Origin: an uncultured candidate division Zixibacteria bacterium
Lineage (GTDB): Bacteria > Zixibacteria > MSB-5A5 > RBG-16-43-9
Assembly (NCBI GenBank): GCA_963713865.1
Contig: OY970208.1
Location: 2,368,001 to 2,432,000 of the forward strand
Direction: 5' to 3'
DNA: 64,000 nucleotides
Each line of letters opens with the position of its first letter. Positions within the stretch are counted from its first letter, which is position 1. A program made the translations under genes and the position numbers. Below, in pieces: positions 1-64,000 of the stretch. The notes below the pieces were generated by a model, which searched no databases, had not been told where the DNA came from, and saw only the letters and a program-made list of their open reading frames with translations.

Positions 1-132
1 GGTTTGGAGGAGACCAATCTGGTTCTGGGCTTTCCTGAGTTTAGCCGCAGAGATTAACTCCATTGCCCTGGTAAGCTGCATGGTGCTGGAAACTGTTCTT
101 ATCCTGCGTCTTAATATTTTTAAAGATTCCAT
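1..132 (-). CDS. atpG: ATP synthase F1 gamma subunit, N-terminal fragment (runs off the left edge)
   Basis: Hand translation from ATG at 132: MESLKILRRRIRTVSSTMQLTRAMELISAAKLRKAQ, a typical gamma N-terminus, directly after atpA. Confidence 0.93.
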   Translation of the reverse strand, partial: MESLKILRRRIRTVSSTMQLTRAMELISAAKLRKAQNQIGLLQT

Positions 133-156
133 ATTCTAAATCGAATAACTACTTTA

Positions 157-211
157 GTAAACCTGAAGGTTTACATTCCAGAGATTTGGGTTCGATAAAT
201 CAAACCCCTAC
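157..211. repeat. Two REP-like palindromes between atpA and atpG
   Basis: gtaaacctgaaggtttac (also ~30300, ~32585) and gggttcgataaatcaaacccctac (similar copy ~6631). Confidence 0.75.
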
Positions 212-213
212 GT

Positions 214-1729
214 TTAGCTTTTAGCTAAAAACTCCTGTTTGAACTTCTGGATTGCTTCATTTAGTTTTTTCTCAGTTGTTTCATCTAAAACTTTAGTCTG
301 AGATATAGAATGTCTTACATCTGGATACTGGGATTCCATAAATTTATGAAATTCAGCTTCAAAGCTTTTTACCTGCTTCAATTTTAGATCATCTAAATAT
401 CCATGGGTAGCAACATAGATAATCATTACCTGTTTTTCTAAAGGCATAGGCTCGAACTGGACCTGTTTCAAAATCTCAACTGTCTTTTCTCCCCGATTTA
501 ACTGGGATCTGGTGGCCTCGTCTAATTCTGAGCCAAACTGGGCAAAAGCAGCTAACTCCCGGTATTGAGCTAAATCCAGCCTGAGCTTACCTGCTACTTT
601 TTTCATAGCTTTAGTCTGGGCATTACCTCCTACCCTGGAAACAGAGATGCCTACATTGATTGCAGGCCTGACACCAGCATAGAAAAGGTCTGCTTCCAGA
701 TAAATCTGTCCATCAGTGATGGAGATGACATTTGTGGGTATATATGCAGATACATCTCCAGCCTGGGTCTCGATTATCGGCAAGGCAGTTAGAGAGCCAC
801 CCCCTAAATCGTCCCTTAATTTGGCGGCTCTTTCCAAGAGTCGTGAATGTAGATAGAAAATATCGCCTGGATAGGCTTCCCGGGCCTGGAGGTCTTCTTA
901 AAAGCAAAGAGAGCTGTCTGTAGGCTTGAGCATGTTTGGAAAGGTCATCATATATTACCACCACATGTTTTTTATTATATAGAAACTCCTCACCCATAGC
1001 GCAACCAGCATAGGGGGCGATATATTGTAAAGGAGCTGGATCTGCAGCAGGAGCAGCTACTACTGTAGTATATTCCATGGCTTTATAATCCTCAAAGATC
1101 TTCACCACTTGAGCTATGGTTGAATCCTTTTGTCCAACAGCCACATAAATACAATAAATGTCAGAATCCTTTTGATTGATTATAGTATCTAAAGCCAGAG
1201 CAGTTTTTCCAGTTTGACGATCACCAATTATCAATTCTCTCTGGCCACGCCCGATTGGAATCATAGAATCAATTGCTTTCAATCCAGTTTGGACCGGCTC
1301 TTTGACCGGCTGTCTCTGCACTACATTTGGGGCTCTTCCTTCGATGGGACGATATTTATCTGTAACGATAGGACCTTTACCATCCAAAGGTTGTCCCAGG
1401 GCATTGACTACTCTTCCAATTAAAGCATCACCTACCGGGACTGAGGCGATCCTGCCAGTTCTTTTTACAATATCTCCTTCTTTTATCTTCTGGTCTGAGC
1501 CAAAAAGGGCGGCTCCTACATTGTCTTCTTCTAAGTTAAGGATTACTCCAATTATATCATTCGGGAACTGGATTAACTCGCTCATCATCGCATCTTCCAG
1601 TCCCCAGATCCGGGCGATACCATCTCCAACCTGGAGAACAACCCCGACGCTTTCCATTTCTAACCTGGTCTTGTATTTCTCTATCTCTTTTTGAATTATC
1701 TGACTGACCTCTTCGGGTCTTAAAGGCAT
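214..1729 (-). CDS. atpA: ATP synthase F1 alpha subunit, split by an apparent +1 frameshift at ~882-884
   Basis: ORF 713..1729 has GDRQTGKT and ORF 214..837 has the alpha C-terminus; removing one G from 882-884 restores [26 protein letters not shown]. Confidence 0.95.
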
Positions 1730-1762
1730 AATTATTACCTCGCTATTCGCTTTTCGATTTTT

Positions 1763-2308
1763 TTAAACTTTCAGGCTTAGAAGCCTTTCTTTTAGTTTGT
1801 CCAGCTCGGTTCTGATGCTGTGGTCGATTATCTGATTACCGATTATCACCCTGATCCCGCCAATTAATCCTGGATCGATTTTCAAGATCAGACTCACTTT
1901 TTTACCGGCTTTTTTCTCCAGGATTTCCTTTAAGGGAAAAGAAAGTTTTTCATCTAAGCTCAGAACAGTGATAACCTGAGCTTCAACCAGCCCTTCCTTT
2001 TCTTTCAAAAGTTTGTCGTACCGGGTATTTATTCCAGAAATATGCTGCAGTCTGCCTTTATTTAAAAGGAAAAGCAGGAACTGCAAAAGGAGCTCGGAGA
2101 TTCTTCCTCTAAAACTTTCTTGTAGCATTTTTCCCTTCTCTTCATGGGAAATCTGAGGAGCTTCCAGAAAAGCCCTTAGCTCTGCGTTTTTCTCCCAGAA
2201 TTCAGAGATTAGAGACAGATTTTCTTGAATTTCCCGGGTTAAGTTAGCAGATCCAGCTGCATTGAAAAGGGCAAGGGTATACCTTTTGATTACTATCTGG
2301 TCGGTCAT
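1763..2308 (-). CDS. atpH: ATP synthase F1 delta subunit
   Basis: RY..ALF N-terminus, IDPGLIGGI..IG...ID.S C-terminus; operon position. Confidence 0.93.
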   Translation of the reverse strand: MTDQIVIKRYTLALFNAAGSANLTREIQENLSLISEFWEKNAELRAFLEAPQISHEEKGKMLQESFRGRISELLLQFLLFLLNKGRLQHISGINTRYDKLLKEKEGLVEAQVITVLSLDEKLSFPLKEILEKKAGKKVSLILKIDPGLIGGIRVIIGNQIIDHSIRTELDKLKERLLSLKV

Positions 2309-2790
2309 TCTATTTTCTCCAGCCCCTGAATGAAATCAGAGATAAACTTTCTATCTTTCTCTTCATCCAGTTTCTCCTGGATGATCTTCTCTGCTGCCCG
2401 GAGGCTTAGATCCACTAATTCATTTTTAAGCTGAACTTTTGCCTTTTCAAGTTCCCTCTGAATTTCCTCTTTTGAACGATTCATAATCTCCAGCGCATCT
2501 TTTCGGGCACTCTCTTTTATCTGGCTTGCCATCTGCTGACCTTCTTTTGCCGCCTCTAAAATCTTCTGCCGTGCCAATCCTTCGATATCTTTAAGCTTGG
2601 CTTCATAATCGGAGGAGAGCCCTTTTACAATATTTTTTTCCTCATCGATCTTATCGTATTCTGATTTTATTTTAGACCGACGTTCCTCCAAAATACCCAA
2701 GAGAGGCTTCCAGGCAAATTTCTTGAGGATAAAAAGGGCTAAAAGAAAACCGATAATCTGGGTGATAACCTGTCCGAATTCTAAATTCAT
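2305..2790 (-). CDS. atpF: ATP synthase F0 subunit b
   Basis: N-terminal TM, KFAWKPLLGILEER, long coiled coil. Confidence 0.93.
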   Translation of the reverse strand: MNLEFGQVITQIIGFLLALFILKKFAWKPLLGILEERRSKIKSEYDKIDEEKNIVKGLSSDYEAKLKDIEGLARQKILEAAKEGQQMASQIKESARKDALEIMNRSKEEIQRELEKAKVQLKNELVDLSLRAAEKIIQEKLDEEKDRKFISDFIQGLEKIE

Positions 2791-2905
2791 TTAGATACCT
2801 CTTAGATAAAAAGGGATGGATATCTTAATCATCTTTTCCCCAAAGAAGGAGAACCTATTTGTTAAGGTTATCCTTGGCGACCCTAAAAGGGTCGTACCAT
2901 TTTTT

Positions 2906-3139
2906 TTAACCTATCTTGCCAGATAAGACGAAAACTGTAACTAGGGCATAAATGGTTAGAGCTTCCAAAAGTGCACAGCCGATGATCATTCCTACCTGGA
3001 TTTTTCCCGCGGCTTCAGGCTGTCTTCCCATTGCCTCCATAGCGGCTGAGACGGCTCTACCCAGACCTATAGCAGAACCAAAAGCTGCCAAGGCTAATCC
3101 AAAGGGTAAAGCCAAGGCTAATGCAGTCTGATAAGTCAT
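2906..3139 (-). CDS. atpE: ATP synthase F0 subunit c (probably H+-type)
   Basis: Two TM hairpin, RQPE loop, ion-binding Glu in LEALTIY; the Gln/Ser Na+ ligands are absent. Confidence 0.95.
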   Translation of the reverse strand: MTYQTALALALPFGLALAAFGSAIGLGRAVSAAMEAMGRQPEAAGKIQVGMIIGCALLEALTIYALVTVFVLSGKIG

Positions 3140-3179
3140 ATTTTTCCTCCTTCATTTAAGAAAAGTTATAGGTTATTAA

Positions 3180-4016
3180 TTAATGATTTTCCTCCTCGTA
3201 TGGCATCATTAGTAAAAAGTATATTGTCGACAGCAGGGTAAACACCAGAGCTTGTATAGTCCCAGTAAGCAAAGCTAAGAAGATAAAAGGGACCTGTAAA
3301 GGCAAACCGATGGGTAGATTTAAAAAGCTCAAAGCTAAAACTCCCAGGCTCACGAAAACAGCTATCAGAATATCCTCCCCGGTGATATTTCCAAAAAGTC
3401 GCAAAGAAAGGCTCATCGGTTTTGCCAGCTCTCCAATGATATGAATTGGCAGGTTTATGGGAACCAGAACCCAGGTGATAAAATCACGGGGACTACCAGC
3501 TAAATGGTCTATATACCCCAGAAGCCCCAGGTTTTTAATCCCGGTGAATTGAACATAGATAAACACGCAGACAGCTAAGGCGACTGTGGTATTCAGAGAA
3601 GATGATGGAGACTTCATCCCAGGGATCAAGCCCAAGAAATTCATACATAGAATATATATGAAAAGAGTACCCAGGAACGGAGTGAACTTTCTTCCTCCCG
3701 GACCCAAAATTCCGCAGATGAAGTTGTCTAAACTTTCAACTGCCATTTCCATTAAGTTCTGTAACTTACCAGGATGAAGCGCTTTTTTCCTTGAGGAGAA
3801 ATAAAACAAAAGTCCCAGGATCAAAATGATTATGAGGGAAAAGACCACATTCTCCCATATATGCAGGAAATGGACAAAGGCGATTTTGCCGTATTTTGCA
3901 TAAAGTAGAGTTATGAAATTAGGCAGTTCTGGCGCACCTTCAGAAGATGCTTCTTTACCAGCATGTTTTACTGTGGTCTCGACTAAAAAAAGAAATCTAT
4001 TTAAAATATAAAACAT
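3180..4016 (-). CDS. atpB: ATP synthase F0 subunit a
   Basis: SLSLRLFGN and IQALVFTLLS motifs. Confidence 0.95.
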   Translation of the reverse strand: MFYILNRFLFLVETTVKHAGKEASSEGAPELPNFITLLYAKYGKIAFVHFLHIWENVVFSLIIILILGLLFYFSSRKKALHPGKLQNLMEMAVESLDNFICGILGPGGRKFTPFLGTLFIYILCMNFLGLIPGMKSPSSSLNTTVALAVCVFIYVQFTGIKNLGLLGYIDHLAGSPRDFITWVLVPINLPIHIIGELAKPMSLSLRLFGNITGEDILIAVFVSLGVLALSFLNLPIGLPLQVPFIFLALLTGTIQALVFTLLSTIYFLLMMPYEEENH

Positions 4017-4023
4017 AATTTAT

Positions 4024-4446
4024 TTACTTTTTAATCTTATTATTTGAGTTGGAAGATAAAAGTTTTTTATCTTCTTCCTTAGAGATTCCGGAAAGCACCA
4101 CTCTACCTAAAGCTTTTAAAAAAGTAACTGCAAAGATCAAGGTAAATCCGACAAGTAGGCTTTCTACAGGGAAATATTTAAGCCAGAGGAGTATATATCC
4201 GGTGAAATAAAGCAAGGGAAATTTGACTAACAGGATCAGGACCAGTTTGCTTTTGTTTGGTTTTTTCAAACTAAAAGCCTCAGTTATCAATTGAGTAATG
4301 AAAAAAAGGTTCAGACAGCCCCAGACTGTTCCTAGGAATAGACCCAAACCAAAAGGGAAACTATAATATACCCCGACAAAGAAAAAAGATAGGGCGGAAA
4401 CTATCAAAGAAGTTCGGATTATCCTGTATATAAATTCTATACCCAT
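4024..4446 (-). CDS. atpI: ATP synthase protein I (4 TM)
   Basis: Hydrophobic 140 aa protein directly upstream of atpB. Confidence 0.75.
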   Translation of the reverse strand: MGIEFIYRIIRTSLIVSALSFFFVGVYYSFPFGLGLFLGTVWGCLNLFFITQLITEAFSLKKPNKSKLVLILLVKFPLLYFTGYILLWLKYFPVESLLVGFTLIFAVTFLKALGRVVLSGISKEEDKKLLSSNSNNKIKK

Positions 4447-4450
4447 AATC

Positions 4451-4702
4451 TCAATTTTTCAAATTGTGATCTTTATCCATTTCCTTCATAGCCTTTTTAG
4501 TTAGGTTGTAGACCTCCTTGCCTGAAGCGATACAACCGAATATCAAAAATAAAATCATTAAATAAGGCTCAGTATGAAGTTTTCTATCCAAGAATTTGCC
4601 TATGAGAAGTCCGATTATTGGCCCGGCAGCTAAGACTATAGGGATAACCGTATAAATCCCTGCCTGCCTTAGATAAGAGTAATACTCATCTTTCTTTTCC
4701 AT
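4451..4702 (-). CDS. AtpZ/AtpI-family (ATPase gene 1) membrane protein
   Basis: G..IG..LD....T.P...I.....G pattern; first gene of the atp operon. Confidence 0.8.
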   Translation of the reverse strand: MEKKDEYYSYLRQAGIYTVIPIVLAAGPIIGLLIGKFLDRKLHTEPYLMILFLIFGCIASGKEVYNLTKKAMKEMDKDHNLKN

Positions 4703-4738
4703 TTCGATCTTTTAACCTGCATAGTCTTAAAAATAAAC

Positions 4739-4766
4739 ATTATATATACCAAACTAAAAAAGTCAA
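4739..4766 (-). promoter_or_regulatory. sigma70-type promoter of the atp operon
   Basis: Minus strand TTGACT-16 nt-TATAAT, ~37 nt upstream of the first gene. Confidence 0.55.
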
Positions 4767-4984
4767 GAATTTTTAAAAATATGTAGCGGTGGTCTTCAGA
4801 CCTCTATATATTAAAATGATTGCAATGGTTTACTGTTTGCTGGTCTCCTGAGCAACAAACATATCTTCGTTGGTGAGGATACCAATCCTACGGACCCCTG
4901 ATTTTGGGTCTGGATGAAAAATTCGGACGAAGAACGGTTGTAAGGGTAGATGGGGCAGAGCCTGAGTTGCCCCTACTATAAAAA

Positions 4985-6437
4985 ATGAAAAAGTCCAACA
5001 GATATCTGCATTACTTTCTTATAACCATAGCTGGCATCTTAATCTTTTTACCAGGTATTTTCTCCTTTTTCAATTCGGATGATTTTGTTCTGGCTAAAAA
5101 ATTCGCAAAAAATAAGTTTTAATACGATATCATCTTTGGCATCAAATTATGACTCGGTTATTAAGTTCAGACCTTTAGTCCATTTTTTCTTCCAGCTTAT
5201 TTATTCTTTCTCCGCATTAAACCCTTTAGGTTATCATCTGACTGGATTAATTTTCCATTTGTTAAACGCCCTTATTTTCTATACTCTGCTCTTGAAATTT
5301 ACCTCCCGTAATCAACTCTCGTTTATCTCTGCATTGATCTTCGTTTCCGGTTTTGCACAGGAAGAAGCTCTTTTCTGGATCTCTGCCATTTCCAGTCTAT
5401 TGGTTACTTTCTTTTACCTCTGTTCAGTCTGGTCTTTCTGGACCTATCTGGAGAATAAAAAGATTGGATTTTATATTATTTCCTTTTTATTATCTGTTTT
5501 AGCTTTACTTTCTAAAGAGGATGGGGTTACTATTTTCTTGGCATTGTTTTTATTGGTTTACTTCAAAACTTCAGGGGAGGTTTTATTTAAACTCAAGCAA
5601 GGTTTCAAGTATGCTTTGCCCTTTTTAGGATTGTCCATTTTATACTCCATGACAAGATATTTGACTGTGCCGGATAATATCATGTCTAAGTTTTTAACTT
5701 TTAATCCGGTGGTAATAATTAAGAACATCTGTTATTTTGGAATAAGCTTACTTTTTCCGGTAAGATTTTTCTTTGACTTAGTTGGCTTTCAGGTGCATTC
5801 CTATTTGAATAATATAATTCAATTAAGATTAGATAATTTCTGGGTGATATCGATTTTGATAATAATAAGTTTGATTTTCCTTTTATCATTTCTCTATTTT
5901 AGGAGAAAGAGAATTTCTGGCTTTAAGTTGGGATTGGTTTTGTTTGTTCTGGGGATTCTGCCTTATCTTCCGGTTAACGGAAATGGGCAACGCTTTCTTT
6001 ATTTTCCTTCTTTGGGATTCTCCATGATCTTGGCGAGTTTGCTCCTTTATATTTCAAACAAAGTAAAGAAGATCAAAGTGTTAAATCTGGTAGTCGTGCT
6101 TATCATGATTTTTAATGGGGCAATTCTTTATGAGCGAAGTAGCTGGTGGAGAAAAGCTGGAAGAGTCTGCCAGGAGATTGTTGATAAGGCGGGAAAGATA
6201 GTTTCGTCTGCTCCTGAGAGTTCAAAAATTTATTTTGCTAACCTCCCCCAAAGGATAAATGGAGCCTATACCTTTCATACTGGTTTTGAAGAAGCAATTC
6301 ATCTTTTTTATCCTGAACATAAAGTAAAGGTTTATGATCTGGGACAGTTTAAAGAAGATGAACTTGAAGTTGTGAGGAATAGTTTTAAGGATAACATTTA
6401 TATTTTTAAGAAAGGAGAGTTTGAGAGGGTATTTTAA
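4985..6437 (+). CDS. Polytopic membrane protein of GT-C (ArnT/PMT-like) type; apparent +1 frameshift at ~5083-5087
   Basis: ATG 4985 gives MKKSNRYLHY...SFFNSDD, which joins ORF 5079..6437 (FRPL, GYHL, ALLSKE, QRFLYFP motifs) if one base is removed. Confidence 0.7.
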
Positions 6438-6442
6438 TTATA

Positions 6443-6840
6443 GAGCCAGGTTTAAAACCTGCCCTTACAAGTTTTTCCCCCGTCTGGTGGCGACTGGGTC
6501 AGAGTGCCATCCCCAAACTTGTTAGGGATGTTATAAATTTAAACACCCTCAAACGAGTTTGAGGGTACCACCCACCTCATTCCATTTCCCGTCTCCTGTC
6601 AGGAGAGTTAGGGGTATAGTCATATTACTTCGGGTTCGATAAATCGAACCACTACAGAAATCGTAACGCACGACCTTCGTGTCGTGCGTCCTTTATTCGT
6701 CCTATAGAAATGTCGGACATTGCAAGTTTTGCCAAAAACAAAAATGGAAGGCTAAAAGCCTTCTGCTATAAAAAAACATCTGGGATAAACCCAGACGCTA
6801 CTGAATCTCCGTGGTCACGATACACGAATCACGGCCACGT
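6443..6840. repeat. Cluster of REP-like palindromes between convergent genes
   Basis: Hairpins such as catccccaaacttgttagggatg, ccctcaaacgagtttgaggg, ggttcgataaatcgaacc, gaaggctaaaagccttc, tctgggataaacccaga-cgctac. Confidence 0.7.
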
Positions 6841-6851
6841 TTTTTTAATCT

Positions 6852-8546
6852 TTAAACCGTAGTCTCAGCAATAACCTCCTCTACAGTAGTAATCCCTTTT
6901 TTTATTTTTTCTATAGCCGCCATCCTCAGAGTCAACATACCATTAGTGACAGCATATTCCTTTATATCCTGACTGGATTTACCCTCCATAATCATCTTCT
7001 CAATCTCCGGGGTTATGGGCATAATTTCAAACAGACCGGTTCTGCCGGAAAAACCGGTATTATTACATTCCTGACAACCCTTACCCTGATAAACCTTGAA
7101 ATCTTTAATCTCGTTCTCCGGAACACCTAATCTCAAAAGTGCTTCCGGCTTCACTTTAACTTCATCTTTGCAAAAATTGCAGATCTTTCTTACCATTCTC
7201 TGAGCCATTATTAATCTTACGGCTGAAGCCACCAGATAACCGGGCACTCCTATGTCTACCAGCCGGTTGATGGTACTCGCCGCATCATTCGTATGCACCG
7301 TAGAGAAAACTAAATGTCCGGTTAAAGCGGCTCGAATAGCTATATCGGCTGTTTCCCCGTCTCTTATCTCTCCCACCATGATAACATCCGGGTCCTGGCG
7401 TAGAAAGGACCTTAAACAGGTGGCAAAGGTAAAACCTATCTCGCTCTTTACCTGCACTTGATTTATCCCATCAAAATTGAACTCAACTGGATCTTCAGCC
7501 GTCATTATATTTATATCCGGTTCATTAATCTGTTTTAAAGCCGAATACAGAGTGGTGGTTTTACCGCTTCCCGTGGGACCGGTTACTAAAACCATTCCGT
7601 AAGGTAACTTGATCGCTTCTGCAAATTGTTTTAATCCCTTTTCCGGAAATCCAAGTTTAGTCAGATCCACCATCAAGCTTCTCGGATCCAGAATACGCAT
7701 AACCACTTTCTCTCCGAAGATAGTTGGCAGAACTGATACTCGAATATCCACTGCCCGGTCTCCTATCTTGACTTTGATCCTTCCATCCTGTGGCAGTCTT
7801 CTCTCTGAAATATCCAAATCTGCCATAATTTTTACCCTGGAGACAATAGCCGGTCGATATTTGAAAGGTAAAGGTGACATCTCCTGCAGGTTACCGTCGA
7901 GTCGGTATCTTACCCTGATCCTTTTTTCGTAGCTCTCAATATGAATATCTGAAGCACCTCTTTTGATGGCATCAGAGATAATTCCATCTACTAATTTAAC
8001 TAATGGTTTATCCTGAACTGCTGAGCGCAGGTCCTGTTCAGTGGGAACCTCTTCGGAAGCTTCGATGACCTCCAGATCCTCATCTTTCATCCCTTTGAGG
8101 ATCTCGTCTATACCGGAACTTTCCTGATAGTAGGCATCGATAGCTTTCTGGATAGCTTTTTCCGGGCTGATGACTGGCTGAATAGAACACCCGGTGATGA
8201 ATTTTACTGCATCTAATACATAGATATTATTGGGATCCGAGATGGCTACAATTAAGGTGCGGCCTAATTTGCTTACCGCAATGACGTTGAATTTCCTGGC
8301 TATATCTGCAGGTATAAGCTTGACCACCTCAGGGTTAAGCTCTATATCCGAAAGCCTTAAAGCTCCTATGTTAAGCTGTCTCCCGATAAATTCAGAGAGC
8401 TCCTCTTCATCCTGGATAGCTCCCATCTTTAACAGGACCTGCCCTAACTTGGCTTCTCCTTTTTTCTGCAGCTCTAAAGCTTTTTCGAGCTGTTCCTGAC
8501 TGATCTTACCAGCCTTGACCAGCATTTCCCCTAATTCCACAGACAT
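6852..8546 (-). CDS. pilB: Type IV pilus extension ATPase PilB (GspE/PulE family) with N-terminal MshEN-like domain
   Basis: GPTGSGKT, AEDPVE, LRQDPDVIMVGEIRD, GHLVFSTVHTN, CxxC...CxxC zinc motif. Confidence 0.93.
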   Translation of the reverse strand: MSVELGEMLVKAGKISQEQLEKALELQKKGEAKLGQVLLKMGAIQDEEELSEFIGRQLNIGALRLSDIELNPEVVKLIPADIARKFNVIAVSKLGRTLIVAISDPNNIYVLDAVKFITGCSIQPVISPEKAIQKAIDAYYQESSGIDEILKGMKDEDLEVIEASEEVPTEQDLRSAVQDKPLVKLVDGIISDAIKRGASDIHIESYEKRIRVRYRLDGNLQEMSPLPFKYRPAIVSRVKIMADLDISERRLPQDGRIKVKIGDRAVDIRVSVLPTIFGEKVVMRILDPRSLMVDLTKLGFPEKGLKQFAEAIKLPYGMVLVTGPTGSGKTTTLYSALKQINEPDINIMTAEDPVEFNFDGINQVQVKSEIGFTFATCLRSFLRQDPDVIMVGEIRDGETADIAIRAALTGHLVFSTVHTNDAASTINRLVDIGVPGYLVASAVRLIMAQRMVRKICNFCKDEVKVKPEALLRLGVPENEIKDFKVYQGKGCQECNNTGFSGRTGLFEIMPITPEIEKMIMEGKSSQDIKEYAVTNGMLTLRMAAIEKIKKGITTVEEVIAETTV

Positions 8547-8629
8547 ACTTCCTGCCCTATCCTACGGATCAGTTTCTCTGAAAGATGGTGAAGCTAAGGC
8601 TAACCCGAATCAGAATCTTAAGGTCAGTT

Positions 8630-9118
8630 CTAATCCTTAAAAATATCATTAAGTCTGTCTTCAGCTGACGCGGTGAACCCGGAATCGATTGCCGGCTCGC
8701 TTTTCTTTTTCTCTTTATGAGCCTGCTCTAAAATCGAAGCCAATTCTTCACCGCACTCCTTAGCATAAAGTCTGACCATACCTATGGTAGTGCGATCATC
8801 GAATATAACCACCAGTATCGATCTTTCACCTACCAAAGTGATATGAATATGGTCCCTTTTTCCCTGATGGAAAAGAACTGAAAATTCTGGCTCACCAACC
8901 AGTCGAGCGATTTCCCGCGTAGAGGCAAAACTTCCTGCCAGAAGAGCTGCCAGAGCAGTTGTATCCAGGGAATGGGTAAAACCCTGACGGGTTATCAGGT
9001 GTCCATCTTTATCCACCAAGAGGGCACACTTAGCTTCAGCCCCTTTGATCAGCTTGATCAAAGTCCGATCGATTTTCTCGATCTCCTCCTCATAGATAAT
9101 CAAGCTATCCTCCTGCAA
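8630..9118 (-). CDS. mglB: MglB roadblock/LC7 protein (GAP of MglA)
   Basis: IYEEE...LVDKDGHLI...DTTALAALLAG...VIFDDRTTIGMVRL plus a C-terminal acidic helix, resembling Myxococcus MglB; adjacent to mglA. Confidence 0.88.
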   Translation of the reverse strand: MQEDSLIIYEEEIEKIDRTLIKLIKGAEAKCALLVDKDGHLITRQGFTHSLDTTALAALLAGSFASTREIARLVGEPEFSVLFHQGKRDHIHITLVGERSILVVIFDDRTTIGMVRLYAKECGEELASILEQAHKEKKKSEPAIDSGFTASAEDRLNDIFKD

Positions 9119-9121
9119 TTT

Positions 9122-10258
9122 TTACCTCCTATCTACTATTTTTCTTATCCATCTCCACCAGAATTTGCCCCAGATGGATTTAGTTCTCTTTTGTTTAAGC
9201 ATAGGAGAAGTGATAATTTTCTCCTGTAAAAGAGGTTTTACTTTTTCAGTTTTAGCTACTTCAGCCGGTTGTTCCAGCACTTCTTTCTCTAAAATCTTCT
9301 CAGTTTCAAGGGCTTCCTTTTCAATTTCGAATTGACCTGGGATTAAAGTTTTCTCTTCCTTTTCACCAACTTCTTCAACTTTCTCTATTCTTTCCTCCTC
9401 GATTTCTATGGTTTTTTCTACTTTCTCTATTCTCTCAACTTTCTCTTCTTTCTCCATTTTCTTTATTGGCTTCTCTTCTTCCATCTTCTTAACTGGCTCA
9501 TACTTCTCTACTGGTTTTTTTTCTAAAACTCCTCTATCCGGAATAATTCTGGAAACTGGCTCTATTTCTATTCTTTCTCTTTCAACTGGAGATGGAACAA
9601 AAAGTTTTGGCTGAGCAACAACTGTAACTTGTTCCTTTTTTACGGATACAAGTTCGGGTTTTTCCTCGGTCTCCGGTTTTCCTCTGGCTTTCTCCAGCAC
9701 TAAATTGCTGATCCCTTTAAGGGTATCGAAAACCCCTTCACCGGTTGACGCCACAGCTTCATAATAAGGTAGTCCTCTGGGGTTCAAAGCCTTCTCCAGC
9801 TCTTCAATAGTTGACACCTCATCTAAGTCTCTTTTATTATATTGCATGATCATCGGAAGCTCTTCTAAGACGTAACCGTACTCTTCCAGGTTCTCCACCA
9901 GATTATTCATGCTTTCGATGTTCTCCTCTAATTTAGCTACTTGCGAATCAGCCACAAAAACTAAACCATCAACTCCTCTTAATACTAACTTACGAGTAGC
10001 ATTATAATAAACCTGACCCGGTACCGTATATAGCTGAAATTTGGTCGAAAACCCCTGCACCGGCCCAATATCCAAAGGTAGAAAATCAAAATAAAGCGTT
10101 CGGTCCGCATCCGTAGCCAAAGAGATCAACTCCCCTTTGGTCTTGGGAGGGGCTTTTTTATGTATATAAATGAGGTTGGTGGTTTTACCACTCAACCCCG
10201 GTCCATAATAAACTATCTTACAGCAGATTTCTCTGAAAGCATAGTTGATCGAGACCAT
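9122..10258 (-). CDS. mglA: MglA small Ras-like GTPase with ~185 aa C-terminal extension
   Basis: KIVYYGPGLSGKTTN, DRTLYFDFLP, LYTVPGQ, QYNKRD, EAVA motifs. Confidence 0.92.
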   Translation of the reverse strand: MVSINYAFREICCKIVYYGPGLSGKTTNLIYIHKKAPPKTKGELISLATDADRTLYFDFLPLDIGPVQGFSTKFQLYTVPGQVYYNATRKLVLRGVDGLVFVADSQVAKLEENIESMNNLVENLEEYGYVLEELPMIMQYNKRDLDEVSTIEELEKALNPRGLPYYEAVASTGEGVFDTLKGISNLVLEKARGKPETEEKPELVSVKKEQVTVVAQPKLFVPSPVERERIEIEPVSRIIPDRGVLEKKPVEKYEPVKKMEEEKPIKKMEKEEKVERIEKVEKTIEIEEERIEKVEEVGEKEEKTLIPGQFEIEKEALETEKILEKEVLEQPAEVAKTEKVKPLLQEKIITSPMLKQKRTKSIWGKFWWRWIRKIVDRR

Positions 10259-10271
10259 GTTGCTCTATTCT

Positions 10272-10649
10272 TTAGAAATTCCGCTCTTTAATCTTGGTTG
10301 CAGTATTTTTGATTTCCAGCCGTATCAACCCGATATTCACATTGGGTTCAGTTGTAACCACTAATATCCCGAAGCCAACATCTGTGAAAAAAAGTTTCCC
10401 CTGTTCGCCTTCAATCGTCATCTGTCTCAGGGCAGTAGTTTTTAATCTCTCTAAGGATTTCTGGACCGTGCTGACGATTGATGCCGCTAGAGCTCCCACT
10501 GTCTCATCCTGAAACCGGGTGTCTAAATCTGCGGCAATAATAATGCCATCATTTCCCACCAGCATACTTCCGGTGATACCGCTAGTCTTATTAAGCTCCT
10601 CTAAGATCTGATACATTTTTTCCCTCCTCCAATCCCGGGAGTTTTCCAT
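10272..10649 (-). CDS. Stand-alone roadblock/LC7 domain protein (true start probably the internal MYQIL)
   Basis: GITGSMLVGNDGIIIA...NIGLIRLEI roadblock pattern. Confidence 0.85.
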   Translation of the reverse strand: MENSRDWRREKMYQILEELNKTSGITGSMLVGNDGIIIAADLDTRFQDETVGALAASIVSTVQKSLERLKTTALRQMTIEGEQGKLFFTDVGFGILVVTTEPNVNIGLIRLEIKNTATKIKERNF

Positions 10650-11493
10650 ATCTTTCTTTTATGAATTTTTTAAGCATCTCAGCTGCTCTTATTATTCGTA
10701 TACTAAGCAATTCATCTGTATTCCGGCTGGCTATAGTCACCAGGGTGAAATCTAAAACCCGGTTCAAATTTATCCACCTTCCGGATGTGAAAAACTGAAT
10801 CCTATCCACCCTGGATTCTCCTATCTTCTTTAAGATGTCAGAGTTCATCTCCTCCAGGCTTAAAGCTAAAGGAGCAATCTTTTCCCCATCCAACCCTTCT
10901 TCACAATCCTGCCCCACCAACAGACCTTCGGAATCTACTAAAAATGCTCCTTCCACTCCGGAATAATCTTTAAGGTAACTCAACGCATTTTCTAAAGTGC
11001 TCTCCTTTATCTCAGCTTTTGGATGAAGTGGAATTACCTCCTCTTTCACCTCGGGTAGAGGTCTTGATCTTTCAAGTTTTTTTTCTCTTTCCAATTTGTA
11101 GATCTTATCCCCGAATGAGAATTTGAAAATAAAAGGTACTAAAACTATCTGAAACAGAATCGAGGGAAGGTAAGCTAACATTCCCAGCTTCAGAGAAAGA
11201 AGTAAATTATAAGAGAACATAAAAGAAATAAGCACCCCAAAGACAAAACCTATGGTAATCCTTAGGAGGAGACTGAAAAAAGAATATACTAAGATTAGAG
11301 AAAAGGAGAGAAAAGGGAAAAGGAAAAAGTAAACCAGGATATACCATATGAACTCAAACGGAAAAAGAAAAAACGGGTTGATCCCAGTCTCTAAATTCTT
11401 TGGAAAAAAGAGAAGCGGGAAAACCGCCAGAAAAGCAGAGAGTATAAAAAGTTGTCGATATTCTTTAAAACTATCTTTATCAGGTTTTTCCAT
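10591..11493 (-). CDS. Multi-TM membrane protein with C-terminal roadblock/LC7 domain
   Basis: About four hydrophobic helices in residues ~14-125, then GVEGAFLVDSEGLLV...LLSIRI. Confidence 0.8.
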   Translation of the reverse strand: MEKPDKDSFKEYRQLFILSAFLAVFPLLFFPKNLETGINPFFLFPFEFIWYILVYFFLFPFLSFSLILVYSFFSLLLRITIGFVFGVLISFMFSYNLLLSLKLGMLAYLPSILFQIVLVPFIFKFSFGDKIYKLEREKKLERSRPLPEVKEEVIPLHPKAEIKESTLENALSYLKDYSGVEGAFLVDSEGLLVGQDCEEGLDGEKIAPLALSLEEMNSDILKKIGESRVDRIQFFTSGRWINLNRVLDFTLVTIASRNTDELLSIRIIRAAEMLKKFIKERYGKLPGLEEGKNVSDLRGA

Positions 11494-11512
11494 CTTTTTG
11501 TCCTTAAATAAA

Positions 11513-12361
11513 TTACTCTTCAGCCAGTCGCCCTAAGATCTGGTCAACCCGTATCTTTAAATACCCTAAATTAGCTTCACTCCTGCATACCAATAACAAA
11601 ATATTTCTTTTTAGTTTAATTGTCCAGAAGCTGAACTCTTCTGCTTCTATCAAAAACTGCTCCAGGTTTCCGAAATTGAGCCTGGGCAAACCTGCTTTTA
11701 TCTCTCTGAAAAGCTCGGCGATAACTGCACCTGAGTTTTCCTGGTTTAAATCGATCTTTAATCTATTTTCTCTAACTAACCCATCCTCACCTACAACCAG
11801 TGCTGCCATAAGATTTGGCAGAGAGGTTAATGAAAAAAGGACTTCTGAAAAAGGTAGATTTTTTTCGACTTTTAGCGGCTCATCTTCTCCTCGAGCCGGT
11901 ACTTCAGGAGGTGTGAATACCACGCCTCTTCTTTTTTCCTCCTTCAAACCTTTCTGAACTTCTTCCAGAAGCGATTTGAGGATTGGGTTCTTTTTGTCAG
12001 TCGATAGAAGTTTTTCAACCATACTTTTCGCCTCTCTAAACTCACCTTTTTTGACCATTATCTGAACAAGAAGCTGTTCTGTAACCCGCGTCCTGCCATC
12101 TGCCTTTATGGCTAAAAGAAGTTCTTTTTCCGCCTCCGAATACATCTCCCGGTCAAAGTTGACCTTAGCCATAATCAGATGGCCAGCTCCATAATCTGGA
12201 TGGTTTTTTAATCCACCCCGGCAAATTTCAAACGACTTGTCCAGCTCTCCTTTTTTCCGGTAAGCTTCTGCCAGAGCGGCAAATATTTGAGAGTCCGGAT
12301 GTTCGGAAAGGATTTTTCGGCACTTCTCTATCCTTTCTTCCAATTCAAGCAATTCTGCCAT
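11513..12361 (-). CDS. TPR-repeat protein with C-terminal roadblock/LC7 domain
   Basis: FAALAEAYRKKGELDKS..IC..GL..HPDY TPR helices; C-terminal MAALVVGEDGLV...ANLGYLKI. Confidence 0.8.
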   Translation of the reverse strand: MAELLELEERIEKCRKILSEHPDSQIFAALAEAYRKKGELDKSFEICRGGLKNHPDYGAGHLIMAKVNFDREMYSEAEKELLLAIKADGRTRVTEQLLVQIMVKKGEFREAKSMVEKLLSTDKKNPILKSLLEEVQKGLKEEKRRGVVFTPPEVPARGEDEPLKVEKNLPFSEVLFSLTSLPNLMAALVVGEDGLVRENRLKIDLNQENSGAVIAELFREIKAGLPRLNFGNLEQFLIEAEEFSFWTIKLKRNILLLVCRSEANLGYLKIRVDQILGRLAEE

Positions 12362-12484
12362 AATCTTTTCTCTCTAAAAAAGATATACCATAAAATTTAT
12401 CGACAGTTTAAAGAGATAACTTTACTGTAAAAGAATACACTCTACCGGTCCGGGAAACGGATCTGTAGGATATCGTGACAGTTT

Positions 12485-12871
12485 TCAGCCGAGTTTCTTC
12501 CTTATCCGGATGAATCCAAAAACCAGTAGGATAAAGCCAAAAAACTGTAAAAGCAAAACAAAAGCTGAAATGCTATTTATCGCCCCTAAACTGCTCAGGA
12601 ATTCCAGGAAAATGGAGACAAATAAAATCGATAAGGCTATGCTTGATAAAACCCAGGCGGAGGAGAGTTCCCCGCCTTTAAGCAGTGAATGGATTTTGAG
12701 AGCAAAAAATATTCCGCCGCCTAACACTGTTAGGATAAAAATCGATAACAAAGCTCCTGCAAAGGAAACCTCCCCTTTACTCTGCTCCTGAGCCAGACAA
12801 TCTCTTCCGGAGAAAAAAAACAAGACTAAGATCATTAATCCCAGATGAAATTTTGATTTAAGTCTGAGCAA
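12485..12871 (-). CDS. Small membrane protein (signal-like N-terminus + ~3 TM), function unknown
   Basis: Hydrophobicity pattern; GGAGG RBS before TTG start. Confidence 0.65.
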   Translation of the reverse strand: MLRLKSKFHLGLMILVLFFFSGRDCLAQEQSKGEVSFAGALLSIFILTVLGGGIFFALKIHSLLKGGELSSAWVLSSIALSILFVSIFLEFLSSLGAINSISAFVLLLQFFGFILLVFGFIRIRKKLG

Positions 12872-12880
12872 CCATCCCTC

Positions 12881-14086
12881 CTAAGCTATCTCCTCGCCTT
12901 TTAAAGCAAGTTTGAGAATTCTGTACAGATCATCCTCTATATCAAATTTTTTAACGATCTCCATCTCCTTCAAAAAATAATGAGCTGTGCTTTTTTTAAT
13001 CTCGCCAATCATCTTCCGGGTGATATCTTCTCCTACGAAATGATAGGCTAAGGTCAGATAACTTAAAAGCAAACTCTGCAATCCCTGAAAGATCTGATGA
13101 AATCTAATCTCTTCTGGAATCTTGTACAGAGATATATTGCGATAGGCTTCTGTTAATTCCCGGGATTGAATCAAGGTTCCGTTTTTCATTAAATGATTTA
13201 AAACCGGAAATATGGATTTTTTTTGATTTAGAGCTTTATCCCAGAGTTTTTCCTGAACCTTACCTAACTTCTGTACCAGAATTTTGTCCACAACTGAATA
13301 GCTGGTGGAGAATACCTGAAGCAATATCTCGATTATAACTGCTTCTTCTCTTTTTTTATCTTTTTTGGTTTGGGTTTTTTCGCCGGGGATAACCAATCCC
13401 TGATCCAGTAGCCTCAGCAGCGCCCTGGATGCATCGTATTCACCTAACGGGCTTTCCGCTAAAATATCCGGATAAGTTTTATCCCCGTCTACCATAAGCA
13501 GGGTTTTGAATTCACCCAGGCTAAGATTTATGGCATTGGACCCGATTTTAGGATTAGGATTTCCTTTCAGAATCACATTGTCTTTAGGAAGACTTTTCTG
13601 CATCTCCAACATCTCGTCGATTTTCCTGGTTCCTTCCATGATGACATTAATCGTATTCATATTGGTGGTTATCTGTCCCTCGACCGGCTCTTTGCCATCC
13701 TGAAAAGTAAAATCACCTTCCTTCCAGCTAAAAAGATTATAGACGATCTCCTCGATCTGCAGTTTCAAACAGGCCACCAGTTCCTCTTTTTTCAATAAAC
13801 CCATCTCTACAATGGTTACGCCAATCCTCTTGCCCGTAGTCCGGTGAAGTTTCAAGACCTCGTTTAACTCTTGCTGTGAGATCTTACCTAACCTTAAAAG
13901 AAGATTCCCCAGGAGCTCCTCTTCAGCATTAGAGGAAGTAGCATAAACTATATTCCCTTCCTGGAAATAAATTTCTTTTCTCTGAGTCTGGCGCATCAGG
14001 GTGAGCATACCGCTCTTTTTGCTGGAGCTGATCAACTGCAACAGATCAGGAAAAGAGACTGTATTTAGATTCCCCGTTAAACTCAT
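12881..14086 (-). CDS. DUF4388 (PatA-N-like) protein with MshEN-like segment
   Basis: MSLTGNL...FPDLLQLI...KSGML...IYF.EG.IV.A and LFSWKEGDF.F; LGNLLLRLGKIS...RIG. Confidence 0.8.
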   Translation of the reverse strand: MSLTGNLNTVSFPDLLQLISSSKKSGMLTLMRQTQRKEIYFQEGNIVYATSSNAEEELLGNLLLRLGKISQQELNEVLKLHRTTGKRIGVTIVEMGLLKKEELVACLKLQIEEIVYNLFSWKEGDFTFQDGKEPVEGQITTNMNTINVIMEGTRKIDEMLEMQKSLPKDNVILKGNPNPKIGSNAINLSLGEFKTLLMVDGDKTYPDILAESPLGEYDASRALLRLLDQGLVIPGEKTQTKKDKKREEAVIIEILLQVFSTSYSVVDKILVQKLGKVQEKLWDKALNQKKSIFPVLNHLMKNGTLIQSRELTEAYRNISLYKIPEEIRFHQIFQGLQSLLLSYLTLAYHFVGEDITRKMIGEIKKSTAHYFLKEMEIVKKFDIEDDLYRILKLALKGEEIA

Positions 14087-14087
14087 C

Positions 14088-16383
14088 TTAAAGCTTACCG
14101 ATTAATTTTTCCTTTCTCAAGGCTGTTTTGATTTGATACTTTGCTTCCTTAACCTCAATTACTACCGCGCCCAGCTTTGAAGTCTCGAAAATCTCTTTAA
14201 GGTCAGCCTTGAAAAAATTAAGCCTCTTATAGCCTGATATAATTAGTTTTAAATCATTTTTTTCATTCAGGTAATGACCTATCCAGCCTGAATCTTCTCC
14301 TTGCAGATTAAAACTTACTATATCGGGTTTTAACTTGATGGCTAAGCTTTCCGGGAAAGAACCTTCAGCCAGCAACAGCTTAAATTTCCCGTAACTCAGC
14401 ATCAAAGGGGGATTATGTTCAAATATCCCCCTTTCAAATTTTTTATCGGGATAAATCGAGAAAACCTTAACTCTTGACCAGAACCTGATTTAACTCTTTC
14501 AAATCTCTGATTCCGACTTTAGCTCCATAAAGTTTTTTTAAAACCGGGCTCCCATCCTCAACCACCCAGATCTCTTTCACCTTTATCTCTCTTAGAAGCT
14601 CGGAAACTTTTTCCTCTAACCTTTTTTCATCTGTAAGGATCAGCCCATCCAGCTGGTTAATCCCTTTTTTATAAAGAAAAGGAAGGATAATCCTTTCCAC
14701 CTCCTGAGGGTCTTCTGATAGATTTATCAATACTTTTTTGCTCTGGGGAGCTTCTACCAGAACTGCCTCACCTGAAGCTGAAAGATAGGTGATTCTCAGT
14801 TCGGATGACCGGTTGTTAAGGGAATTAAAAATCAAAAGAAAACCTACCCAGAAAAAACCCATAAAAGACAATATTAACAAGAATGCTTTTAGACTTTTTT
14901 GAAAAATAGCTGCAAAAAGAGAAAGATAAAAAGTTAAAATGAAAAGATAGGAGGGTGAAGAGACTTTCAAATCTGCATAAGGAAGGGAAGAGAAAAAAGA
15001 TAGAATTCTCAGTATAAGCTCCAAACAAAGCCAGTTGAAAGAAGTAAATACAATAGATAGCTTCAAGCTTAAAAGGCTGATCAGAAGTGAAATCGCCCCT
15101 ACCATAACTACTAAACCGGTGAGCGGTACGATAAAAAGATTAGCCAAAAGGGAATAAATAGAGAATTTATTAAAATAATAAGCTGTAACCGGATAGGTGA
15201 AAAGCTGAGCTGAGAGTGAAACAAAAAAGGGAAGCGCTATATAATATTTGAAGAACCGGTTTTTGAGTTTGGAGAGGAAAAGCTTCTCCAATTTTGGAAC
15301 CCAGAGGATCAAACCCAGGGTAGCCGCAAAAGATAATTGAAAACCGACATCGAAAAGAGAAGATGGATTTGCGAAAAGTATTACCAGGGCCGCCAAAGCC
15401 CAGATATTGATCAAATCCCTTTCCCGCTCGACCAGAAGTGAAATAAGGAAAATTGAGGCCATAATCGAGGCTCTAACCACAGAGGGCTGGTTCCCGGTAA
15501 CAAAAGAGAATATTATGATCAGGAGAAAAACTAAAAGTAATGAGACCTGGTAAGGTATCCTCAAAAGTTTGAAAGCTCCAAAAAAGACAAGAACAACTAT
15601 AGCCACGTTTGAGCCGGATATGGCTAAAAGATGAAGGGTGCCGGTATCGGTGAAAAGCTTATAGACCTCCTGTGGAATACCTCTTCTCTCCCCTAAGACA
15701 AAACCGCTCAAAATTGCTTGGTGAGAGCCGGTCAGGCTGCTCTTAAAGAAATTAAGAATATAATATTTCACTGGAAGAATTATCTTGGAGATAAAAAAAT
15801 TACCTTCCCCCCTCTCTAATATCTTTACTTCAGAATCACTCCGTAAATTCAGGCAACCAAAGATTTCCCTGGTGCTAAGATATTTTCTATAATCAAAAGC
15901 CCCCGGATTTTTGGGAGGGAAAGGAGAGTAAAGATAACCCTTGAGCTGAATCAAATCACCGTAATTGAAAAGGCTGGTCGGCTGTTTGATTTTCAAAAGG
16001 ATTTTACCGGTGGTTTTAATCTTCTTATGATTAAAAGACAATTCCCGGGTATCCATCTCTAAAAATGTTTTATCCTCTCTTATATCCGGGTCTTTACAGA
16101 TGATGCCGATCAGCTCAACCTTGCCATATTGTTTTGTGAAATTAGAGATGTGATTTATGGGTAAGTCCCTGGTTTTTAACTCGTATCTCCAGAATCCGGC
16201 TACGATCAAAAGAAGAGTCAGGAGAATAAACCAGGTCTTCTTTTCCTGACGAAAAAAGAACAGTAGAAAAAGTAAACACAAAATAAGGAAGAGTAAAATC
16301 AGTGTAGACAGGTTCAGGTAATCCCCCAAAAGAATCCCGATAATATAAGCCAGCAGTGCCAGAAGAGCTGGTCTGCGTTTCAA
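14088..16383 (-). CDS. comEC: ComEC/Rec2 DNA uptake channel; C-terminal ~125 aa shifted by an apparent +1 frameshift near 14470-14490
   Basis: NPGAFDY, GTLHLLAISGSN, SVVRASIM, GFQLSFAA motifs; the shifted frame reads VKVFSIYP...LMLSYGKFKLLL, typical of the ComEC C-terminal domain. Confidence 0.88.
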
Positions 16384-17963
16384 GTTTTTCCCCTCTTGAA
16401 TCCTAAAATTCCCAATACTCGCTCGACTTCCTTTATCTTCAAAGCTTTGGCAAAGAAAAGATAGCTAAAAAAAGAAACCATAACCATAACGCTTACCAGG
16501 ACCAGTTTCTGGATTAAACTCCCTTTATCTAAATCCACCCGGTAGAGAAAAAGAAAACTCTGCAATAAAATACCCATTAAAAAAGAGGCTAAAAGAATTT
16601 TCAGGAAACTGTCTCTCAAATCTTTTTTATCAAAAGGTCCAACCCTCTTATCCAGTTTATTAAAAAGGATGGACATATTCAGGACAGCCGAAATAGAAGT
16701 AGCTAAAGCCAGTCCACGAAAACTTAAAGAATGCATAAGGACCAGATTCAAGCTGATGTTAGCCCCAACTGCAATAGCACTGCTAATCACCGGCACTTTA
16801 GCTTCACCTAAGGCATAGAAAACCGGTGCTAAAACCCGGACCGAGGCATAGGCGAAAAGCCCGAGGGCATAGAGGATCAGTGCCTGAGAGGTAGCTTGCG
16901 TGTCTGTGTAAATAAATTTCCCATGTTGATATAAAAGGGAGATGATCGGCTTTGCGCCAACTGCTAAAAAGATGGTTGAGGGTAAAGTCAAGAAAAAGAT
17001 AAGTTTCAGAGAAGAGCCGCAGGTGGAGACAAGTTCTTCAAAATTTTTCTGTGCCGCCTTTGCAGCTAAAATCGGAAAGGTAACCGTAGCAACTGCAACC
17101 CCGAAAACCCCTAAGGGGAAATTCATTAACCTGAAACTGTAATTCAAATAGGAAACGCTCCCCTGGGGTAAAAGGGAAGCTATTAAAGTATTGACGAAGA
17201 TATTTACCTGAGTGGAAGCTAATCCTAATATAGCTGGAGTCATCAGCCAGAGGATTTTTTTTACTCCCGGGTCTTTCCAGTCCAGGATCGGTTTGTATCT
17301 ATACCCTGATCTGAACAATACCGGCACCTGGATGAATAGTTGTCCAGCCCCGCCTAAAAGCACTCCCACAGCCATCCCGATGATCGGTGTTTTCAAAAAT
17401 GGGGAGATTAGAAATCCGGCTAAGATCATCCCTAAATTCAGCATTGTCGGGGCTAAAGCAGGTGCTCCAAACTTTCCTAAGGAGTTTAAAATCCCCATAC
17501 AAACCGCGGCTAAAGAGACCAGAAGCAGAAACGGGAACATTATCCGCGTCAAAAGGGTGGTCAGCTCTATCTTCCCTTCGATCTTATTAAACCCCGGAGC
17601 TATTAAATTGACAATCGCAGGGGAAAATATTATCCCTAAAATTATTATGATAGATAAAACGATTACCAGCAGGTTAATCACTAAATTAGTCAAACGAAAA
17701 GCATCTTCTTTCCCCTGAAGAGTTAGCTTTTCAGTGAAAACCGGTATAAAAGCGCTGGAGAGCGCCCCCTCAGCTAAAAGGTCTCTTAATAGATTGGGGA
17801 TGCGAAAAGCCGCCACAAAGGCATCTGTGGCTAAGCCTGCCCCGAAAAGATAGGCGAAAACCTGCTCCCTTATAAGCCCGAAAACTCTGGACAAAAAAGT
17901 AGCAGAGCTGACTACTCCTGTAGACCTGACTATCTTATCTTTTGTTTCCTGAGTCTGCACCAT
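16380..17963 (-). CDS. murJ: Lipid II flippase MurJ (MviN)
   Basis: SRVFGLIRE, AFRIPNLLRDLLAEGALSSAFIP. Confidence 0.95.
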   Translation of the reverse strand: MVQTQETKDKIVRSTGVVSSATFLSRVFGLIREQVFAYLFGAGLATDAFVAAFRIPNLLRDLLAEGALSSAFIPVFTEKLTLQGKEDAFRLTNLVINLLVIVLSIIIILGIIFSPAIVNLIAPGFNKIEGKIELTTLLTRIMFPFLLLVSLAAVCMGILNSLGKFGAPALAPTMLNLGMILAGFLISPFLKTPIIGMAVGVLLGGAGQLFIQVPVLFRSGYRYKPILDWKDPGVKKILWLMTPAILGLASTQVNIFVNTLIASLLPQGSVSYLNYSFRLMNFPLGVFGVAVATVTFPILAAKAAQKNFEELVSTCGSSLKLIFFLTLPSTIFLAVGAKPIISLLYQHGKFIYTDTQATSQALILYALGLFAYASVRVLAPVFYALGEAKVPVISSAIAVGANISLNLVLMHSLSFRGLALATSISAVLNMSILFNKLDKRVGPFDKKDLRDSFLKILLASFLMGILLQSFLFLYRVDLDKGSLIQKLVLVSVMVMVSFFSYLFFAKALKIKEVERVLGILGFKRGKT

Positions 17964-18059
17964 TCTTAATTAATTTTGCAGGGGTAATTCATGATTTACC
18001 CCTGCTTCCTGTCTGAATATAATCTATCTTCAAAACATATAAAACTAAATCTTTTTCAA

Positions 18060-18087
18060 TTGACAAACAAAGATTTTTCTTTATATT
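18060..18087 (+). promoter_or_regulatory. sigma70-type promoter of rpsT
   Basis: TTGACA-16 nt-TATATT, then AAGGAGG RBS and TTG start. Confidence 0.55.
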
Positions 18088-18115
18088 TACCCTTCAAAAT
18101 TGCAAAGGAGGAAAT

Positions 18116-18403
18116 TTGCCAGCGCGCAGAGTTACAGTTCATAAAGACGTCATCAAGAGGTTAAGAACCAGTTTAAAAGCCAGGGAAAGTAACCGGGAGA
18201 TCAAGTCACACCTAAAAAATCTGGTAAAGAAGGCGGAGACAAAACCCGATACTGAAAATCTCAAAAACGCATTCTCCCTTCTGGACAAAGCTTCCCGGAA
18301 AAAAGTCATCCCTAAAAACACTGCTTCCCGGATAAAATCCAGAATTTCCAGGCTCTTGAACAAAGCTACCAAACCAGGTGCCGGATCAAAAGCAGAAGCT
18401 TAG
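18116..18403 (+). CDS. rpsT: 30S ribosomal protein S20
   Basis: Basic 95 aa, LDKA..K.VI.KN.ASR.KSR motif; usual position divergent from murJ. Confidence 0.88.
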   Translation: MPARRVTVHKDVIKRLRTSLKARESNREIKSHLKNLVKKAETKPDTENLKNAFSLLDKASRKKVIPKNTASRIKSRISRLLNKATKPGAGSKAEA

Positions 18404-19559
18404 GATTTGATTTAAGAATAGTCATCAAAATCTCTAAGGAAGTAAGGCTGTTTAACTCTTTCTTTTCCAGATAGAGTTTTAAAAAGTCTATTACCTCCTC
18501 GAAATCCTCATCTTTCATTTTAAGGTATATCTTCCTGCAGAAAGAATAAAACCTCAACTCTCTCCCTTTTATTTTCATGAACTCCTCTTCATATTTCTTT
18601 AAATAAGCAAGAGGGGCTTCTTTATTCTTCAGATATTCTGAAGTAACCTGCCCGGCGATCCTCCCGGAGAGAAGTGCATTAGCAATCCCGGCACCGGAAA
18701 TAGAGTCAACCACTCTGGCTGCATCTCCTACAAAGAGAAGATTATCCTTAACCAGTTGACTTTTGCGGCTGTAAGCCGGTATCCCTCCAGTCATCCATTC
18801 TTCTACTAAAAAATTTTTGAACCTCTTCATTACAAAAAAATCTAATAGCTCCTTAGCCTTTTCCACCCCGGGCGGATTTCCAGAAACCGGAGTTATGGCC
18901 AAGCCCACATTAGCTGTATTTCTCCCCTTGGGAAAAACCCAGGCATATCCCCCCGGTGCTAACTTTGTGCCTAAATGAAATTCAGTACAATCTTCCTCTA
19001 TACTGTCGCTTTTTAGAAGATATTGATAAGCAGAATCCACCTCATTCAATTTCAGGCTGTTATCTAAACCTGCCCATCTGCCCACTAATGACTCAATCCC
19101 ATCCGCCGCGATAATTACCTTTGCTTGATATTCTAACTCTTTACCATCCTCTTTTACCTTTATACCGCAGATCTTCCCACGGTTATGGATTAAGCCATCT
19201 GCTTGAGTATTGAGTTTCAACCCCGCACCTGAGGATTGGGCTTTTAGAGCTAATTCTTTATCGAACAATTTACGATTAAGGACTAATCCCGCATTCGGGT
19301 AGGAGAATTTCAATTCTTTGCCGGAGGGACTTTTCAAAAGGATTTTATGAATGGGTGAACTTATCCAGGCTGGTTTGACTTCCCCGCAAATTGAAAGCCC
19401 TTTCGGGCTGATAGCTTCGGCACAGCATAAAGGTTGACCTGCCTCTTTATGTTTTTCTATTAAAAGTACATTATGTTGATTTTCAGCTAAGACTAAAGCC
19501 GCCATCGAGCCAGCCGGACCTGCCCCGACTATTATGCAGTCATAACTATCTTTCATCAT
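18366..19559 (-). CDS. Geranylgeranyl reductase family flavoprotein (DGGGPL reductase-like)
   Basis: GAGPAG, IAADG, PGGYAWVFPKG, VGDAA...SGAGI; start placed at MMKDSYD, overlapping the ferredoxin stop. Confidence 0.85.
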   Translation of the reverse strand: MMKDSYDCIIVGAGPAGSMAALVLAENQHNVLLIEKHKEAGQPLCCAEAISPKGLSICGEVKPAWISSPIHKILLKSPSGKELKFSYPNAGLVLNRKLFDKELALKAQSSGAGLKLNTQADGLIHNRGKICGIKVKEDGKELEYQAKVIIAADGIESLVGRWAGLDNSLKLNEVDSAYQYLLKSDSIEEDCTEFHLGTKLAPGGYAWVFPKGRNTANVGLAITPVSGNPPGVEKAKELLDFFVMKRFKNFLVEEWMTGGIPAYSRKSQLVKDNLLFVGDAARVVDSISGAGIANALLSGRIAGQVTSEYLKNKEAPLAYLKKYEEEFMKIKGRELRFYSFCRKIYLKMKDEDFEEVIDFLKLYLEKKELNSLTSLEILMTILKSNPKLLLLIRHLVW

Positions 19560-19731
19560 CCATCTCCAGCGCACCTGAGGGGCAGAAGATGACGCAGTCA
19601 TTGCATAGAACGCAGAGCTCTTCTTTTATCTTCAAACCCTGACTATCAAGCTCCAGTGCTTCAAAAGCGCAGACCGCTACACATCCACCACATTCCCCGC
19701 ACAGCTCTGGCCTTAATTTTAATTTGTCCAT
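19546..19731 (-). CDS. 2x[4Fe-4S] ferredoxin
   Basis: CGECGGCVAVC and CVLCNDCVIFCP. Confidence 0.9.
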   Translation of the reverse strand: MDKLKLRPELCGECGGCVAVCAFEALELDSQGLKIKEELCVLCNDCVIFCPSGALEMDDER

Positions 19732-20027
19732 ATCTTATTCAAAAAATGATGGAGTAATTTAACCTTAGCCTTAAAAAAACTCAAGGAATTTTTTGAATTT
19801 ATTTTTATGCATTGGTTTTTTATACGTAGTGCGGCCCAGCTTGTCCCGCCATCGGCGGGATCAGGGTCTCCTGAAAAATATAGAGTCGCATGTGATGCGT
19901 CTCTACAATCTGAAAAAAACGGGAAGGGACAAGCTCCTCCCTTACGAAAACCTCATTTTACATTTTCTATCTTCCTTTTTTCATTTTATTTTTATGGAGG
20001 GCTAAAAAATTTCTCCTTAAAAAAAGC

Positions 20028-20055
20028 TTGACATTTAGAAGAGGATAAATAAAAT
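20028..20055 (+). promoter_or_regulatory. sigma70-type promoter of the Rieske/cytochrome b operon
   Basis: TTGACA-16 nt-TAAAAT. Confidence 0.5.
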
Positions 20056-20101
20056 ATCAACTGGTTACAATTCTGGATAAATCTACTTTGTTAAACTAAG
20101 C

Positions 20102-20671
20102 GTGCCCAAAAAAAGAGTAATTCAGATGAAAGAAGAACCCCATCTCCGGATGCCTGATAATACTGATAAAGTTGATACAACTCGGCGTAGGTTTTTAAAG
20201 GTAGCCATTGGAATCTTACCCCTTCTGAGTGGCTTTGTATTGGGAATTCCGTTCATCCGGGCTCTGGTAAGTTCAAGGGCTAAAACAGCAAAACAGAACT
20301 GGTCCAGAGTTTTAGAAGTCAACTCTTTACCTGACGGTAAACCGGTAAGATTAAACTTTTCTACACAGACCGAAGATGCCTACCTGTATCAAACCGCAGT
20401 GTCCTCCGTTTGGGTTATTAGAAATTTCCCCACAGAGGTAACTGTATATTCGCCAGTCTGTCCCCACCTCGGTTGTTATTATAATTGGAATCCTCAGAAC
20501 GAACACTTCGAATGTCCCTGCCACAACAGCGTGTTCTCGATTAGCGGAAAGGTCCTGGCTGGACCTTCACCCCGTCCGCTCGATACTTTGTCAAGCAGGA
20601 TAGAAAACGGGACCTTATTCGTCAAATGGGAACAGTTTAAAGCCGGTATCCCTGAAAAAGTCCCGGTCTAG
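20102..20671 (+). CDS. Rieske [2Fe-2S] subunit of a Rieske/cytochrome b complex (start may be a downstream ATG)
   Basis: Tat motif TRRRFLK + TM; CPHLGC and CPCHNSVF; GPSPRPL. Confidence 0.92.
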   Translation: MPKKRVIQMKEEPHLRMPDNTDKVDTTRRRFLKVAIGILPLLSGFVLGIPFIRALVSSRAKTAKQNWSRVLEVNSLPDGKPVRLNFSTQTEDAYLYQTAVSSVWVIRNFPTEVTVYSPVCPHLGCYYNWNPQNEHFECPCHNSVFSISGKVLAGPSPRPLDTLSSRIENGTLFVKWEQFKAGIPEKVPV

Positions 20672-20679
20672 GAGGCTCA

Positions 20680-22620
20680 ATGTTTTCAAGTATCTGGAAT
20701 TGGTTGAATGAAAGATGGCCGTTCTCCTCTCTTTTTCATCTGGCAATAGACGAGGAGATCCCCGGTGGGAGTAGTTTCTCCTATACCATCGGCAGTGCCA
20801 TCCTGACGGTCTTCATATTACAGGCAGTAACAGGCATCATACAACTTTTCTACTACGTTCCTGCAGTTGATCACGCTTATGACAGCATCAGTTTCTTGAG
20901 GACAAAAGTGCCTTTTGGCTGGTTAATCAATGGATTGCATTACTGGGGTGCTAATGCTATGATTGTATTAGTAGCTCTTCATATATTGCGGGTTTTCATC
21001 TGGGGCGCATACAAAAATCCACGGGAATTGACCTGGCTCTTCGGCGTAGGGCTGTTACTCACCGCTATGGGTTTAAGTTTCACCGGTGGACCCCTGTCCT
21101 GGGACCAAAAGAGTTACTGGGAAGCAGAAGTAGGTACCAGTATTGCAGGAGCAGTGCCGGTAATTGGCGATCTGATCAAGCGGATATTGCGCGGGGGTGA
21201 TGGGCTGGGACAATTAACCCTATCTCGCTTTTTCATCGTCCATACCGCCATACTTCCAATTACGCTTTTGACATTGATTGGAGCACATCTTACTGCCCTC
21301 CGCCGTTTTGGGAGTGCTGGTCCCTGGGATAAAACCAGAAGAGAACTCAAAGGTCAATTCTGGCCAGATCAGGTATTCAAAGACGTGTTCATCGTAACGC
21401 TTATTATCCTTTTACTCATCACCTTAACTGTTTTTGCGCCAAAACCTTTTAACGGTCCGGCTGATCCTCTGGACTCCTCTTATATTCCAAAACCGGAATG
21501 GAATTTCCTGTTCCTTTATGAAACACTTAAGTTCTTTCCGGGAAAGCTTGAACCTATCGGCTCAGTTGGCATACCTTTTTTACTGGTTTTGCTGATGGTA
21601 GTCCTCCCCTTTCTTGACCGAAAGCCTGAACGAAATCCTGTCAAGCGTCCTGTAGTAATGATTTCTGCCTTTACCTTGGGGATGATTTTAATCCTGCTTA
21701 CCCTTGCGGGATTGTATAGTAAAGCAGTTGGCGCCGAGACACCAGCTTCCTCATCCACTCCAGCCTCAAAGAGTTCCGCTCTGCAGAATAGCTCTGAAGG
21801 TGCTGGACTGTTCCAATCACTGGGCTGTACTTCCTGCCATCGTGTCAACAATAACGGTGGGACAGTTGGTCCAGACTTGTCTTTTGAAGGGCAGCAGGGT
21901 CGTACCCGTGATTGGCTTATCACCCAGATTAAAAATCCCAGGGCAAATTTTCCAAATACGATAATGCCTTCCTATACCTCGCTTTCTGACCAGCAGATGA
22001 ATGAGCTGGTTGATTACCTTTTGAGCCTGGTTACTACTAAAGGGACAAAATCCAAAATTCAACCTGACGACACCAGCAGTAGAAAACCGACACCATCTGC
22101 CAGCTTATCTAAAACAGTCTCCCCTATAGATTCCTCTTCAGCAGGTTCTACTACTGAGAAAGAAACTGGCCCAGCCGCAAAAATTATCGGTAGTGTTGAC
22201 CGCGGAGCCGAGCTATTTAAAAAAGTGTGTTCCCCCTGTCACGGATCCGAAGACACGGACAAAGTCCCTAATCCCGGGTCAGACGATGGAACAGTGCCAC
22301 CTCTTAATCCAGTTGATAAAGAGTTGTCCAGCCGGGATCCTCAACTGTTTGCTGAAAACGTTGACCGGTTTATCCAGCACGGTTCAATCCCTTCCGGACC
22401 TAACCCGCAGCTCAGGATGCCGGGCTTTGGGGATAATAACGTTTTGACCCAACCCCAGATTGCCAACCTCGAAGCTTATTTATTAAGATTAAACGGGATC
22501 AACCGCACTCAACTGCTCAATCCGGGAATACAGCCACGTCGATTTTTTGCAATAGTTGCCCCATTATATATCCTGTTCTTACTGTTAATAGCTGGCATCT
22601 ACCTGCGCTTATCAAAGTAG
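20680..22620 (+). CDS. Cytochrome b(6) + subunit IV + two cytochrome c domains fusion
   Basis: Four heme-b histidines, PKPEWNF Qo-like motif, CTSCH and CSPCH, Ser/Thr-rich linkers, C-terminal TM. Confidence 0.9.
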   Translation: MFSSIWNWLNERWPFSSLFHLAIDEEIPGGSSFSYTIGSAILTVFILQAVTGIIQLFYYVPAVDHAYDSISFLRTKVPFGWLINGLHYWGANAMIVLVALHILRVFIWGAYKNPRELTWLFGVGLLLTAMGLSFTGGPLSWDQKSYWEAEVGTSIAGAVPVIGDLIKRILRGGDGLGQLTLSRFFIVHTAILPITLLTLIGAHLTALRRFGSAGPWDKTRRELKGQFWPDQVFKDVFIVTLIILLLITLTVFAPKPFNGPADPLDSSYIPKPEWNFLFLYETLKFFPGKLEPIGSVGIPFLLVLLMVVLPFLDRKPERNPVKRPVVMISAFTLGMILILLTLAGLYSKAVGAETPASSSTPASKSSALQNSSEGAGLFQSLGCTSCHRVNNNGGTVGPDLSFEGQQGRTRDWLITQIKNPRANFPNTIMPSYTSLSDQQMNELVDYLLSLVTTKGTKSKIQPDDTSSRKPTPSASLSKTVSPIDSSSAGSTTEKETGPAAKIIGSVDRGAELFKKVCSPCHGSEDTDKVPNPGSDDGTVPPLNPVDKELSSRDPQLFAENVDRFIQHGSIPSGPNPQLRMPGFGDNNVLTQPQIANLEAYLLRLNGINRTQLLNPGIQPRRFFAIVAPLYILFLLLIAGIYLRLSK

Positions 22621-22881
22621 CCTTACAAAATGTAGCGTCCAGGTTTATCCCGGACGAATTTTGTTATTCAGTTAGAAGCAGTTTTAATTTTCCTTTTTCC
22701 TTTTTCCATCTTCCTTTTCTTATAATGGAGAGTGATAAGGAGAGGTTTCTTTGGTAAGTCAAACATTCCTGTGGCTACGAGCCTGCCCGCCCTTTGGGCG
22801 CCAAGCTTTGCTCTCTGACCCTATAGAACAGACAAGTCCGAGAAGCGGATCCGTAGGAAATGTCTGTTTTACCACAAAAAT

Positions 22882-22905
22882 AAAAAGCCCCCATACGGGG
22901 GCTTT
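22882..22905 (-). terminator. Intrinsic terminator of the OMP gene
   Basis: aaaaagcccccatacgggggcttt hairpin with a T-tract on the minus strand. Confidence 0.75.
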
Positions 22906-22928
22906 CATCCTTCTCTCACTGACTTATT

Positions 22929-23531
22929 TTAAAATCCGAAAGTTATCCCACCTAATAGAGTAGTATAATGAGAACCCTTGGTTCCGAATTCCTCCTGTTC
23001 AGTCATAATATGAGTATATCTATATTCCGCAAAAATCTCAAAAGGGACTGCCGGGAATTTCAGGGAAACCCCTCCTACTCCATGATAACCCAGTCTATTC
23101 TCATCCACCGGTAAAACGAACGTCGGACCTTCATCTATGGAAGAAGAATAGGTAAGCCAGTGCCAGCCCAGACCAGCCCCGATATAAGGCTTTATCACCG
23201 GCATAAGGTCGATTTTATACTTGGCAGTAACGTTCAGGGATAAATCCCTCACCGTAAAATCAGCTTTCGTGTCCCCGAGCAAAAACTCTTTTTTCTTCCA
23301 GGCCATCTCCGCCGAACCCTCTAAATCGATTATCGGAATAAAACCGAATACCACTTGCGCACCTAACATCGGCATCTCTTTTAAATCCACGGGAAGCGAA
23401 GATTCATCCAGCCCGGGATTGTCATAGTTCTGAACGAACCCTCCTCTGATCCCAAACCCGACTCCAGAGATAGCATAGACTGGCGATGCACAAAGTATCA
23501 GGACTCCGAGCAAAATTACTATTTTTTTCAT
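22929..23531 (-). CDS. Small outer-membrane beta-barrel protein (OmpW/OmpA-like)
   Basis: Signal peptide, PYIGAGLG strand, alternating pattern, terminal Phe. Confidence 0.8.
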   Translation of the reverse strand: MKKIVILLGVLILCASPVYAISGVGFGIRGGFVQNYDNPGLDESSLPVDLKEMPMLGAQVVFGFIPIIDLEGSAEMAWKKKEFLLGDTKADFTVRDLSLNVTAKYKIDLMPVIKPYIGAGLGWHWLTYSSSIDEGPTFVLPVDENRLGYHGVGGVSLKFPAVPFEIFAEYRYTHIMTEQEEFGTKGSHYTTLLGGITFGF

Positions 23532-23635
23532 CCCTCCTCCTTTCTTTGGTTTAGATCCTCTTATTTTTAAATTATCGGAAATTAAAAAGCCAAACCTTAA
23601 TCATTTCAGAGAATAAAAACTGGATTATACAGATT

Positions 23636-23838
23636 GTCATTCTGACCCCCTACGGGGGGAAGAATCTATTTTCTTTTTTTAAATTAGATGCTTCGTCCTG
23701 CGGACTCAGCATGACACTCTAATGTTTAGGCAGGGGTTGTACCCCTGCTCTTTTTCCGGACAGGGTATTTACCCTGTCCGAGCAGAAGGTTTCCGTCAGG
23801 TCAGGGAACCTGACGACCACATGAGCCCCTCCCCTACC
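23636..23838. repeat. GTCA-type long palindrome plus short REP hairpins
   Basis: gtcattctga...gaagaatct...agatgcttc...tcagcatgac; ggacagggtatttaccctgtcc; cgtcaggtcagggaacctgacg. Confidence 0.7.
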
Positions 23839-23849
23839 ATAACTTAAAA

Positions 23850-24611
23850 TCATTTTACCTTCCCCATAAAAGCCACCATCCTGCCAGCTTTTTCTTTATC
23901 CCTTCTGTAAGACTGATAAATCTTGCCTCCACAGAAGGTACAATATTTTGACAATAAGATACTCTCTTCTTTAACTCCTGATTTCAGAAATCTATCTTTA
24001 ACCCATCCCTTCAAATCCAGATATTTTTCTTTCCCCTTTTTCTCAATATATTTATCATCAACCAGAACTGCAAGATTATCAGAGATTTTATAACAGCATT
24101 TCCCGATTGAAGGACCGAAAACTAAATTTATCTCCTCAGGTTTTGAATTAAAAATGTGAAAAGCCTCATTTATAAATTTTTCCGCTATACCCAAAAGAGC
24201 ACCTCTCCATCCGATATGCGCTAATCCTACCAAACCTTTTTCCTGATCAGTTAAAAATACAGATAGACAATCTGCCACCTGAACTACCAAAAAGAGATTT
24301 TCTTGGTCGGTTAGAAGCGCATCCCCTTCCAATCTTACGACTCTCTCTTTCGCTTTCTCCTTGAATATTTTTACCTGAGTCTGATGAACCTGCCTGGGTA
24401 TTACAACTTTAAAATTTTCTTCTGAAATATCCGAAACCATAGAAATCAATCCTGGAATATCTGAAGGATCAAGCTTTGTTCCGTCTTTATGACCTAAGAT
24501 AAGCCCAGCTTTGAGAGATCCAGATTTTTCTAAATGTGCGAATTTCAGATAATTTATCCCCTCATTTTCCTCTATCTCTATTTTCTCACTTACTGCTGAT
24601 CTGCTCTTCAT
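23850..24611 (-). CDS. pgeF: PgeF/YfiH family protein (peptidoglycan editing factor / purine nucleoside phosphorylase)
   Basis: QVH, GDALLT, VADC, AHIGWRG, GPSIG.CCY, CT.C, SYRR. Confidence 0.88.
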   Translation of the reverse strand: MKSRSAVSEKIEIEENEGINYLKFAHLEKSGSLKAGLILGHKDGTKLDPSDIPGLISMVSDISEENFKVVIPRQVHQTQVKIFKEKAKERVVRLEGDALLTDQENLFLVVQVADCLSVFLTDQEKGLVGLAHIGWRGALLGIAEKFINEAFHIFNSKPEEINLVFGPSIGKCCYKISDNLAVLVDDKYIEKKGKEKYLDLKGWVKDRFLKSGVKEESILLSKYCTFCGGKIYQSYRRDKEKAGRMVAFMGKVK

Positions 24612-26761
24612 CCTTTTTGTCCTTCTTCTAATTCAATCCCCTTGGCTCTTTCGACTTCGATTACCCCTTTGACCCGTCTTACTCTTTTGATCGTCCGGTT
24701 TAAATGTCTCAAATTTTTGACTTCTATGATAAAACTTCCCACCGTAGCTGCCTGTCCTGGTTTTATCTCCGCACCGCGCACGTTGGTGTCTGCATCTGCA
24801 ATAACCTCGGTTATGTCCCTTAACATGTTTTTTCTATCCTCAACTAATATTTCTAACCTCACCATAAAAGATTGATTTTTATCCACATCCCATTCCACCT
24901 CCACCTTTCTGTCGCTGTCTACCATCATCTGTAGGGCATTAAGACAATCTGCTCGATGAACTGAAACTCCTCTACCTCTGGTAATAAAACCAACGATCCT
25001 CTCACCCGGAATGGGCTGACAGCATTGAGCAAATCTGAACATTAGACTCCCCAAACCCTGAATCCTTATACCGCTCCTTCCTCTGGCTTTCTCCACGAAC
25101 TTCTGGATAATACCTTCCTTCGCTTTTGAAGGAGGCTCCTCCGGTAATATTTCAGATAATACATGTCTTATAGAAAGACTCCCTTTACCCAGGGCGGAGA
25201 GAAGTTCCTCCGATGAGGATAAATTAAACCTCATGGCTAAATCCGTAAGCTCGTGTTCCCCCATCATTTTTTGATGATGTCTCCTGAATTCCTTTTCCAG
25301 AAGCTCTTTCCCTAAATTCAAGCTCTCTTCATACTCCTTCTGCTTGAGATAGTGTCTGATCTTGCTTCGTGCTTTAGTGGTTTTGACAATCTTTAACCAG
25401 TCTGAAGTAGGCATTTGATGAGTAGTGGTGATTACTTCTACTCTGTCACCGCTGGAAAGAATGGTATTCAAAGGCACCATTTTGTCATTAACCTTTGCAC
25501 CGGTGCAGTGATTGCCCACATCAGAGTGAACCGCATAAGCAAAATCAAGCGGAGTGGACCCTTTGGGTAACTGCTTCAGCTCACCTTTTGGAGTGAAAAC
25601 GAAAACATCATCCTGGAACAGGTCGATCTTTAAATATTCCAGGAATTCTGAAGGGGTAGAAAGCTCCCTCTGCCACTCTAAAACCTCTCTTAGCCAGATC
25701 ATCTGTTTGTCCGTTTCATCCAACTCTTTTTTCCCTTCTTTGTAGAGCCAGTGAGCAGCAATACCATACTCTGCAGTGCGGTGCATTTGATGAGTCCTTA
25801 TCTGGATCTCTACCATCCTTCCCCGAGGACCAATCACCGTAGTGTGCAGGGATTGATACATATTCCTCTTGGGTGTGGCGATATAGTCCCTGAACCTCTC
25901 TGCCACCGGTGTCCATAAATTATGAATTATCCCTAAAGCTTGATAGCATTCTCCTACTGTATCAACCATGGTCCGGATAGCAAAAAGGTCGTAGATCTCC
26001 TCAAGTGGTTTATTCCGGTCTTTTAATTTATGAGAGATACTGTATAAATGTTTTGCCCTGCCAGTAATTTCAGATTTTATTCCGGATTTCTCCAGCTCAT
26101 CTATCAGGGGTTTTGTCACCTCCTGGACATATTCATCTCGTTCTTCTTTTTTCTCGTTAATAGCATTCAGAAGATCTTTATATGCTTCCGGCTCTAAAAA
26201 CTTAAAAGAAAGGTCCTCTAATTCAGTTTTAACCATTGCCATCCCGAAACGATGAGCTAAAGGGGCATAGACTTCTTTGGTTTCCTGCGCAATCCTCAGC
26301 TGTTTTTCCCTGGGCAAAGCATCCAGGGTACGCATATTGTGTAATCTGTCAGCCAGTTTAATGATTATCACCCGGATATCCTTAGCCATAGATAAAAGCA
26401 TCTTGCGGTAATATTCCGCTTGTTCCTCTTCTGCACTTTCAAATTTAATCTCTCCTATCTTGGTGACTCCGTCCATTAACATGGCAATCTCATCCCCAAA
26501 CTCTTTTTCAATCTCTTCAAGCTTAATGTCGGTTTCTTCGATAACATCATGGATCATCCCCGCAGCAATCGTATCTGTATCTAAATGCTGTTCAGCTAAG
26601 ATAAAGGCGACTTCCAGGCAATGCTGGATATAAGGATCACCTGATTCACGGAACTGCCCCTGATGAGCTTTATTGGAGAACTCGTAAGCTTTCCGTAAAA
26701 GAGGAATATCCACGTTGGCGTTAAACGATTCGATCTTTATCACAAATTCAGCTAAGTTCAT
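24608..26761 (-). CDS. rel: Long RelA/SpoT homolog, (p)ppGpp synthetase/hydrolase
   Basis: HD domain, KLADRLHNMRTL, YQSLHT, EIQIRT, TGS and ACT domains. Confidence 0.95.
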   Translation of the reverse strand: MNLAEFVIKIESFNANVDIPLLRKAYEFSNKAHQGQFRESGDPYIQHCLEVAFILAEQHLDTDTIAAGMIHDVIEETDIKLEEIEKEFGDEIAMLMDGVTKIGEIKFESAEEEQAEYYRKMLLSMAKDIRVIIIKLADRLHNMRTLDALPREKQLRIAQETKEVYAPLAHRFGMAMVKTELEDLSFKFLEPEAYKDLLNAINEKKEERDEYVQEVTKPLIDELEKSGIKSEITGRAKHLYSISHKLKDRNKPLEEIYDLFAIRTMVDTVGECYQALGIIHNLWTPVAERFRDYIATPKRNMYQSLHTTVIGPRGRMVEIQIRTHQMHRTAEYGIAAHWLYKEGKKELDETDKQMIWLREVLEWQRELSTPSEFLEYLKIDLFQDDVFVFTPKGELKQLPKGSTPLDFAYAVHSDVGNHCTGAKVNDKMVPLNTILSSGDRVEVITTTHQMPTSDWLKIVKTTKARSKIRHYLKQKEYEESLNLGKELLEKEFRRHHQKMMGEHELTDLAMRFNLSSSEELLSALGKGSLSIRHVLSEILPEEPPSKAKEGIIQKFVEKARGRSGIRIQGLGSLMFRFAQCCQPIPGERIVGFITRGRGVSVHRADCLNALQMMVDSDRKVEVEWDVDKNQSFMVRLEILVEDRKNMLRDITEVIADADTNVRGAEIKPGQAATVGSFIIEVKNLRHLNRTIKRVRRVKGVIEVERAKGIELEEGQKG

Positions 26762-26817
26762 TTTTTCCCTTGTCTTTACATATATTTAGACGATTTTTCT
26801 TCTACAAGAAGACAATT

Positions 26818-27783
26818 TTATATTTTAAAAAACAAGCCATACTTTTCTATATCCCGACCTGGACAGCCTAAAAGGTGCCACAGCAAAAGATGAGAATAGC
26901 TAACAAGTTTTTCTTTATATCTTTTTTTTAACCCTAAAGTAACTATTAAAGCTACTAGATTTAATCCCGTGTTAATCATAGTCTTAACAAAACGGAAAAT
27001 CCTCAGGATAATATAGCTGATCAGACTATAATTTTTTTTGAAAAATCTATAATAACTGCGATAATATTCTATCCTCCCCTTGGATTTAAGATCAAGCAAA
27101 CTCTGTCCCTGTTTGTGATAAACCTTCAATTGAGGCAGATGATAGACCTTCCAGCCCATCTTTTTCATCTGAAAACACCAGTCTGTTTCCTCCAGGAATA
27201 GAAAATAATCCGGGTCTAATTCACCTGCTTCTTTAATCGCTTCTGGGCGAACAATCATACAGGCACCGATAACCGAGTCAACCTCAATCGGAGATATATA
27301 TTCCTGATATTTGCTCGGATATTTTCCAGGGAAAAGGAATCTTAGAAGAGATTTGTTGAAAAGCTCCTGGGTCAAACTGGGGAAATTATCAATGGAGTTC
27401 TGTTTGGTCCCATCTGGATTTAATAGCTGAACTCCTGCCAATCCCGCATCTTTATTCTGATCCATAAAATCAACCAGCCCTTTCAATACCCCGGGCAATA
27501 CTTTTACATCCGGGTTAAGCAGAAGGAAGTATCTACCCGTCGCCAGTGCCAGTCCTTGATTTACTCCCCGTGCAAATCCTATATTCTCAGAATTAACCAA
27601 CAGCTTAACCTGGGGGAAATCTTTTTTAATCATCCCCACACTTTGATCCCTTGAATTATTATCGACCACTAAAAATTCAAGCTTGAGGTTTCCTCTGTCT
27701 TCCTCTACTGAGTTAAGACATTCTTTCAAAAGAGAAGTAGTATTGAAATTAACTATAATCACCGAAAGATCTATGGAATTCAT
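26818..27783 (-). CDS. Glycosyltransferase family 2 (WbbL/rhamnosyltransferase-like)
   Basis: VVDNNS.D, LLLNPD, GACM, EETDWC. Confidence 0.88.
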   Translation of the reverse strand: MNSIDLSVIIVNFNTTSLLKECLNSVEEDRGNLKLEFLVVDNNSRDQSVGMIKKDFPQVKLLVNSENIGFARGVNQGLALATGRYFLLLNPDVKVLPGVLKGLVDFMDQNKDAGLAGVQLLNPDGTKQNSIDNFPSLTQELFNKSLLRFLFPGKYPSKYQEYISPIEVDSVIGACMIVRPEAIKEAGELDPDYFLFLEETDWCFQMKKMGWKVYHLPQLKVYHKQGQSLLDLKSKGRIEYYRSYYRFFKKNYSLISYIILRIFRFVKTMINTGLNLVALIVTLGLKKRYKEKLVSYSHLLLWHLLGCPGRDIEKYGLFFKI

Positions 27784-27803
27784 TTTCTTTATACACCTTT
27801 TTT

Positions 27804-28144
27804 CGTCTTAGGTCTTACATCTCACTTCTTACCTTTTCTTTTTTCACCTTGAACTCTTGAACTTTTGAACCCTTGAACCATCTTTTTTATTTTCCTATTT
27901 GCTACCTGCTCCAGGCTACCTGCTTACTTTCGTCTCCCATTTTACTTCTTACGTCTTACATCTCACCTTTTTCTTTATTTATTTCTTTTGTTTTCCTTTT
28001 TCAACCTTCCCTTTGTCATTTCTCTACTACAGCATCCACCTTTAAAGCAAAGCGGGATTACCATTGTTATTCGATATTCGTTTTTGCTACCAGCTACCTG
28101 CTTACCTTCGTTTCCCGTCTTACCTCTTACGTCTCACGTCTTAC
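27804..28144. repeat. Degenerate 7-8-mer tandem repeats (cttacgt/ctcacgt, cttgaac, gctacct)
   Basis: e.g. cttgaactcttgaacttttgaacccttgaacc; cttacctcttacgtctcacgtcttac. Confidence 0.75.
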
Positions 28145-28885
28145 TTTATTTTTCATCTCCCAGTATTTAGCATATTTAATAAAGATATAAAAAGAGTGAA
28201 TAACGCTCAAAATCAATCCCGGAATTCCATCCCTGAAACCCTGTTTTAGAATATAAATTTTAAAAAACCCGAAGATGGGAGAAAATACTAACTTTAATAA
28301 CCCCCCGGACTTCCCTTTTTCCCTCATATCTAAAGCAGAAAGAGTCGTATAGCTATCTAATTTTTTTAAGTTATGACTCAGGTTTTCAAAAGGGTAATGT
28401 TCGATCTTCCCTTGCAATCTACCGGTTTTTCCTTTTAGGCTTACACCTTCATGTACCCTTTTTTCTTCTAAAATTGCTTTTTCTTTTCTGAAAAGTCTTA
28501 AAACCCAATCTGAATCCCAGGCATGTTCTATCCATCTGCCTAAAAATTTGGAGCGTCTCCTTATCCAGTATCCATCGATTTCAGGAAAAATATCTATCTT
28601 CCTTCTAATCTCCTGAGCTAATTCCGGTGTAACCACTTCATCTGCATCAATATTTAAAACCCATTCAAAAGAAGCCAGATTGCAAGCATACTCTTTCTGC
28701 CGGGCAAACCCCAGCCATTTCTGAATAAAAATCATCTCAGTGTACTCTCTGGCAATGGATACGGTTTTGTCTTTGCTTTCTGAATCGACCACCACGATCT
28801 CATCTGCAAATTTAAGGCTTTCCAGACATCGTTGGATATTTTTCTCTTCATTATAGGTGATAACTACTGCAGAGATTTTGGCCAT
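28127..28885 (-). CDS. Glycosyltransferase family 2, LPS core beta-1,4-glucosyltransferase (LgtF/WaaE-like)
   Basis: ITYNEE.NI..CL.S, VVDSES.D.T, IDADE, VHE, GF.DG..G. Confidence 0.88.
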   Translation of the reverse strand: MAKISAVVITYNEEKNIQRCLESLKFADEIVVVDSESKDKTVSIAREYTEMIFIQKWLGFARQKEYACNLASFEWVLNIDADEVVTPELAQEIRRKIDIFPEIDGYWIRRRSKFLGRWIEHAWDSDWVLRLFRKEKAILEEKRVHEGVSLKGKTGRLQGKIEHYPFENLSHNLKKLDSYTTLSALDMREKGKSGGLLKLVFSPIFGFFKIYILKQGFRDGIPGLILSVIHSFYIFIKYAKYWEMKNKVRRET

Positions 28886-28912
28886 AATTATAAAATCCTT
28901 TTAAAAATATTT

Positions 28913-29062
28913 AGTAGCGCGACCCTTTCAGAGAGTGTTGAAAAACTGGAATTATTAGAGTGTCATTCTGAGCGAAGCGAAGAATCTTGATATGAATCAG
29001 CGAGATTCTTCGGTCGCTACACTCCCTCAGAATGACATGTTGGGGTATTTCAACACTCCCTT
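28913..29062. repeat. Nested palindromic element (GTCA type) with outer inverted repeat
   Basis: gagtgttgaaa...gtcattctgagcgaagcgaagaatct...agattcttcg...ctcagaatgac...tttcaacactc. Confidence 0.75.
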
Positions 29063-29079
29063 TCAAAATTGTCTCAGCC

Positions 29080-30213
29080 TTATGAGTACTCAAAAATACT
29101 CCGATAAAACTCCTCAGTTATACGAGCAAAATTATTTAAAGAGAATTCATTCTCTGTTAAAACCCTTCCCGCTTTACCATAACTTTCTCTTTTCGTCTTA
29201 TCTTTGAGTAACTCCAGAATCGCATCAGTCATATTCCTGATGTTTTTTGGTTTAACAATCAATCCATTTATACCGTCCTTTACGACTTCAGGTATCCCAT
29301 TGATATCAGTCCCGACCACTGGTTTACCCAAAGCCATATATTCTAAAGCCACACGGCACACAGTCTCCGAGCCTGCTGAGGCTACCACTGCAATATCCAT
29401 AAGTGAGATTATCTTCCTTGAATCTTCAGTCCTTCCAATAAAGATAAATTTGTCTGAAACTCCCATTTCCCGAACCAGTTTTTTCAAACGATATGCTTTA
29501 ACTTGGGCATCCTCTCCGGCAATTAAGAATTTGACCGATTGAAAACTCTTCAAAACTTCTACGGCTGCTTGAATGAAATATCTATGACCTTTTACCGGCG
29601 AAAGCCTTCCCAAAATCCCGACAACCAGTTCATCCTTTGAGATGCCTAAGGTCTTTATTAGCTCTGAATCTTTCTCTACGGGGGAAAAATAATCCGGATC
29701 AATTCCCAGGGGAATATTTATTAATCTATTCTCGTCCAGACTAAAATTTTCCGAATAACTTCTATATAATATTTCTGCAGTCGTAATAACCCCATCCGTC
29801 CATCTTTCATTCAGCCATCGATTAAAAATATTATTTTTAGGCATCCTTTGATCCCCTCGAGTGCGGATCAGAATATATTTTTTTTTGAACAACTTTTTGA
29901 GCAAGCCAGCATATAGATGCCCTTCTCCTTGATGAGCGTTGACCAGATTTATATTTCTTTTTTCAATCAGGTCATTTAGCCTTTTCAGATTATAAATAAA
30001 CCTGCCCGGATTCTGATAGGACAGATAAAGGTCCGGGAAAATCTCCAATCCCATCTTCTCTGCAACTTGCAGTGTTGGAGAATTATTATCTCCGGCTAAG
30101 ATCACCTTATGACCTCTTTTTTGCAAACCCGAAGAAAGAGCCACCGCATAATGTGCACAGGCATTATACCATCTGACATTAACCAGTTGCAAAATGTTCA
30201 GAGTTTTTTTCAT
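29080..30213 (-). CDS. Glycosyltransferase family 4
   Basis: GRLSPVKGH, E...R.ALEYMA.GKPVV.T. Confidence 0.9.
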   Translation of the reverse strand: MKKTLNILQLVNVRWYNACAHYAVALSSGLQKRGHKVILAGDNNSPTLQVAEKMGLEIFPDLYLSYQNPGRFIYNLKRLNDLIEKRNINLVNAHQGEGHLYAGLLKKLFKKKYILIRTRGDQRMPKNNIFNRWLNERWTDGVITTAEILYRSYSENFSLDENRLINIPLGIDPDYFSPVEKDSELIKTLGISKDELVVGILGRLSPVKGHRYFIQAAVEVLKSFQSVKFLIAGEDAQVKAYRLKKLVREMGVSDKFIFIGRTEDSRKIISLMDIAVVASAGSETVCRVALEYMALGKPVVGTDINGIPEVVKDGINGLIVKPKNIRNMTDAILELLKDKTKRESYGKAGRVLTENEFSLNNFARITEEFYRSIFEYS

Positions 30214-30231
30214 TCCTTCTTTATGTTTTTT

Positions 30232-30357
30232 GTAGCGTCAGGGTTTATCCCTGAGGTTATCTTTTTCCTATGGAGTATAAAGCTTTAGCTTTATTTTTTG
30301 TAAACCTGAAGGTTTACACTCCAAGTTTTTTCGTCGGGCGTAAAGCCCGACGCTACA
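30232..30357. repeat. Composite REP array, copy A (downstream of msbA)
   Basis: gtagcgtcagggtttatccctga + inverted pair tggagtataaagctttagcttta / taaacctgaaggtttacactcca; similar to 32520..32608. Confidence 0.8.
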
Positions 30358-30382
30358 TCTTTGATCCATCATCCGCTATCCG

Positions 30383-32263
30383 TCATCTATCATTGTATTT
30401 AAACTGCATCTCATACAGCTTTTTATACAGCCCCTCTTCTTTTATCAAGTCCTGATGCTTCCCTATCTGAACTATTTTTCCATCATCAATGACTACAATC
30501 TTATCCGCATTTTGAATGGTGGAAAGGCGGTGAGCAATTACGAAAGTGGTGCGGTTCTTCATCAGCCGGTCGATTGCCTCCTGCACCAAAAGCTCTGATT
30601 CAGAGTCTAAAGCAGAGGTAGCTTCATCGAAGATTAAAATAGAAGGATTTTTATATAGAGCCCGCGCAATGGCAATTCTCTGCCTTTCACCACCGGAAAG
30701 CTTGACTCCCCTGTCACCGATTACCGTTTGGTATCTCTCCGGAATATTCTGAATGAAATCATAAGCATTAGCCATTTTAACTGCTTCTTCTACTTTCTCC
30801 AGTTCAGCTTTTTCATCGCCGTAGGCGATGTTATTCCAGATCGTATCATTAAAAAGTATGGTCTCCTGAGTAACTATCCCCATCAGGTTACGCAGAGAAT
30901 TCAAATCTATATCTCTTAAATCTATTCCATCAACTTCTATAACCCCTTCAGTCGGATCATAGAAACGGGGAAGCAAATCTACTAAAGTCGATTTGCCTGC
31001 ACCCGAAGGACCCACCAGTGCAACTATTTCTCCGGCTTTCACCTCCAGATCGATTTTATCTAAAGCAATCTTCTTGCTGTCATATCTGAATGAAACCTTT
31101 TTAAATCTAACTCCTTCGTTTAAGCTTTCGAGCTTTTTACCATCAACCGGGCTTTTTATTTTTGGCTGGGTATCCAGAACCTCGAAAATCCTGGTAGCTG
31201 CCGCTAATCCCTGCTGAATATCGATATTCACGTGGCTCAATATTTTCAAAGGCTGCATTAAAGAGAACATCGCTACCAGAAAGAGAAAGAACCGGTCCGG
31301 AGTAAGCCCTCCACCTGCCAGGATACTTCTTCCTCCGAACCAGAGGATCAAAACTCCCGCAATCACGCCAAAAAATTCAGTCAAAGGTGGAGCCAGGGAG
31401 CCAACCCTGGTCAGCCGTACCATCGTCTTGAAATAATCCCGGGTATAACTAAAAAATTTCCTGGTTTCAAACCCTTCCATCGCAAAAGCTTTGACTACTT
31501 TTATCCCGGAAACGGTCTCCTGTAAAACAGAAGTGATATTACCCATCTTCTGCTGGGACAAAATACTTCTGGAGCGTAATTTTTTTCCTATTTGAGTGAT
31601 TATTAAAATGCTGGGTGGAAGAAGAAGCATAGCAACCAAAGTTAATTTCCAGCTTGCCCAGATAACCAGGAAAAGATATGCAATCACTAAAAAAAGCTCA
31701 CGCAATCCACCGGCAAATCCTGAAGTAACCGCACCCCTTACCAGAGTAACATCATTGGTCACTCTGGAGATTAAAACGCCAGTCTTTTTCCCGTGAAAAT
31801 ACTCTAAGGGCAGAAGATGGTAATGAGCATAAAGCTTATTCCTCAGGTCCCGCACCACCCCTTCCTGGACCAGCACCATAAGATAATTCTCTAAATACCA
31901 GAAAATATTCTTAAGTAAGAAGATTATTAAGATAAAGACACACAACCGCTTAAGACTATCGACTTTATCTTTTCCTTTAAGCCAGAAATCAAACTTTTCC
32001 TTGATTTTTCCTGGGACTAAAACCACCAGGCTTTCACTCTTCTGGGAGCTTTTTTTCTCCAAACCTGCGGTTGAATCTGAAGGAATTGAGCTTTGTTCAT
32101 ATACTGCGGATCCGTTCTCGGAAAAAATCATCTTGGTAAAAGGAACGATCATAGTAAGAGAAAAGCCGCTCATCCCCGCAAAGAGAATCATAAACAGGAC
32201 AGCCCCGATAAGTGATTTAAGATGCGGTTTTAAGAACCCTAATAGTCTTAGATAAAGTTTCAT
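30383..32263 (-). CDS. msbA: Lipid A-core flippase, MsbA-like ABC transporter
   Basis: TM domain + GPSGAGKS, LSGGERQR, DEATSALD; LPS cluster context; start placed at MKLYLRLL. Confidence 0.85.
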   Translation of the reverse strand: MKLYLRLLGFLKPHLKSLIGAVLFMILFAGMSGFSLTMIVPFTKMIFSENGSAVYEQSSIPSDSTAGLEKKSSQKSESLVVLVPGKIKEKFDFWLKGKDKVDSLKRLCVFILIIFLLKNIFWYLENYLMVLVQEGVVRDLRNKLYAHYHLLPLEYFHGKKTGVLISRVTNDVTLVRGAVTSGFAGGLRELFLVIAYLFLVIWASWKLTLVAMLLLPPSILIITQIGKKLRSRSILSQQKMGNITSVLQETVSGIKVVKAFAMEGFETRKFFSYTRDYFKTMVRLTRVGSLAPPLTEFFGVIAGVLILWFGGRSILAGGGLTPDRFFLFLVAMFSLMQPLKILSHVNIDIQQGLAAATRIFEVLDTQPKIKSPVDGKKLESLNEGVRFKKVSFRYDSKKIALDKIDLEVKAGEIVALVGPSGAGKSTLVDLLPRFYDPTEGVIEVDGIDLRDIDLNSLRNLMGIVTQETILFNDTIWNNIAYGDEKAELEKVEEAVKMANAYDFIQNIPERYQTVIGDRGVKLSGGERQRIAIARALYKNPSILIFDEATSALDSESELLVQEAIDRLMKNRTTFVIAHRLSTIQNADKIVVIDDGKIVQIGKHQDLIKEEGLYKKLYEMQFKYNDR

Positions 32264-32284
32264 TTCTAACCTCAACGTTAAAAC

Positions 32285-32750
32285 GGACGCTACGTTCCCC
32301 TCTCCTTTGTAAGGAGAGGGTTAGGGTGAGGTTTTCTTTTTGTAGCGTCAGGTCGTAGTGCGAGGCTTTTAGCCTCGCAATGCGACCCTGAAAGGGTCGC
32401 GCTACGAAATTTTTCCCTTCTCGTCCCGCATTTATTACGGGACATTACATTTTCCCTCTCCTTTTAGGAGAGGGTCAGGTTGAAAATCCCGCCATAGGCG
32501 GGGGTGAGGTTTTCTTTTCGTAGCGTCAGGGTTTATCCCTCACGTTCTTTTCTCTGGAGTATAAAGCTTTAGCTTTATCCAATAGTAAACCTGAAGGTTT
32601 ACATTCCAGGCTCAAGGCCATGCTTCCACCAGAAGCGTCGGCCGATAAAAGCTTTACGGTCCTACGGAGGCTTTGCTCCTCGTAGAGACGTTACAACCTA
32701 TTTTTAACCCTTGAGCTTTTGAACCTTTGTCCGCCTCTGGCGGATTGAAC
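32285..32750. repeat. Large REP cluster including composite copy B (32520..32608)
   Basis: ctctcctttgtaaggagag-type hairpin (twice), gcgaggcttttagcctcgc, gcgaccctgaaagggtcgc, gtagcgtcagg.. Confidence 0.8.
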
Positions 32751-32766
32751 TTTTTTTTAACCTCAT

Positions 32767-34413
32767 TCACCTTTTAATCTTTTTAATGTTTTCTTTGACT
32801 GTTTCTATCTCTCTTTTTGCTCCAATTTGAGTAAAGAGTTTCAATGCATCTTCAAAATATTTTAACGCCTTTTCCTTTTCTCCTTTTGCCTCAAAAATTA
32901 AACCGAGGTTATTAAATTTTGATGCTATCCCTTCTTTCCTATTCATTTCCCAGTCGATCCTCAAACCTTCTTCAAAACATTTTATTGCTTTGTCCAATTC
33001 CCCTCTGGTCTGATAAATATTACCGAGGTTGCCAAGACATCTAGCCTCTGCTTCTCGGTCACCAATTTTTCGGTGAATGTCTATAGCTTTATTTTGCAGG
33101 TCGAGTGCGAGATCAAGTTCACCTTGGGTTTCTTTAACCAAAGCTATTGCTTCAAGCTGCCGACCTTCAGTTCCTTTGTCACCCATTTGAACAGCAATTT
33201 TTTTAGAATCTTCATGATATTTCAGGGCTTTGTCCAATTCACCTCTGGTCTGATAGACTAAACCGAGGTTGCCAAGGTTAGAGGCTTCACCCTCTTTATT
33301 GCCAATTTCTCTATCAAGCTTCAAAGCATCCTCATAGTATTTTATTGCCTTGTCCAAGTCACCTCTGGTATAATAGACATTACCGAGATTGCTAAGGTCT
33401 TCAGCTTCTCCCTTTTTATTCCCAATTTCTCTATCTATCTTTAAAGCATCCTGATGGTATTTTATGGCTTTGTCCAATTCACCTCTGGTCTGATAGACAT
33501 TACCGAGGTTACCAAGGTCAGATGCTTCACCCTCTTTATTGCCAATTTCTCTATCAAGCTTCAAAGCATCCTCATGATATTTCACTGCTTTATCCAATTC
33601 ACCTCTGGTCTGATAGATTATACCGAGGTTGCCAAGTTGAATTGCTATACCTTTTTTACTGCCTAACTCCTGATTTAGCTTCAAAGCATCCTCAAAATAT
33701 TTCACTGCTTTGTCTAATTCACCTCTGGTCTTATAGACATTACCGAGGTTGTTAAGCTGGTTTGCCATTCCTTCTTTTCTGCCTAACTCCTGATTAAGCT
33801 TCAAAGCATCCTCATAATGTTTTATGGCTTTGTCCAAGTCACCTCTGGTATAATAGACATTACCAAGGTTGCCAAGAGCTGCTGCTTCTCCTTCTCTGTC
33901 ATTAAACTCTCTGGCAAGGTTTAAAGATTTGTTCCAATTTTCCAAAGTCAAATCAAGCTTGCCCGGAGTGTAGTAACAGAACCCAATGAGGTTATAAAGT
34001 GCTACCAATTGACTGGCTTTTGCCTCTTTCATTGATTGCTTAAATTCAATAACTGCTTCATCCCATTTATATTCTGACATCAGCTTCACGCCTTTGGCAA
34101 ATGGGTCAAATATGGATGGATCTGACTTGAGCAATCCATCCACATAAATCGGCATACCAAGACGCTCTTCTATGCGTTCTAATTGCTTTTTCACATCTAT
34201 AGAAACAAAAATAATGTGTAGTTCTGTTAGTATGGCAATCGCTATTCCAATAAAAGCAATAATCAACCCTATTTTCTCGCTCCATTTTTTCTCTTGCTTT
34301 GGCACAAATTCTAATCTCCTTTTTTGCCTGGCTCTCCGAACAAAAACTGAGACAAAGAAAATCAATAGTCCAACAATGGCTAAAACGATACCTATAATTG
34401 CGAAGATATTCAT
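32767..34413 (-). CDS. Two-TM protein with ~9-10 tandem 40-aa TPR repeats
   Basis: Repeated LGNLGNVYxTRGxLDKAxKY.EDALK; 120-bp periodicity visible in the DNA. Confidence 0.88.
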   Translation of the reverse strand: MNIFAIIGIVLAIVGLLIFFVSVFVRRARQKRRLEFVPKQEKKWSEKIGLIIAFIGIAIAILTELHIIFVSIDVKKQLERIEERLGMPIYVDGLLKSDPSIFDPFAKGVKLMSEYKWDEAVIEFKQSMKEAKASQLVALYNLIGFCYYTPGKLDLTLENWNKSLNLAREFNDREGEAAALGNLGNVYYTRGDLDKAIKHYEDALKLNQELGRKEGMANQLNNLGNVYKTRGELDKAVKYFEDALKLNQELGSKKGIAIQLGNLGIIYQTRGELDKAVKYHEDALKLDREIGNKEGEASDLGNLGNVYQTRGELDKAIKYHQDALKIDREIGNKKGEAEDLSNLGNVYYTRGDLDKAIKYYEDALKLDREIGNKEGEASNLGNLGLVYQTRGELDKALKYHEDSKKIAVQMGDKGTEGRQLEAIALVKETQGELDLALDLQNKAIDIHRKIGDREAEARCLGNLGNIYQTRGELDKAIKCFEEGLRIDWEMNRKEGIASKFNNLGLIFEAKGEKEKALKYFEDALKLFTQIGAKREIETVKENIKKIKR

Positions 34414-34445
34414 ATTCTAACTATAAGTTTGAACATTAAACCTTT

Positions 34446-34731
34446 AGGACAGGGCCCCCCGCCTTTGGCGGGGGATTTTGCTACGTTCAATAAGCCCTGT
34501 TCCTACCTTTTTACAACCTCATTGTAGCGTCCTCACTCCTGTGAGGACGGTTGTTCGTTGCCACAGGAGTGGCAACGCAACGCTACTTTCCGTAGAGACG
34601 CATTGCATGCGTCTCAATTCTTTTTGCGGAGCAAGGTGCTCCGCCTACGAACTTTCTCCCACGTTGCGGGCAACCCATACGGGCAGGCTGTGGGGCTACC
34701 GATTTTTATGTCGGGCAGGATGCCCGACCCA
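34446..34731. repeat. REP cluster
   Basis: cccgcctttggcggg, gtagcgtcctcactcctgtgaggacg, gtagagacgcattgcatgcgtctc, gtcgggcaggatgcccgac. Confidence 0.75.
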
Positions 34732-34781
34732 CCATACCTTGTTTTTTCATTCGTCATTCGTCATCCGTTATTTTTCATTAT

Positions 34782-35903
34782 TCATCTGTTATCTGTCATC
34801 TGTAATTGTTTAACACTCGACAGTTTTCTAACCATCTTCAAAGCCTCTTCTAACACCTCAGGTAATTTCACTTCACCATCTGTTGAAAATATCATCCTGT
34901 GTTTTTCGCCTCTGGGCCCATATTTCTGCGGGTCCGAATGGATGAAAATGGCTAAGGTCGGAGTTCCCACTGCTGTTGCCAAATGCATTATCCCCGAATC
35001 GGAAGTGATGAAAAGATTACATCTCTTCAAAAGTGCAGAAAGTTTAGGTAATGGAAGAATCTCTGTCAATACTTCGGTATTATTAAGATTCTTGACCCGG
35101 TTTTTCTCCTGAGGTCCCCAGATATAAACCACTTTTACATTTTCACTTTTCAGCCTGTTTCCCAATTCGATAAAATTCTCAAATCCCCATTTTTTCTTTC
35201 CGGTTCCACCTAAATTAATACCTGCCAAGAAATCTTCAGAATTTATACCCATCTTCTCTAAATAATCTTCGATATATTTCTCCTCTTCTCTTTTAACTTC
35301 TAAAAAGGGTAATTCTTCTGATATCCCAGGGACTAAAAATCTCAGAAGATCAAGGTGCATTTCCGTAGCGTGCCGGGTATAATCAGCCGGTGGCACTTCT
35401 ATATTCAGAAAAAGGTCGCTCTTATCTCTTTTATGGCCGATCCGGTACTTCGCTCCGGAAAGGTAAATCCACATCCCGTGACCAAAGGAGAGAGTATTTT
35501 CGTCCGAGCAGTCAAAAGCTAAATCGAACCTTTTCTTCCTGAGTCTAACGATATTCAAGAAAAAAGCTAAAGGGTTTCGGATATATCTTTTTTTCTCCAG
35601 GACCAGAAGCTCATCCGTTAACTTAGAGCCGGAAAAAAGCTCGGCTGAAACTTCACTGGCTAAAAAAGAGATTTTGGCTTGAGGAAAATTCTTTCTCAAG
35701 GCTATAAGCAGGGGTGTGACCAGGACCGGATTACCAATCCGATTATCCTGTCTGATCACTAATATCTTTTTAATAGAGGAGAGGTCGACTCTATCAGAAA
35801 TTGGTCTATTTTTAAGGAAAAATCTTAAAATCTCGATTAAAAACGATTTCCCTTTTTTCTCAAGCTCTTTTCTCATCTTTCTCTTTGCAAAAATATTCCT
35901 CAT
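34782..35903 (-). CDS. Glycosyltransferase family 9 (LPS heptosyltransferase-like)
   Basis: ILVIR.D.RIG, FITSDSGIMHLA.A.G.PT. Confidence 0.9.
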   Translation of the reverse strand: MRNIFAKRKMRKELEKKGKSFLIEILRFFLKNRPISDRVDLSSIKKILVIRQDNRIGNPVLVTPLLIALRKNFPQAKISFLASEVSAELFSGSKLTDELLVLEKKRYIRNPLAFFLNIVRLRKKRFDLAFDCSDENTLSFGHGMWIYLSGAKYRIGHKRDKSDLFLNIEVPPADYTRHATEMHLDLLRFLVPGISEELPFLEVKREEEKYIEDYLEKMGINSEDFLAGINLGGTGKKKWGFENFIELGNRLKSENVKVVYIWGPQEKNRVKNLNNTEVLTEILPLPKLSALLKRCNLFITSDSGIMHLATAVGTPTLAIFIHSDPQKYGPRGEKHRMIFSTDGEVKLPEVLEEALKMVRKLSSVKQLQMTDNR

Positions 35904-36305
35904 TCAAATCTTTTTTCACCACACCTTTCCTGATAAATTAAAATTATTCTAATATCCATAATCTCAAAAGTCAACATCTTTTAAGAGCATAACCCCGGGC
36001 TTTATATATCTGAGGATAACGAAATCAGCCTCTCACTGCGAGTCCCCTGCGGTAGCGAAACAATCCGTTTACATCATCTACAAAAACTGTTACCGGAATA
36101 CTGAAAAACCACACTTCCGGCGGATACGCTCCAGTGCTTCTCCGTCCCGGGCGGATCTAAATTTTTCAAAAGACCACACTCAGAGTTAAATCTCTTTAGG
36201 TTTAAGGGGTGCGAAGGGATGGCATATAACGACACAGCTTATACGCTGTATCCGTCAGGCATTATCTTTTACCCATTGTCAGGTAAAGCTACCTTCTGGC
36301 TATAA

Positions 36306-37202
36306 CTAAATAAGTTTATAGTTCTTATACTCTCCTATTCTCCAGCCGGTGATTTTCTCTACCGCATACAATATTTTATATTTAGGGGTAAATTTTACTT
36401 TTGATTTGTCAAATTTAAATTCGAAAGCTTGTTGTTGAATCCTTTCCTGCATTACCTTCGGATGCGTTCCTCTAAATAATTTCAGCTCGTCGATGTTGTT
36501 AAAATCAAATTTTTCATCCGGGGGAAGATTCTCTTTAAGCCAATCGTCATCATGCCAAAATCTATGAAAATAGTCAGCCTTTTTCTTCATCCCTTTAGGA
36601 TCTCTAACGAAATTGTAATGATAGATGGTCACCTCCACTTTCTTAACCCTTAATTTTTTACCTTTCTCGTTCTTCTCATAGGCTTCCGGGCTGGAATATC
36701 TTCTAAAACCCTGAGAATCTTTATAAGCTCTGATGGTTTTTATATTTCTGATAACCCTAACCTCATACCTGTGCCATCTTCTGGTTGTTCCGATGTAATC
36801 ATAGCTGCCCCAAAAATTCAAGAATTTAAAGAGCAAACCTTCGACCCGTTTATCCTCCTGGTATTTCAAGGTCGCCTCTCGAATTTTATCCAGGTCGTTT
36901 TCATGGATTACCTCATCCGCTTGTAAATGAACTCCCCAATCTCCAGAGATATGATCTGCGGCCAGATTGGCTTGCCGGGCAAAAATCCTTCCACCTTCTC
37001 TTAAACCTTCGTCCCAGACCGTATCGATAATTTTTATCTTGGGAGATTTTAAATTTTCTATGGCTTCCCGAGTGCCATCCTTTGAGTCTCCCACGGCAAT
37101 CACAAATTCATCGCATACCGGCAAAACCGATTGGATAGATTCAAGAAATGGATACCCGTATTCAAAACCGTTTCTGATATATGAGAAACCACTTAAGATC
37201 AT
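36306..37202 (-). CDS. Glycosyltransferase family 2
   Basis: SGFSYIRNG...YPF.ESI.S, G.S.DGT, LQADE. Confidence 0.82.
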   Translation of the reverse strand: MILSGFSYIRNGFEYGYPFLESIQSVLPVCDEFVIAVGDSKDGTREAIENLKSPKIKIIDTVWDEGLREGGRIFARQANLAADHISGDWGVHLQADEVIHENDLDKIREATLKYQEDKRVEGLLFKFLNFWGSYDYIGTTRRWHRYEVRVIRNIKTIRAYKDSQGFRRYSSPEAYEKNEKGKKLRVKKVEVTIYHYNFVRDPKGMKKKADYFHRFWHDDDWLKENLPPDEKFDFNNIDELKLFRGTHPKVMQERIQQQAFEFKFDKSKVKFTPKYKILYAVEKITGWRIGEYKNYKLI

Positions 37203-37462
37203 CTTATCTGATTTTGTCCAAAAAAATGACGGCTAACTTCTTCGTCTCTGAACTATTTCGTAGACCCCAGGGTTTTAGGATAGCTCAGAAGTAAAGATTT
37301 AACTCTAATGCAGAAATTCAATTATCCCGATTACTTCAATCAGCCAGCCTCACTGTTTCTTTCGGCGTAAGGTGACCGGCTTTGATTATTGAATTTAAAA
37401 GTTACTTCTCCTCTCCAATAGAGACGCATTGACATGCGTCTCACCATCCTCCTGCTATTACT

Positions 37463-38677
37463 CTACTTTATTTTTTTAGCACTGATCGGTTTAATCTTTA
37501 TATTTTCCTTGAAAACTTTGCCCAGTCTCTTAATCCCTTCCACTATCATCTCTTCGGACATAGTACAGAAGTTTAACCTCAAGGTATTGTCCCGGTCTTC
37601 TCTGGCAAAAAAGGAAATGCCCGGAACATAAGCAACCTTTTCCTGAATTGCTTTAGGTAAAAGCTCAGTTGCCGATGCGCCTTCAGGTAATTCCACCCAG
37701 AGAAAAAGCCCGCCTTCGGGTTTGGTCCAGGAGATTTTTTCCGGGAAATATTCCTCCAGTGCCTTCAGCATAACCTGCATCCTTTTGGCATAAGCTTTTT
37801 TTACTCTCTCAATATGACCTTCCAGATGACCCTCTTTCAGATATTCATATATAACATACTGGCAGAAGGTGTTGGTGTGCAGGTCTGTACCCTGTTTCAT
37901 CCTCTCGAATACACCTACCACCTCCTTGGATGCCGCAATCCATCCTATCCTTGTTCCCGGAATGATTATCTTGGAAATAGTTCCTAACTGGATTACCAGA
38001 TCCCCGCCCAGGCTTTTAAGAGAGGGGACATCTTTCCCTCTGTACCTCAATTCACCATAAGGATTATCATCGATTATCGGCACATAATAATCCTGCGCCA
38101 GTTTCACCAGGAGCTTTCTTCTCTCGTAACTCATGGTAATGCCAGAGGGATTCTGAAAGTTTGGTACTGCATAGATAAAACGGGGCTTGCTTCTCTTGAT
38201 AGCATCTTCTACCTGGTCAATAACCATCCCGTCTCTATCCATATCCACAGTCACATAATGTGGATTATAAGCATTAAAAGCCTGCAGTGCACCGATATAA
38301 GTAGGATTCTCAACCAGAACAAAACTTCCCGGGTCGAGAAAAACCTTACCCAACAGATCCAGCCCCTGCTGAGAGCCGCAGGTGATTATAATGTTTTCCT
38401 CCGTAAGTTTTGTTCCATCCTGGGAGAGCCTGTCTGCCAGGAATTTACGCAGGGGTGGATAACCCATAGTCACGCTGTATTGCAGAGCTTTGTCTCCGTT
38501 TTTATCCAGAACTTTAATGCAAGCCTGCTTGAGTTCTTCGATTGGAAAAAGCTCAGGTGCAGGAAGACCACCGGCAAACGATATTATATCAGGTCTCTCC
38601 GTTATTTTTAAAATTTCCCGGATGGCAGAGCTTTTCATCTTCCAAGCTCTTTCAGAAAAAATCCAGTTTAAAGTCAC
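37463..38677 (-). CDS. PLP-dependent class I/II aminotransferase (LysN/2-aminoadipate transaminase-like)
   Basis: ISFAGGLP, PNFQNPSG, DDNPY, ISKIIIPGTRIGW, PEGGLFLW. Confidence 0.88.
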   Translation of the reverse strand: MTLNWIFSERAWKMKSSAIREILKITERPDIISFAGGLPAPELFPIEELKQACIKVLDKNGDKALQYSVTMGYPPLRKFLADRLSQDGTKLTEENIIITCGSQQGLDLLGKVFLDPGSFVLVENPTYIGALQAFNAYNPHYVTVDMDRDGMVIDQVEDAIKRSKPRFIYAVPNFQNPSGITMSYERRKLLVKLAQDYYVPIIDDNPYGELRYRGKDVPSLKSLGGDLVIQLGTISKIIIPGTRIGWIAASKEVVGVFERMKQGTDLHTNTFCQYVIYEYLKEGHLEGHIERVKKAYAKRMQVMLKALEEYFPEKISWTKPEGGLFLWVELPEGASATELLPKAIQEKVAYVPGISFFAREDRDNTLRLNFCTMSEEMIVEGIKRLGKVFKENIKIKPISAKKIK

Positions 38678-38821
38678 AGTACCTCCTTAGCATATGAATT
38701 ATTTACTCCTTTACTACTATCACACTTAGATATTTTATAAAAAATATAGACCAAGTCAAGCAAATTTAAAATACCGGATTGACTATTTTGCAGGGGGAAC
38801 TAACTTGTTGCTCCAATCTTT

Positions 38822-39085
38822 CGTAGTGCAACCCAGCTTGTCCCGCCATCGGACGGCGCGCGGCCGCCACCCCACCGGAGGGATCAGAATTACCTAAAAA
38901 TCGTAGCGGGACACATGGCAATGCATCTTCATTTCCTCTCCTTTATAAGGAGAGGAACAAGGAGAGGTTCACATCTCAAAAAAAGTAATCCCACCTTGCC
39001 TCAAGGCGGGATATCTATTCAATGACCAAACACGGAAGGAGACCCCACGAAGTGGGATTTCGCTATGCTCAACAACCCCTCTCAG
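38822..39085. repeat. REP cluster
   Basis: cgtagtgc..cccagcttgtcccgccatcg (also ~19826), ctctcctttataaggagag, cccaccttgcctcaaggcggg. Confidence 0.7.
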
Positions 39086-39092
39086 CAAAATA

Positions 39093-40130
39093 CTAATCTT
39101 CAGTTTTATGACAATATCCGCAGAAGCCTTTTGCTTTAGAGTGACACTCATAGCAGAAATATCCATCATCCTCGTGCCAGGGTCCTTTTCCTAAATTGGA
39201 AGAAAAGCCGGAAGGATGAATATTATGGTCATTCCCCCTGCCCGGATTTTTATCCTGATGACACCAGGTGCAAATCGGGTCAGCATTTTCGTGACAGGAG
39301 GCGCATAACTCCATATCTCTTCGGGCAAACTCTCCATGTTTACTTCCTGCCCAATCCGGGATAGAATGGTTTAAAGGTTTTCCACCCTCTTGAGAATGAC
39401 AGTTGTTGCAGAAATCTGTGGTAAGATGGCAGGCTAAACAATCTTTCTCTTTGGATCTGGCATCCAGCCCGTGAGTATAATAATAATTCAGAGGATGGGT
39501 TGTCTGGAAAAGATTATCCCCTTGATGACATTTCTGACATAAATCCTGATTCTGGTGGCATTGAATACATTTTTCAGTTTTGATTGAAGCCTGATACTGA
39601 TGGGAATGCTTCCAGTCCTCTGGATGATATTTTCTCAATTTCATCTTAGCATGGCAGAGCTCGCAATAGTTGGGCACTATTATACCCTCGTGGCATTCAA
39701 AACATTTACCCATATCCGGCATATTTTCAGAAGTCAGTTTGTCCTTTTTAACAACCTCCCCGTGACAGAAAGAACATTCCGCTTTTCTTTCCAGATGTTT
39801 TTTATGGGAAAATATGAAATCCCTTTTGGGATTAAGCAGAGCCTGCGGGTTATCTTTATTTATATGACAGACCGAACATTCATTTGGCAGGGTCTCACCA
39901 TCATGACACTGGGTGCAGATCTCCATAGTCGGCAGGTTCTTATCTTCCGATTTGTCGCTTTCCTCTATCTTGATATGGCAGTTATTACAAGGCTGATCCG
40001 AATGTTTCTTGTGCGAATAGATAATATCGCTTTTGGGAATATTTAAAGTGGCAAAAAGTGCTGAGATTAAAATCAGGCTGAACAGGATAATCAAAATAAT
40101 TCCGTTTATAGTCTTACTCGAAGATCTCAT
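39093..40130 (-). CDS. Periplasmic multiheme cytochrome c with 14 CXXCH motifs (c3/c7-like repeats)
   Basis: CNNCH, CTQCH, CSVCH, CSFCH, CFECH, CELCH, CIQCH, CQKCH, CLACH, CNNCH, CASCH, CTWCH, CYECH, CGYCH; N-terminal signal/anchor. Confidence 0.92.
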   Translation of the reverse strand: MRSSSKTINGIILIILFSLILISALFATLNIPKSDIIYSHKKHSDQPCNNCHIKIEESDKSEDKNLPTMEICTQCHDGETLPNECSVCHINKDNPQALLNPKRDFIFSHKKHLERKAECSFCHGEVVKKDKLTSENMPDMGKCFECHEGIIVPNYCELCHAKMKLRKYHPEDWKHSHQYQASIKTEKCIQCHQNQDLCQKCHQGDNLFQTTHPLNYYYTHGLDARSKEKDCLACHLTTDFCNNCHSQEGGKPLNHSIPDWAGSKHGEFARRDMELCASCHENADPICTWCHQDKNPGRGNDHNIHPSGFSSNLGKGPWHEDDGYFCYECHSKAKGFCGYCHKTED

Positions 40131-41369
40131 TTACTCCCTTTTCCTTTCCTTAAAAGAAAGCCCGAATCCATAACTTGCTTTACCCTGTATCCTCAGGTCA
40201 TAGCTTTTGACTTTATTTCTAACATCCTGTACCTCCAGAGCCAACTGGAAATTTTTCAAAGGTTCCCATTCCACCCTGGAGGAGACAGCAAAAGATTCAT
40301 CCTTACTTTCCTGTTCCTCGTCGATTTTATACTTGCCATAATCCGCACTGACCGAGAAGACGAAATCTCTATTTAAGGTATAAATGATTTTACCATAAAC
40401 TCCATTACTTTCTCCACCATACCCTCTTCTGAAATTAAGCCCTAAAGCGATAAAGGAATATTCAATCCCGAACCTTATCCGGCTGGAGTTATCTTTTTTA
40501 TACTTAGTTAAATCATATTCAGAAGAGAATCTGAAATTTTTAACAGGCTGATACATTCCGGTGAATCTGTAAAGAGAATAAGGCTCCTGTTTGAACACGC
40601 TGAAGATGGAATTAGAATATATGCTTGGTTGCCGGTATTGATACTCTAAAGAAATATAAAGTTTACCAAATAGTTCTGAGCCACTTCCTCTAAGTGTAAA
40701 GTTTTGAGCTTTCCTGTAAACCAGGTTATAATGAAACTGGCTGAAGAAATCAAATTTCTTATGATAATGAGAAGCGCTCAACCCTATGAGATGTTCCTCT
40801 ATCCATCTATCTCGCACTTTTTGAACGTAACTTACCGCCAGTCTGGTATCTTTCAGATAAGTGGCAGACAACTCTCCACCGAAGATATGGCTTTTCTTCC
40901 AGGTATCTATATCGGTCGATCTTTCTCTGGGAAGCTGAAACCCAACATAACCAGTTAGCTTAATCTTTTCAATAGGCTTGACATCCACTCTCAAACCATC
41001 CATAGTCCCGTTCCCCACCCCCGCATAAAGAAACTGCCTGCCAAGTCTCAGATTTAAAACCTTCTGGATATTTTTCCAGTCTAAATAAGCATTGTAGCTT
41101 TTAGTAGATGGGTCAGTTGAATTCTTGTGCAGAAAATCTGTAGTGGAGCGAAAATAGGTATGAAACGAAATAGTTTTTGTTCCTATCTGGCTCAAGTCAA
41201 ACCTGAAACTCTGATAAGCTCGAAGATATGTAGTTTTCTCTTCAGTATAAAGGTCCCGGGTCTGGTAGGAGTTGAAATAAGTGGAGATATTACTTTTGAG
41301 TTCAGTGGCTGAACTGGATTTGAAAAGTAACAGGATGAGTAAAGATATGGGGATCAGCTTCCTTATCAT
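40131..41369 (-). CDS. Outer-membrane beta-barrel (porin) between two multiheme cytochromes
   Basis: Signal peptide, Tyr/Phe-rich alternating strands, LRLGRQF...DGL; gene context. Confidence 0.75.
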   Translation of the reverse strand: MIRKLIPISLLILLLFKSSSATELKSNISTYFNSYQTRDLYTEEKTTYLRAYQSFRFDLSQIGTKTISFHTYFRSTTDFLHKNSTDPSTKSYNAYLDWKNIQKVLNLRLGRQFLYAGVGNGTMDGLRVDVKPIEKIKLTGYVGFQLPRERSTDIDTWKKSHIFGGELSATYLKDTRLAVSYVQKVRDRWIEEHLIGLSASHYHKKFDFFSQFHYNLVYRKAQNFTLRGSGSELFGKLYISLEYQYRQPSIYSNSIFSVFKQEPYSLYRFTGMYQPVKNFRFSSEYDLTKYKKDNSSRIRFGIEYSFIALGLNFRRGYGGESNGVYGKIIYTLNRDFVFSVSADYGKYKIDEEQESKDESFAVSSRVEWEPLKNFQLALEVQDVRNKVKSYDLRIQGKASYGFGLSFKERKRE

Positions 41370-42745
41370 ATTCGCCTCAATCTAGATAGCCAATCATCTC
41401 CATTATGAATTGTTCCTTGGTGAGGTTCATCAAAAGGTGCACCTATAATTCTACCTGTTTCTGGATTATGGCATTTCCGCTCACAAAAATCGGTCGTCTC
41501 ACCATCTGGTTTCACCAGCATATGAGAGCGCCAGTCTATGACTTTATTATCTTTAATTGCTGCCGCTCTCACCGTGTCAGCCGGAGGGTACTTCCTATAA
41601 TTAACTCTAAATACTTCTATAGTGGCATCATGACAGGCTTCACAACCCACATCGGAATGTTCTTCACCTGCCGGGATTAGCTTATCTGGATGACAATCAG
41701 AGTCAAGGCAGTTAATCGGTGTTAGGGAATGGATTTCATTATGACAGTCAATGCATTTCAGGGAGTAATGTTCTGAATTTCCTACTTGTGCATATATAGA
41801 ATCTAAAGAGGGATTTGTTCCTGTCATAACTGAAATATCTCCTCTTAGAAATCTCCATTCTTCATATTGAGGATATTTTTCTACCTCCTGGCTGACTAAA
41901 GAATCAAAGTCTGTCAAGCCATCCGGATGATAATATCCGGTTTTATTATAATCTGTATAAAACCCCGTATGACATAATCGACATAAATCGTCTGAACTTT
42001 CCAGATCATCTCCAGTAGCAAAATCGTGAGTTTCGACATTACTGGTCCAGATAATTGCCCAGTTTGTCATCATATCCGCCTGTTCAAATCGTTCACCTCT
42101 TAGCAAATATCCCCAGATGTCCCATACATCATCTTCACCACCAATTCCATAAAAGGTTCTAATCCTCACCGCTTTAAAATGACAGGTTGCACAGGTTAAA
42201 TGACATTTTCCGCATTTGGCTTTATCATAATCTTTACCCACTTCAATATTACCATAAGCTTTGACAGGATCCATTCGGGAATTCTTAATATCTTCAATCA
42301 AATAATGCTGACTTGAGAGAAATCCTGCTTGACCAGTATGGCAATTAACGCAGGTGGTAGAAACTCTGGTGGTGTAATTTCTGGTCTGGATTGTATCTTC
42401 AGCACTGAAATTGACCCACCCTCCATAAGTCTTTGGAACATCTGAGTGCCCTTTATGAAAAACTATATCTGTATGACAATCAACACATTTACTAGCCCGA
42501 TGAAGCGAGCGGGCAAATTTATCACGATTCACGTAAAGGGGAACCGTCTCTTCACCAAGAGAAGTAGTAATAATTTTTTTTAAAGTAGAGACGTTGTGAC
42601 AGATAAAACAGGTGTCATTAGATGGGTTATAATAAGGTATATCAGTAGGCTGGGAACGGGTAAGCCGAGATTTGTTTTTTGAACATCCGGCAACCCCTAA
42701 GATAATCAGGCTTATCACCCCTAAAGTAAATAACCTGCTCCTCAA
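41366..42745 (-). CDS. Multiheme cytochrome c lipoprotein (8 CXXCH + CX4CH + CX3CH)
   Basis: Lipobox VAGC; CFICH, CVDCH, CVNCH, CGKCH, CATCH, CRLCH, CIDCH, CEACH; CLDSDCH, CERKCH. Confidence 0.88.
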   Translation of the reverse strand: MRSRLFTLGVISLIILGVAGCSKNKSRLTRSQPTDIPYYNPSNDTCFICHNVSTLKKIITTSLGEETVPLYVNRDKFARSLHRASKCVDCHTDIVFHKGHSDVPKTYGGWVNFSAEDTIQTRNYTTRVSTTCVNCHTGQAGFLSSQHYLIEDIKNSRMDPVKAYGNIEVGKDYDKAKCGKCHLTCATCHFKAVRIRTFYGIGGEDDVWDIWGYLLRGERFEQADMMTNWAIIWTSNVETHDFATGDDLESSDDLCRLCHTGFYTDYNKTGYYHPDGLTDFDSLVSQEVEKYPQYEEWRFLRGDISVMTGTNPSLDSIYAQVGNSEHYSLKCIDCHNEIHSLTPINCLDSDCHPDKLIPAGEEHSDVGCEACHDATIEVFRVNYRKYPPADTVRAAAIKDNKVIDWRSHMLVKPDGETTDFCERKCHNPETGRIIGAPFDEPHQGTIHNGDDWLSRLRRI

Positions 42746-42797
42746 TTATTCCTCCTTTTTCCCCTATACAACCAGTCTTAACTCAATAACTTGCAAT

Positions 42798-42826
42798 AGA
42801 ATAGCAAACAATACTTAAACTGTCAA
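42798..42826 (-). promoter_or_regulatory. sigma70-type promoter of the cytochrome-porin operon
   Basis: Minus strand TTGACA-17 nt-TATTCT with an extended -10 TG. Confidence 0.6.
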
Positions 42827-42879
42827 GAAAAATTATAATATCAGATGGATTTTTCTTGCAACCGTTTTTGAAATTTAAC

Positions 42880-42908
42880 TTGACAAAAATAATCTTACAT
42901 TGTATAAT
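42880..42908 (+). promoter_or_regulatory. Consensus sigma70 promoter of the dockerin protein gene
   Basis: TTGACA-17 nt-TATAAT, perfect match. Confidence 0.75.
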
Positions 42909-43006
42909 AAATCGAAGCCTTTGTATTAACCTGAAAATTTATTGTTGTAATTCTTAACCTGATCTTACAAAAATTTTTGAGAAAAAATGATGAACAGGAG
43001 GTTCCT

Positions 43007-43768
43007 ATGAAAAGAGTGAGGTTGATTTTCTTTTTTGTTTTAATTTCCTGGTTAATCTTTTCATTCTCCATAACTTATGCCCAACAACATCCGAATGATC
43101 CAGGTGGTCCGGATTCGGTTTTTTTCACTCCAAATGACCCGGCTGAGCTTTATTATCCTCTCCCCAGCGGACCCGGTCTGGGATTTATCCATATCTTTTT
43201 TACCAATGATGACTCAGTATCTGGGATTTCAGCTCCTTTTATCTTCTCCGGACCTGTGACTTATGATTCGGTCTCTTTTAGAGATAGTCGGATCCAATAT
43301 CTGTTATATAAGACCGTAAATGAGGACCTGATTAGCCAGAAAAAGATTTTACTCGGTGCCATCCCGGTAGAGGAGGACATAATCGGTCCGGGAAGAGGCT
43401 ATTTAGCAACTTTATGTTTTTCAATAACTGGATATACAGACACAGTTAGAATCGACACCGTATTTTTCCCGCCAACTAACCATCTTACCTTCGTGACCTT
43501 GGAGCCTAAAGGATATACACCGATTTTCACTAAAGGGGTTTTCCCGGTAGTCCCTTTCTGGCCAGGAGATTCCAATCACGATATGATTGTGAATGTAACT
43601 GATGTGATCCATTTAATTAACTTTCTGTTTAAAGGTGGACCTCCTCCCTATCCAATAGCATCTGGTGATGTTAATGCTGATTGCACTGTAAATGTCACTG
43701 ATGTGATCTACCTGATAAATTACCTTTTCAAAGGCGGTCCTGCACCCCAGGCGGGTTGTATCTGGTAA
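43007..43768 (+). CDS. Secreted protein with a beta-sandwich (cohesin-like) domain and C-terminal dockerin type I domain
   Basis: AGGAGG RBS + ATG 43007; signal peptide; duplicated GD.N.D..VNVTDVI.LIN.LFKGGP.P. Confidence 0.85.
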   Translation: MKRVRLIFFFVLISWLIFSFSITYAQQHPNDPGGPDSVFFTPNDPAELYYPLPSGPGLGFIHIFFTNDDSVSGISAPFIFSGPVTYDSVSFRDSRIQYLLYKTVNEDLISQKKILLGAIPVEEDIIGPGRGYLATLCFSITGYTDTVRIDTVFFPPTNHLTFVTLEPKGYTPIFTKGVFPVVPFWPGDSNHDMIVNVTDVIHLINFLFKGGPPPYPIASGDVNADCTVNVTDVIYLINYLFKGGPAPQAGCIW

Positions 43769-43787
43769 AAAGATTTTAATAGAAAAT

Positions 43788-43821
43788 AAAAAAGGCATCT
43801 ATTCTTGAGGATGCCTTTTTT
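43788..43821. terminator. Bidirectional intrinsic terminator
   Basis: aaaaaaggcatc...gatgcctttttt between convergent genes. Confidence 0.8.
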
Positions 43822-43972
43822 GTTTTTGGAAAAAATGTATGGAGTGTATTGCAACAAAGATTTCTATTTATGTAGGAAAACGTTGGGCATAAAACCCGGC
43901 GCTACAATTTTCTTAAACCTTTAATCTTTTCTTCTTATCCCCTCTCTACTGTATGCTGTCTACTGTCTACTT

Positions 43973-44446
43973 TTACTTATGATATTTTCTCCCCTCAATA
44001 ATCGAGAAAGCCCTATAAACCTGCTCCAAAAGAATCAATCTCACCAGTTGATGGGGAAAAGTCATCCTGGACAGTGAGAGCTTGAAATCTGCAGAATTTA
44101 CAACCTCTGGAGATAATCCCAGGGTTCCTCCAGTTATGAAAATAAAATCATTATACCCCTGATTCATCTTCTCTTTAAAAAGTTTAGCCAGTTCTTCAGT
44201 GGAAAGCATCTTTCCTTTTTGATCTAAAATTAAGGAATAGTTTTTCTTATCCAGACATTTCAAAACCCTTTCCCCCTCTTTTTCTAAAACTATCTTTTCA
44301 GAAGAGTGTTCAGTAATCTTCTCATCCTTTATATTAATAAATTCCAGGTTCCCAAATTTACCCAGCATTTTTTGATAATGCTCTAATCCCTCAGCAATCC
44401 AGGACTCTTTAGTTTTACCTATAAATATGAATTTTAGCTTAACCAT
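43973..44446 (-). CDS. rlmH: 23S rRNA (pseudouridine1915-N3)-methyltransferase
   Basis: FITGGTLGL, LSLSRMTFPHQLVRLILLEQVYRAFSI..G..YHK. Confidence 0.95.
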   Translation of the reverse strand: MVKLKFIFIGKTKESWIAEGLEHYQKMLGKFGNLEFINIKDEKITEHSSEKIVLEKEGERVLKCLDKKNYSLILDQKGKMLSTEELAKLFKEKMNQGYNDFIFITGGTLGLSPEVVNSADFKLSLSRMTFPHQLVRLILLEQVYRAFSIIEGRKYHK

Positions 44447-44460
44447 TTATGTTTAAAATT

Positions 44461-44551
44461 AGAGATACTTCGTCCCGCCAAAGGCGGGACTCAGTATGAC
44501 ATACCAAGAAAAATGTCATTCTGAGACCCCGTAGAAGGTCGAAGAATCTCT
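44461..44551. repeat. GTCA-type palindromic pair overlapping the 3' end of the SRPBCC gene
   Basis: agagatacttcg...ctcagtatgaca / tgtcattctgag...cgaagaatctct. Confidence 0.7.
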
Positions 44552-44980
44552 CAGTCCTTCCAATCTTTTCTTTATCTGCTCGGCAAAATACTTCAATTGA
44601 TTCTTAATTTGTAAAGCTGCGGCAGGATTGATTATTACAGACATCGGTCCCAGTCCTGAAACTTCTAATTCAATTTTTACCTTAGTCTTTTTCTTCTCCA
44701 CACTTTCTAAATCGAATCTACCACCCCACTGTATGTATTCGCCTTTAGCGATCCAGGAAAGTGATTTACTCTTTACTTTATTCACATATTCCGGTTTCAA
44801 AACCGGAGTCCGGGTAGTTATTGACATAGGAGATTTTACCTTCCAGATATAAGATCCAGCAGACTTCTCTATTTCATTGACAAATCTCAAACAGAAACCA
44901 ATATTTTTCAAGTCATAGATAAATCCCCAGACAGAAGCTATTGGAAGATTAATACAAATCTCTAATGACGCCTCAGGCAT
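44516..44980 (-). CDS. SRPBCC/CoxG-like (START fold) protein
   Basis: I.LP..SVW.FI.D...IG.CL N-terminus and C-terminal helix. Confidence 0.65.
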   Translation of the reverse strand: MPEASLEICINLPIASVWGFIYDLKNIGFCLRFVNEIEKSAGSYIWKVKSPMSITTRTPVLKPEYVNKVKSKSLSWIAKGEYIQWGGRFDLESVEKKKTKVKIELEVSGLGPMSVIINPAAALQIKNQLKYFAEQIKKRLEGLRDSSTFYGVSE

Positions 44981-46088
44981 AACTGAGCTCTTTTAAGCCC
45001 CTGGGGAATTTTGTCAGCATCTCAATCCCATCCTCTTTTACCAGAACCGTATCCTCAACCCTGGCTCCGCCTATGTGAGGGACTGACAAGACCGAATGAC
45101 CTACAGCTAAGGTCATATTAGAGCAGACCTCCTCCATTATGTCTTCAGCAAAAATTGTGGGAAAAGGAAGCTCCTCGAAATTTAATCCCAGACCATGAAC
45201 AAATCCTCTGATGTAATATTCCCCGAACCCGGCTTTATTGGCTATCTGGTAGGATTTCTCCTCTAATTCAAACAGCTTTACCCCTGGCTTTATCGCCTCC
45301 ATCACTGCTAACTGCATCTGAGAGTAAATCGAATGAAGCTGTTTCTGTTTATCCGTGACTCTACCCAATACGAAAGTTCTGCAGATATCTCCGCAATACC
45401 CTTTGTAAACCGGACCTAAATCTATCAGGATAAAATCTCCTCTCTCGATCTTTTTCTCTGTGGCGGTGCCGTGTATCCACAAAGAGCGGTATCCGGAGTT
45501 TACGAATATCGGGAAAGCGATCCTGTCTGCTCCTGCTTTCCTCATCTGAAATTCCACTTCAAAAGCGATCTCCATCTCCTTTATCCCCTCGCGGATCATT
45601 TTCATTGCCAGCTCCATCCCGGAATCTGCAATCTGGCAGGCTTTTCTGATACACTCGATCTCAGTCTCGCTTTTCCTTTTCCTGAGCTCTCCCAAAACCG
45701 GTTTGGCATCTAAAACCTCTACCTGAGGATTTGCCATCTTGAACCTATCTAAAAGAAAAGCCGGTGTGGCAAACTCCATTTCCACCCCGACTCTGGGATG
45801 TTCGATCCCCAGAGAGCTGAGATATTCGATAATCCTTAACATCATCTCATGTAGAGCCCGGTAGGTTTTGATATTATGTATCCAATTAGTCTTCTTTACC
45901 TCTTCTAATTCGGAAGCGAAGACCATCAGAGTCGGCTCCCCTTGTTTGGGAATTAAAATCCGGGGAGGTTTTCTTAAATCCCCGGTAAAATAAAAGAAAT
46001 TCTCTGGGCTTAAGATCAGAAGAACATCCATTCCAGTTTTCTGCATAAGCTCCTGGGCTTTCCTCACCCTTTCTTTATAAACCTCCAT
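44973..46088 (-). CDS. M24 (Xaa-Pro aminopeptidase/creatinase) family protein
   Basis: NFFYFTG, R..KSE.EI, IDLG...GY.GD..RT, HGLGL, G.RVEDTV. Confidence 0.85.
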   Translation of the reverse strand: MEVYKERVRKAQELMQKTGMDVLLILSPENFFYFTGDLRKPPRILIPKQGEPTLMVFASELEEVKKTNWIHNIKTYRALHEMMLRIIEYLSSLGIEHPRVGVEMEFATPAFLLDRFKMANPQVEVLDAKPVLGELRKRKSETEIECIRKACQIADSGMELAMKMIREGIKEMEIAFEVEFQMRKAGADRIAFPIFVNSGYRSLWIHGTATEKKIERGDFILIDLGPVYKGYCGDICRTFVLGRVTDKQKQLHSIYSQMQLAVMEAIKPGVKLFELEEKSYQIANKAGFGEYYIRGFVHGLGLNFEELPFPTIFAEDIMEEVCSNMTLAVGHSVLSVPHIGGARVEDTVLVKEDGIEMLTKFPRGLKELSYA

Positions 46089-46119
46089 ATTTCCTCCTTT
46101 ACTTCATACTGACCGGCAA

Positions 46120-46519
46120 TCAACCTCCTATGATTTTCACATAAACTTTTCTGCTCCTCGGTCCATCGAACTCGCAGAAATAAACCCCCTGCCAGGTTCC
46201 CAAAACTAATCTTTTCTCCTCGAAAAAAATATTCTGCGAAAAACCTGCCAGGCTTGCTTTTATATGAGCCGCTGCATTCCCTTCGAGATGAGAAATAATT
46301 ATCCTCAAACGGTATGATTTTATTCAGCTCTTTGATAATATCTTTTCTCACGCTCGGGTCCGCATTCTCGTTTATAGTTATCCCGGCTGTAGTATGAGGA
46401 ACATACACACAACATAAACCAGATTTTATCCCGCTTTTTGCGACAACCTCCTGAACCAAATCGGTTATATCCACCAATTCTACCCGGGATGAGGTCCTCA
46501 GGCTCAATTCTTTGATCAT
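46120..46519 (-). CDS. yjbQ: YjbQ/UPF0047 family protein; apparent +1 frameshift at ~46293-46295
   Basis: [17 protein letters not shown] in one frame; [13 protein letters not shown]...LGTWQG..F.EFDGPR.R in the next. Confidence 0.88.
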
Positions 46520-47442
46520 AAAAACAAAGCCTCCACAAAACTTTTGGGATCAAACTCTTCTAAGTCGTCTATTTTTTCACCAATACCTATATACCTGACC
46601 GGAATTTTAAGCTCGTTGGCAATGGCAATCACTATCCCTCCTTTGGCAGTCCCATCTAATTTTGCCAGAATAATCCCGCTAAGACCTACTCCCTGATCGA
46701 ACATCATAGCCTGGGATATTCCATTCTGCCCGGTAGTTGCATCTAACACCAGAAAAACTTCCTGAGGCGCACCTTCTAAACTTTTACCCATTACCCTTTT
46801 TATCTTTTTCAGCTCTTCCATCAGATTGTATTTGGTATGGAGTCTCCCGGCTGTATCTACTATGACTACATCTGTATCTCTGGACAATGCTGATTTAACC
46901 GCATCAAAAGCCACTGAAGCTGGGTCCTGATTAGGCTGACTTTTAATAATCTCCACCCCTGCCCTTTGAGCCCAGATAGAGAGCTGTTCTAAAGCCGCTG
47001 CTCTGAAGGTATCACAAGCCACAACCAAAACTTTTTTTCCCATATCCGAATATTTCTTTGCCAGCTTAGCAATAGAAGTAGTCTTACCAGTTCCATTCAC
47101 CCCTACTATCATAATTATCAAAGGCTTAGCGTCTGGACATGAAGTATTAGTTGAAATAATGGAACCTTCCAAAATTACAAGAATTTCTTCTTTTATTAGC
47201 TCTATAATCTTTTGAGGGTCCTCAATTTTTTCTTCCTTAACTCTGTTTTTTAAATCCTGAATAATCTTCTCGGTAGCTTTAACACCAACGTCACCTTTTA
47301 AAAGAATTTCTTCAAGTTGGTCTAAAAGCTCCTGGTCAATTTTTTTTGAGAGCCCGACCGCTTCCGTTATCTTCCCTAATAAGCTCTTTTTGGTCTTACT
47401 TAACCCCTGTTTTAACTTCTCGATTGAAAATTTAAAAGACAT
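46516..47442 (-). CDS. ftsY: Signal recognition particle receptor FtsY
   Basis: GVNGTGKTTSIAKLA, DTFRAAA, DTAGRL, KLDGTAKGG. Confidence 0.96.
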   Translation of the reverse strand: MSFKFSIEKLKQGLSKTKKSLLGKITEAVGLSKKIDQELLDQLEEILLKGDVGVKATEKIIQDLKNRVKEEKIEDPQKIIELIKEEILVILEGSIISTNTSCPDAKPLIIMIVGVNGTGKTTSIAKLAKKYSDMGKKVLVVACDTFRAAALEQLSIWAQRAGVEIIKSQPNQDPASVAFDAVKSALSRDTDVVIVDTAGRLHTKYNLMEELKKIKRVMGKSLEGAPQEVFLVLDATTGQNGISQAMMFDQGVGLSGIILAKLDGTAKGGIVIAIANELKIPVRYIGIGEKIDDLEEFDPKSFVEALFL

Positions 47443-47444
47443 TT

Positions 47445-47831
47445 TTATTTGATTTTCTCTCTGATATAAGTAATTAAAGATTTAGCCTGATGAAGTGAAT
47501 CCGTAATCTCATTCCTGGAATATTCTAACTGGTAACCCACCGGATAACGACTATCCACATAATATTCGGTGATCTTATTAACTGAATCAATAAATTCTTC
47601 AAATCGTTTATCTATTAAGATGGCTTTGGCTAATAGCTTTCTTAAATCGTGAATCTTCTCTAATTTCCATCCTTTATTAATTAAAAATCCCTTCAGGTAT
47701 TTCTCCAGGGCCTGCTGAATATGAAAAGCCACATTCTCTAAAGCTCGGTCGTTCGTTAACAGAAACTCGGCATCTTCCAAATCTTTCTTCCCCCTATCCA
47801 TCCACTCCTGTACCAGTTTCCTTTTAGCCAT
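47445..47831 (-). CDS. HEPN domain protein
   Basis: FH.QQA.EK.LK, KIHDL, SRYP. Confidence 0.88.
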   Translation of the reverse strand: MAKRKLVQEWMDRGKKDLEDAEFLLTNDRALENVAFHIQQALEKYLKGFLINKGWKLEKIHDLRKLLAKAILIDKRFEEFIDSVNKITEYYVDSRYPVGYQLEYSRNEITDSLHQAKSLITYIREKIK

Positions 47832-48153
47832 AGAGAACCTTCCCCTTTTTAAGAACAGTCCCTATAAAATCGTCTCCCATTTTTAATCTCGTTTGAATCT
47901 CCTTTGGTGTATAGACTAAAAGTGAAATGGCTACCTGACAGTTTTCCTTTTCAACGATATTCCTGATTCTTATGCGTCTGTCAATGGGACGGTCATCCGT
48001 TTTTTTGACAATCAGCAAATCTACATCGCTGTGTCTGGTAGGTTTACCATAAGCGTATGAACCAAAAAGGATGATTTTTTCAGGCTTATATTCTCTCTTT
48101 ATTTTCTCAGCCATAGCCGAGATTAATTTCTTTATGTGGTTATTTCTTTTCAT
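47824..48153 (-). CDS. Minimal nucleotidyltransferase (MNT)
   Basis: LFGSYAYG.P...SDVDL (GSx10DxD). Confidence 0.88.
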   Translation of the reverse strand: MKRNNHIKKLISAMAEKIKREYKPEKIILFGSYAYGKPTRHSDVDLLIVKKTDDRPIDRRIRIRNIVEKENCQVAISLLVYTPKEIQTRLKMGDDFIGTVLKKGKVLYG

Positions 48154-48250
48154 TTTTTCTCCAGTACTTCTCAGGGCTGATTGGTTCTATCATGAAGAAG
48201 TCAGATATTATCCATCGGGGTAGGGATTCCCACAACTACTATAATTTCAC

Positions 48251-48357
48251 CATCATTGCGATGAGTCTTCCCGCATTCTGCGGGACAACAAAGCAATCCT
48301 TCTCATTCAGCGTTGATGGATTGCTTCGTTCCGCCAAAGGCGGAACTCGCAATGACT
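48251..48357. repeat. GTCA-type long palindrome
   Basis: tcattgcga...aagcaatcc...ggattgctt...ttccgccaaaggcggaa...tcgcaatgac. Confidence 0.7.
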
Positions 48358-48371
48358 GGTAATCTTCTCTC

Positions 48372-51300
48372 TCAAACTTTTTCCGCTACCACCTCTTCTG
48401 GATTGAGTTTCACTGATACCATTTTTGACACACCCAATTTTTCCATAGTAACCCCATAAAGCACATCTGCTGATTCCATAGTCATTTTGTTATGGGTTAT
48501 GATAATGAACTGTGTCTTCTGGCTGAAATTCTTAATCAATTTTATGAAACGAGCTAAATTAGCATCGTCTAAGGGCGCATCCACCTCATCCAGGATACAG
48601 AAAGGACTGGGTTTCACTAAATAAAGTGCAAAAAGTAAAGATAAAGCGGTTAAAGCCTTCTCTCCTCCGGAGAGCTGATTAATATTTATTAGTTTTTTAC
48701 CCAGAGGACGGGCTGAGATCTCTATGGGTGATTCCAGAGGGTCCATACCCTCTACCAGATTTAATTCTGTCTCTCCCCCTTCAAATAGCTGCCCAAATAC
48801 TTGCTGGAAATTCGTCTTTACTTTCTGGAAAGTTTCTAAAAAAAGCTCGGTGGCGGTTTGATTTATCTTATCTATAGTAGATGCTAAGTTCCCTTTAGCC
48901 TCAACCAAATCCTGCATCTGCTTTTGCAGAAAATCGAACCTTTCTTTCTGCTGCTGATACTCCTCCGAAGCCAAAAGATTGACCGCTCCTAAAAGCTTAA
49001 GCTTCTCTTTTAATTCAGAGATTTTCTGGGGATAGCTTTCTATCTCCTTTTTTTCTTCATCTCTCAGATCTTCTATTATCTCTAAGTTTTTTTCTTGCTC
49101 CTCCCAGATTTTCTTTTTCAGGTTATCCCGGTTAGTATAAACCTCTAATTTCTCCATCTCTAATTTATGCCAGCTTTCCTGCAGTTCATCTTTTTTCTTT
49201 CTTTGAGCTTTCAGATCCTCTTCGAATGAAAGGAGTTGTGGCTGAATCTGTTCTAATTCCTGTTTACAACTATCTTCTAAGTTCTCCTTTTCCTTTTTCT
49301 CCTCCACTTTTTTCTCTAATAACCCCTGGTGTTCAGATATCTTGTTACCAAGCTCTTCCATCCCTGAAATTAATGCATCGAGCTCCTTTTGCTTCGATTC
49401 CTCGCTTGACTTCAGATCAGATAATAGCTCTTTGAGCCTTTCTTTTTCATTTCTCAACTGCTCTTCTTTTCCCTGGAGACTAACCAGTTCTATCCTCAGT
49501 TCATTCAAATTGGAATAGACATTATCCCTTTCTCTCTCAACTTTTTCTAACTCTTTGGCCAGTTCCATATACTCCTGCTCTAATATTTTTTTCTTCTCCT
49601 GTAATTCGCCTGAGCTTAAAACCCCTTCCTTTTCTTTTAAAAGCACAATTGCCTGATTCAGCTCCTCTTTCTTCTGTTTTAAAATCTGCTGTCTCCGGAC
49701 CAGTCCTTTTCGGTTCTCCTCTTGCCGGGCAATATCTAATTCCAGCTCGTTGTACTTAACCTTCTCCTCTTCGATCTTTTTATCTAAATCCAGAAGCGAA
49801 GATTGTATCTCTGTTTTTCCCTTTTCCTCCAACTCTATCTTTTTATTCAGTCCAGCTAATTCATTCTCCAGGGAAGAAAGTCTCTCCGCAAGTTTCTGTA
49901 ACTCCTCTTCTCTACCAATTAAAAATAGCTCCTTCTCTGACCCGCCTTCCAATACTTTGCCCTCTCTGATTATCTGGCCATCCAGAGTTACTACTCCATA
50001 TCCCGGACCTAACTTCGAGCTCAGTTCGATTCCATCTGGCAATGTATCAACCAGGATTACCTTTCCTAAAAGGAAATCTATTACTGGACGATGCCCCTCT
50101 TCACATTTGACAAAATCTCTAACCCATCCCTTTACCCCAATTCCATCCAGTTCCATTTTCTCAGGAATAAATTTTAACTCTTTAAATCTGTCCAGGACAA
50201 TAAAGGTAGCTCTCCCTTTTTTCTCCTTTCTTAAGAATTCAATCCCCTTCTGGGCGGAGTTGAAATCTTCCGAAAGGATATACTGGGCCGACTCACCTAA
50301 GGCTGACTCTATGGCGGTTAGATATTCTTTCTCTGTAGTTATAAGATTAGCTACTGGAGCAATCAATCCGGGAAATACCTCCTTTTGACCTAAAACCGCC
50401 TTTACTCCCGCCTGATACCCCTCATAATGCTGGATCATATCCCGGAACAGTTCAAATTTTGCTTTAAGGGAACTTTCCTCTTTCTCTTTCTCTATTCTTT
50501 TTTCAACCAAACTCTCCAAACTTATCCGGGTCTCCTCTGACTTCTTCTGAAGAGCCACCTTTTCTTTTGCTTTGTCTTCTAAGGAATTATTACAGGAAAG
50601 TACCGAGTTCTGTAAAACTTCTTTTCCCTTCTCAATTTTCTCTAAATCCCTGAGCAGATTTTCCTCTTCCTCAGATACCAAACTACTATTTCTTTCCAGT
50701 TCATCTAACTGCATTTTAAGATTTTGTTCTTCCAGCTCTGCTTGATGTACCATCTCACCTGCATCTGAAAGCTGAGTGTCACTTGAGGCTACTTTTTCTT
50801 TGAATTCCTTCAATCTAACCTCTATGGCTTTCAGTCCCTCTTCGGTTTTCAGGTGTTCTTTTTCTTTGGAGCTTATCTTTTCTAAAACCTCTTTTATCTT
50901 TTCCTCTTTACCCTCTATCTCCTGTACCATCAAATCTCTGCGAGAAAGATTTTCCCCTATCTCCTTTATTAATTTCTCCTTATCCTGTTCTAAATTGAGC
51001 TTCCTCTCATTTAGTAAAACGCTCTCCTTTTCTAATCTATGTACTTCTTCAAGACAATTATCTAATTCCTGTTTATAGGAAAAGAATTTTTTCTCAACTT
51101 GAGTTAACTCCAATCTCAGATTTTCATTTTTTAATTCCAGCTCTGCTAATTTTGCCTGCTGAGTTACCCGCTCCTGTCCCAATTCAGAGAGCCTGACTTC
51201 AAGCCCCACTTCCCTTTCTCTCAGAAGCTCATACTGATTTTTACTCAACCTGAGCTCTAAATCTTTCAATTCCTGGGATAATCTTTTAAACCGTTCAGAT

Positions 51301-51932
51301 TTCCTAACCTGTCTTTTCAGAGAATTAACCTGTTTTTCAATTTCTGCAACCAGATCTTTTAAACGTAAAAGATCGTTTTCCGTGCTCTCTAATTTCCTTA
51401 ATGCTTCTTTTTTCCGGTGTTTATATTTGGAGATGCCGCTTGCCTCCTCGAACAAAAATCTTCGATCTTCAGTCTTGTTCGATAAGATCGATTCAACCAT
51501 CTCTGGCTGGATCACCGAATAGGCATGAGCTCCCATCCCGGTATCTAAGAAAAGATCGATGATATCTTTTAAGCGGCAGATTTTTTTGTTCAAAAGATAC
51601 TCGCTTTCACCTGAACGGAATAAACGACGGGTGATATATACCTCCTGATATTCAGTAGGCAGGATCCCCAGGTTATTCTGAATTACCAGAGATACCTCTG
51701 CCATCCCTAAAGGTTTCAGCTCTTTTGTGCCGTTGAAGATCACCTCTTCCATTCTCTCCCCTCTTAAAAGAGAGGTTCTCTGCTCTCCCAAAACCCAGCG
51801 GATGGCATCTAAGATATTTGTTTTACCGCAGCCATTCGGACCCACTACGGCCGTAATCCCCTCGTCAAAAAATAGTTCAGTTTTATAGGGAAAAGATTTG
51901 AACCCTAAGATCTCTAACTTGGATAAATACAA
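48372..51932 (-). CDS. smc: Chromosome partition protein Smc
   Basis: GFKSF, GPNGCGKTN, coiled coils and hinge, LSGGE, LDEVDAPLD. Confidence 0.96.
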   Translation of the reverse strand: MYLSKLEILGFKSFPYKTELFFDEGITAVVGPNGCGKTNILDAIRWVLGEQRTSLLRGERMEEVIFNGTKELKPLGMAEVSLVIQNNLGILPTEYQEVYITRRLFRSGESEYLLNKKICRLKDIIDLFLDTGMGAHAYSVIQPEMVESILSNKTEDRRFLFEEASGISKYKHRKKEALRKLESTENDLLRLKDLVAEIEKQVNSLKRQVRKSERFKRLSQELKDLELRLSKNQYELLREREVGLEVRLSELGQERVTQQAKLAELELKNENLRLELTQVEKKFFSYKQELDNCLEEVHRLEKESVLLNERKLNLEQDKEKLIKEIGENLSRRDLMVQEIEGKEEKIKEVLEKISSKEKEHLKTEEGLKAIEVRLKEFKEKVASSDTQLSDAGEMVHQAELEEQNLKMQLDELERNSSLVSEEEENLLRDLEKIEKGKEVLQNSVLSCNNSLEDKAKEKVALQKKSEETRISLESLVEKRIEKEKEESSLKAKFELFRDMIQHYEGYQAGVKAVLGQKEVFPGLIAPVANLITTEKEYLTAIESALGESAQYILSEDFNSAQKGIEFLRKEKKGRATFIVLDRFKELKFIPEKMELDGIGVKGWVRDFVKCEEGHRPVIDFLLGKVILVDTLPDGIELSSKLGPGYGVVTLDGQIIREGKVLEGGSEKELFLIGREEELQKLAERLSSLENELAGLNKKIELEEKGKTEIQSSLLDLDKKIEEEKVKYNELELDIARQEENRKGLVRRQQILKQKKEELNQAIVLLKEKEGVLSSGELQEKKKILEQEYMELAKELEKVERERDNVYSNLNELRIELVSLQGKEEQLRNEKERLKELLSDLKSSEESKQKELDALISGMEELGNKISEHQGLLEKKVEEKKEKENLEDSCKQELEQIQPQLLSFEEDLKAQRKKKDELQESWHKLEMEKLEVYTNRDNLKKKIWEEQEKNLEIIEDLRDEEKKEIESYPQKISELKEKLKLLGAVNLLASEEYQQQKERFDFLQKQMQDLVEAKGNLASTIDKINQTATELFLETFQKVKTNFQQVFGQLFEGGETELNLVEGMDPLESPIEISARPLGKKLININQLSGGEKALTALSLLFALYLVKPSPFCILDEVDAPLDDANLARFIKLIKNFSQKTQFIIITHNKMTMESADVLYGVTMEKLGVSKMVSVKLNPEEVVAEKV

Positions 51933-51971
51933 TTAAACCTCCTCTCCTGGTTCCTGTTTCTCGGAAAGTTT

Positions 51972-52772
51972 TCATCTTTCCCCCTCAGCAGTTTCTAAGA
52001 AATCTTGGTAGTTATCTTTATTTATCTCACGACCGAAAATCCCTTTACCCTTCGGTCCAAACGGCTTGAGCCTTTTTCCATTTAGATATCCCTTGACTGC
52101 CCAGGCTCTTCCTAAGGTGAGCTTAAAGCGATTTCTGGCTTTATATTCTGCTTTCATTCCACCATTGATAAATCCGCTGAAAAGCGTATCTCCATCTCCA
52201 ATCACTAAAGCCCAGCACTTTTCTGCTCCCTCTAAGCTTAAGGTCATCTCCTCCGGTTCAGAAACAACCTCCCTTACCTCTTTTTTCCCCAAGGATTCGT
52301 TCTCAGATTTAACTGAATCTATCGCCGTAGAAGGTAAGCTCATTCTGGCCTCTTCTACTTTTGGCCCGGAAACCTTATTATGAAAAAGAGTATCCGTCTT
52401 TTTTTGCATTATAAATACTAAAATAATAACCAGGCCTAAAATAATGCCCGCCCAGACCAAAAGATGATTATTGCTCTTTTTCTTTGTCTGGACAATTTCA
52501 GGATAAGGTTCTACCCTTTCCTTTTCTGTGGTTTCTGATTCTGCTTTTTTTTCAAAGAATTTCTTCGTCAGCTCTTCAAAATTCAAACCCAGATAATCGG
52601 CATAGGCTTTCACAAATATTTTTTTATAAAGAGGTGCAGGCAAAAGCTCATATCTCTCCTCTTCCAGAGCTTCCAAGTAGGCCAGCTTGATCCTGATTTC
52701 AGCTGAAACCTGCTCTAAGCTAACCCCTGAGGCTTTTCTTTTTTCCTTTAAGAATGAACCTAAACTCTCCAA
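51972..52772 (-). CDS. rodZ: RodZ-like protein (HTH, TM, periplasmic DUF4115-like domain)
   Basis: LG..LK..R...G.SLE.V....I...YL.ALE...F.K.YA.YLGL, then a TM. Confidence 0.8.
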   Translation of the reverse strand: MESLGSFLKEKRKASGVSLEQVSAEIRIKLAYLEALEEERYELLPAPLYKKIFVKAYADYLGLNFEELTKKFFEKKAESETTEKERVEPYPEIVQTKKKSNNHLLVWAGIILGLVIILVFIMQKKTDTLFHNKVSGPKVEEARMSLPSTAIDSVKSENESLGKKEVREVVSEPEEMTLSLEGAEKCWALVIGDGDTLFSGFINGGMKAEYKARNRFKLTLGRAWAVKGYLNGKRLKPFGPKGKGIFGREINKDNYQDFLETAEGER

Positions 52773-52784
52773 TTTCCCCTCGCT

Positions 52785-53381
52785 TCAGGATTTGATCTTC
52801 AGAAGCAGCTCTTTTAATTTTTTCATGGGAAGCCCAATCACGTTATCTAAATCCCCATCGATTTTTTCCACCAGAAAATTCCCCATCCCCTGAATGCCAT
52901 AAGCTCCAGCTTTATCCATTGGTTCGCCAGTCTTTATGTAGTCCTCAATTTCTTTATCCTTAAGCTGGTTGAATTTGACTCTAGTAAGTTGATAATCACT
53001 TGAAATTTTTCCATTTTTTATATCTAAAAGTGTAATCCCGGTATAAACCTTATGCTCCTTTCCGCTTAACTTTTTCAGTATCCTGAAAGCATCTACTTGA
53101 TCTTTAGGTTTACCTAAAATCTCTTTGTTTAAAACCACTATGGTATCAGAGCCAAGAATAAACCCATCCTTAATCTTTTGAGAAACACTTTCTGCCTTTT
53201 TCCTGGAAAGCTCTAAAACATGAAAAACTGGATCATCTGAAACCTCTTCCTCTTTTATATTCTCAGGAAATATCACCTCAAAATCCAATTGGGCAGCTTT
53301 CAATATCTCACTTCTTCTGGGTGAGGTAGATGCCAAAACCAACTTTTTTCCATCTAAAAGTTTTTTAAAATCTGAGGTCAT
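52785..53381 (-). CDS. maf: Maf nucleoside triphosphate pyrophosphatase
   Basis: LASTSPRR, GSDTIV, DKAGAYGIQG, NVIGLP. Confidence 0.93.
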   Translation of the reverse strand: MTSDFKKLLDGKKLVLASTSPRRSEILKAAQLDFEVIFPENIKEEEVSDDPVFHVLELSRKKAESVSQKIKDGFILGSDTIVVLNKEILGKPKDQVDAFRILKKLSGKEHKVYTGITLLDIKNGKISSDYQLTRVKFNQLKDKEIEDYIKTGEPMDKAGAYGIQGMGNFLVEKIDGDLDNVIGLPMKKLKELLLKIKS

Positions 53382-53487
53382 AATATAATTCTTAGTTGTC
53401 GGACAGGTACAAGCCCGTCCCTACAAATTTCTACGGCGTCAGAATGACAATTCGTAGGGGCGGAGCTCGCCTCCACCCGCATTATTA

Positions 53488-53934
53488 TCATTTCTCCATA
53501 CTATCTAAGATAAAAGTTACTGGGCCATCATTAAAAATTTTTACCAACATCTTTGCTCCAAATATTCCCTGCTCAATCTTTAACCCTTTTTCTTTTAAAT
53601 GATCTACAAACTTCAGATAAAATTTCTCCGCTTCTACTGGCTCCAGTGCTTCAGTAAAACTTGGCCTTCTCCCCTTTTGGGTATCACCGTATAAAGTGAA
53701 CTGAGAGATAACCAAAATTTCTGCCCCCACCTCTAAAGCTGAAAGATTCATCTTCCCTTGTGCATCTTCAAAGATTCTCAAGTTCATACATTTATCCGAT
53801 AAATAACCTGCTTCCTTTTCGCTATCTCTGGTTGTAATACCAATTAATAAAACCAGACCTTTACCTATCTTACCAACTGTTTTACCTTCAACTTCAACTG
53901 AAGCCTCCCTCACCCTCTGGAGTACAACTCTCAA
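53488..53934 (-). CDS. dtd: D-aminoacyl-tRNA deacylase
   Basis: MRVVLQRV, SQFTL, G.RP.F, NDGPVT. Confidence 0.95.
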   Translation of the reverse strand: MRVVLQRVREASVEVEGKTVGKIGKGLVLLIGITTRDSEKEAGYLSDKCMNLRIFEDAQGKMNLSALEVGAEILVISQFTLYGDTQKGRRPSFTEALEPVEAEKFYLKFVDHLKEKGLKIEQGIFGAKMLVKIFNDGPVTFILDSMEK

Positions 53935-54246
53935 GTTCTCTCCTTATAAATACTCGTGAGAAAATTAATAGAAACCTTTATAGTTGTCAACAAAAAAAAC
54001 CATATAAAATGTGTCTTTAAAATACAATATGCCTATATGTTGTGGTATTAATCCAATAAGTTATACATACCCTTTCCTCTGTAAAACGTATGCATAGGAA
54101 AGAATTGGGATGAGGTTAAGTTTCTCTATAACATCCTGAATGATGAACGAAATGATTGTATCTAAATCCTTAAGGTTTCTATATTTTTTTAGAGAAAAAG
54201 AGGGGCTGAAGTCTCAAGACCTTGATGGTCTTTCAATACGTCAAAT

Positions 54247-54275
54247 AAAAAAGCCATCCAAACACGGATGGCTTT
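54247..54275 (-). terminator. Intrinsic terminator of the minor pilin operon
   Basis: aaaaaagccatccaaacacggatggcttt. Confidence 0.75.
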
Positions 54276-54294
54276 AATTTTCTATTTTTCAATC

Positions 54295-55920
54295 TCAGTC
54301 ACTGGTCTTTTTTACCCAGCTTACGTTCTGCACGATATTCACCACTGGTGTTCCAGGAGGAAGATTGGCCGGATTCAGAAGATCAGTATCAAAAGCCCAA
54401 TTACGATCGGGAGGAGAATAGTAAGAACCAAACCAGAGACCAGTGGCCTGCTGGCTGAACCACAGATCGACCATCGAGCCACGGTAAGTAAAATTCTTAC
54501 TATCCCAATTCTCTAAAAAGCGGGGAAGGTTCTCCAAACCACCACTGTAGTTCCCACCTTGAGAATTGGTATTACCGGTTAAGAAAGAGACGTTAACCGA
54601 AGTATTAGAGGCAGTTCTATTGCTCAAACTTTTAGAGCTATTAGCATCACTCCAGTTATTGGAAAGAATGGTTAGGGCATCCGTGAAAACTGAGGATGGC
54701 TTCTTACTTACCGTGTTGTAATCCCCTTTGATATAAAGTGGATTGCTGGTGGCAACCGTTAAAGGAGCTGCTAAAGTAGCGCCGTTAACCAGGCGAACTG
54801 CCTGCTCAGTTCCTGATACTGTATTTCGAGACGCATAGAGTATCCCGTTGCTCGGAAAATATCCACTGGTGTTCAATAGACCGACATTGATATCATAAGA
54901 GGTGACGTTTTTCTGTTCTCTGGCATTGTAAAAGGTATTGGTGGTCAGGGCACCGCTTGAGGTAAGATTAGAAGTAACATCCTGCCAGGTGCCTGTGCCC
55001 GTTTTATACCAGGCTAGACCGTCCACAATCTTCAATCCCGCTTTATTCTCGTAACTATCTGAATTACCTGATCCTCTTTTGATCATATTGATCGGATCGC
55101 CTGCCGCTACTACCGGTAGATTAAGCTCGGTCATACCCATAGATTGATCCTCCACCAAACCTCCCCATCTGGTTAAAGATTTGGATACCCAACTTGTATC
55201 CCGACTATCTAAATAGGTACCGTCTGCATTTTTCATATTCTGATAATTCCCCAGATTATCTTTTATGAATACGTCGTGATCTGTATTGCTCCTTCCTGAA
55301 CCTGGTTTCCTGCCGTAAAAGACATCTAATGCGGCTGTGCAATATGAATTGATGTACAGAGCATTCTCAGAACCTAAATACATATTTCCGTTCGTATGTA
55401 CTCTGCCGCCCAAGGTCATAACAGGACCCGGGTATATCTCTAAATCGTTTTGATAAAAGACTGCAAATTGAAAGATCGGCACTAAAGCATCATCCATAAC
55501 CTGGACTATCTTGGCCCTTGCTGGATCGGGATTACCTACTGCCTCAGAGGTAATCTTAAACGTTTTCACAAAACCATACAATCCTTTATAAGCGCCAATT
55601 GTCAAGTTTTTCTGCACCGCTGCGCCATTATCTACAGTTGAATCGGTAACCGTATAGTTGTTCAACGTGAAACTTCCTGTAGGCAAAGGGCTCGGAGGGT
55701 TGCCTGTGGAGATATAGCTTGTCCTGATCTCTGATTCTGCTTTTTTAACTCCTGCTTCAGCCGCATAAAATGCGTTAGTGCTCCTCTTTTGATTCCCGGC
55801 TAACTCCTGGTCAAAATTGGATGTGGTTAAAGCTGCAATTCCCAAAATAGTCATCATCAAAAGGATAATCAAAAGGATAAACATGCTGAACCCTTTTTGA
55901 CTTTTTAATTTTTTGCTCAT
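54295..55920 (-). CDS. pilX: Large PilX-like minor pilin
   Basis: QKG|FSMFILL prepilin site lacking Glu5; AFYAAEAG PilX-N motif; long beta-rich C-terminus. Confidence 0.75.
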   Translation of the reverse strand: MSKKLKSQKGFSMFILLIILLMMTILGIAALTTSNFDQELAGNQKRSTNAFYAAEAGVKKAESEIRTSYISTGNPPSPLPTGSFTLNNYTVTDSTVDNGAAVQKNLTIGAYKGLYGFVKTFKITSEAVGNPDPARAKIVQVMDDALVPIFQFAVFYQNDLEIYPGPVMTLGGRVHTNGNMYLGSENALYINSYCTAALDVFYGRKPGSGRSNTDHDVFIKDNLGNYQNMKNADGTYLDSRDTSWVSKSLTRWGGLVEDQSMGMTELNLPVVAAGDPINMIKRGSGNSDSYENKAGLKIVDGLAWYKTGTGTWQDVTSNLTSSGALTTNTFYNAREQKNVTSYDINVGLLNTSGYFPSNGILYASRNTVSGTEQAVRLVNGATLAAPLTVATSNPLYIKGDYNTVSKKPSSVFTDALTILSNNWSDANSSKSLSNRTASNTSVNVSFLTGNTNSQGGNYSGGLENLPRFLENWDSKNFTYRGSMVDLWFSQQATGLWFGSYYSPPDRNWAFDTDLLNPANLPPGTPVVNIVQNVSWVKKTSD

Positions 55921-55934
55921 AAATCTTTTCCCTC

Positions 55935-56801
55935 CTACAGACCTAAGTTTCTAACCTTAACCGAAGACAGGTAAGTCCTTTTCCTGTAATTATGCAGTTG
56001 CAGGTCTTGTTTATCAGTTCTACTTCTTAAGGTAATTTTAACTTCTCTCACCACTTTACTTGTAACCGGCACATCTACATATACCCCGTTCGCCAGTCCA
56101 TATTTGAACTGCAGATCTTCGATATTCTCGGCAAATACCTGAGGAACCATATCTATACCCATTCTCATCAGCTTTGGATGATTCGCATCAGTGGTTATAT
56201 CCAGATAATATTTATAAAATTTGACCATCATCACTATGCTCCCCAACGGATAGCATTTTGAAAGGTTCATCGTATTATGCTGGATATTGCTTGTAGAGAT
56301 CTGAACCTGAGTTATATAGAAAAACTCTCCGGTCAAGGTGTTGGGATCGTAAATATAAGCCCAGGTATCCTGGTTAAAACAGCTTACATCATGACCATCA
56401 CAGCGTAACTCGGAGCTGGGCTGGGGCATAGCATGTTCAATCGGCGCCTGGCATCCATTTTCATACATATATAGAATAGTTATAGTATCCGGATTAGTAT
56501 TCTTGGCAATTATCGGATTTACTCCGTTGGGAAGCTGGTAACCGGCCATCATGATTTTGTTGGATAATTCCTCGAGTGAGGCTCTGCCGTTCTGCTGCAT
56601 CTCAGAGATCTGCTCCTCGATAATCCAGGTTTTATGCTGGTTTAAATAAACCTCAAAACCAGCTGCGATTATTATCAGCGCCATTATGGCGGAGACCAGA
56701 AGCTCGATTAAAGTCATTCCTCTCTCATTTAATCTTGGACTTCTCTTGATGCCTGGATTGACTATTGAAATTTTCATTTTAAACCTCTTACTTGACCTCA
56801 T
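55935..56801 (-). CDS. pilW: PilW-like minor pilin (start probably further downstream)
   Basis: ERG|MTLIELLVS, EMQQNGR.SL....I.MAGY, AENIEDLQF.YG, V.VRN. Confidence 0.8.
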   Translation of the reverse strand: MRSSKRFKMKISIVNPGIKRSPRLNERGMTLIELLVSAIMALIIIAAGFEVYLNQHKTWIIEEQISEMQQNGRASLEELSNKIMMAGYQLPNGVNPIIAKNTNPDTITILYMYENGCQAPIEHAMPQPSSELRCDGHDVSCFNQDTWAYIYDPNTLTGEFFYITQVQISTSNIQHNTMNLSKCYPLGSIVMMVKFYKYYLDITTDANHPKLMRMGIDMVPQVFAENIEDLQFKYGLANGVYVDVPVTSKVVREVKITLRSRTDKQDLQLHNYRKRTYLSSVKVRNLGL

Positions 56802-57141
56802 AGGTTATGGTCTGAATATGATGAGGTCGACTCCTCACATCATTCCAGTTCACGGAAACAGTTACTTTTTTCAGATTAGTTGCTACATTCTCCACTGTCC
56901 AGGTTCGGTTCTTGCTATCGACTATATCATTTCCTGAAGTTAAAACCGACGCACTCCGCAACTCTTCTAATTTCTGCTGAGCCAGAAGGGTTGCCTCGGA
57001 CAAATCATTGGCAAATTCATTGGCATTAATTGAAGCAATCATCATAGGGATCAACATCAATAAACCCAAGGCAAACACTACCATAGAAGCCATTATTTCT
57101 ATCAGCGATATACCTTTTTCTGATCTGAGTATTTTAGACAT
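56788..57141 (-). CDS. pilV: PilV-like minor pilin
   Basis: EKG|ISLIEIM, A..LAQQKLEELR, K.VTV.V.W; GGAG RBS before ATG 57141. Confidence 0.8.
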   Translation of the reverse strand: MSKILRSEKGISLIEIMASMVVFALGLLMLIPMMIASINANEFANDLSEATLLAQQKLEELRSASVLTSGNDIVDSKNRTWTVENVATNLKKVTVSVNWNDVRSRPHHIQTITYEVK

Positions 57142-57178
57142 TTTTATTCTCCACTGACAAATTTTCAACTATTCTTAA

Positions 57179-57195
57179 GGCAATAAATGTGCCAA
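57179..57195 (-). promoter_or_regulatory. sigma54 (-24/-12) promoter of pilV-W-X
   Basis: Minus strand TTGGCAC-ATTTA-TTGCC, 38 nt upstream of the start codon. Confidence 0.75.
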
Positions 57196-57450
57196 AACTT
57201 ATGATTGGTTTGTTGTAATTAATTGATTAATAGGGGATTATGGAAAATTACTGCTCAATTTTTGAAAGGTTTTTGTATGAAATAAAATACTATTTTATTG
57301 GATTTATCCTATACATAAAAGGGATTTCACCATAATGGTTACAAAGTGAAACTAATTCTTATTAATTTATCAATATCTATCATAACTTCATCTCTTTTTA
57401 CACGATAAAAAGAGATTATCAATTGATCATTTTTAGAAATTGAGCAATTT

Positions 57451-57616
57451 ATAGGAGCGACCCCGGCGGATCACGCCCTTTCACTATTCCTCTCTCCTTT
57501 TAAGGAGAGAGCAAGGGTGAGGTTAAAAAAACAGAGACGGTATTGAATGCGTCTCTGTTTTTTAGACAAAAACTGGATGTTGTCATCCTTCAGATAAATA
57601 GGCGAATGATAACATC
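57451..57616. repeat. REP cluster
   Basis: ctctccttttaaggagag, cagagacg...cgtctctg, ggatgttgtcat...atgataacatcc. Confidence 0.65.
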
Positions 57617-57630
57617 CGCCCTGAGCAGAG

Positions 57631-58215
57631 CTACTTTGTTTTTTCCAGGTCCGTCTCCTTCCCTAAATTCTTCAACAAATACTCTGCATCATCCTTAAGG
57701 TCACTCTGCGGATATTCTTTTATAAATTTTTCGTAAATCTCCTTAGCTTTTGTGTAATCCTTCAGTTGCTCTGAATAAACAAAACCAGTTAGAAACAGAG
57801 CCTTATCACGATTTGAACCCTGTGGAAAGAAATTCAATATCTCCTCGTAAAGTTTAATGGCTAATAGAGGTTTTTCCTCATCTTGAAACTTCTGGGCATA
57901 ATCGAAGAAATCTTTTTCCAGATTATATTGAGGATACTTTTTAAAAAGACTTTTCCATACCTCCTCCGCGTTTTTCTGGTCATCCAAATAACCAAAATAA
58001 ACTACCCCAAGATTGAAATAGGTTTTGGGAAGATCTGGACTCTTAGGATACGCCTTAATAATCTGTTTATAAATCTTGACCGCTTCTTCAAATCTTTTCC
58101 CTTCTATTGCTTGTTGTGCTTCCTTATAAAGCAACTGTTCGCTTTTCTTTGAACAGTTAAAAACGAGAACAACAACTCCGAAGATAACCGTCAGCCATAA
58201 AATTTGTTTTTTCAT
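57631..58215 (-). CDS. TPR-repeat putative lipoprotein (BamD/CpoB-like)
   Basis: Signal ending VFNC; repeated Y..II..YP.S...A TPR units. Confidence 0.75.
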   Translation of the reverse strand: MKKQILWLTVIFGVVVLVFNCSKKSEQLLYKEAQQAIEGKRFEEAVKIYKQIIKAYPKSPDLPKTYFNLGVVYFGYLDDQKNAEEVWKSLFKKYPQYNLEKDFFDYAQKFQDEEKPLLAIKLYEEILNFFPQGSNRDKALFLTGFVYSEQLKDYTKAKEIYEKFIKEYPQSDLKDDAEYLLKNLGKETDLEKTK

Positions 58216-58314
58216 TTTTATCCTCATTGTGATTTTTCGTCGCGCGACCCTTTAGGTTCGCCAGGCGAGGCTAATCCCGCCAACAGCGGGTCGCGCTACT
58301 AACTCCTTCAAAAC

Positions 58315-58337
58315 AAAAGGCGAGTTTTCTCGCCTTT
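58315..58337 (-). terminator. Intrinsic terminator after dnaK-rpoZ-fmdB
   Basis: aaaaggcgagttttctcgccttt. Confidence 0.65.
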
Positions 58338-58370
58338 ATTTCATCTATCCATCTCAACTCAATCCCTCAT

Positions 58371-58649
58371 CTATTTAGATTTCGATTCCGTTTTAGTGCT
58401 GCTTTTCTCCTTCTTATCCTCTTTTACCGAAACCCCGCTCTCCTCTTTCGCTTTCTTTTTATAAGATTCGCTCCGGTGGTCAGTGATGTAAAATCCATTA
58501 CCCTTGAAAAGTATCCCTCCGCCAGCCGAGATCAACCTTTCAACCTCTCCTCCGCAATTTGGACAAATTTTTACTGGATCATCTTTCATCCTCTGGAATT
58601 TCTCAAATTTAAAAGCACAAGCTTTACATCTGTATTCGTAAGTCGGCAT
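58371..58649 (-). CDS. FmdB-family zinc ribbon protein
   Basis: MPTYEYRC..C...CP.CGG...FKG.GFY.TD. Confidence 0.9.
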   Translation of the reverse strand: MPTYEYRCKACAFKFEKFQRMKDDPVKICPNCGGEVERLISAGGGILFKGNGFYITDHRSESYKKKAKEESGVSVKEDKKEKSSTKTESKSK

Positions 58650-58659
58650 TTTACCATTC

Positions 58660-58902
58660 CTACTTTGGATGTTTTCTCCTGGTGTTCTTTGGGCGATCGA
58701 ACTTGATCTTACCTTCTAAAACCTCTTGCAGGGCTAAGGAAACTATCTTTTCCATCCGCGGCTTGACTTCTTCACTCTGCGATTCTTCTTCCTTTTTAAT
58801 AAGTATCTCATTTACTTTTCTGGCATGCTTTGCCGCCACGATGATAGCTTCGAACCGGTTAGTGGTAAATTTTCTGAAATCTTCTAAGGAATCTTGTCCC
58901 AT
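58660..58902 (-). CDS. rpoZ: RNA polymerase omega subunit
   Basis: NRFEAIIVAAKHAR...K.V..AL.E...GKI. Confidence 0.8.
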   Translation of the reverse strand: MGQDSLEDFRKFTTNRFEAIIVAAKHARKVNEILIKKEEESQSEEVKPRMEKIVSLALQEVLEGKIKFDRPKNTRRKHPK

Positions 58903-58937
58903 CGCTTTTCTCCCTGTATTTTGTAAGTTAAATATTT

Positions 58938-60839
58938 TTAGTTCACCACTTCATAATCTGCATCTACAGCTTTTCCTTTTTCTTCCCCCTCCCCGGTTTT
59001 TGCTTCACCCCTGTCCTGGCTTCCGGATTGAGTCTGGGCAGTTGCCTTCTGATACATCTTTTCCGCGACTTCATGCCAGATTGTGGTTAAAGCTTCACAA
59101 GCCGATTTGATCTCCTGTATCTCCCCTCTTTTCAGGGCTTCTCTGACTCTCCCCACTGCGGTTTCTACTCTGGACTTGGTTTCGCTGTCTAGTTTATCCC
59201 CGTATTCTTTCAGGTTTTTTTCGGTTTCATAAGCTAACTGATCCGCCTTATTTCGTATATCCACCTCTTCTCTTCTCTTTTTGTCCTCAGAGGAATGAGC
59301 TTCTGCATCCTTGACCATCTTTTTAATATCCACATCAGAAAGACCACTGGATGCGGTTATCCTGATACTCTGCTGTTTACCAGTAGCTTTATCTTTAGCT
59401 GATACGTTAAGAATTCCATTTGCGTCAATGTCAAAAGTAACCTCGATCTGGGGAATCCCTCTGGGTGCAGGCGGAAGACCATCTAAATGAAACCGGCCAA
59501 TGGTCTTGTTGTCAAGTGCCATCTCCCTTTCGCCCTGCAAAACGTGAATTTCTACAGAGGTCTGGTCATCCGCTGCAGTGGTGAATATCTCGCTTTTTCT
59601 GGTGGGTATAGTGGTATTTCTCTCGATCAATCTGGTTGAAACTCCGCCTAAGGTTTCAATCCCCAGGGACAGAGGAGTAACATCTAACAACAGCACGTCT
59701 TTCACCTCACCACCCAGAACCGCTCCCTGAATTGCAGCACCAACAGCTACTACTTCATCTGGATTTACACCCTTATGCGGTTCTTTATTGAAAAGTTTTT
59801 TAACCGTCTCCTGAACTTTTGGCATCCTGGTCATCCCGCCGACTAATACCACCTCATCGATCTGGTCAACTGAAAGCTTAGCATCCGCTAACGCTTTTCT
59901 GCAGGGATCTACAGTTCTTTCGATCAGCTCATCCACTAACTGCTCCAATTTTGCACGGGTAAGGGTAATGTTCAGATGTTTTGGTCCATTAGCATCTGCA
60001 GTGATGAACGGTAAATTAATATTAGTCTCTAAGGTAGTGGAAAGCTCCATCTTAGCCTTTTCAGCTGCTTCTTTTAATCTCTGCAAAGCCATCGGGTCTT
60101 TTGAAAGATCGATCCCTTCCTGTTTTTTGAATTCCGAGACTAACCAGTCGATAACTCTTTTATCGAAATCATCCCCGCCTAAATGAGTATCGCCATTTGT
60201 TGATCTTACCTCAAAAACACCTTCACCGATTTCCAGGACAGAGATATCGAAAGTCCCTCCGCCTAAATCGAATACTGCTATCTTCTCATCTTTCTTCTTA
60301 TCCAGACCATAAGCTAAAGAGGCCGCAGTCGGCTCATTGATTATCCTCAAAACATCTAAGCCCGCGATCCTTCCCGCATCTTTGGTTGCCTGGCGCTGTG
60401 AATCGTTAAAATAAGCCGGCACAGTTATAACTGCCTGATTAACTTTTTCACCCAGGTAATCCTCAGCCGTTTGTCTCATCTTCTGCAAAATCATAGCGGA
60501 TATTTCCGGTGGCGAATATTCTTTGTTTTCGATTTTTACCCGGACATCACTATTAGCACCTTCCACTACTTTATAGGGAACGGTCTTTATCTCTGATCCA
60601 ACCTCAGAATATTTTCTACCCATAAACCTTTTTATGGAATAAACCGTATTCTGGGGATTGGTAACTGCCTGTCTTTTTGCCACCTGCCCAACTAACCTTT
60701 CTCCTGTGCGGATAAATCCAACTACGGAGGGGGTTGTTCTCATCCCTTCGGAATTAGGGATAACCTTAGGGTCTTTCCCCTCCATAATAGCCACGCAGGA
60801 GTTGGTTGTGCCTAAGTCTATGCCGATTATTTTTCCCAT
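58938..60839 (-). CDS. dnaK: Chaperone DnaK (Hsp70)
   Basis: [34 protein letters not shown]. Confidence 0.98.
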
Positions 60840-60900
60840 TTTATTCTCTCCTATATATATGTTTTTTTCGAAATGTCAAGTTTTGTTTTCAATTTTTATT

Positions 60901-61203
60901 GTAGAGACGCATCGCATGCGTCTCTGCATTATTTGTATTTTGTAAGTGGTAGCCGCAGACTTCAGCCTGCGCTTTATCTTTACATTATCCATCCTGTGCT
61001 TGCTGGGTCCCCTGACCCGGCAAGTCCTGTTGCCTTCATTTCCTCACCATCCTGCCTTGCGGGTAAGGTGGGGTTACCATCCTGGTAGGTCAGGCATCTT
61101 ATCATATAGACCCGTTTATAGGGCCTGACCATTATATTCCGCGTCGCGGGCATAAAGCCCGACGCTACGAGCTTTGTAGGGGCACGTTGCAACGTGCCCC
61201 TAC
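60901..61203. repeat. REP cluster including composite copy 60992..61080
   Basis: gtagagacgcatcgcatgcgtctct; gtaggggcacgttgcaacgtgcccctac; 89-bp unit repeated at 61715..61803. Confidence 0.8.
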
Positions 61204-61207
61204 CTCC

Positions 61208-61660
61208 TTAGCTGATATTAATCGGGATCTCTTTAGGCTTTACCTTCTCGCTTTTGGGCAAAGTCACCTTCAGGATTCCATCTTTGAAATTAGCTTTTAT
61301 CTTTTCTGCTTCAACTGGAGTAGGAAGAGTAAACGATCTGCAGAAAGAGCCAAAGCTTCTCTCCAACCTGTAGAAATTAGCATCCTTCTTTTCCTCCTCG
61401 GACTTCTTTTCCCCGCTCAGGGTAATCACATTATCCTGCACTGAAAGCTTTATATCCTCCTTCTTCATCCCCGGCATCTCAGCCGTAACCACTATCTCAT
61501 CCTTGGTCTCAGAGACATCCACATTCGGAGTCCAGAGCCCTTCCTCTGCCTTTAACCATCTCCTGGGGACTCTCCCACCGAAGAAGTTATCAAACAGTTG
61601 ATTCATCTCATCCTGAATTGAGACGATGTCCCTCAAAGGTCTCCATCTGACTATAGCCAT
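61208..61660 (-). CDS. Hsp20/alpha-crystallin small heat shock protein
   Basis: W.P.VDV.ET, ERSFG.F.RSF.LP, DGIL.V.LPK. Confidence 0.93.
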   Translation of the reverse strand: MAIVRWRPLRDIVSIQDEMNQLFDNFFGGRVPRRWLKAEEGLWTPNVDVSETKDEIVVTAEMPGMKKEDIKLSVQDNVITLSGEKKSEEEKKDANFYRLERSFGSFCRSFTLPTPVEAEKIKANFKDGILKVTLPKSEKVKPKEIPINIS

Positions 61661-61714
61661 ACATCCTCACTCCTTTCGGATAGTTAATAGTTAATGGTTC
61701 ATAGTTCATGGTTT

Positions 61715-61803
61715 TCCTGTGCTTGCTGGGTCCCCTGACCCAGCAAGTCCTGGTGCCTTTATTTTCTCACCATCCCACCTTGAGAGCAAGGTGGGGTTAC
61801 CAT
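61715..61803. repeat. Second copy of the 89-bp composite repeat
   Basis: 9 mismatches to 60992..61080 by hand alignment. Confidence 0.85.
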
Positions 61804-61882
61804 TCAGTTGTGTCAGGAGCTACTCCTGACACCAGTTTTTATTTACTCGTCTAACTTCTCACTTCTCACGTCTTACTTTACT

Positions 61883-62314
61883 TTAATTCACTTCCACTGT
61901 CTTACTTACCTTTTCCTTTTTCGGCATTCTGATCTTCAGAATCCCATCCTTAAACTCCGCTTGTATCTTTTCCTTATCCACATTCTCAGGCAGCATAAAC
62001 GACCTGGAAAAGTTCCCGTGATTTATCTCCTCCAACAGATACTCCCCCTCTTTTTCTTTCTTTTTGTTTCCGGTAATGGAGAGAACATCATCCTCCTTGG
62101 TCACTTTAATATCCTCTTTTTTCATACCCGGGAACTCAGCCACCACAAAAATCTCCTCCGGAGTCTCCCCAATATCCACATTTGGACCCCACTCGGACTC
62201 CTGTGGTAAAGGAGCCATTCCTGCGGATGCAAAAGCAGATTTCATATCCGGCCCAATACAAAATACTCCAACATCCCCTCTCTTTTCTCTGTTGCTAATA
62301 ATATTGCAAATCAT
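61883..62314 (-). CDS. Second Hsp20 family protein with atypical N-terminus
   Basis: W.PNVDI.ET, G.F.RSF.LP, FKDGIL.I.MPK. Confidence 0.88.
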   Translation of the reverse strand: MICNIISNREKRGDVGVFCIGPDMKSAFASAGMAPLPQESEWGPNVDIGETPEEIFVVAEFPGMKKEDIKVTKEDDVLSITGNKKKEKEGEYLLEEINHGNFSRSFMLPENVDKEKIQAEFKDGILKIRMPKKEKVSKTVEVN

Positions 62315-62345
62315 CTAAACCTCCTTATTTTCTGTTTATATTATA

Positions 62346-62361
62346 TGCAACTGTTATGCCA
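62346..62361 (-). promoter_or_regulatory. sigma54 (-24/-12) promoter of hsp20-hsp20-dnaK
   Basis: Minus strand TGGCAT-AACAG-TTGCA, 32 nt upstream of the start codon. Confidence 0.78.
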
Positions 62362-62439
62362 GAATTAGGAATTTGGTTTAAGTTAAAATATGGCAATTAC
62401 TTAGATAAAAATAGGATTTGGAAGCTAAAATATTAATAA

Positions 62440-62513
62440 TGCCAGAATGACATTGAGAAGGTCAAATTTGCAGGTAAATATGCAAGATTGACACAATGAC
62501 TGCGAAAATGACA
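62440..62513. promoter_or_regulatory. Four phased 13-bp motifs, putative enhancer-binding-protein sites
   Basis: TGCCAGAATGACA (62440), GGTCAAATTTGCA (62460), TGCAAGATTGACA (62481), TGCGAAAATGACA (62501). Confidence 0.55.
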
Positions 62514-62655
62514 GGGATAAAAAAGTAGAGACGCATCGCTATGCGTCTCTCCAAAAGTAAACTCATCTTGCCCTCACGATGGGTTTATCTTACCCCACCT
62601 TGAGGGCAAGGTTGGGATACGATTATATTTTTATTCTGTGATAACAAACCTAATT

Positions 62656-62990
62656 TTACTTGCCATTAGGCCTCTTTATATGTCCATTTATACCATAGTG
62701 ATTATAGCAATCGAAAACACATTTGCAAAAATTAATCATTCTTTTGTCTTTTTTCTTAATTGCCTCTTTATATAGTCTTATGAGAAATCTTTTTCCAAAC
62801 TCAGTTTGTGAATAATTTTTTTTAAGGAAATTATGCTCAGAACATAAGGTTTGCCCATTCTCTATTGTATTGGTTCCGCCTTTATCTAAAGATATTCTGT
62901 GATTAGCATGTATCTCAACCCCATCCTCTCTTTCTTTCACAAAAAACACACTTGTAGTTGTATCCTTTGTAAATCCTTAATTTTCTGACA
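62656..62990 (-). pseudogene. Frameshifted/degenerate HNH endonuclease C-terminal part
   Basis: YNYKCVFC ends one frame; the next frame continues REDGVEIHANHR...KGG.NTIENGQTLCSEHN..K. Confidence 0.65.
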
Positions 62991-63226
62991 TCTTGCTCAT
63001 AATATTTCAACATAATCCTACAATAGGCATGTGTATGATACCTTTCCGATTCTAAATCCTTGAATTTTCTAGCCCATGAAATTTCAGCTAAATGCACTTG
63101 TGCATAAAGTAATAATTCTCTTCTTCTTACAATTTTAGGCGGATATAGTTCATCTGTTTTGGGTCCATTTTCAAAAACTTCAAAATCTAATATCTTCCAC
63201 TCTCGCTTCGGAATTATTCTTCTCAT
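62915..63226 (-). CDS. Small hypothetical protein whose tail reads into the HNH remnant
   Basis: Overlaps the upstream gene stop (ATGA); last ~25 aa contain the HNH CxxC. Confidence 0.5.
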   Translation of the reverse strand: MRRIIPKREWKILDFEVFENGPKTDELYPPKIVRRRELLLYAQVHLAEISWARKFKDLESERYHTHAYCRIMLKYYEQDVRKLRIYKGYNYKCVFCERKRGWG

Positions 63227-63999
63227 GATTCATTCTCTATTTGTTTTGTTGAAAGTGATTCTATCATCTCAATACTTTTATGTAACTGCAACATCAAGAT
63301 AAATCTGAAACCAGCAGGCGTGATAACGATTTGTCTTCCTATCTTCCCTAATAGACCTAGATCAATAGCGAAATTTAAAAAGGTATAGGTTGCGGTATTT
63401 TGTGATTTTTCAGCTTGCCATTCAGAACTTTTACCACTGACCGTTCTAAACATTTTCACTAAGTCCTTAAAATTAATAGGATAAGAATTTCTGGTTAGAA
63501 GAAATGTACTTTCTACTATTGAGTAAACCCCAAAGACCGTGTTGGAATAAAATGGATCTGCCGCAACAAACTGCTTCAAAATCTCACATTGTGCACTAGT
63601 TATTACTCCTATAAATGTTTCCTCTTTTCCACTTGCAACATATTTATCTCCTAAATCAGTTAAAAAATATTGCTCCGCTCTTTCTCTAACCAATCCAAAT
63701 TCTCTAGCAACTTTTAAATGATTATGAACGCTTCCCTTTGACAGCCCTGTCGCTTCTGCAAGTTTTTCTTGCCTTGTTATTCCACGGTTGAGTGCACCTA
63801 AGACTCTATTGATTAAGCCTATATTAAAAACTCCATAATCTTTCGGCTTGATCCGCAAAAATGGAGTAATAGCAGTTAAATTTTTGAAATACTCATTTAA
63901 AGCATCTATTGGTTGGTATTTAATAATCTCAATATTGTGTGATCTACAAACTTCTTTTTGTTTCTGGTTATATCCAGTTACTAACAAAAACGCTCGAAG
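63223..63999 (-). CDS. C-terminal part of a winged-helix protein, possibly a restriction-type nuclease (open to the right edge)
   Basis: Frame open to the window end (LRAFLLVTG...); LAEATGLSKGSVHNHL..AREFGLV.....YFLTDLG and a second LGLL......ITPAG wHTH-like unit. Confidence 0.55.
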   Translation of the reverse strand, partial: LRAFLLVTGYNQKQKEVCRSHNIEIIKYQPIDALNEYFKNLTAITPFLRIKPKDYGVFNIGLINRVLGALNRGITRQEKLAEATGLSKGSVHNHLKVAREFGLVRERAEQYFLTDLGDKYVASGKEETFIGVITSAQCEILKQFVAADPFYSNTVFGVYSIVESTFLLTRNSYPINFKDLVKMFRTVSGKSSEWQAEKSQNTATYTFLNFAIDLGLLGKIGRQIVITPAGFRFILMLQLHKSIEMIESLSTKQIENES

Positions 64000-64000
64000 T

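Follow-up and report, generated by a model that had tools for sequence, protein, structure and literature searches.

The window, a 64,000-nucleotide stretch of a Zixibacteria genome, carries on its minus strand open reading frames for, in order, murJ, comEC, a PATAN (DUF4388) protein, a small protein with 3–4 transmembrane (TM) segments, a TPR-roadblock fusion, a 4-TM-roadblock fusion, a free roadblock protein, mglA, mglB and pilB (Table 1). The co-oriented run from comEC to pilB described in the original prediction was found in that order, with the correction that an additional 105-aa ORF lies between comEC and the PATAN gene and corresponds to the detached C terminus of ComEC. Intergenic spacing within the cluster ranges from a 26-nt overlap to 123 nt, and the TM-roadblock and free roadblock genes overlap. 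Consensus scans returned 20 terminator-like sites against 13.3 expected from shuffled sequence and 21 promoter-like sites against 19.7, neither exceeding expectation by much. The spacing and a single terminator-like hairpin downstream of pilB suggest that the block may be co-transcribed.

Table 1. Features of the comEC–pilB region, with positions in the window.
Feature	Position	Strand	Basis or remark
comEC N-terminal part, 638 aa, DUF4131 and Competence domains	14467..16383	-	shortened by 1-base insertion
Detached ComEC C-terminal piece, 105-aa ORF	14088..14405	-	match to ComEC C terminus of loci L013 and L014
PATAN (DUF4388) protein, 401 aa	12881..14086	-	Pfam DUF4388 1.6e-33
Small integral membrane protein, 128 aa	12485..12871	-	3–4 hydrophobic segments (hydropathy)
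TPR-roadblock protein, TPR domain (residues 1–146), eight helices	11924..12361	-	Pfam TPR_19, TPR_14 1e-07
TPR-roadblock protein, disordered linker (145–166), roadblock domain (169–280) and stop	11513..11923	-	hhalign, Foldseek
TM-roadblock protein, membrane domain (residues 1–143), four long hydrophobic helices	11065..11493	-	AF2, hydropathy
TM-roadblock protein, disordered linker (144–163), roadblock domain (164–282), tail and stop	10591..11064	-	hhalign, Foldseek, VIA
Free roadblock protein, 114 aa	10272..10616	-	conserved start MYQILEEL; ORF readable from 10649
MglA G domain, residues 1–195	9674..10258	-	phmmer to M. xanthus MglA 5ymx_A
MglA linker, glutamate/lysine-rich	9200..9673	-	23 % E, 17 % K in tail
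MglA C-terminal polybasic amphipathic peptide, last 25 residues and stop	9122..9199	-	net charge +9; predicted membrane-targeting
mglB, 162 aa, roadblock GAP homologue with C-terminal extension	8630..9118	-	Pfam Robl_LC7 1.2e-13
pilB, type IVa pilus extension ATPase, N-terminal MshEN-type motif	6852..8546	-	TIGR02538; Pfam T2SSE, MshEN
Terminator-like hairpin	6775..6799	-	10 pairs then T run, 3' of pilB; consensus scan only

The single MglA of the genome is a product of 378 aa (whole ORF 9122–10258, minus strand), not of about 195 aa as originally given. Its G domain aligns gap-free with M. xanthus MglA over residues 3–191 (5ymx_A, E 6.6e-78, phmmer) and by sequence is canonical, with the motifs GPGLSGKTT, DRTLYFDF (R53), TVPGQ (T78, Q82) and NKRD and the three named residues kept. 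The 183-residue tail that follows is unalignable and variable in length among 16 orthologues, tail lengths across orthologues spanning 120–320 residues; related metagenome contigs carry indels of 42 nt and 12 nt in the linker, all in frame, and the linker is probably disordered. The C-terminal peptide WGKFWWRWIRKIVD has a hydrophobic moment of 0.83, and a basic-plus-aromatic C terminus recurs in 35/35 orthologues (e.g., KKRGFFKRLFGIK). Composition and likeness to MinD, whose C-terminal peptide is a membrane anchor, lead us to predict that it is a membrane-targeting sequence: E. coli MinD ends in KKGFLKRLFGG, similar to Zixibacteria MglA ends such as the example given. MinD is a ParA-type ATPase that carries the peptide directly, whereas here a Ras-like GTPase is separated from it by the long linker, and the likeness is likely to be convergent. 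The earlier description of MglA as membrane-tethered thus survives in the form of this predicted amphipathic peptide, and not on the basis of a TM helix. Residues 5–161 of MglB align with M. xanthus MglB (6izw_B, 7.8e-37, phmmer); the protein reaches 97.7 bits with the equivalog model for Thermus MglB (cut-off 200) and exhibits a mean column identity of 73 % in the orthologue alignment.

Genome-wide, four Robl_LC7 domains were found, every one inside the cluster. MglB and the free roadblock protein reach the Pfam model (1.2e-13 and 1.1e-14), while the two fused domains stay below the gathering cut-off of 23 bits (17.6 bits in one search, 20.1 and 17.9 bits in another) and were identified by profile comparison and predicted fold. 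Against the free-roadblock profile, hhalign returned a probability of 98.9 % (E 2.2e-17) for the domain of the TPR-roadblock protein (whole ORF 11513–12361, minus strand) and of 96.5 % (E 8.3e-10) for that of the TM-roadblock protein (10591–11493, minus strand). AlphaFold2 models of the TM-roadblock and TPR-roadblock proteins (mean pLDDT 80.2 and 86.2) both display the alpha-beta-beta-alpha-beta-beta-beta-alpha topology, and experimental structures of Roadblock proteins and MglB match them best: 7yh1_A for the TPR-fused domain (Foldseek E 2.8e-07, TM 0.88), and MglB 6hjm for the TM-fused domain (Foldseek E 2.3e-08; VIA Z 17.9 to chain 6hjm_A and 19.5 to 9jue_D). LAMTOR2/p14 of Ragulator is also among the fold matches. 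In the models, the TPR domain comprises helices over residues 2–146 at a pLDDT of about 90, and the membrane domain comprises helices 6–28, 40–58, 64–93 and 97–143, with a hydrophobic stretch at 12–129. The set of four distinct roadblock domains originally proposed, one integral to the membrane and one fused to TPRs, is therefore upheld, two by Pfam and two by profile and fold. For the free roadblock protein (mean column identity 63 % among orthologues), a start at 10616 is more likely than one at 10649; its best solved relative is an Asgard Roadblock (7yh1_D, 3.2e-10), with MglB only at 0.007, and MglC was absent from its sequence matches at E up to 0.1. Pairwise comparison of the three extra domains (E 2.2e-17, 4.8e-12 and 8.3e-10, as compared to 2.4e-06, 1.5e-06 and 1e-03 against MglB) identifies them, at the level of sequence profiles, as mutual paralogues that are nearer one another than MglB.

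By alignment, the PATAN protein contains an MshEN-like "alpha-clip" insertion at about residues 58–110 and scores 43.6 bits against the NCBIfam c-di-GMP motif NF053729 (cut-off 38). In its first half this motif lacks the Arg and Gln residues described as contacting the ligand; since the motif is only half canonical and poorly retained among orthologues, c-di-GMP input via PATAN is doubtful. No family was assigned to the C-terminal region of roughly 240 aa, and the Atlas clusters nearest to residues 165–401, from Thermodesulfobacteriota, Acidobacteriota and Myxococcota, serve as a lead only. The 128-aa membrane protein had no Pfam or NCBIfam match, and an ORF with 2–4 TM segments occupies its position in 35/35 loci. 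PilB exceeds the TIGR02538 equivalog cut-off (731 bits against 675.65), matches Pfam T2SSE at 4.4e-142 and scores 50.9 bits against NF053729 over residues 5–57, again above 38. Elsewhere in the genome lie pilM, a secretin, pilC and two PilT-like genes, and a second ATPase of 551 aa adjoins T2SSF and secretin matches. To our knowledge no member of the Zixibacteria has been cultured, so pili and motility are undocumented in this organism.

ComEC was recognized by Pfam Competence (2.8e-64), DUF4131 (4.7e-34) and TIGR00361 (192.8 bits, cut-off 190.05). In relatives the protein is encoded in a single frame of 743–819 aa, including two loci with products of 762–792 aa whose C terminus matches the 105-aa ORF. 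Relative to a same-genus locus the window has one extra base in comEC, which is absent from all three metagenome contigs that span the site, at 14482/14484. The split is probably an assembly error.

Genes for PATAN, TPR-roadblock, TM-roadblock, free roadblock, MglA, MglB and PilB were found in the same order and on the same strand in 15/15 and 20/20 loci of two sets (35/35, 18 families), the block lying directly upstream of pilB in each, and a PilT-like gene follows pilB in 13/15 and 19/20. Of 201 genomes sampled across the phylum, 199 encode the TM-roadblock protein. The arrangement is therefore not due to chance, and the cluster, for which conservation in relatives had been in question, is phylum-wide in Zixibacteria. 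ComEC is upstream of the block in 10/15 and 20/20 loci (30/35); the comEC link of the original prediction accordingly holds as synteny, with the exception of one family (f2), in which all five loci have the block without comEC upstream. In one family's genome (G034, 96 % complete), the seven-gene block from PATAN to mglB is gone and comEC directly adjoins pilB-pilT, which are orthologous (67 % identity); neither MglA nor any Robl_LC7 match was found anywhere in that genome. Because G034 retains pilB-pilT and comEC, the pilus motor has no strict need of the block. Another assembly, G088, is without the block and without an orthologous PilB. The analysis itself shows which genes and domains are present, how they are predicted to fold, how widely they are conserved and that the block can be lost in one piece.

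The polarity and type IVa pilus module of Myxococcus xanthus, consisting of MglA, MglB, MglC, RomR/RomX, SgmX, FrzS and SopA, shares with the Zixibacteria an orthologous MglA G domain and MglB, the presence of roadblock paralogues beside MglB (there MglC), and a TPR protein with PilB as output (PMC11580455). In contrast to Myxococcus, the Zixibacteria parts all lie in a single operon with pilB, three extra roadblock domains are present, of which one is joined to a TM domain and another to TPRs, MglA bears its long tail and predicted membrane peptide, the free roadblock is nearer Asgard Roadblock than MglB, and the block is without a receiver-domain protein. In Thermus thermophilus an MglA/MglB pair is likewise linked to type IV pili localisation (PMC12024867). 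The Thermus genome, used as a profile-search control, also yielded PATAN and Robl_LC7 matches, while its solved MglA chain of 198 residues has no tail, unlike Zixibacteria MglA. We know of no membrane roadblock protein in Thermus. Cyanobacterial PixG/PixE likewise have a PATAN domain into which a two-repeat "alpha-clip" is inserted; the Zixibacteria protein has its family-less C-terminal region in place of a receiver domain. According to bioRxiv 10.1101/2021.06.11.447907, cyanobacterial PATAN regulators bind the PilB1 N terminus and PilC.

These features are probably best explained by a conserved operon in which an MglA/MglB switch at the membrane controls PilB-driven pilus extension with lineage-specific anchoring parts; the physical contacts, membrane binding of the tail, direction of signalling and physiological output are what we infer. 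A canonical switch would be encoded just upstream of PilB, and in most families of PilT too, with MglA kept at the inner membrane by its long flexible tail and MinD-like amphipathic peptide and switched off by MglB, the orthologue of the Myxococcus GAP. The three paralogous roadblock domains (4-TM, TPR and free) may together serve MglA and/or MglB as adaptors or regulators anchored at the membrane, in a role akin to that of MglC in Myxococcus. The TPR domain and PATAN would then relay the "on" state of MglA to PilB/PilC at the pilus base, as cyanobacterial PATAN and the Myxococcus TPR protein SgmX do.

Several other explanations have to be weighed against this switch. A Ragulator-like hetero-roadblock scaffold, in which the four domains would pair as heterodimers on the membrane protein and, as a fixed platform, dock MglA and position a pilus/DNA-uptake machine, is possible by analogy and in our judgment rather unlikely. 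Two membrane-held roadblock heterodimers make up Ragulator (PMC10933270), and here a single operon encodes four different roadblock domains, of which three are paralogues of one another and one belongs to an integral membrane protein, with overlap of the TM-roadblock and free roadblock genes and LAMTOR2/p14 among the fold matches. Both systems place several distinct roadblock domains at a membrane near a small GTPase; the Ragulator anchor is a lipidated wrap-around protein, as compared to a 4-TM domain here, and the two probably arose independently. Docking of Rag GTPases occurs via roadblock domains at their own C termini, whereas MglA ends in a disordered tail and has no such domain, and at this docking point the analogy drawn earlier fails. 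Moreover, a scaffold would be unneeded for recruitment of MglA because a membrane peptide is predicted in MglA itself, and four homodimers are equally possible because MglB and Asgard Roadblock3 crystallised as homodimers, according to the entry titles. We are similarly doubtful that the membrane proteins, roadblock paralogues and PATAN form a conservon-like sensory front end that sets the nucleotide state of MglA upon an envelope, surface or c-di-GMP cue, with GEF or GAP co-factors in place of an anchor. Actinobacterial conservons (CvnA-D) do encode an MglA-family GTPase together with a roadblock protein and a membrane sensor in a conserved operon (PMC4316618), PATAN and PilB both exceed the cut-off for the MshE-type c-di-GMP motif, two membrane proteins of unassigned function are kept in the block, and the conservation of the free roadblock would fit a catalytic or regulatory contact. 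However, nothing in the block was recognised by Pfam or NCBIfam as a sensor domain, kinase or receiver, the loops of the TM domain are short and leave little space for a periplasmic sensor, and the first MshEN half of PATAN lacks its ligand contacts. Unlike conservons, the block contains neither a histidine kinase nor a CvnC-type protein, its MglA keeps the arginine finger that Group 2 does not, and its output gene is pilB.

Main control of a DNA-uptake pilus with ComEC, and not of surface motility, is improbable. The position of comEC, directly upstream in 30/35 loci and adjoining pilB-pilT in G034, would fit, as would a Thermus study of MglA/MglB, pilus functions and natural competence (Salzer 2015); yet the f2 loci have the block without upstream comEC, G034 keeps comEC, pilB and pilT together without the block, and the murJ-comEC adjacency may be mere synteny. 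That the switch runs another polar process (division, gliding or secretion), with pilB a neighbour by inherited order only, is very unlikely. Gliding is also reported to be under MglA control in Myxococcus, and G034 has the pilB-pilT pair without the block; against this, in all 35 loci the block immediately precedes pilB and in 30 of them comEC flanks its other side, links to PilB have been published for PATAN, for TPR proteins and for MglA/MglB, and the G088 assembly is without both block and orthologous PilB.

The earlier designation as a new system was overstated, as PATAN genes adjoining mglA/mglB (PMC4316618), PATAN binding to PilB/PilC (bioRxiv 10.1101/2021.06.11.447907) and a route from MglA through a TPR protein to PilB (PMC11580455) are already reported in these sources. 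The membrane roadblock protein, TPR-roadblock fusion and tailed MglA were not found in the literature searched, and the cluster represents an unusual and so far undescribed form of a pilus-control system that is itself known. If the membrane-bound MglA/MglB switch is the correct reading, its output would be the place and time of pilus extension, and hence twitching and probably DNA uptake through ComEC.

The run of co-oriented genes put forward in the original prediction was confirmed at positions 6852-16383 of the window, where all genes lie on the minus strand and neighboring genes are spaced from a 26-nt overlap up to 123 nt. To our knowledge, Zixibacteria organisms of this kind are uncultured. 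The cluster is preceded by a gene resembling geranylgeranyl reductase and by genes for Rieske and cytochrome b proteins. Downstream, an unrelated ORF on the plus strand (5079-6437, 452 aa, no Pfam family) separates the terminator-like hairpin of pilB from an F-type ATP synthase operon; two relatives' loci, L016 (1e-79) and L021 (5e-13), have homologues of this ORF no more than 20 kb from the cluster. In the window, comEC is split into ORFs of 638 and 105 aa by one extra base (14467-14490; indel at 14482/14484), which is missing in a same-genus relative and in all three metagenome contigs covering the site. The 105-aa ORF was accordingly rejected as a separate gene, and the extra base is either an assembly error or a private mutation. 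The ATP synthase alpha gene atpA (214-1729, minus strand) is likewise split, into two overlapping ORFs. A frameshift in this essential gene suggests indel errors in the assembly, and taken together, the comEC and atpA splits speak for such errors, in an assembly that consists of a single contig, and against true loss of genes.

Features of the pilB-comEC cluster, the split atpA gene and the relative's locus without the seven-gene block (window positions unless a locus is named)
Feature	Position	Strand	Remark
murJ	16380-17963	-	Pfam MurJ 1.4e-123
comEC	14467-16383	-	run of co-oriented genes
105-aa ORF (orf105)	14088-14405	-	
PATAN/DUF4388 protein	12881-14086	-	
128-aa membrane protein	12485-12871	-	
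TPR protein with roadblock domain (TPR-Rb)	11513-12361	-	
300-aa membrane protein with roadblock domain (TM-Rb)	10591-11493	-	
Free roadblock protein	10272-10616/10649	-	
mglA	9122-10258	-	
mglB	8630-9118	-	
pilB	6852-8546	-	
Terminator-like hairpin 3' of pilB	6799-6775	-	consensus scan only
atpA ORF	713-1729	-	N-terminal domain and nucleotide-binding positions 1-135
atpA ORF	214-837	-	positions 149-213 and C-terminal domain
L077 (G034:C30:52000-71900), comEC	8036-10741		
L077, pilB	6051-7763		
L077, pilT-like	4831-5991		

MglA and MglB are the model of a bacterial Ras-like switch that sets cell polarity and aims pili. Residues 3-191 of the cluster MglA aligned without gaps to MglA of M. xanthus (E 6.6e-78) and of T. 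thermophilus (E 1.1e-71). The P-loop, Arg53 (DRTLYFDF), Thr78 and Gln82 (TVPGQ) and NKRD are retained in the numbering of M. xanthus, and Arg53, Thr78 and Gln82 are invariant in 16/16 orthologues. In the MglA signature described in two papers, Thr78 replaces the G3 aspartate, Arg53 serves as the intrinsic finger and Gln82 is catalytic (PMC3000849, PMC10933270). The G domain is that of Group 1 of the MglA family (Wuichet and Sogaard-Andersen 2015), as is the adjacency of mglA and mglB, observed in 35/35 loci, with mglB beginning 3 nt past the mglA stop in the window. The protein departs from the single-domain, ~195-residue format of Group 1: the window's copy has 378 aa, 15 start-trimmed orthologues have 314-463 aa, and a tail rather than another folded domain accounts for the extra length. 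Long MglA-like proteins (207-662 aa) are abundant, with 7999 of 8000 scored candidates at E ≤1e-20, in entries that carry no taxonomy. MglB matched Pfam Robl_LC7 with 51 bits (cut-off 23) and M. xanthus MglB (6izw_B) with 7.8e-37 across residues 5-161, C-terminal extension included, and this full-length similarity identifies it as the putative roadblock GAP homologue of MglA. Its 97.7 bits lie below the cut-off of 200 of NCBIfam equivalog NF052242 (Thermus-type MglB), a model for a narrow group. With the nearest upstream start codon chosen by script, the start codon inferred for mglB (9116-9118 in the window) reads TTG or GTG both here and in 14/15 orthologues; its position, at most 3 nt after mglA in the window, is a hint of translational coupling.

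The MglA tail in the window, a 183-residue stretch beyond residue 195, consists of 23 % Glu and 17 % Lys; among 16 orthologues it is of low complexity, varies in length and could not be aligned. In 35/35 orthologues, the C-terminus is a basic run followed by aromatic or hydrophobic residues. In the window protein, the hydrophobic moment of the best 14-residue stretch is 0.83, and the net charge of the final 25 residues is +9. The C-terminal sequences of many orthologues, KKRGFFKRLFGIK for example, are reminiscent of the end of E. coli MinD (KKGFLKRLFGG), a membrane-targeting amphipathic helix. On this likeness to a cationic amphipathic end, membrane binding by Zixibacteria MglA is predicted only. 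Indels in the linker before the peptide, detected in related metagenome contigs, keep the frame (42 nt; 5+1+3+3 nt, together 12; 6+9+6 nt, together 21). Mapped to the window, they fall at 9130-9132 and 9365-9413, in a linker that is indel-prone with the frame intact up to the C-terminal peptide. That all are in frame argues that the C-terminal peptide must remain in frame. No relevant paper on an MglA membrane peptide was found in the literature searched, which covered few subscription journals.

Four Robl_LC7 matches were detected in the genome, every one inside this cluster. The free roadblock protein matched the Pfam family with 1.1e-14, its nearest solved relative being an Asgard Roadblock (3.2e-10). 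MglC, a roadblock paralogue of MglB (PMC4719450), gave no sequence match at E ≤0.1, and the free protein was ruled out as an MglC orthologue. The C-terminal domains of TM-Rb and TPR-Rb scored under the PF03259 gathering score of 23 (17.6 bits; 20.1 and 17.9 bits in the genome scan), and PF03259 is precomputed on many TPR-Rb relatives. With hhalign profiles made from 15-16 orthologues, TPR-Rb residues 169-280 matched the free-roadblock profile with 98.9 % probability (E 2.2e-17) and TM-Rb residues 164-275 with 96.5 % (E 8.3e-10). In the AlphaFold2 model of TM-Rb (pLDDT 80.2), residues 6-143 make up four long hydrophobic helices, residues 144-163 a disordered linker and residues 167-282 a domain of alpha-beta-beta-alpha-beta-beta-beta-alpha topology. 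The TPR-Rb model (pLDDT 86.2) contained eight helices (2-146), a disordered linker and a domain of the same topology (171-276); its TPR domain is recognized by Pfam as well as in the model. Foldseek matched the fused domains best to MglB, Asgard Roadblock and LAMTOR2/p14, with TM 0.8-0.9 and E values as low as 2.3e-08. A VIA search with TM-Rb, whose match list was taken up by the roadblock domain, gave Z 19.5 to Roadblock3, at rmsd 1.2 across 115 residues, and Z 17.9 to MglB. By profile comparison and predicted structure, then, both C-terminal domains are roadblock folds, and the three roadblock domains additional to MglB are closer to each other than to MglB. Many library proteins of 116-156 aa (P0348, P0360-P0391) matched the roadblock part of the TM-Rb profile alone (E 1e-24 to 1e-50) and may be contig-end gene fragments or free-standing relatives of the TM-Rb domain. 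A transmembrane roadblock protein with MglB was found in no paper of the literature searched, again with few subscription journals covered; the single 'transmembrane' passage of PMC4316618 concerns CvnA histidine kinases, not a roadblock protein.

The ATPase encoded at the end of the cluster passes the PilB equivalog TIGR02538 (731 bits, cut-off 675.65) and falls under the GspE cut-off (608.8 bits vs 630.25). Elsewhere in the genome, pilM and a secretin gene lie together, and pilC adjoins a PilT-like gene. A second ATPase adjoins T2SSF and secretin matches, and its set looks like type II secretion; on that reading, the cluster pilB would be the sole pilus extension ATPase of the genome. The PilB N-terminus scored 50.9 bits against the MshE-type c-di-GMP motif NF053729 (cut-off 38). 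The PATAN protein passes PF14332 (115.7 bits, cut-off 25; residues 4-158 on profile positions 1-120) and carries a helical insertion at about residues 58-110, which itself scored 43.6 bits against NF053729. Compared with the published MshEN motif (PMC5013675), only the second half-site is canonical, and in the first, L replaces R and H replaces Q; among 16 orthologues this motif is loosely or partly kept. A second PATAN/DUF4388 protein lies outside the window (G000:C1:117510-117980, in the window's own genome), with two matched stretches in a 290-aa frame. Earlier work provides precedents for these associations. Group 1 and Group 5 mglA genes occasionally adjoin PATAN genes; a neighborhood of PATAN with MglB homologues had already been reported (PMC4316618). 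In cyanobacterial regulators, PATAN domains bind the PilB1 N-terminus and PilC (bioRxiv 10.1101/2021.06.11.447907). Myxococcus MglA recruits the TPR protein SgmX and, through it, PilB to the pole (PMC11580455), and deletions of mglA and mglB disturb pilus localization in Thermus (PMC12024867).

The genome survey covered the window's own phylum, in which TM-Rb was detected in 39/41 relatives and in 199/201 genomes sampled across the phylum. The order PATAN, TPR-Rb, TM-Rb, free roadblock, MglA, MglB, PilB is kept in 35/35 loci (15 from 9 families and 20 further, 18 families in total). An ORF with two to four transmembrane segments occupies the place of the small membrane protein in all 35, recognizable by sequence in 13/15 and 9/20. 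comEC lies upstream in 10/15 and 20/20 loci, all five exceptions belonging to family f2, and a PilT-like gene follows pilB in 13/15 and 19/20, being absent from that place in the window's own family. Two genomes, G034 and G088, are without TM-Rb. G034 (family f5, 96 % complete) has neither MglA nor a Robl_LC7 match anywhere in the genome. Its pilB is orthologous (67 % identity) and lies with pilT immediately beside comEC; just the seven genes PATAN through mglB are cleanly missing. Since pilB and pilT are kept there without the block, it is dispensable for their retention, consistent with a regulator rather than a core part. G088 (96 % complete) is without the block and without an orthologous PilB (best match 41 %), which may reflect an assembly gap. 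Among 1.84 billion proteins, the TM-roadblock family numbered 462 representatives at E ≤0.001 and 124 at E ≤1e-30; its Atlas neighbors were all Zixibacteria, as were 12/12 of the NCBI-named rows among 120 TPR-Rb relatives listed. These are indirect hints that the TM-roadblock family has a narrow range. Loci selected by profile came from Zixibacteria-type MAGs in 29/29 cases, which is no test of other phyla because both peptide patterns reach close relatives only. The relatives' contigs bear Zixibacteria titles, some of them other NCBI labels (L028, L030, L032, L036 and others, e.g., 'uncultured Ignavibacteria' and 'Terriglobales'); three such contigs match genomes assigned to the genus, family or order of the window itself, and the labels look unreliable.

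Judged from its gene content, the cluster is an MglA/MglB switch apparently wired to a pilus extension motor. What is new in it are the fusions of roadblock domains to TM and TPR parts, a third roadblock paralogue, a small membrane protein that is conserved, and an MglA with a tail. Both MglA's own peptide and the membrane roadblock protein would hold the switch at the membrane, and the TPR and PATAN domains would pass the signal on to PilB/PilC. Several roles are possible for the additional roadblock domains. As hetero-dimers, they could form a Ragulator-like scaffold; in Ragulator-Rag, however, the GTPase docks via its own C-terminal roadblock domains, whereas Zixibacteria MglA has a low-complexity tail with no Robl_LC7 match. 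They may instead stack as homodimers, as those of MglC and MglB reportedly do, or act as GAP or GEF co-factors. A complex prediction with full TPR-Rb, TM-Rb 160-290, the free roadblock protein and, as the scored partner, MglA 1-195 gave no verdict in either direction on binding (score 0.00, mark 0.32), in a four-chain design unlike the calibration. The original prediction had proposed that the four roadblock domains could form a Ragulator-like, hetero-oligomeric membrane scaffold that positions MglA and controls a pilus or DNA-uptake machine. This interpretation found partial support: the gene run, the roadblock folds of the fused domains (by hhalign and by predicted structures set against solved roadblock proteins) and the conservation of the cluster in relatives stood. 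[quoted passage not shown]

In Myxococcus, the route from the switch to the membrane machine is still debated, and the parts are scattered across the genome. Across the phylum, the putative Zixibacteria operon brings the switch together with its GAP and three more roadblock proteins, adaptors of the TPR and PATAN types and the pilus motor. The supplementary neighborhood tables of PMC4316618 may list similar clusters; in the literature searched, no paper addressed Zixibacteria together with MglA, and neither a membrane-built roadblock domain nor an MglA bearing a MinD-like membrane peptide of its own appeared there. All parts are predicted. The cluster would provide a short list of parts that can be tested as the missing MglA-PilB link, with family f5 as a natural knock-out for comparison, and a bacterial counterpart to eukaryotic membrane-anchored small GTPases and roadblock scaffolds, of relevance to research on polarity in bacteria, on pili and on how small-GTPase platforms evolved.
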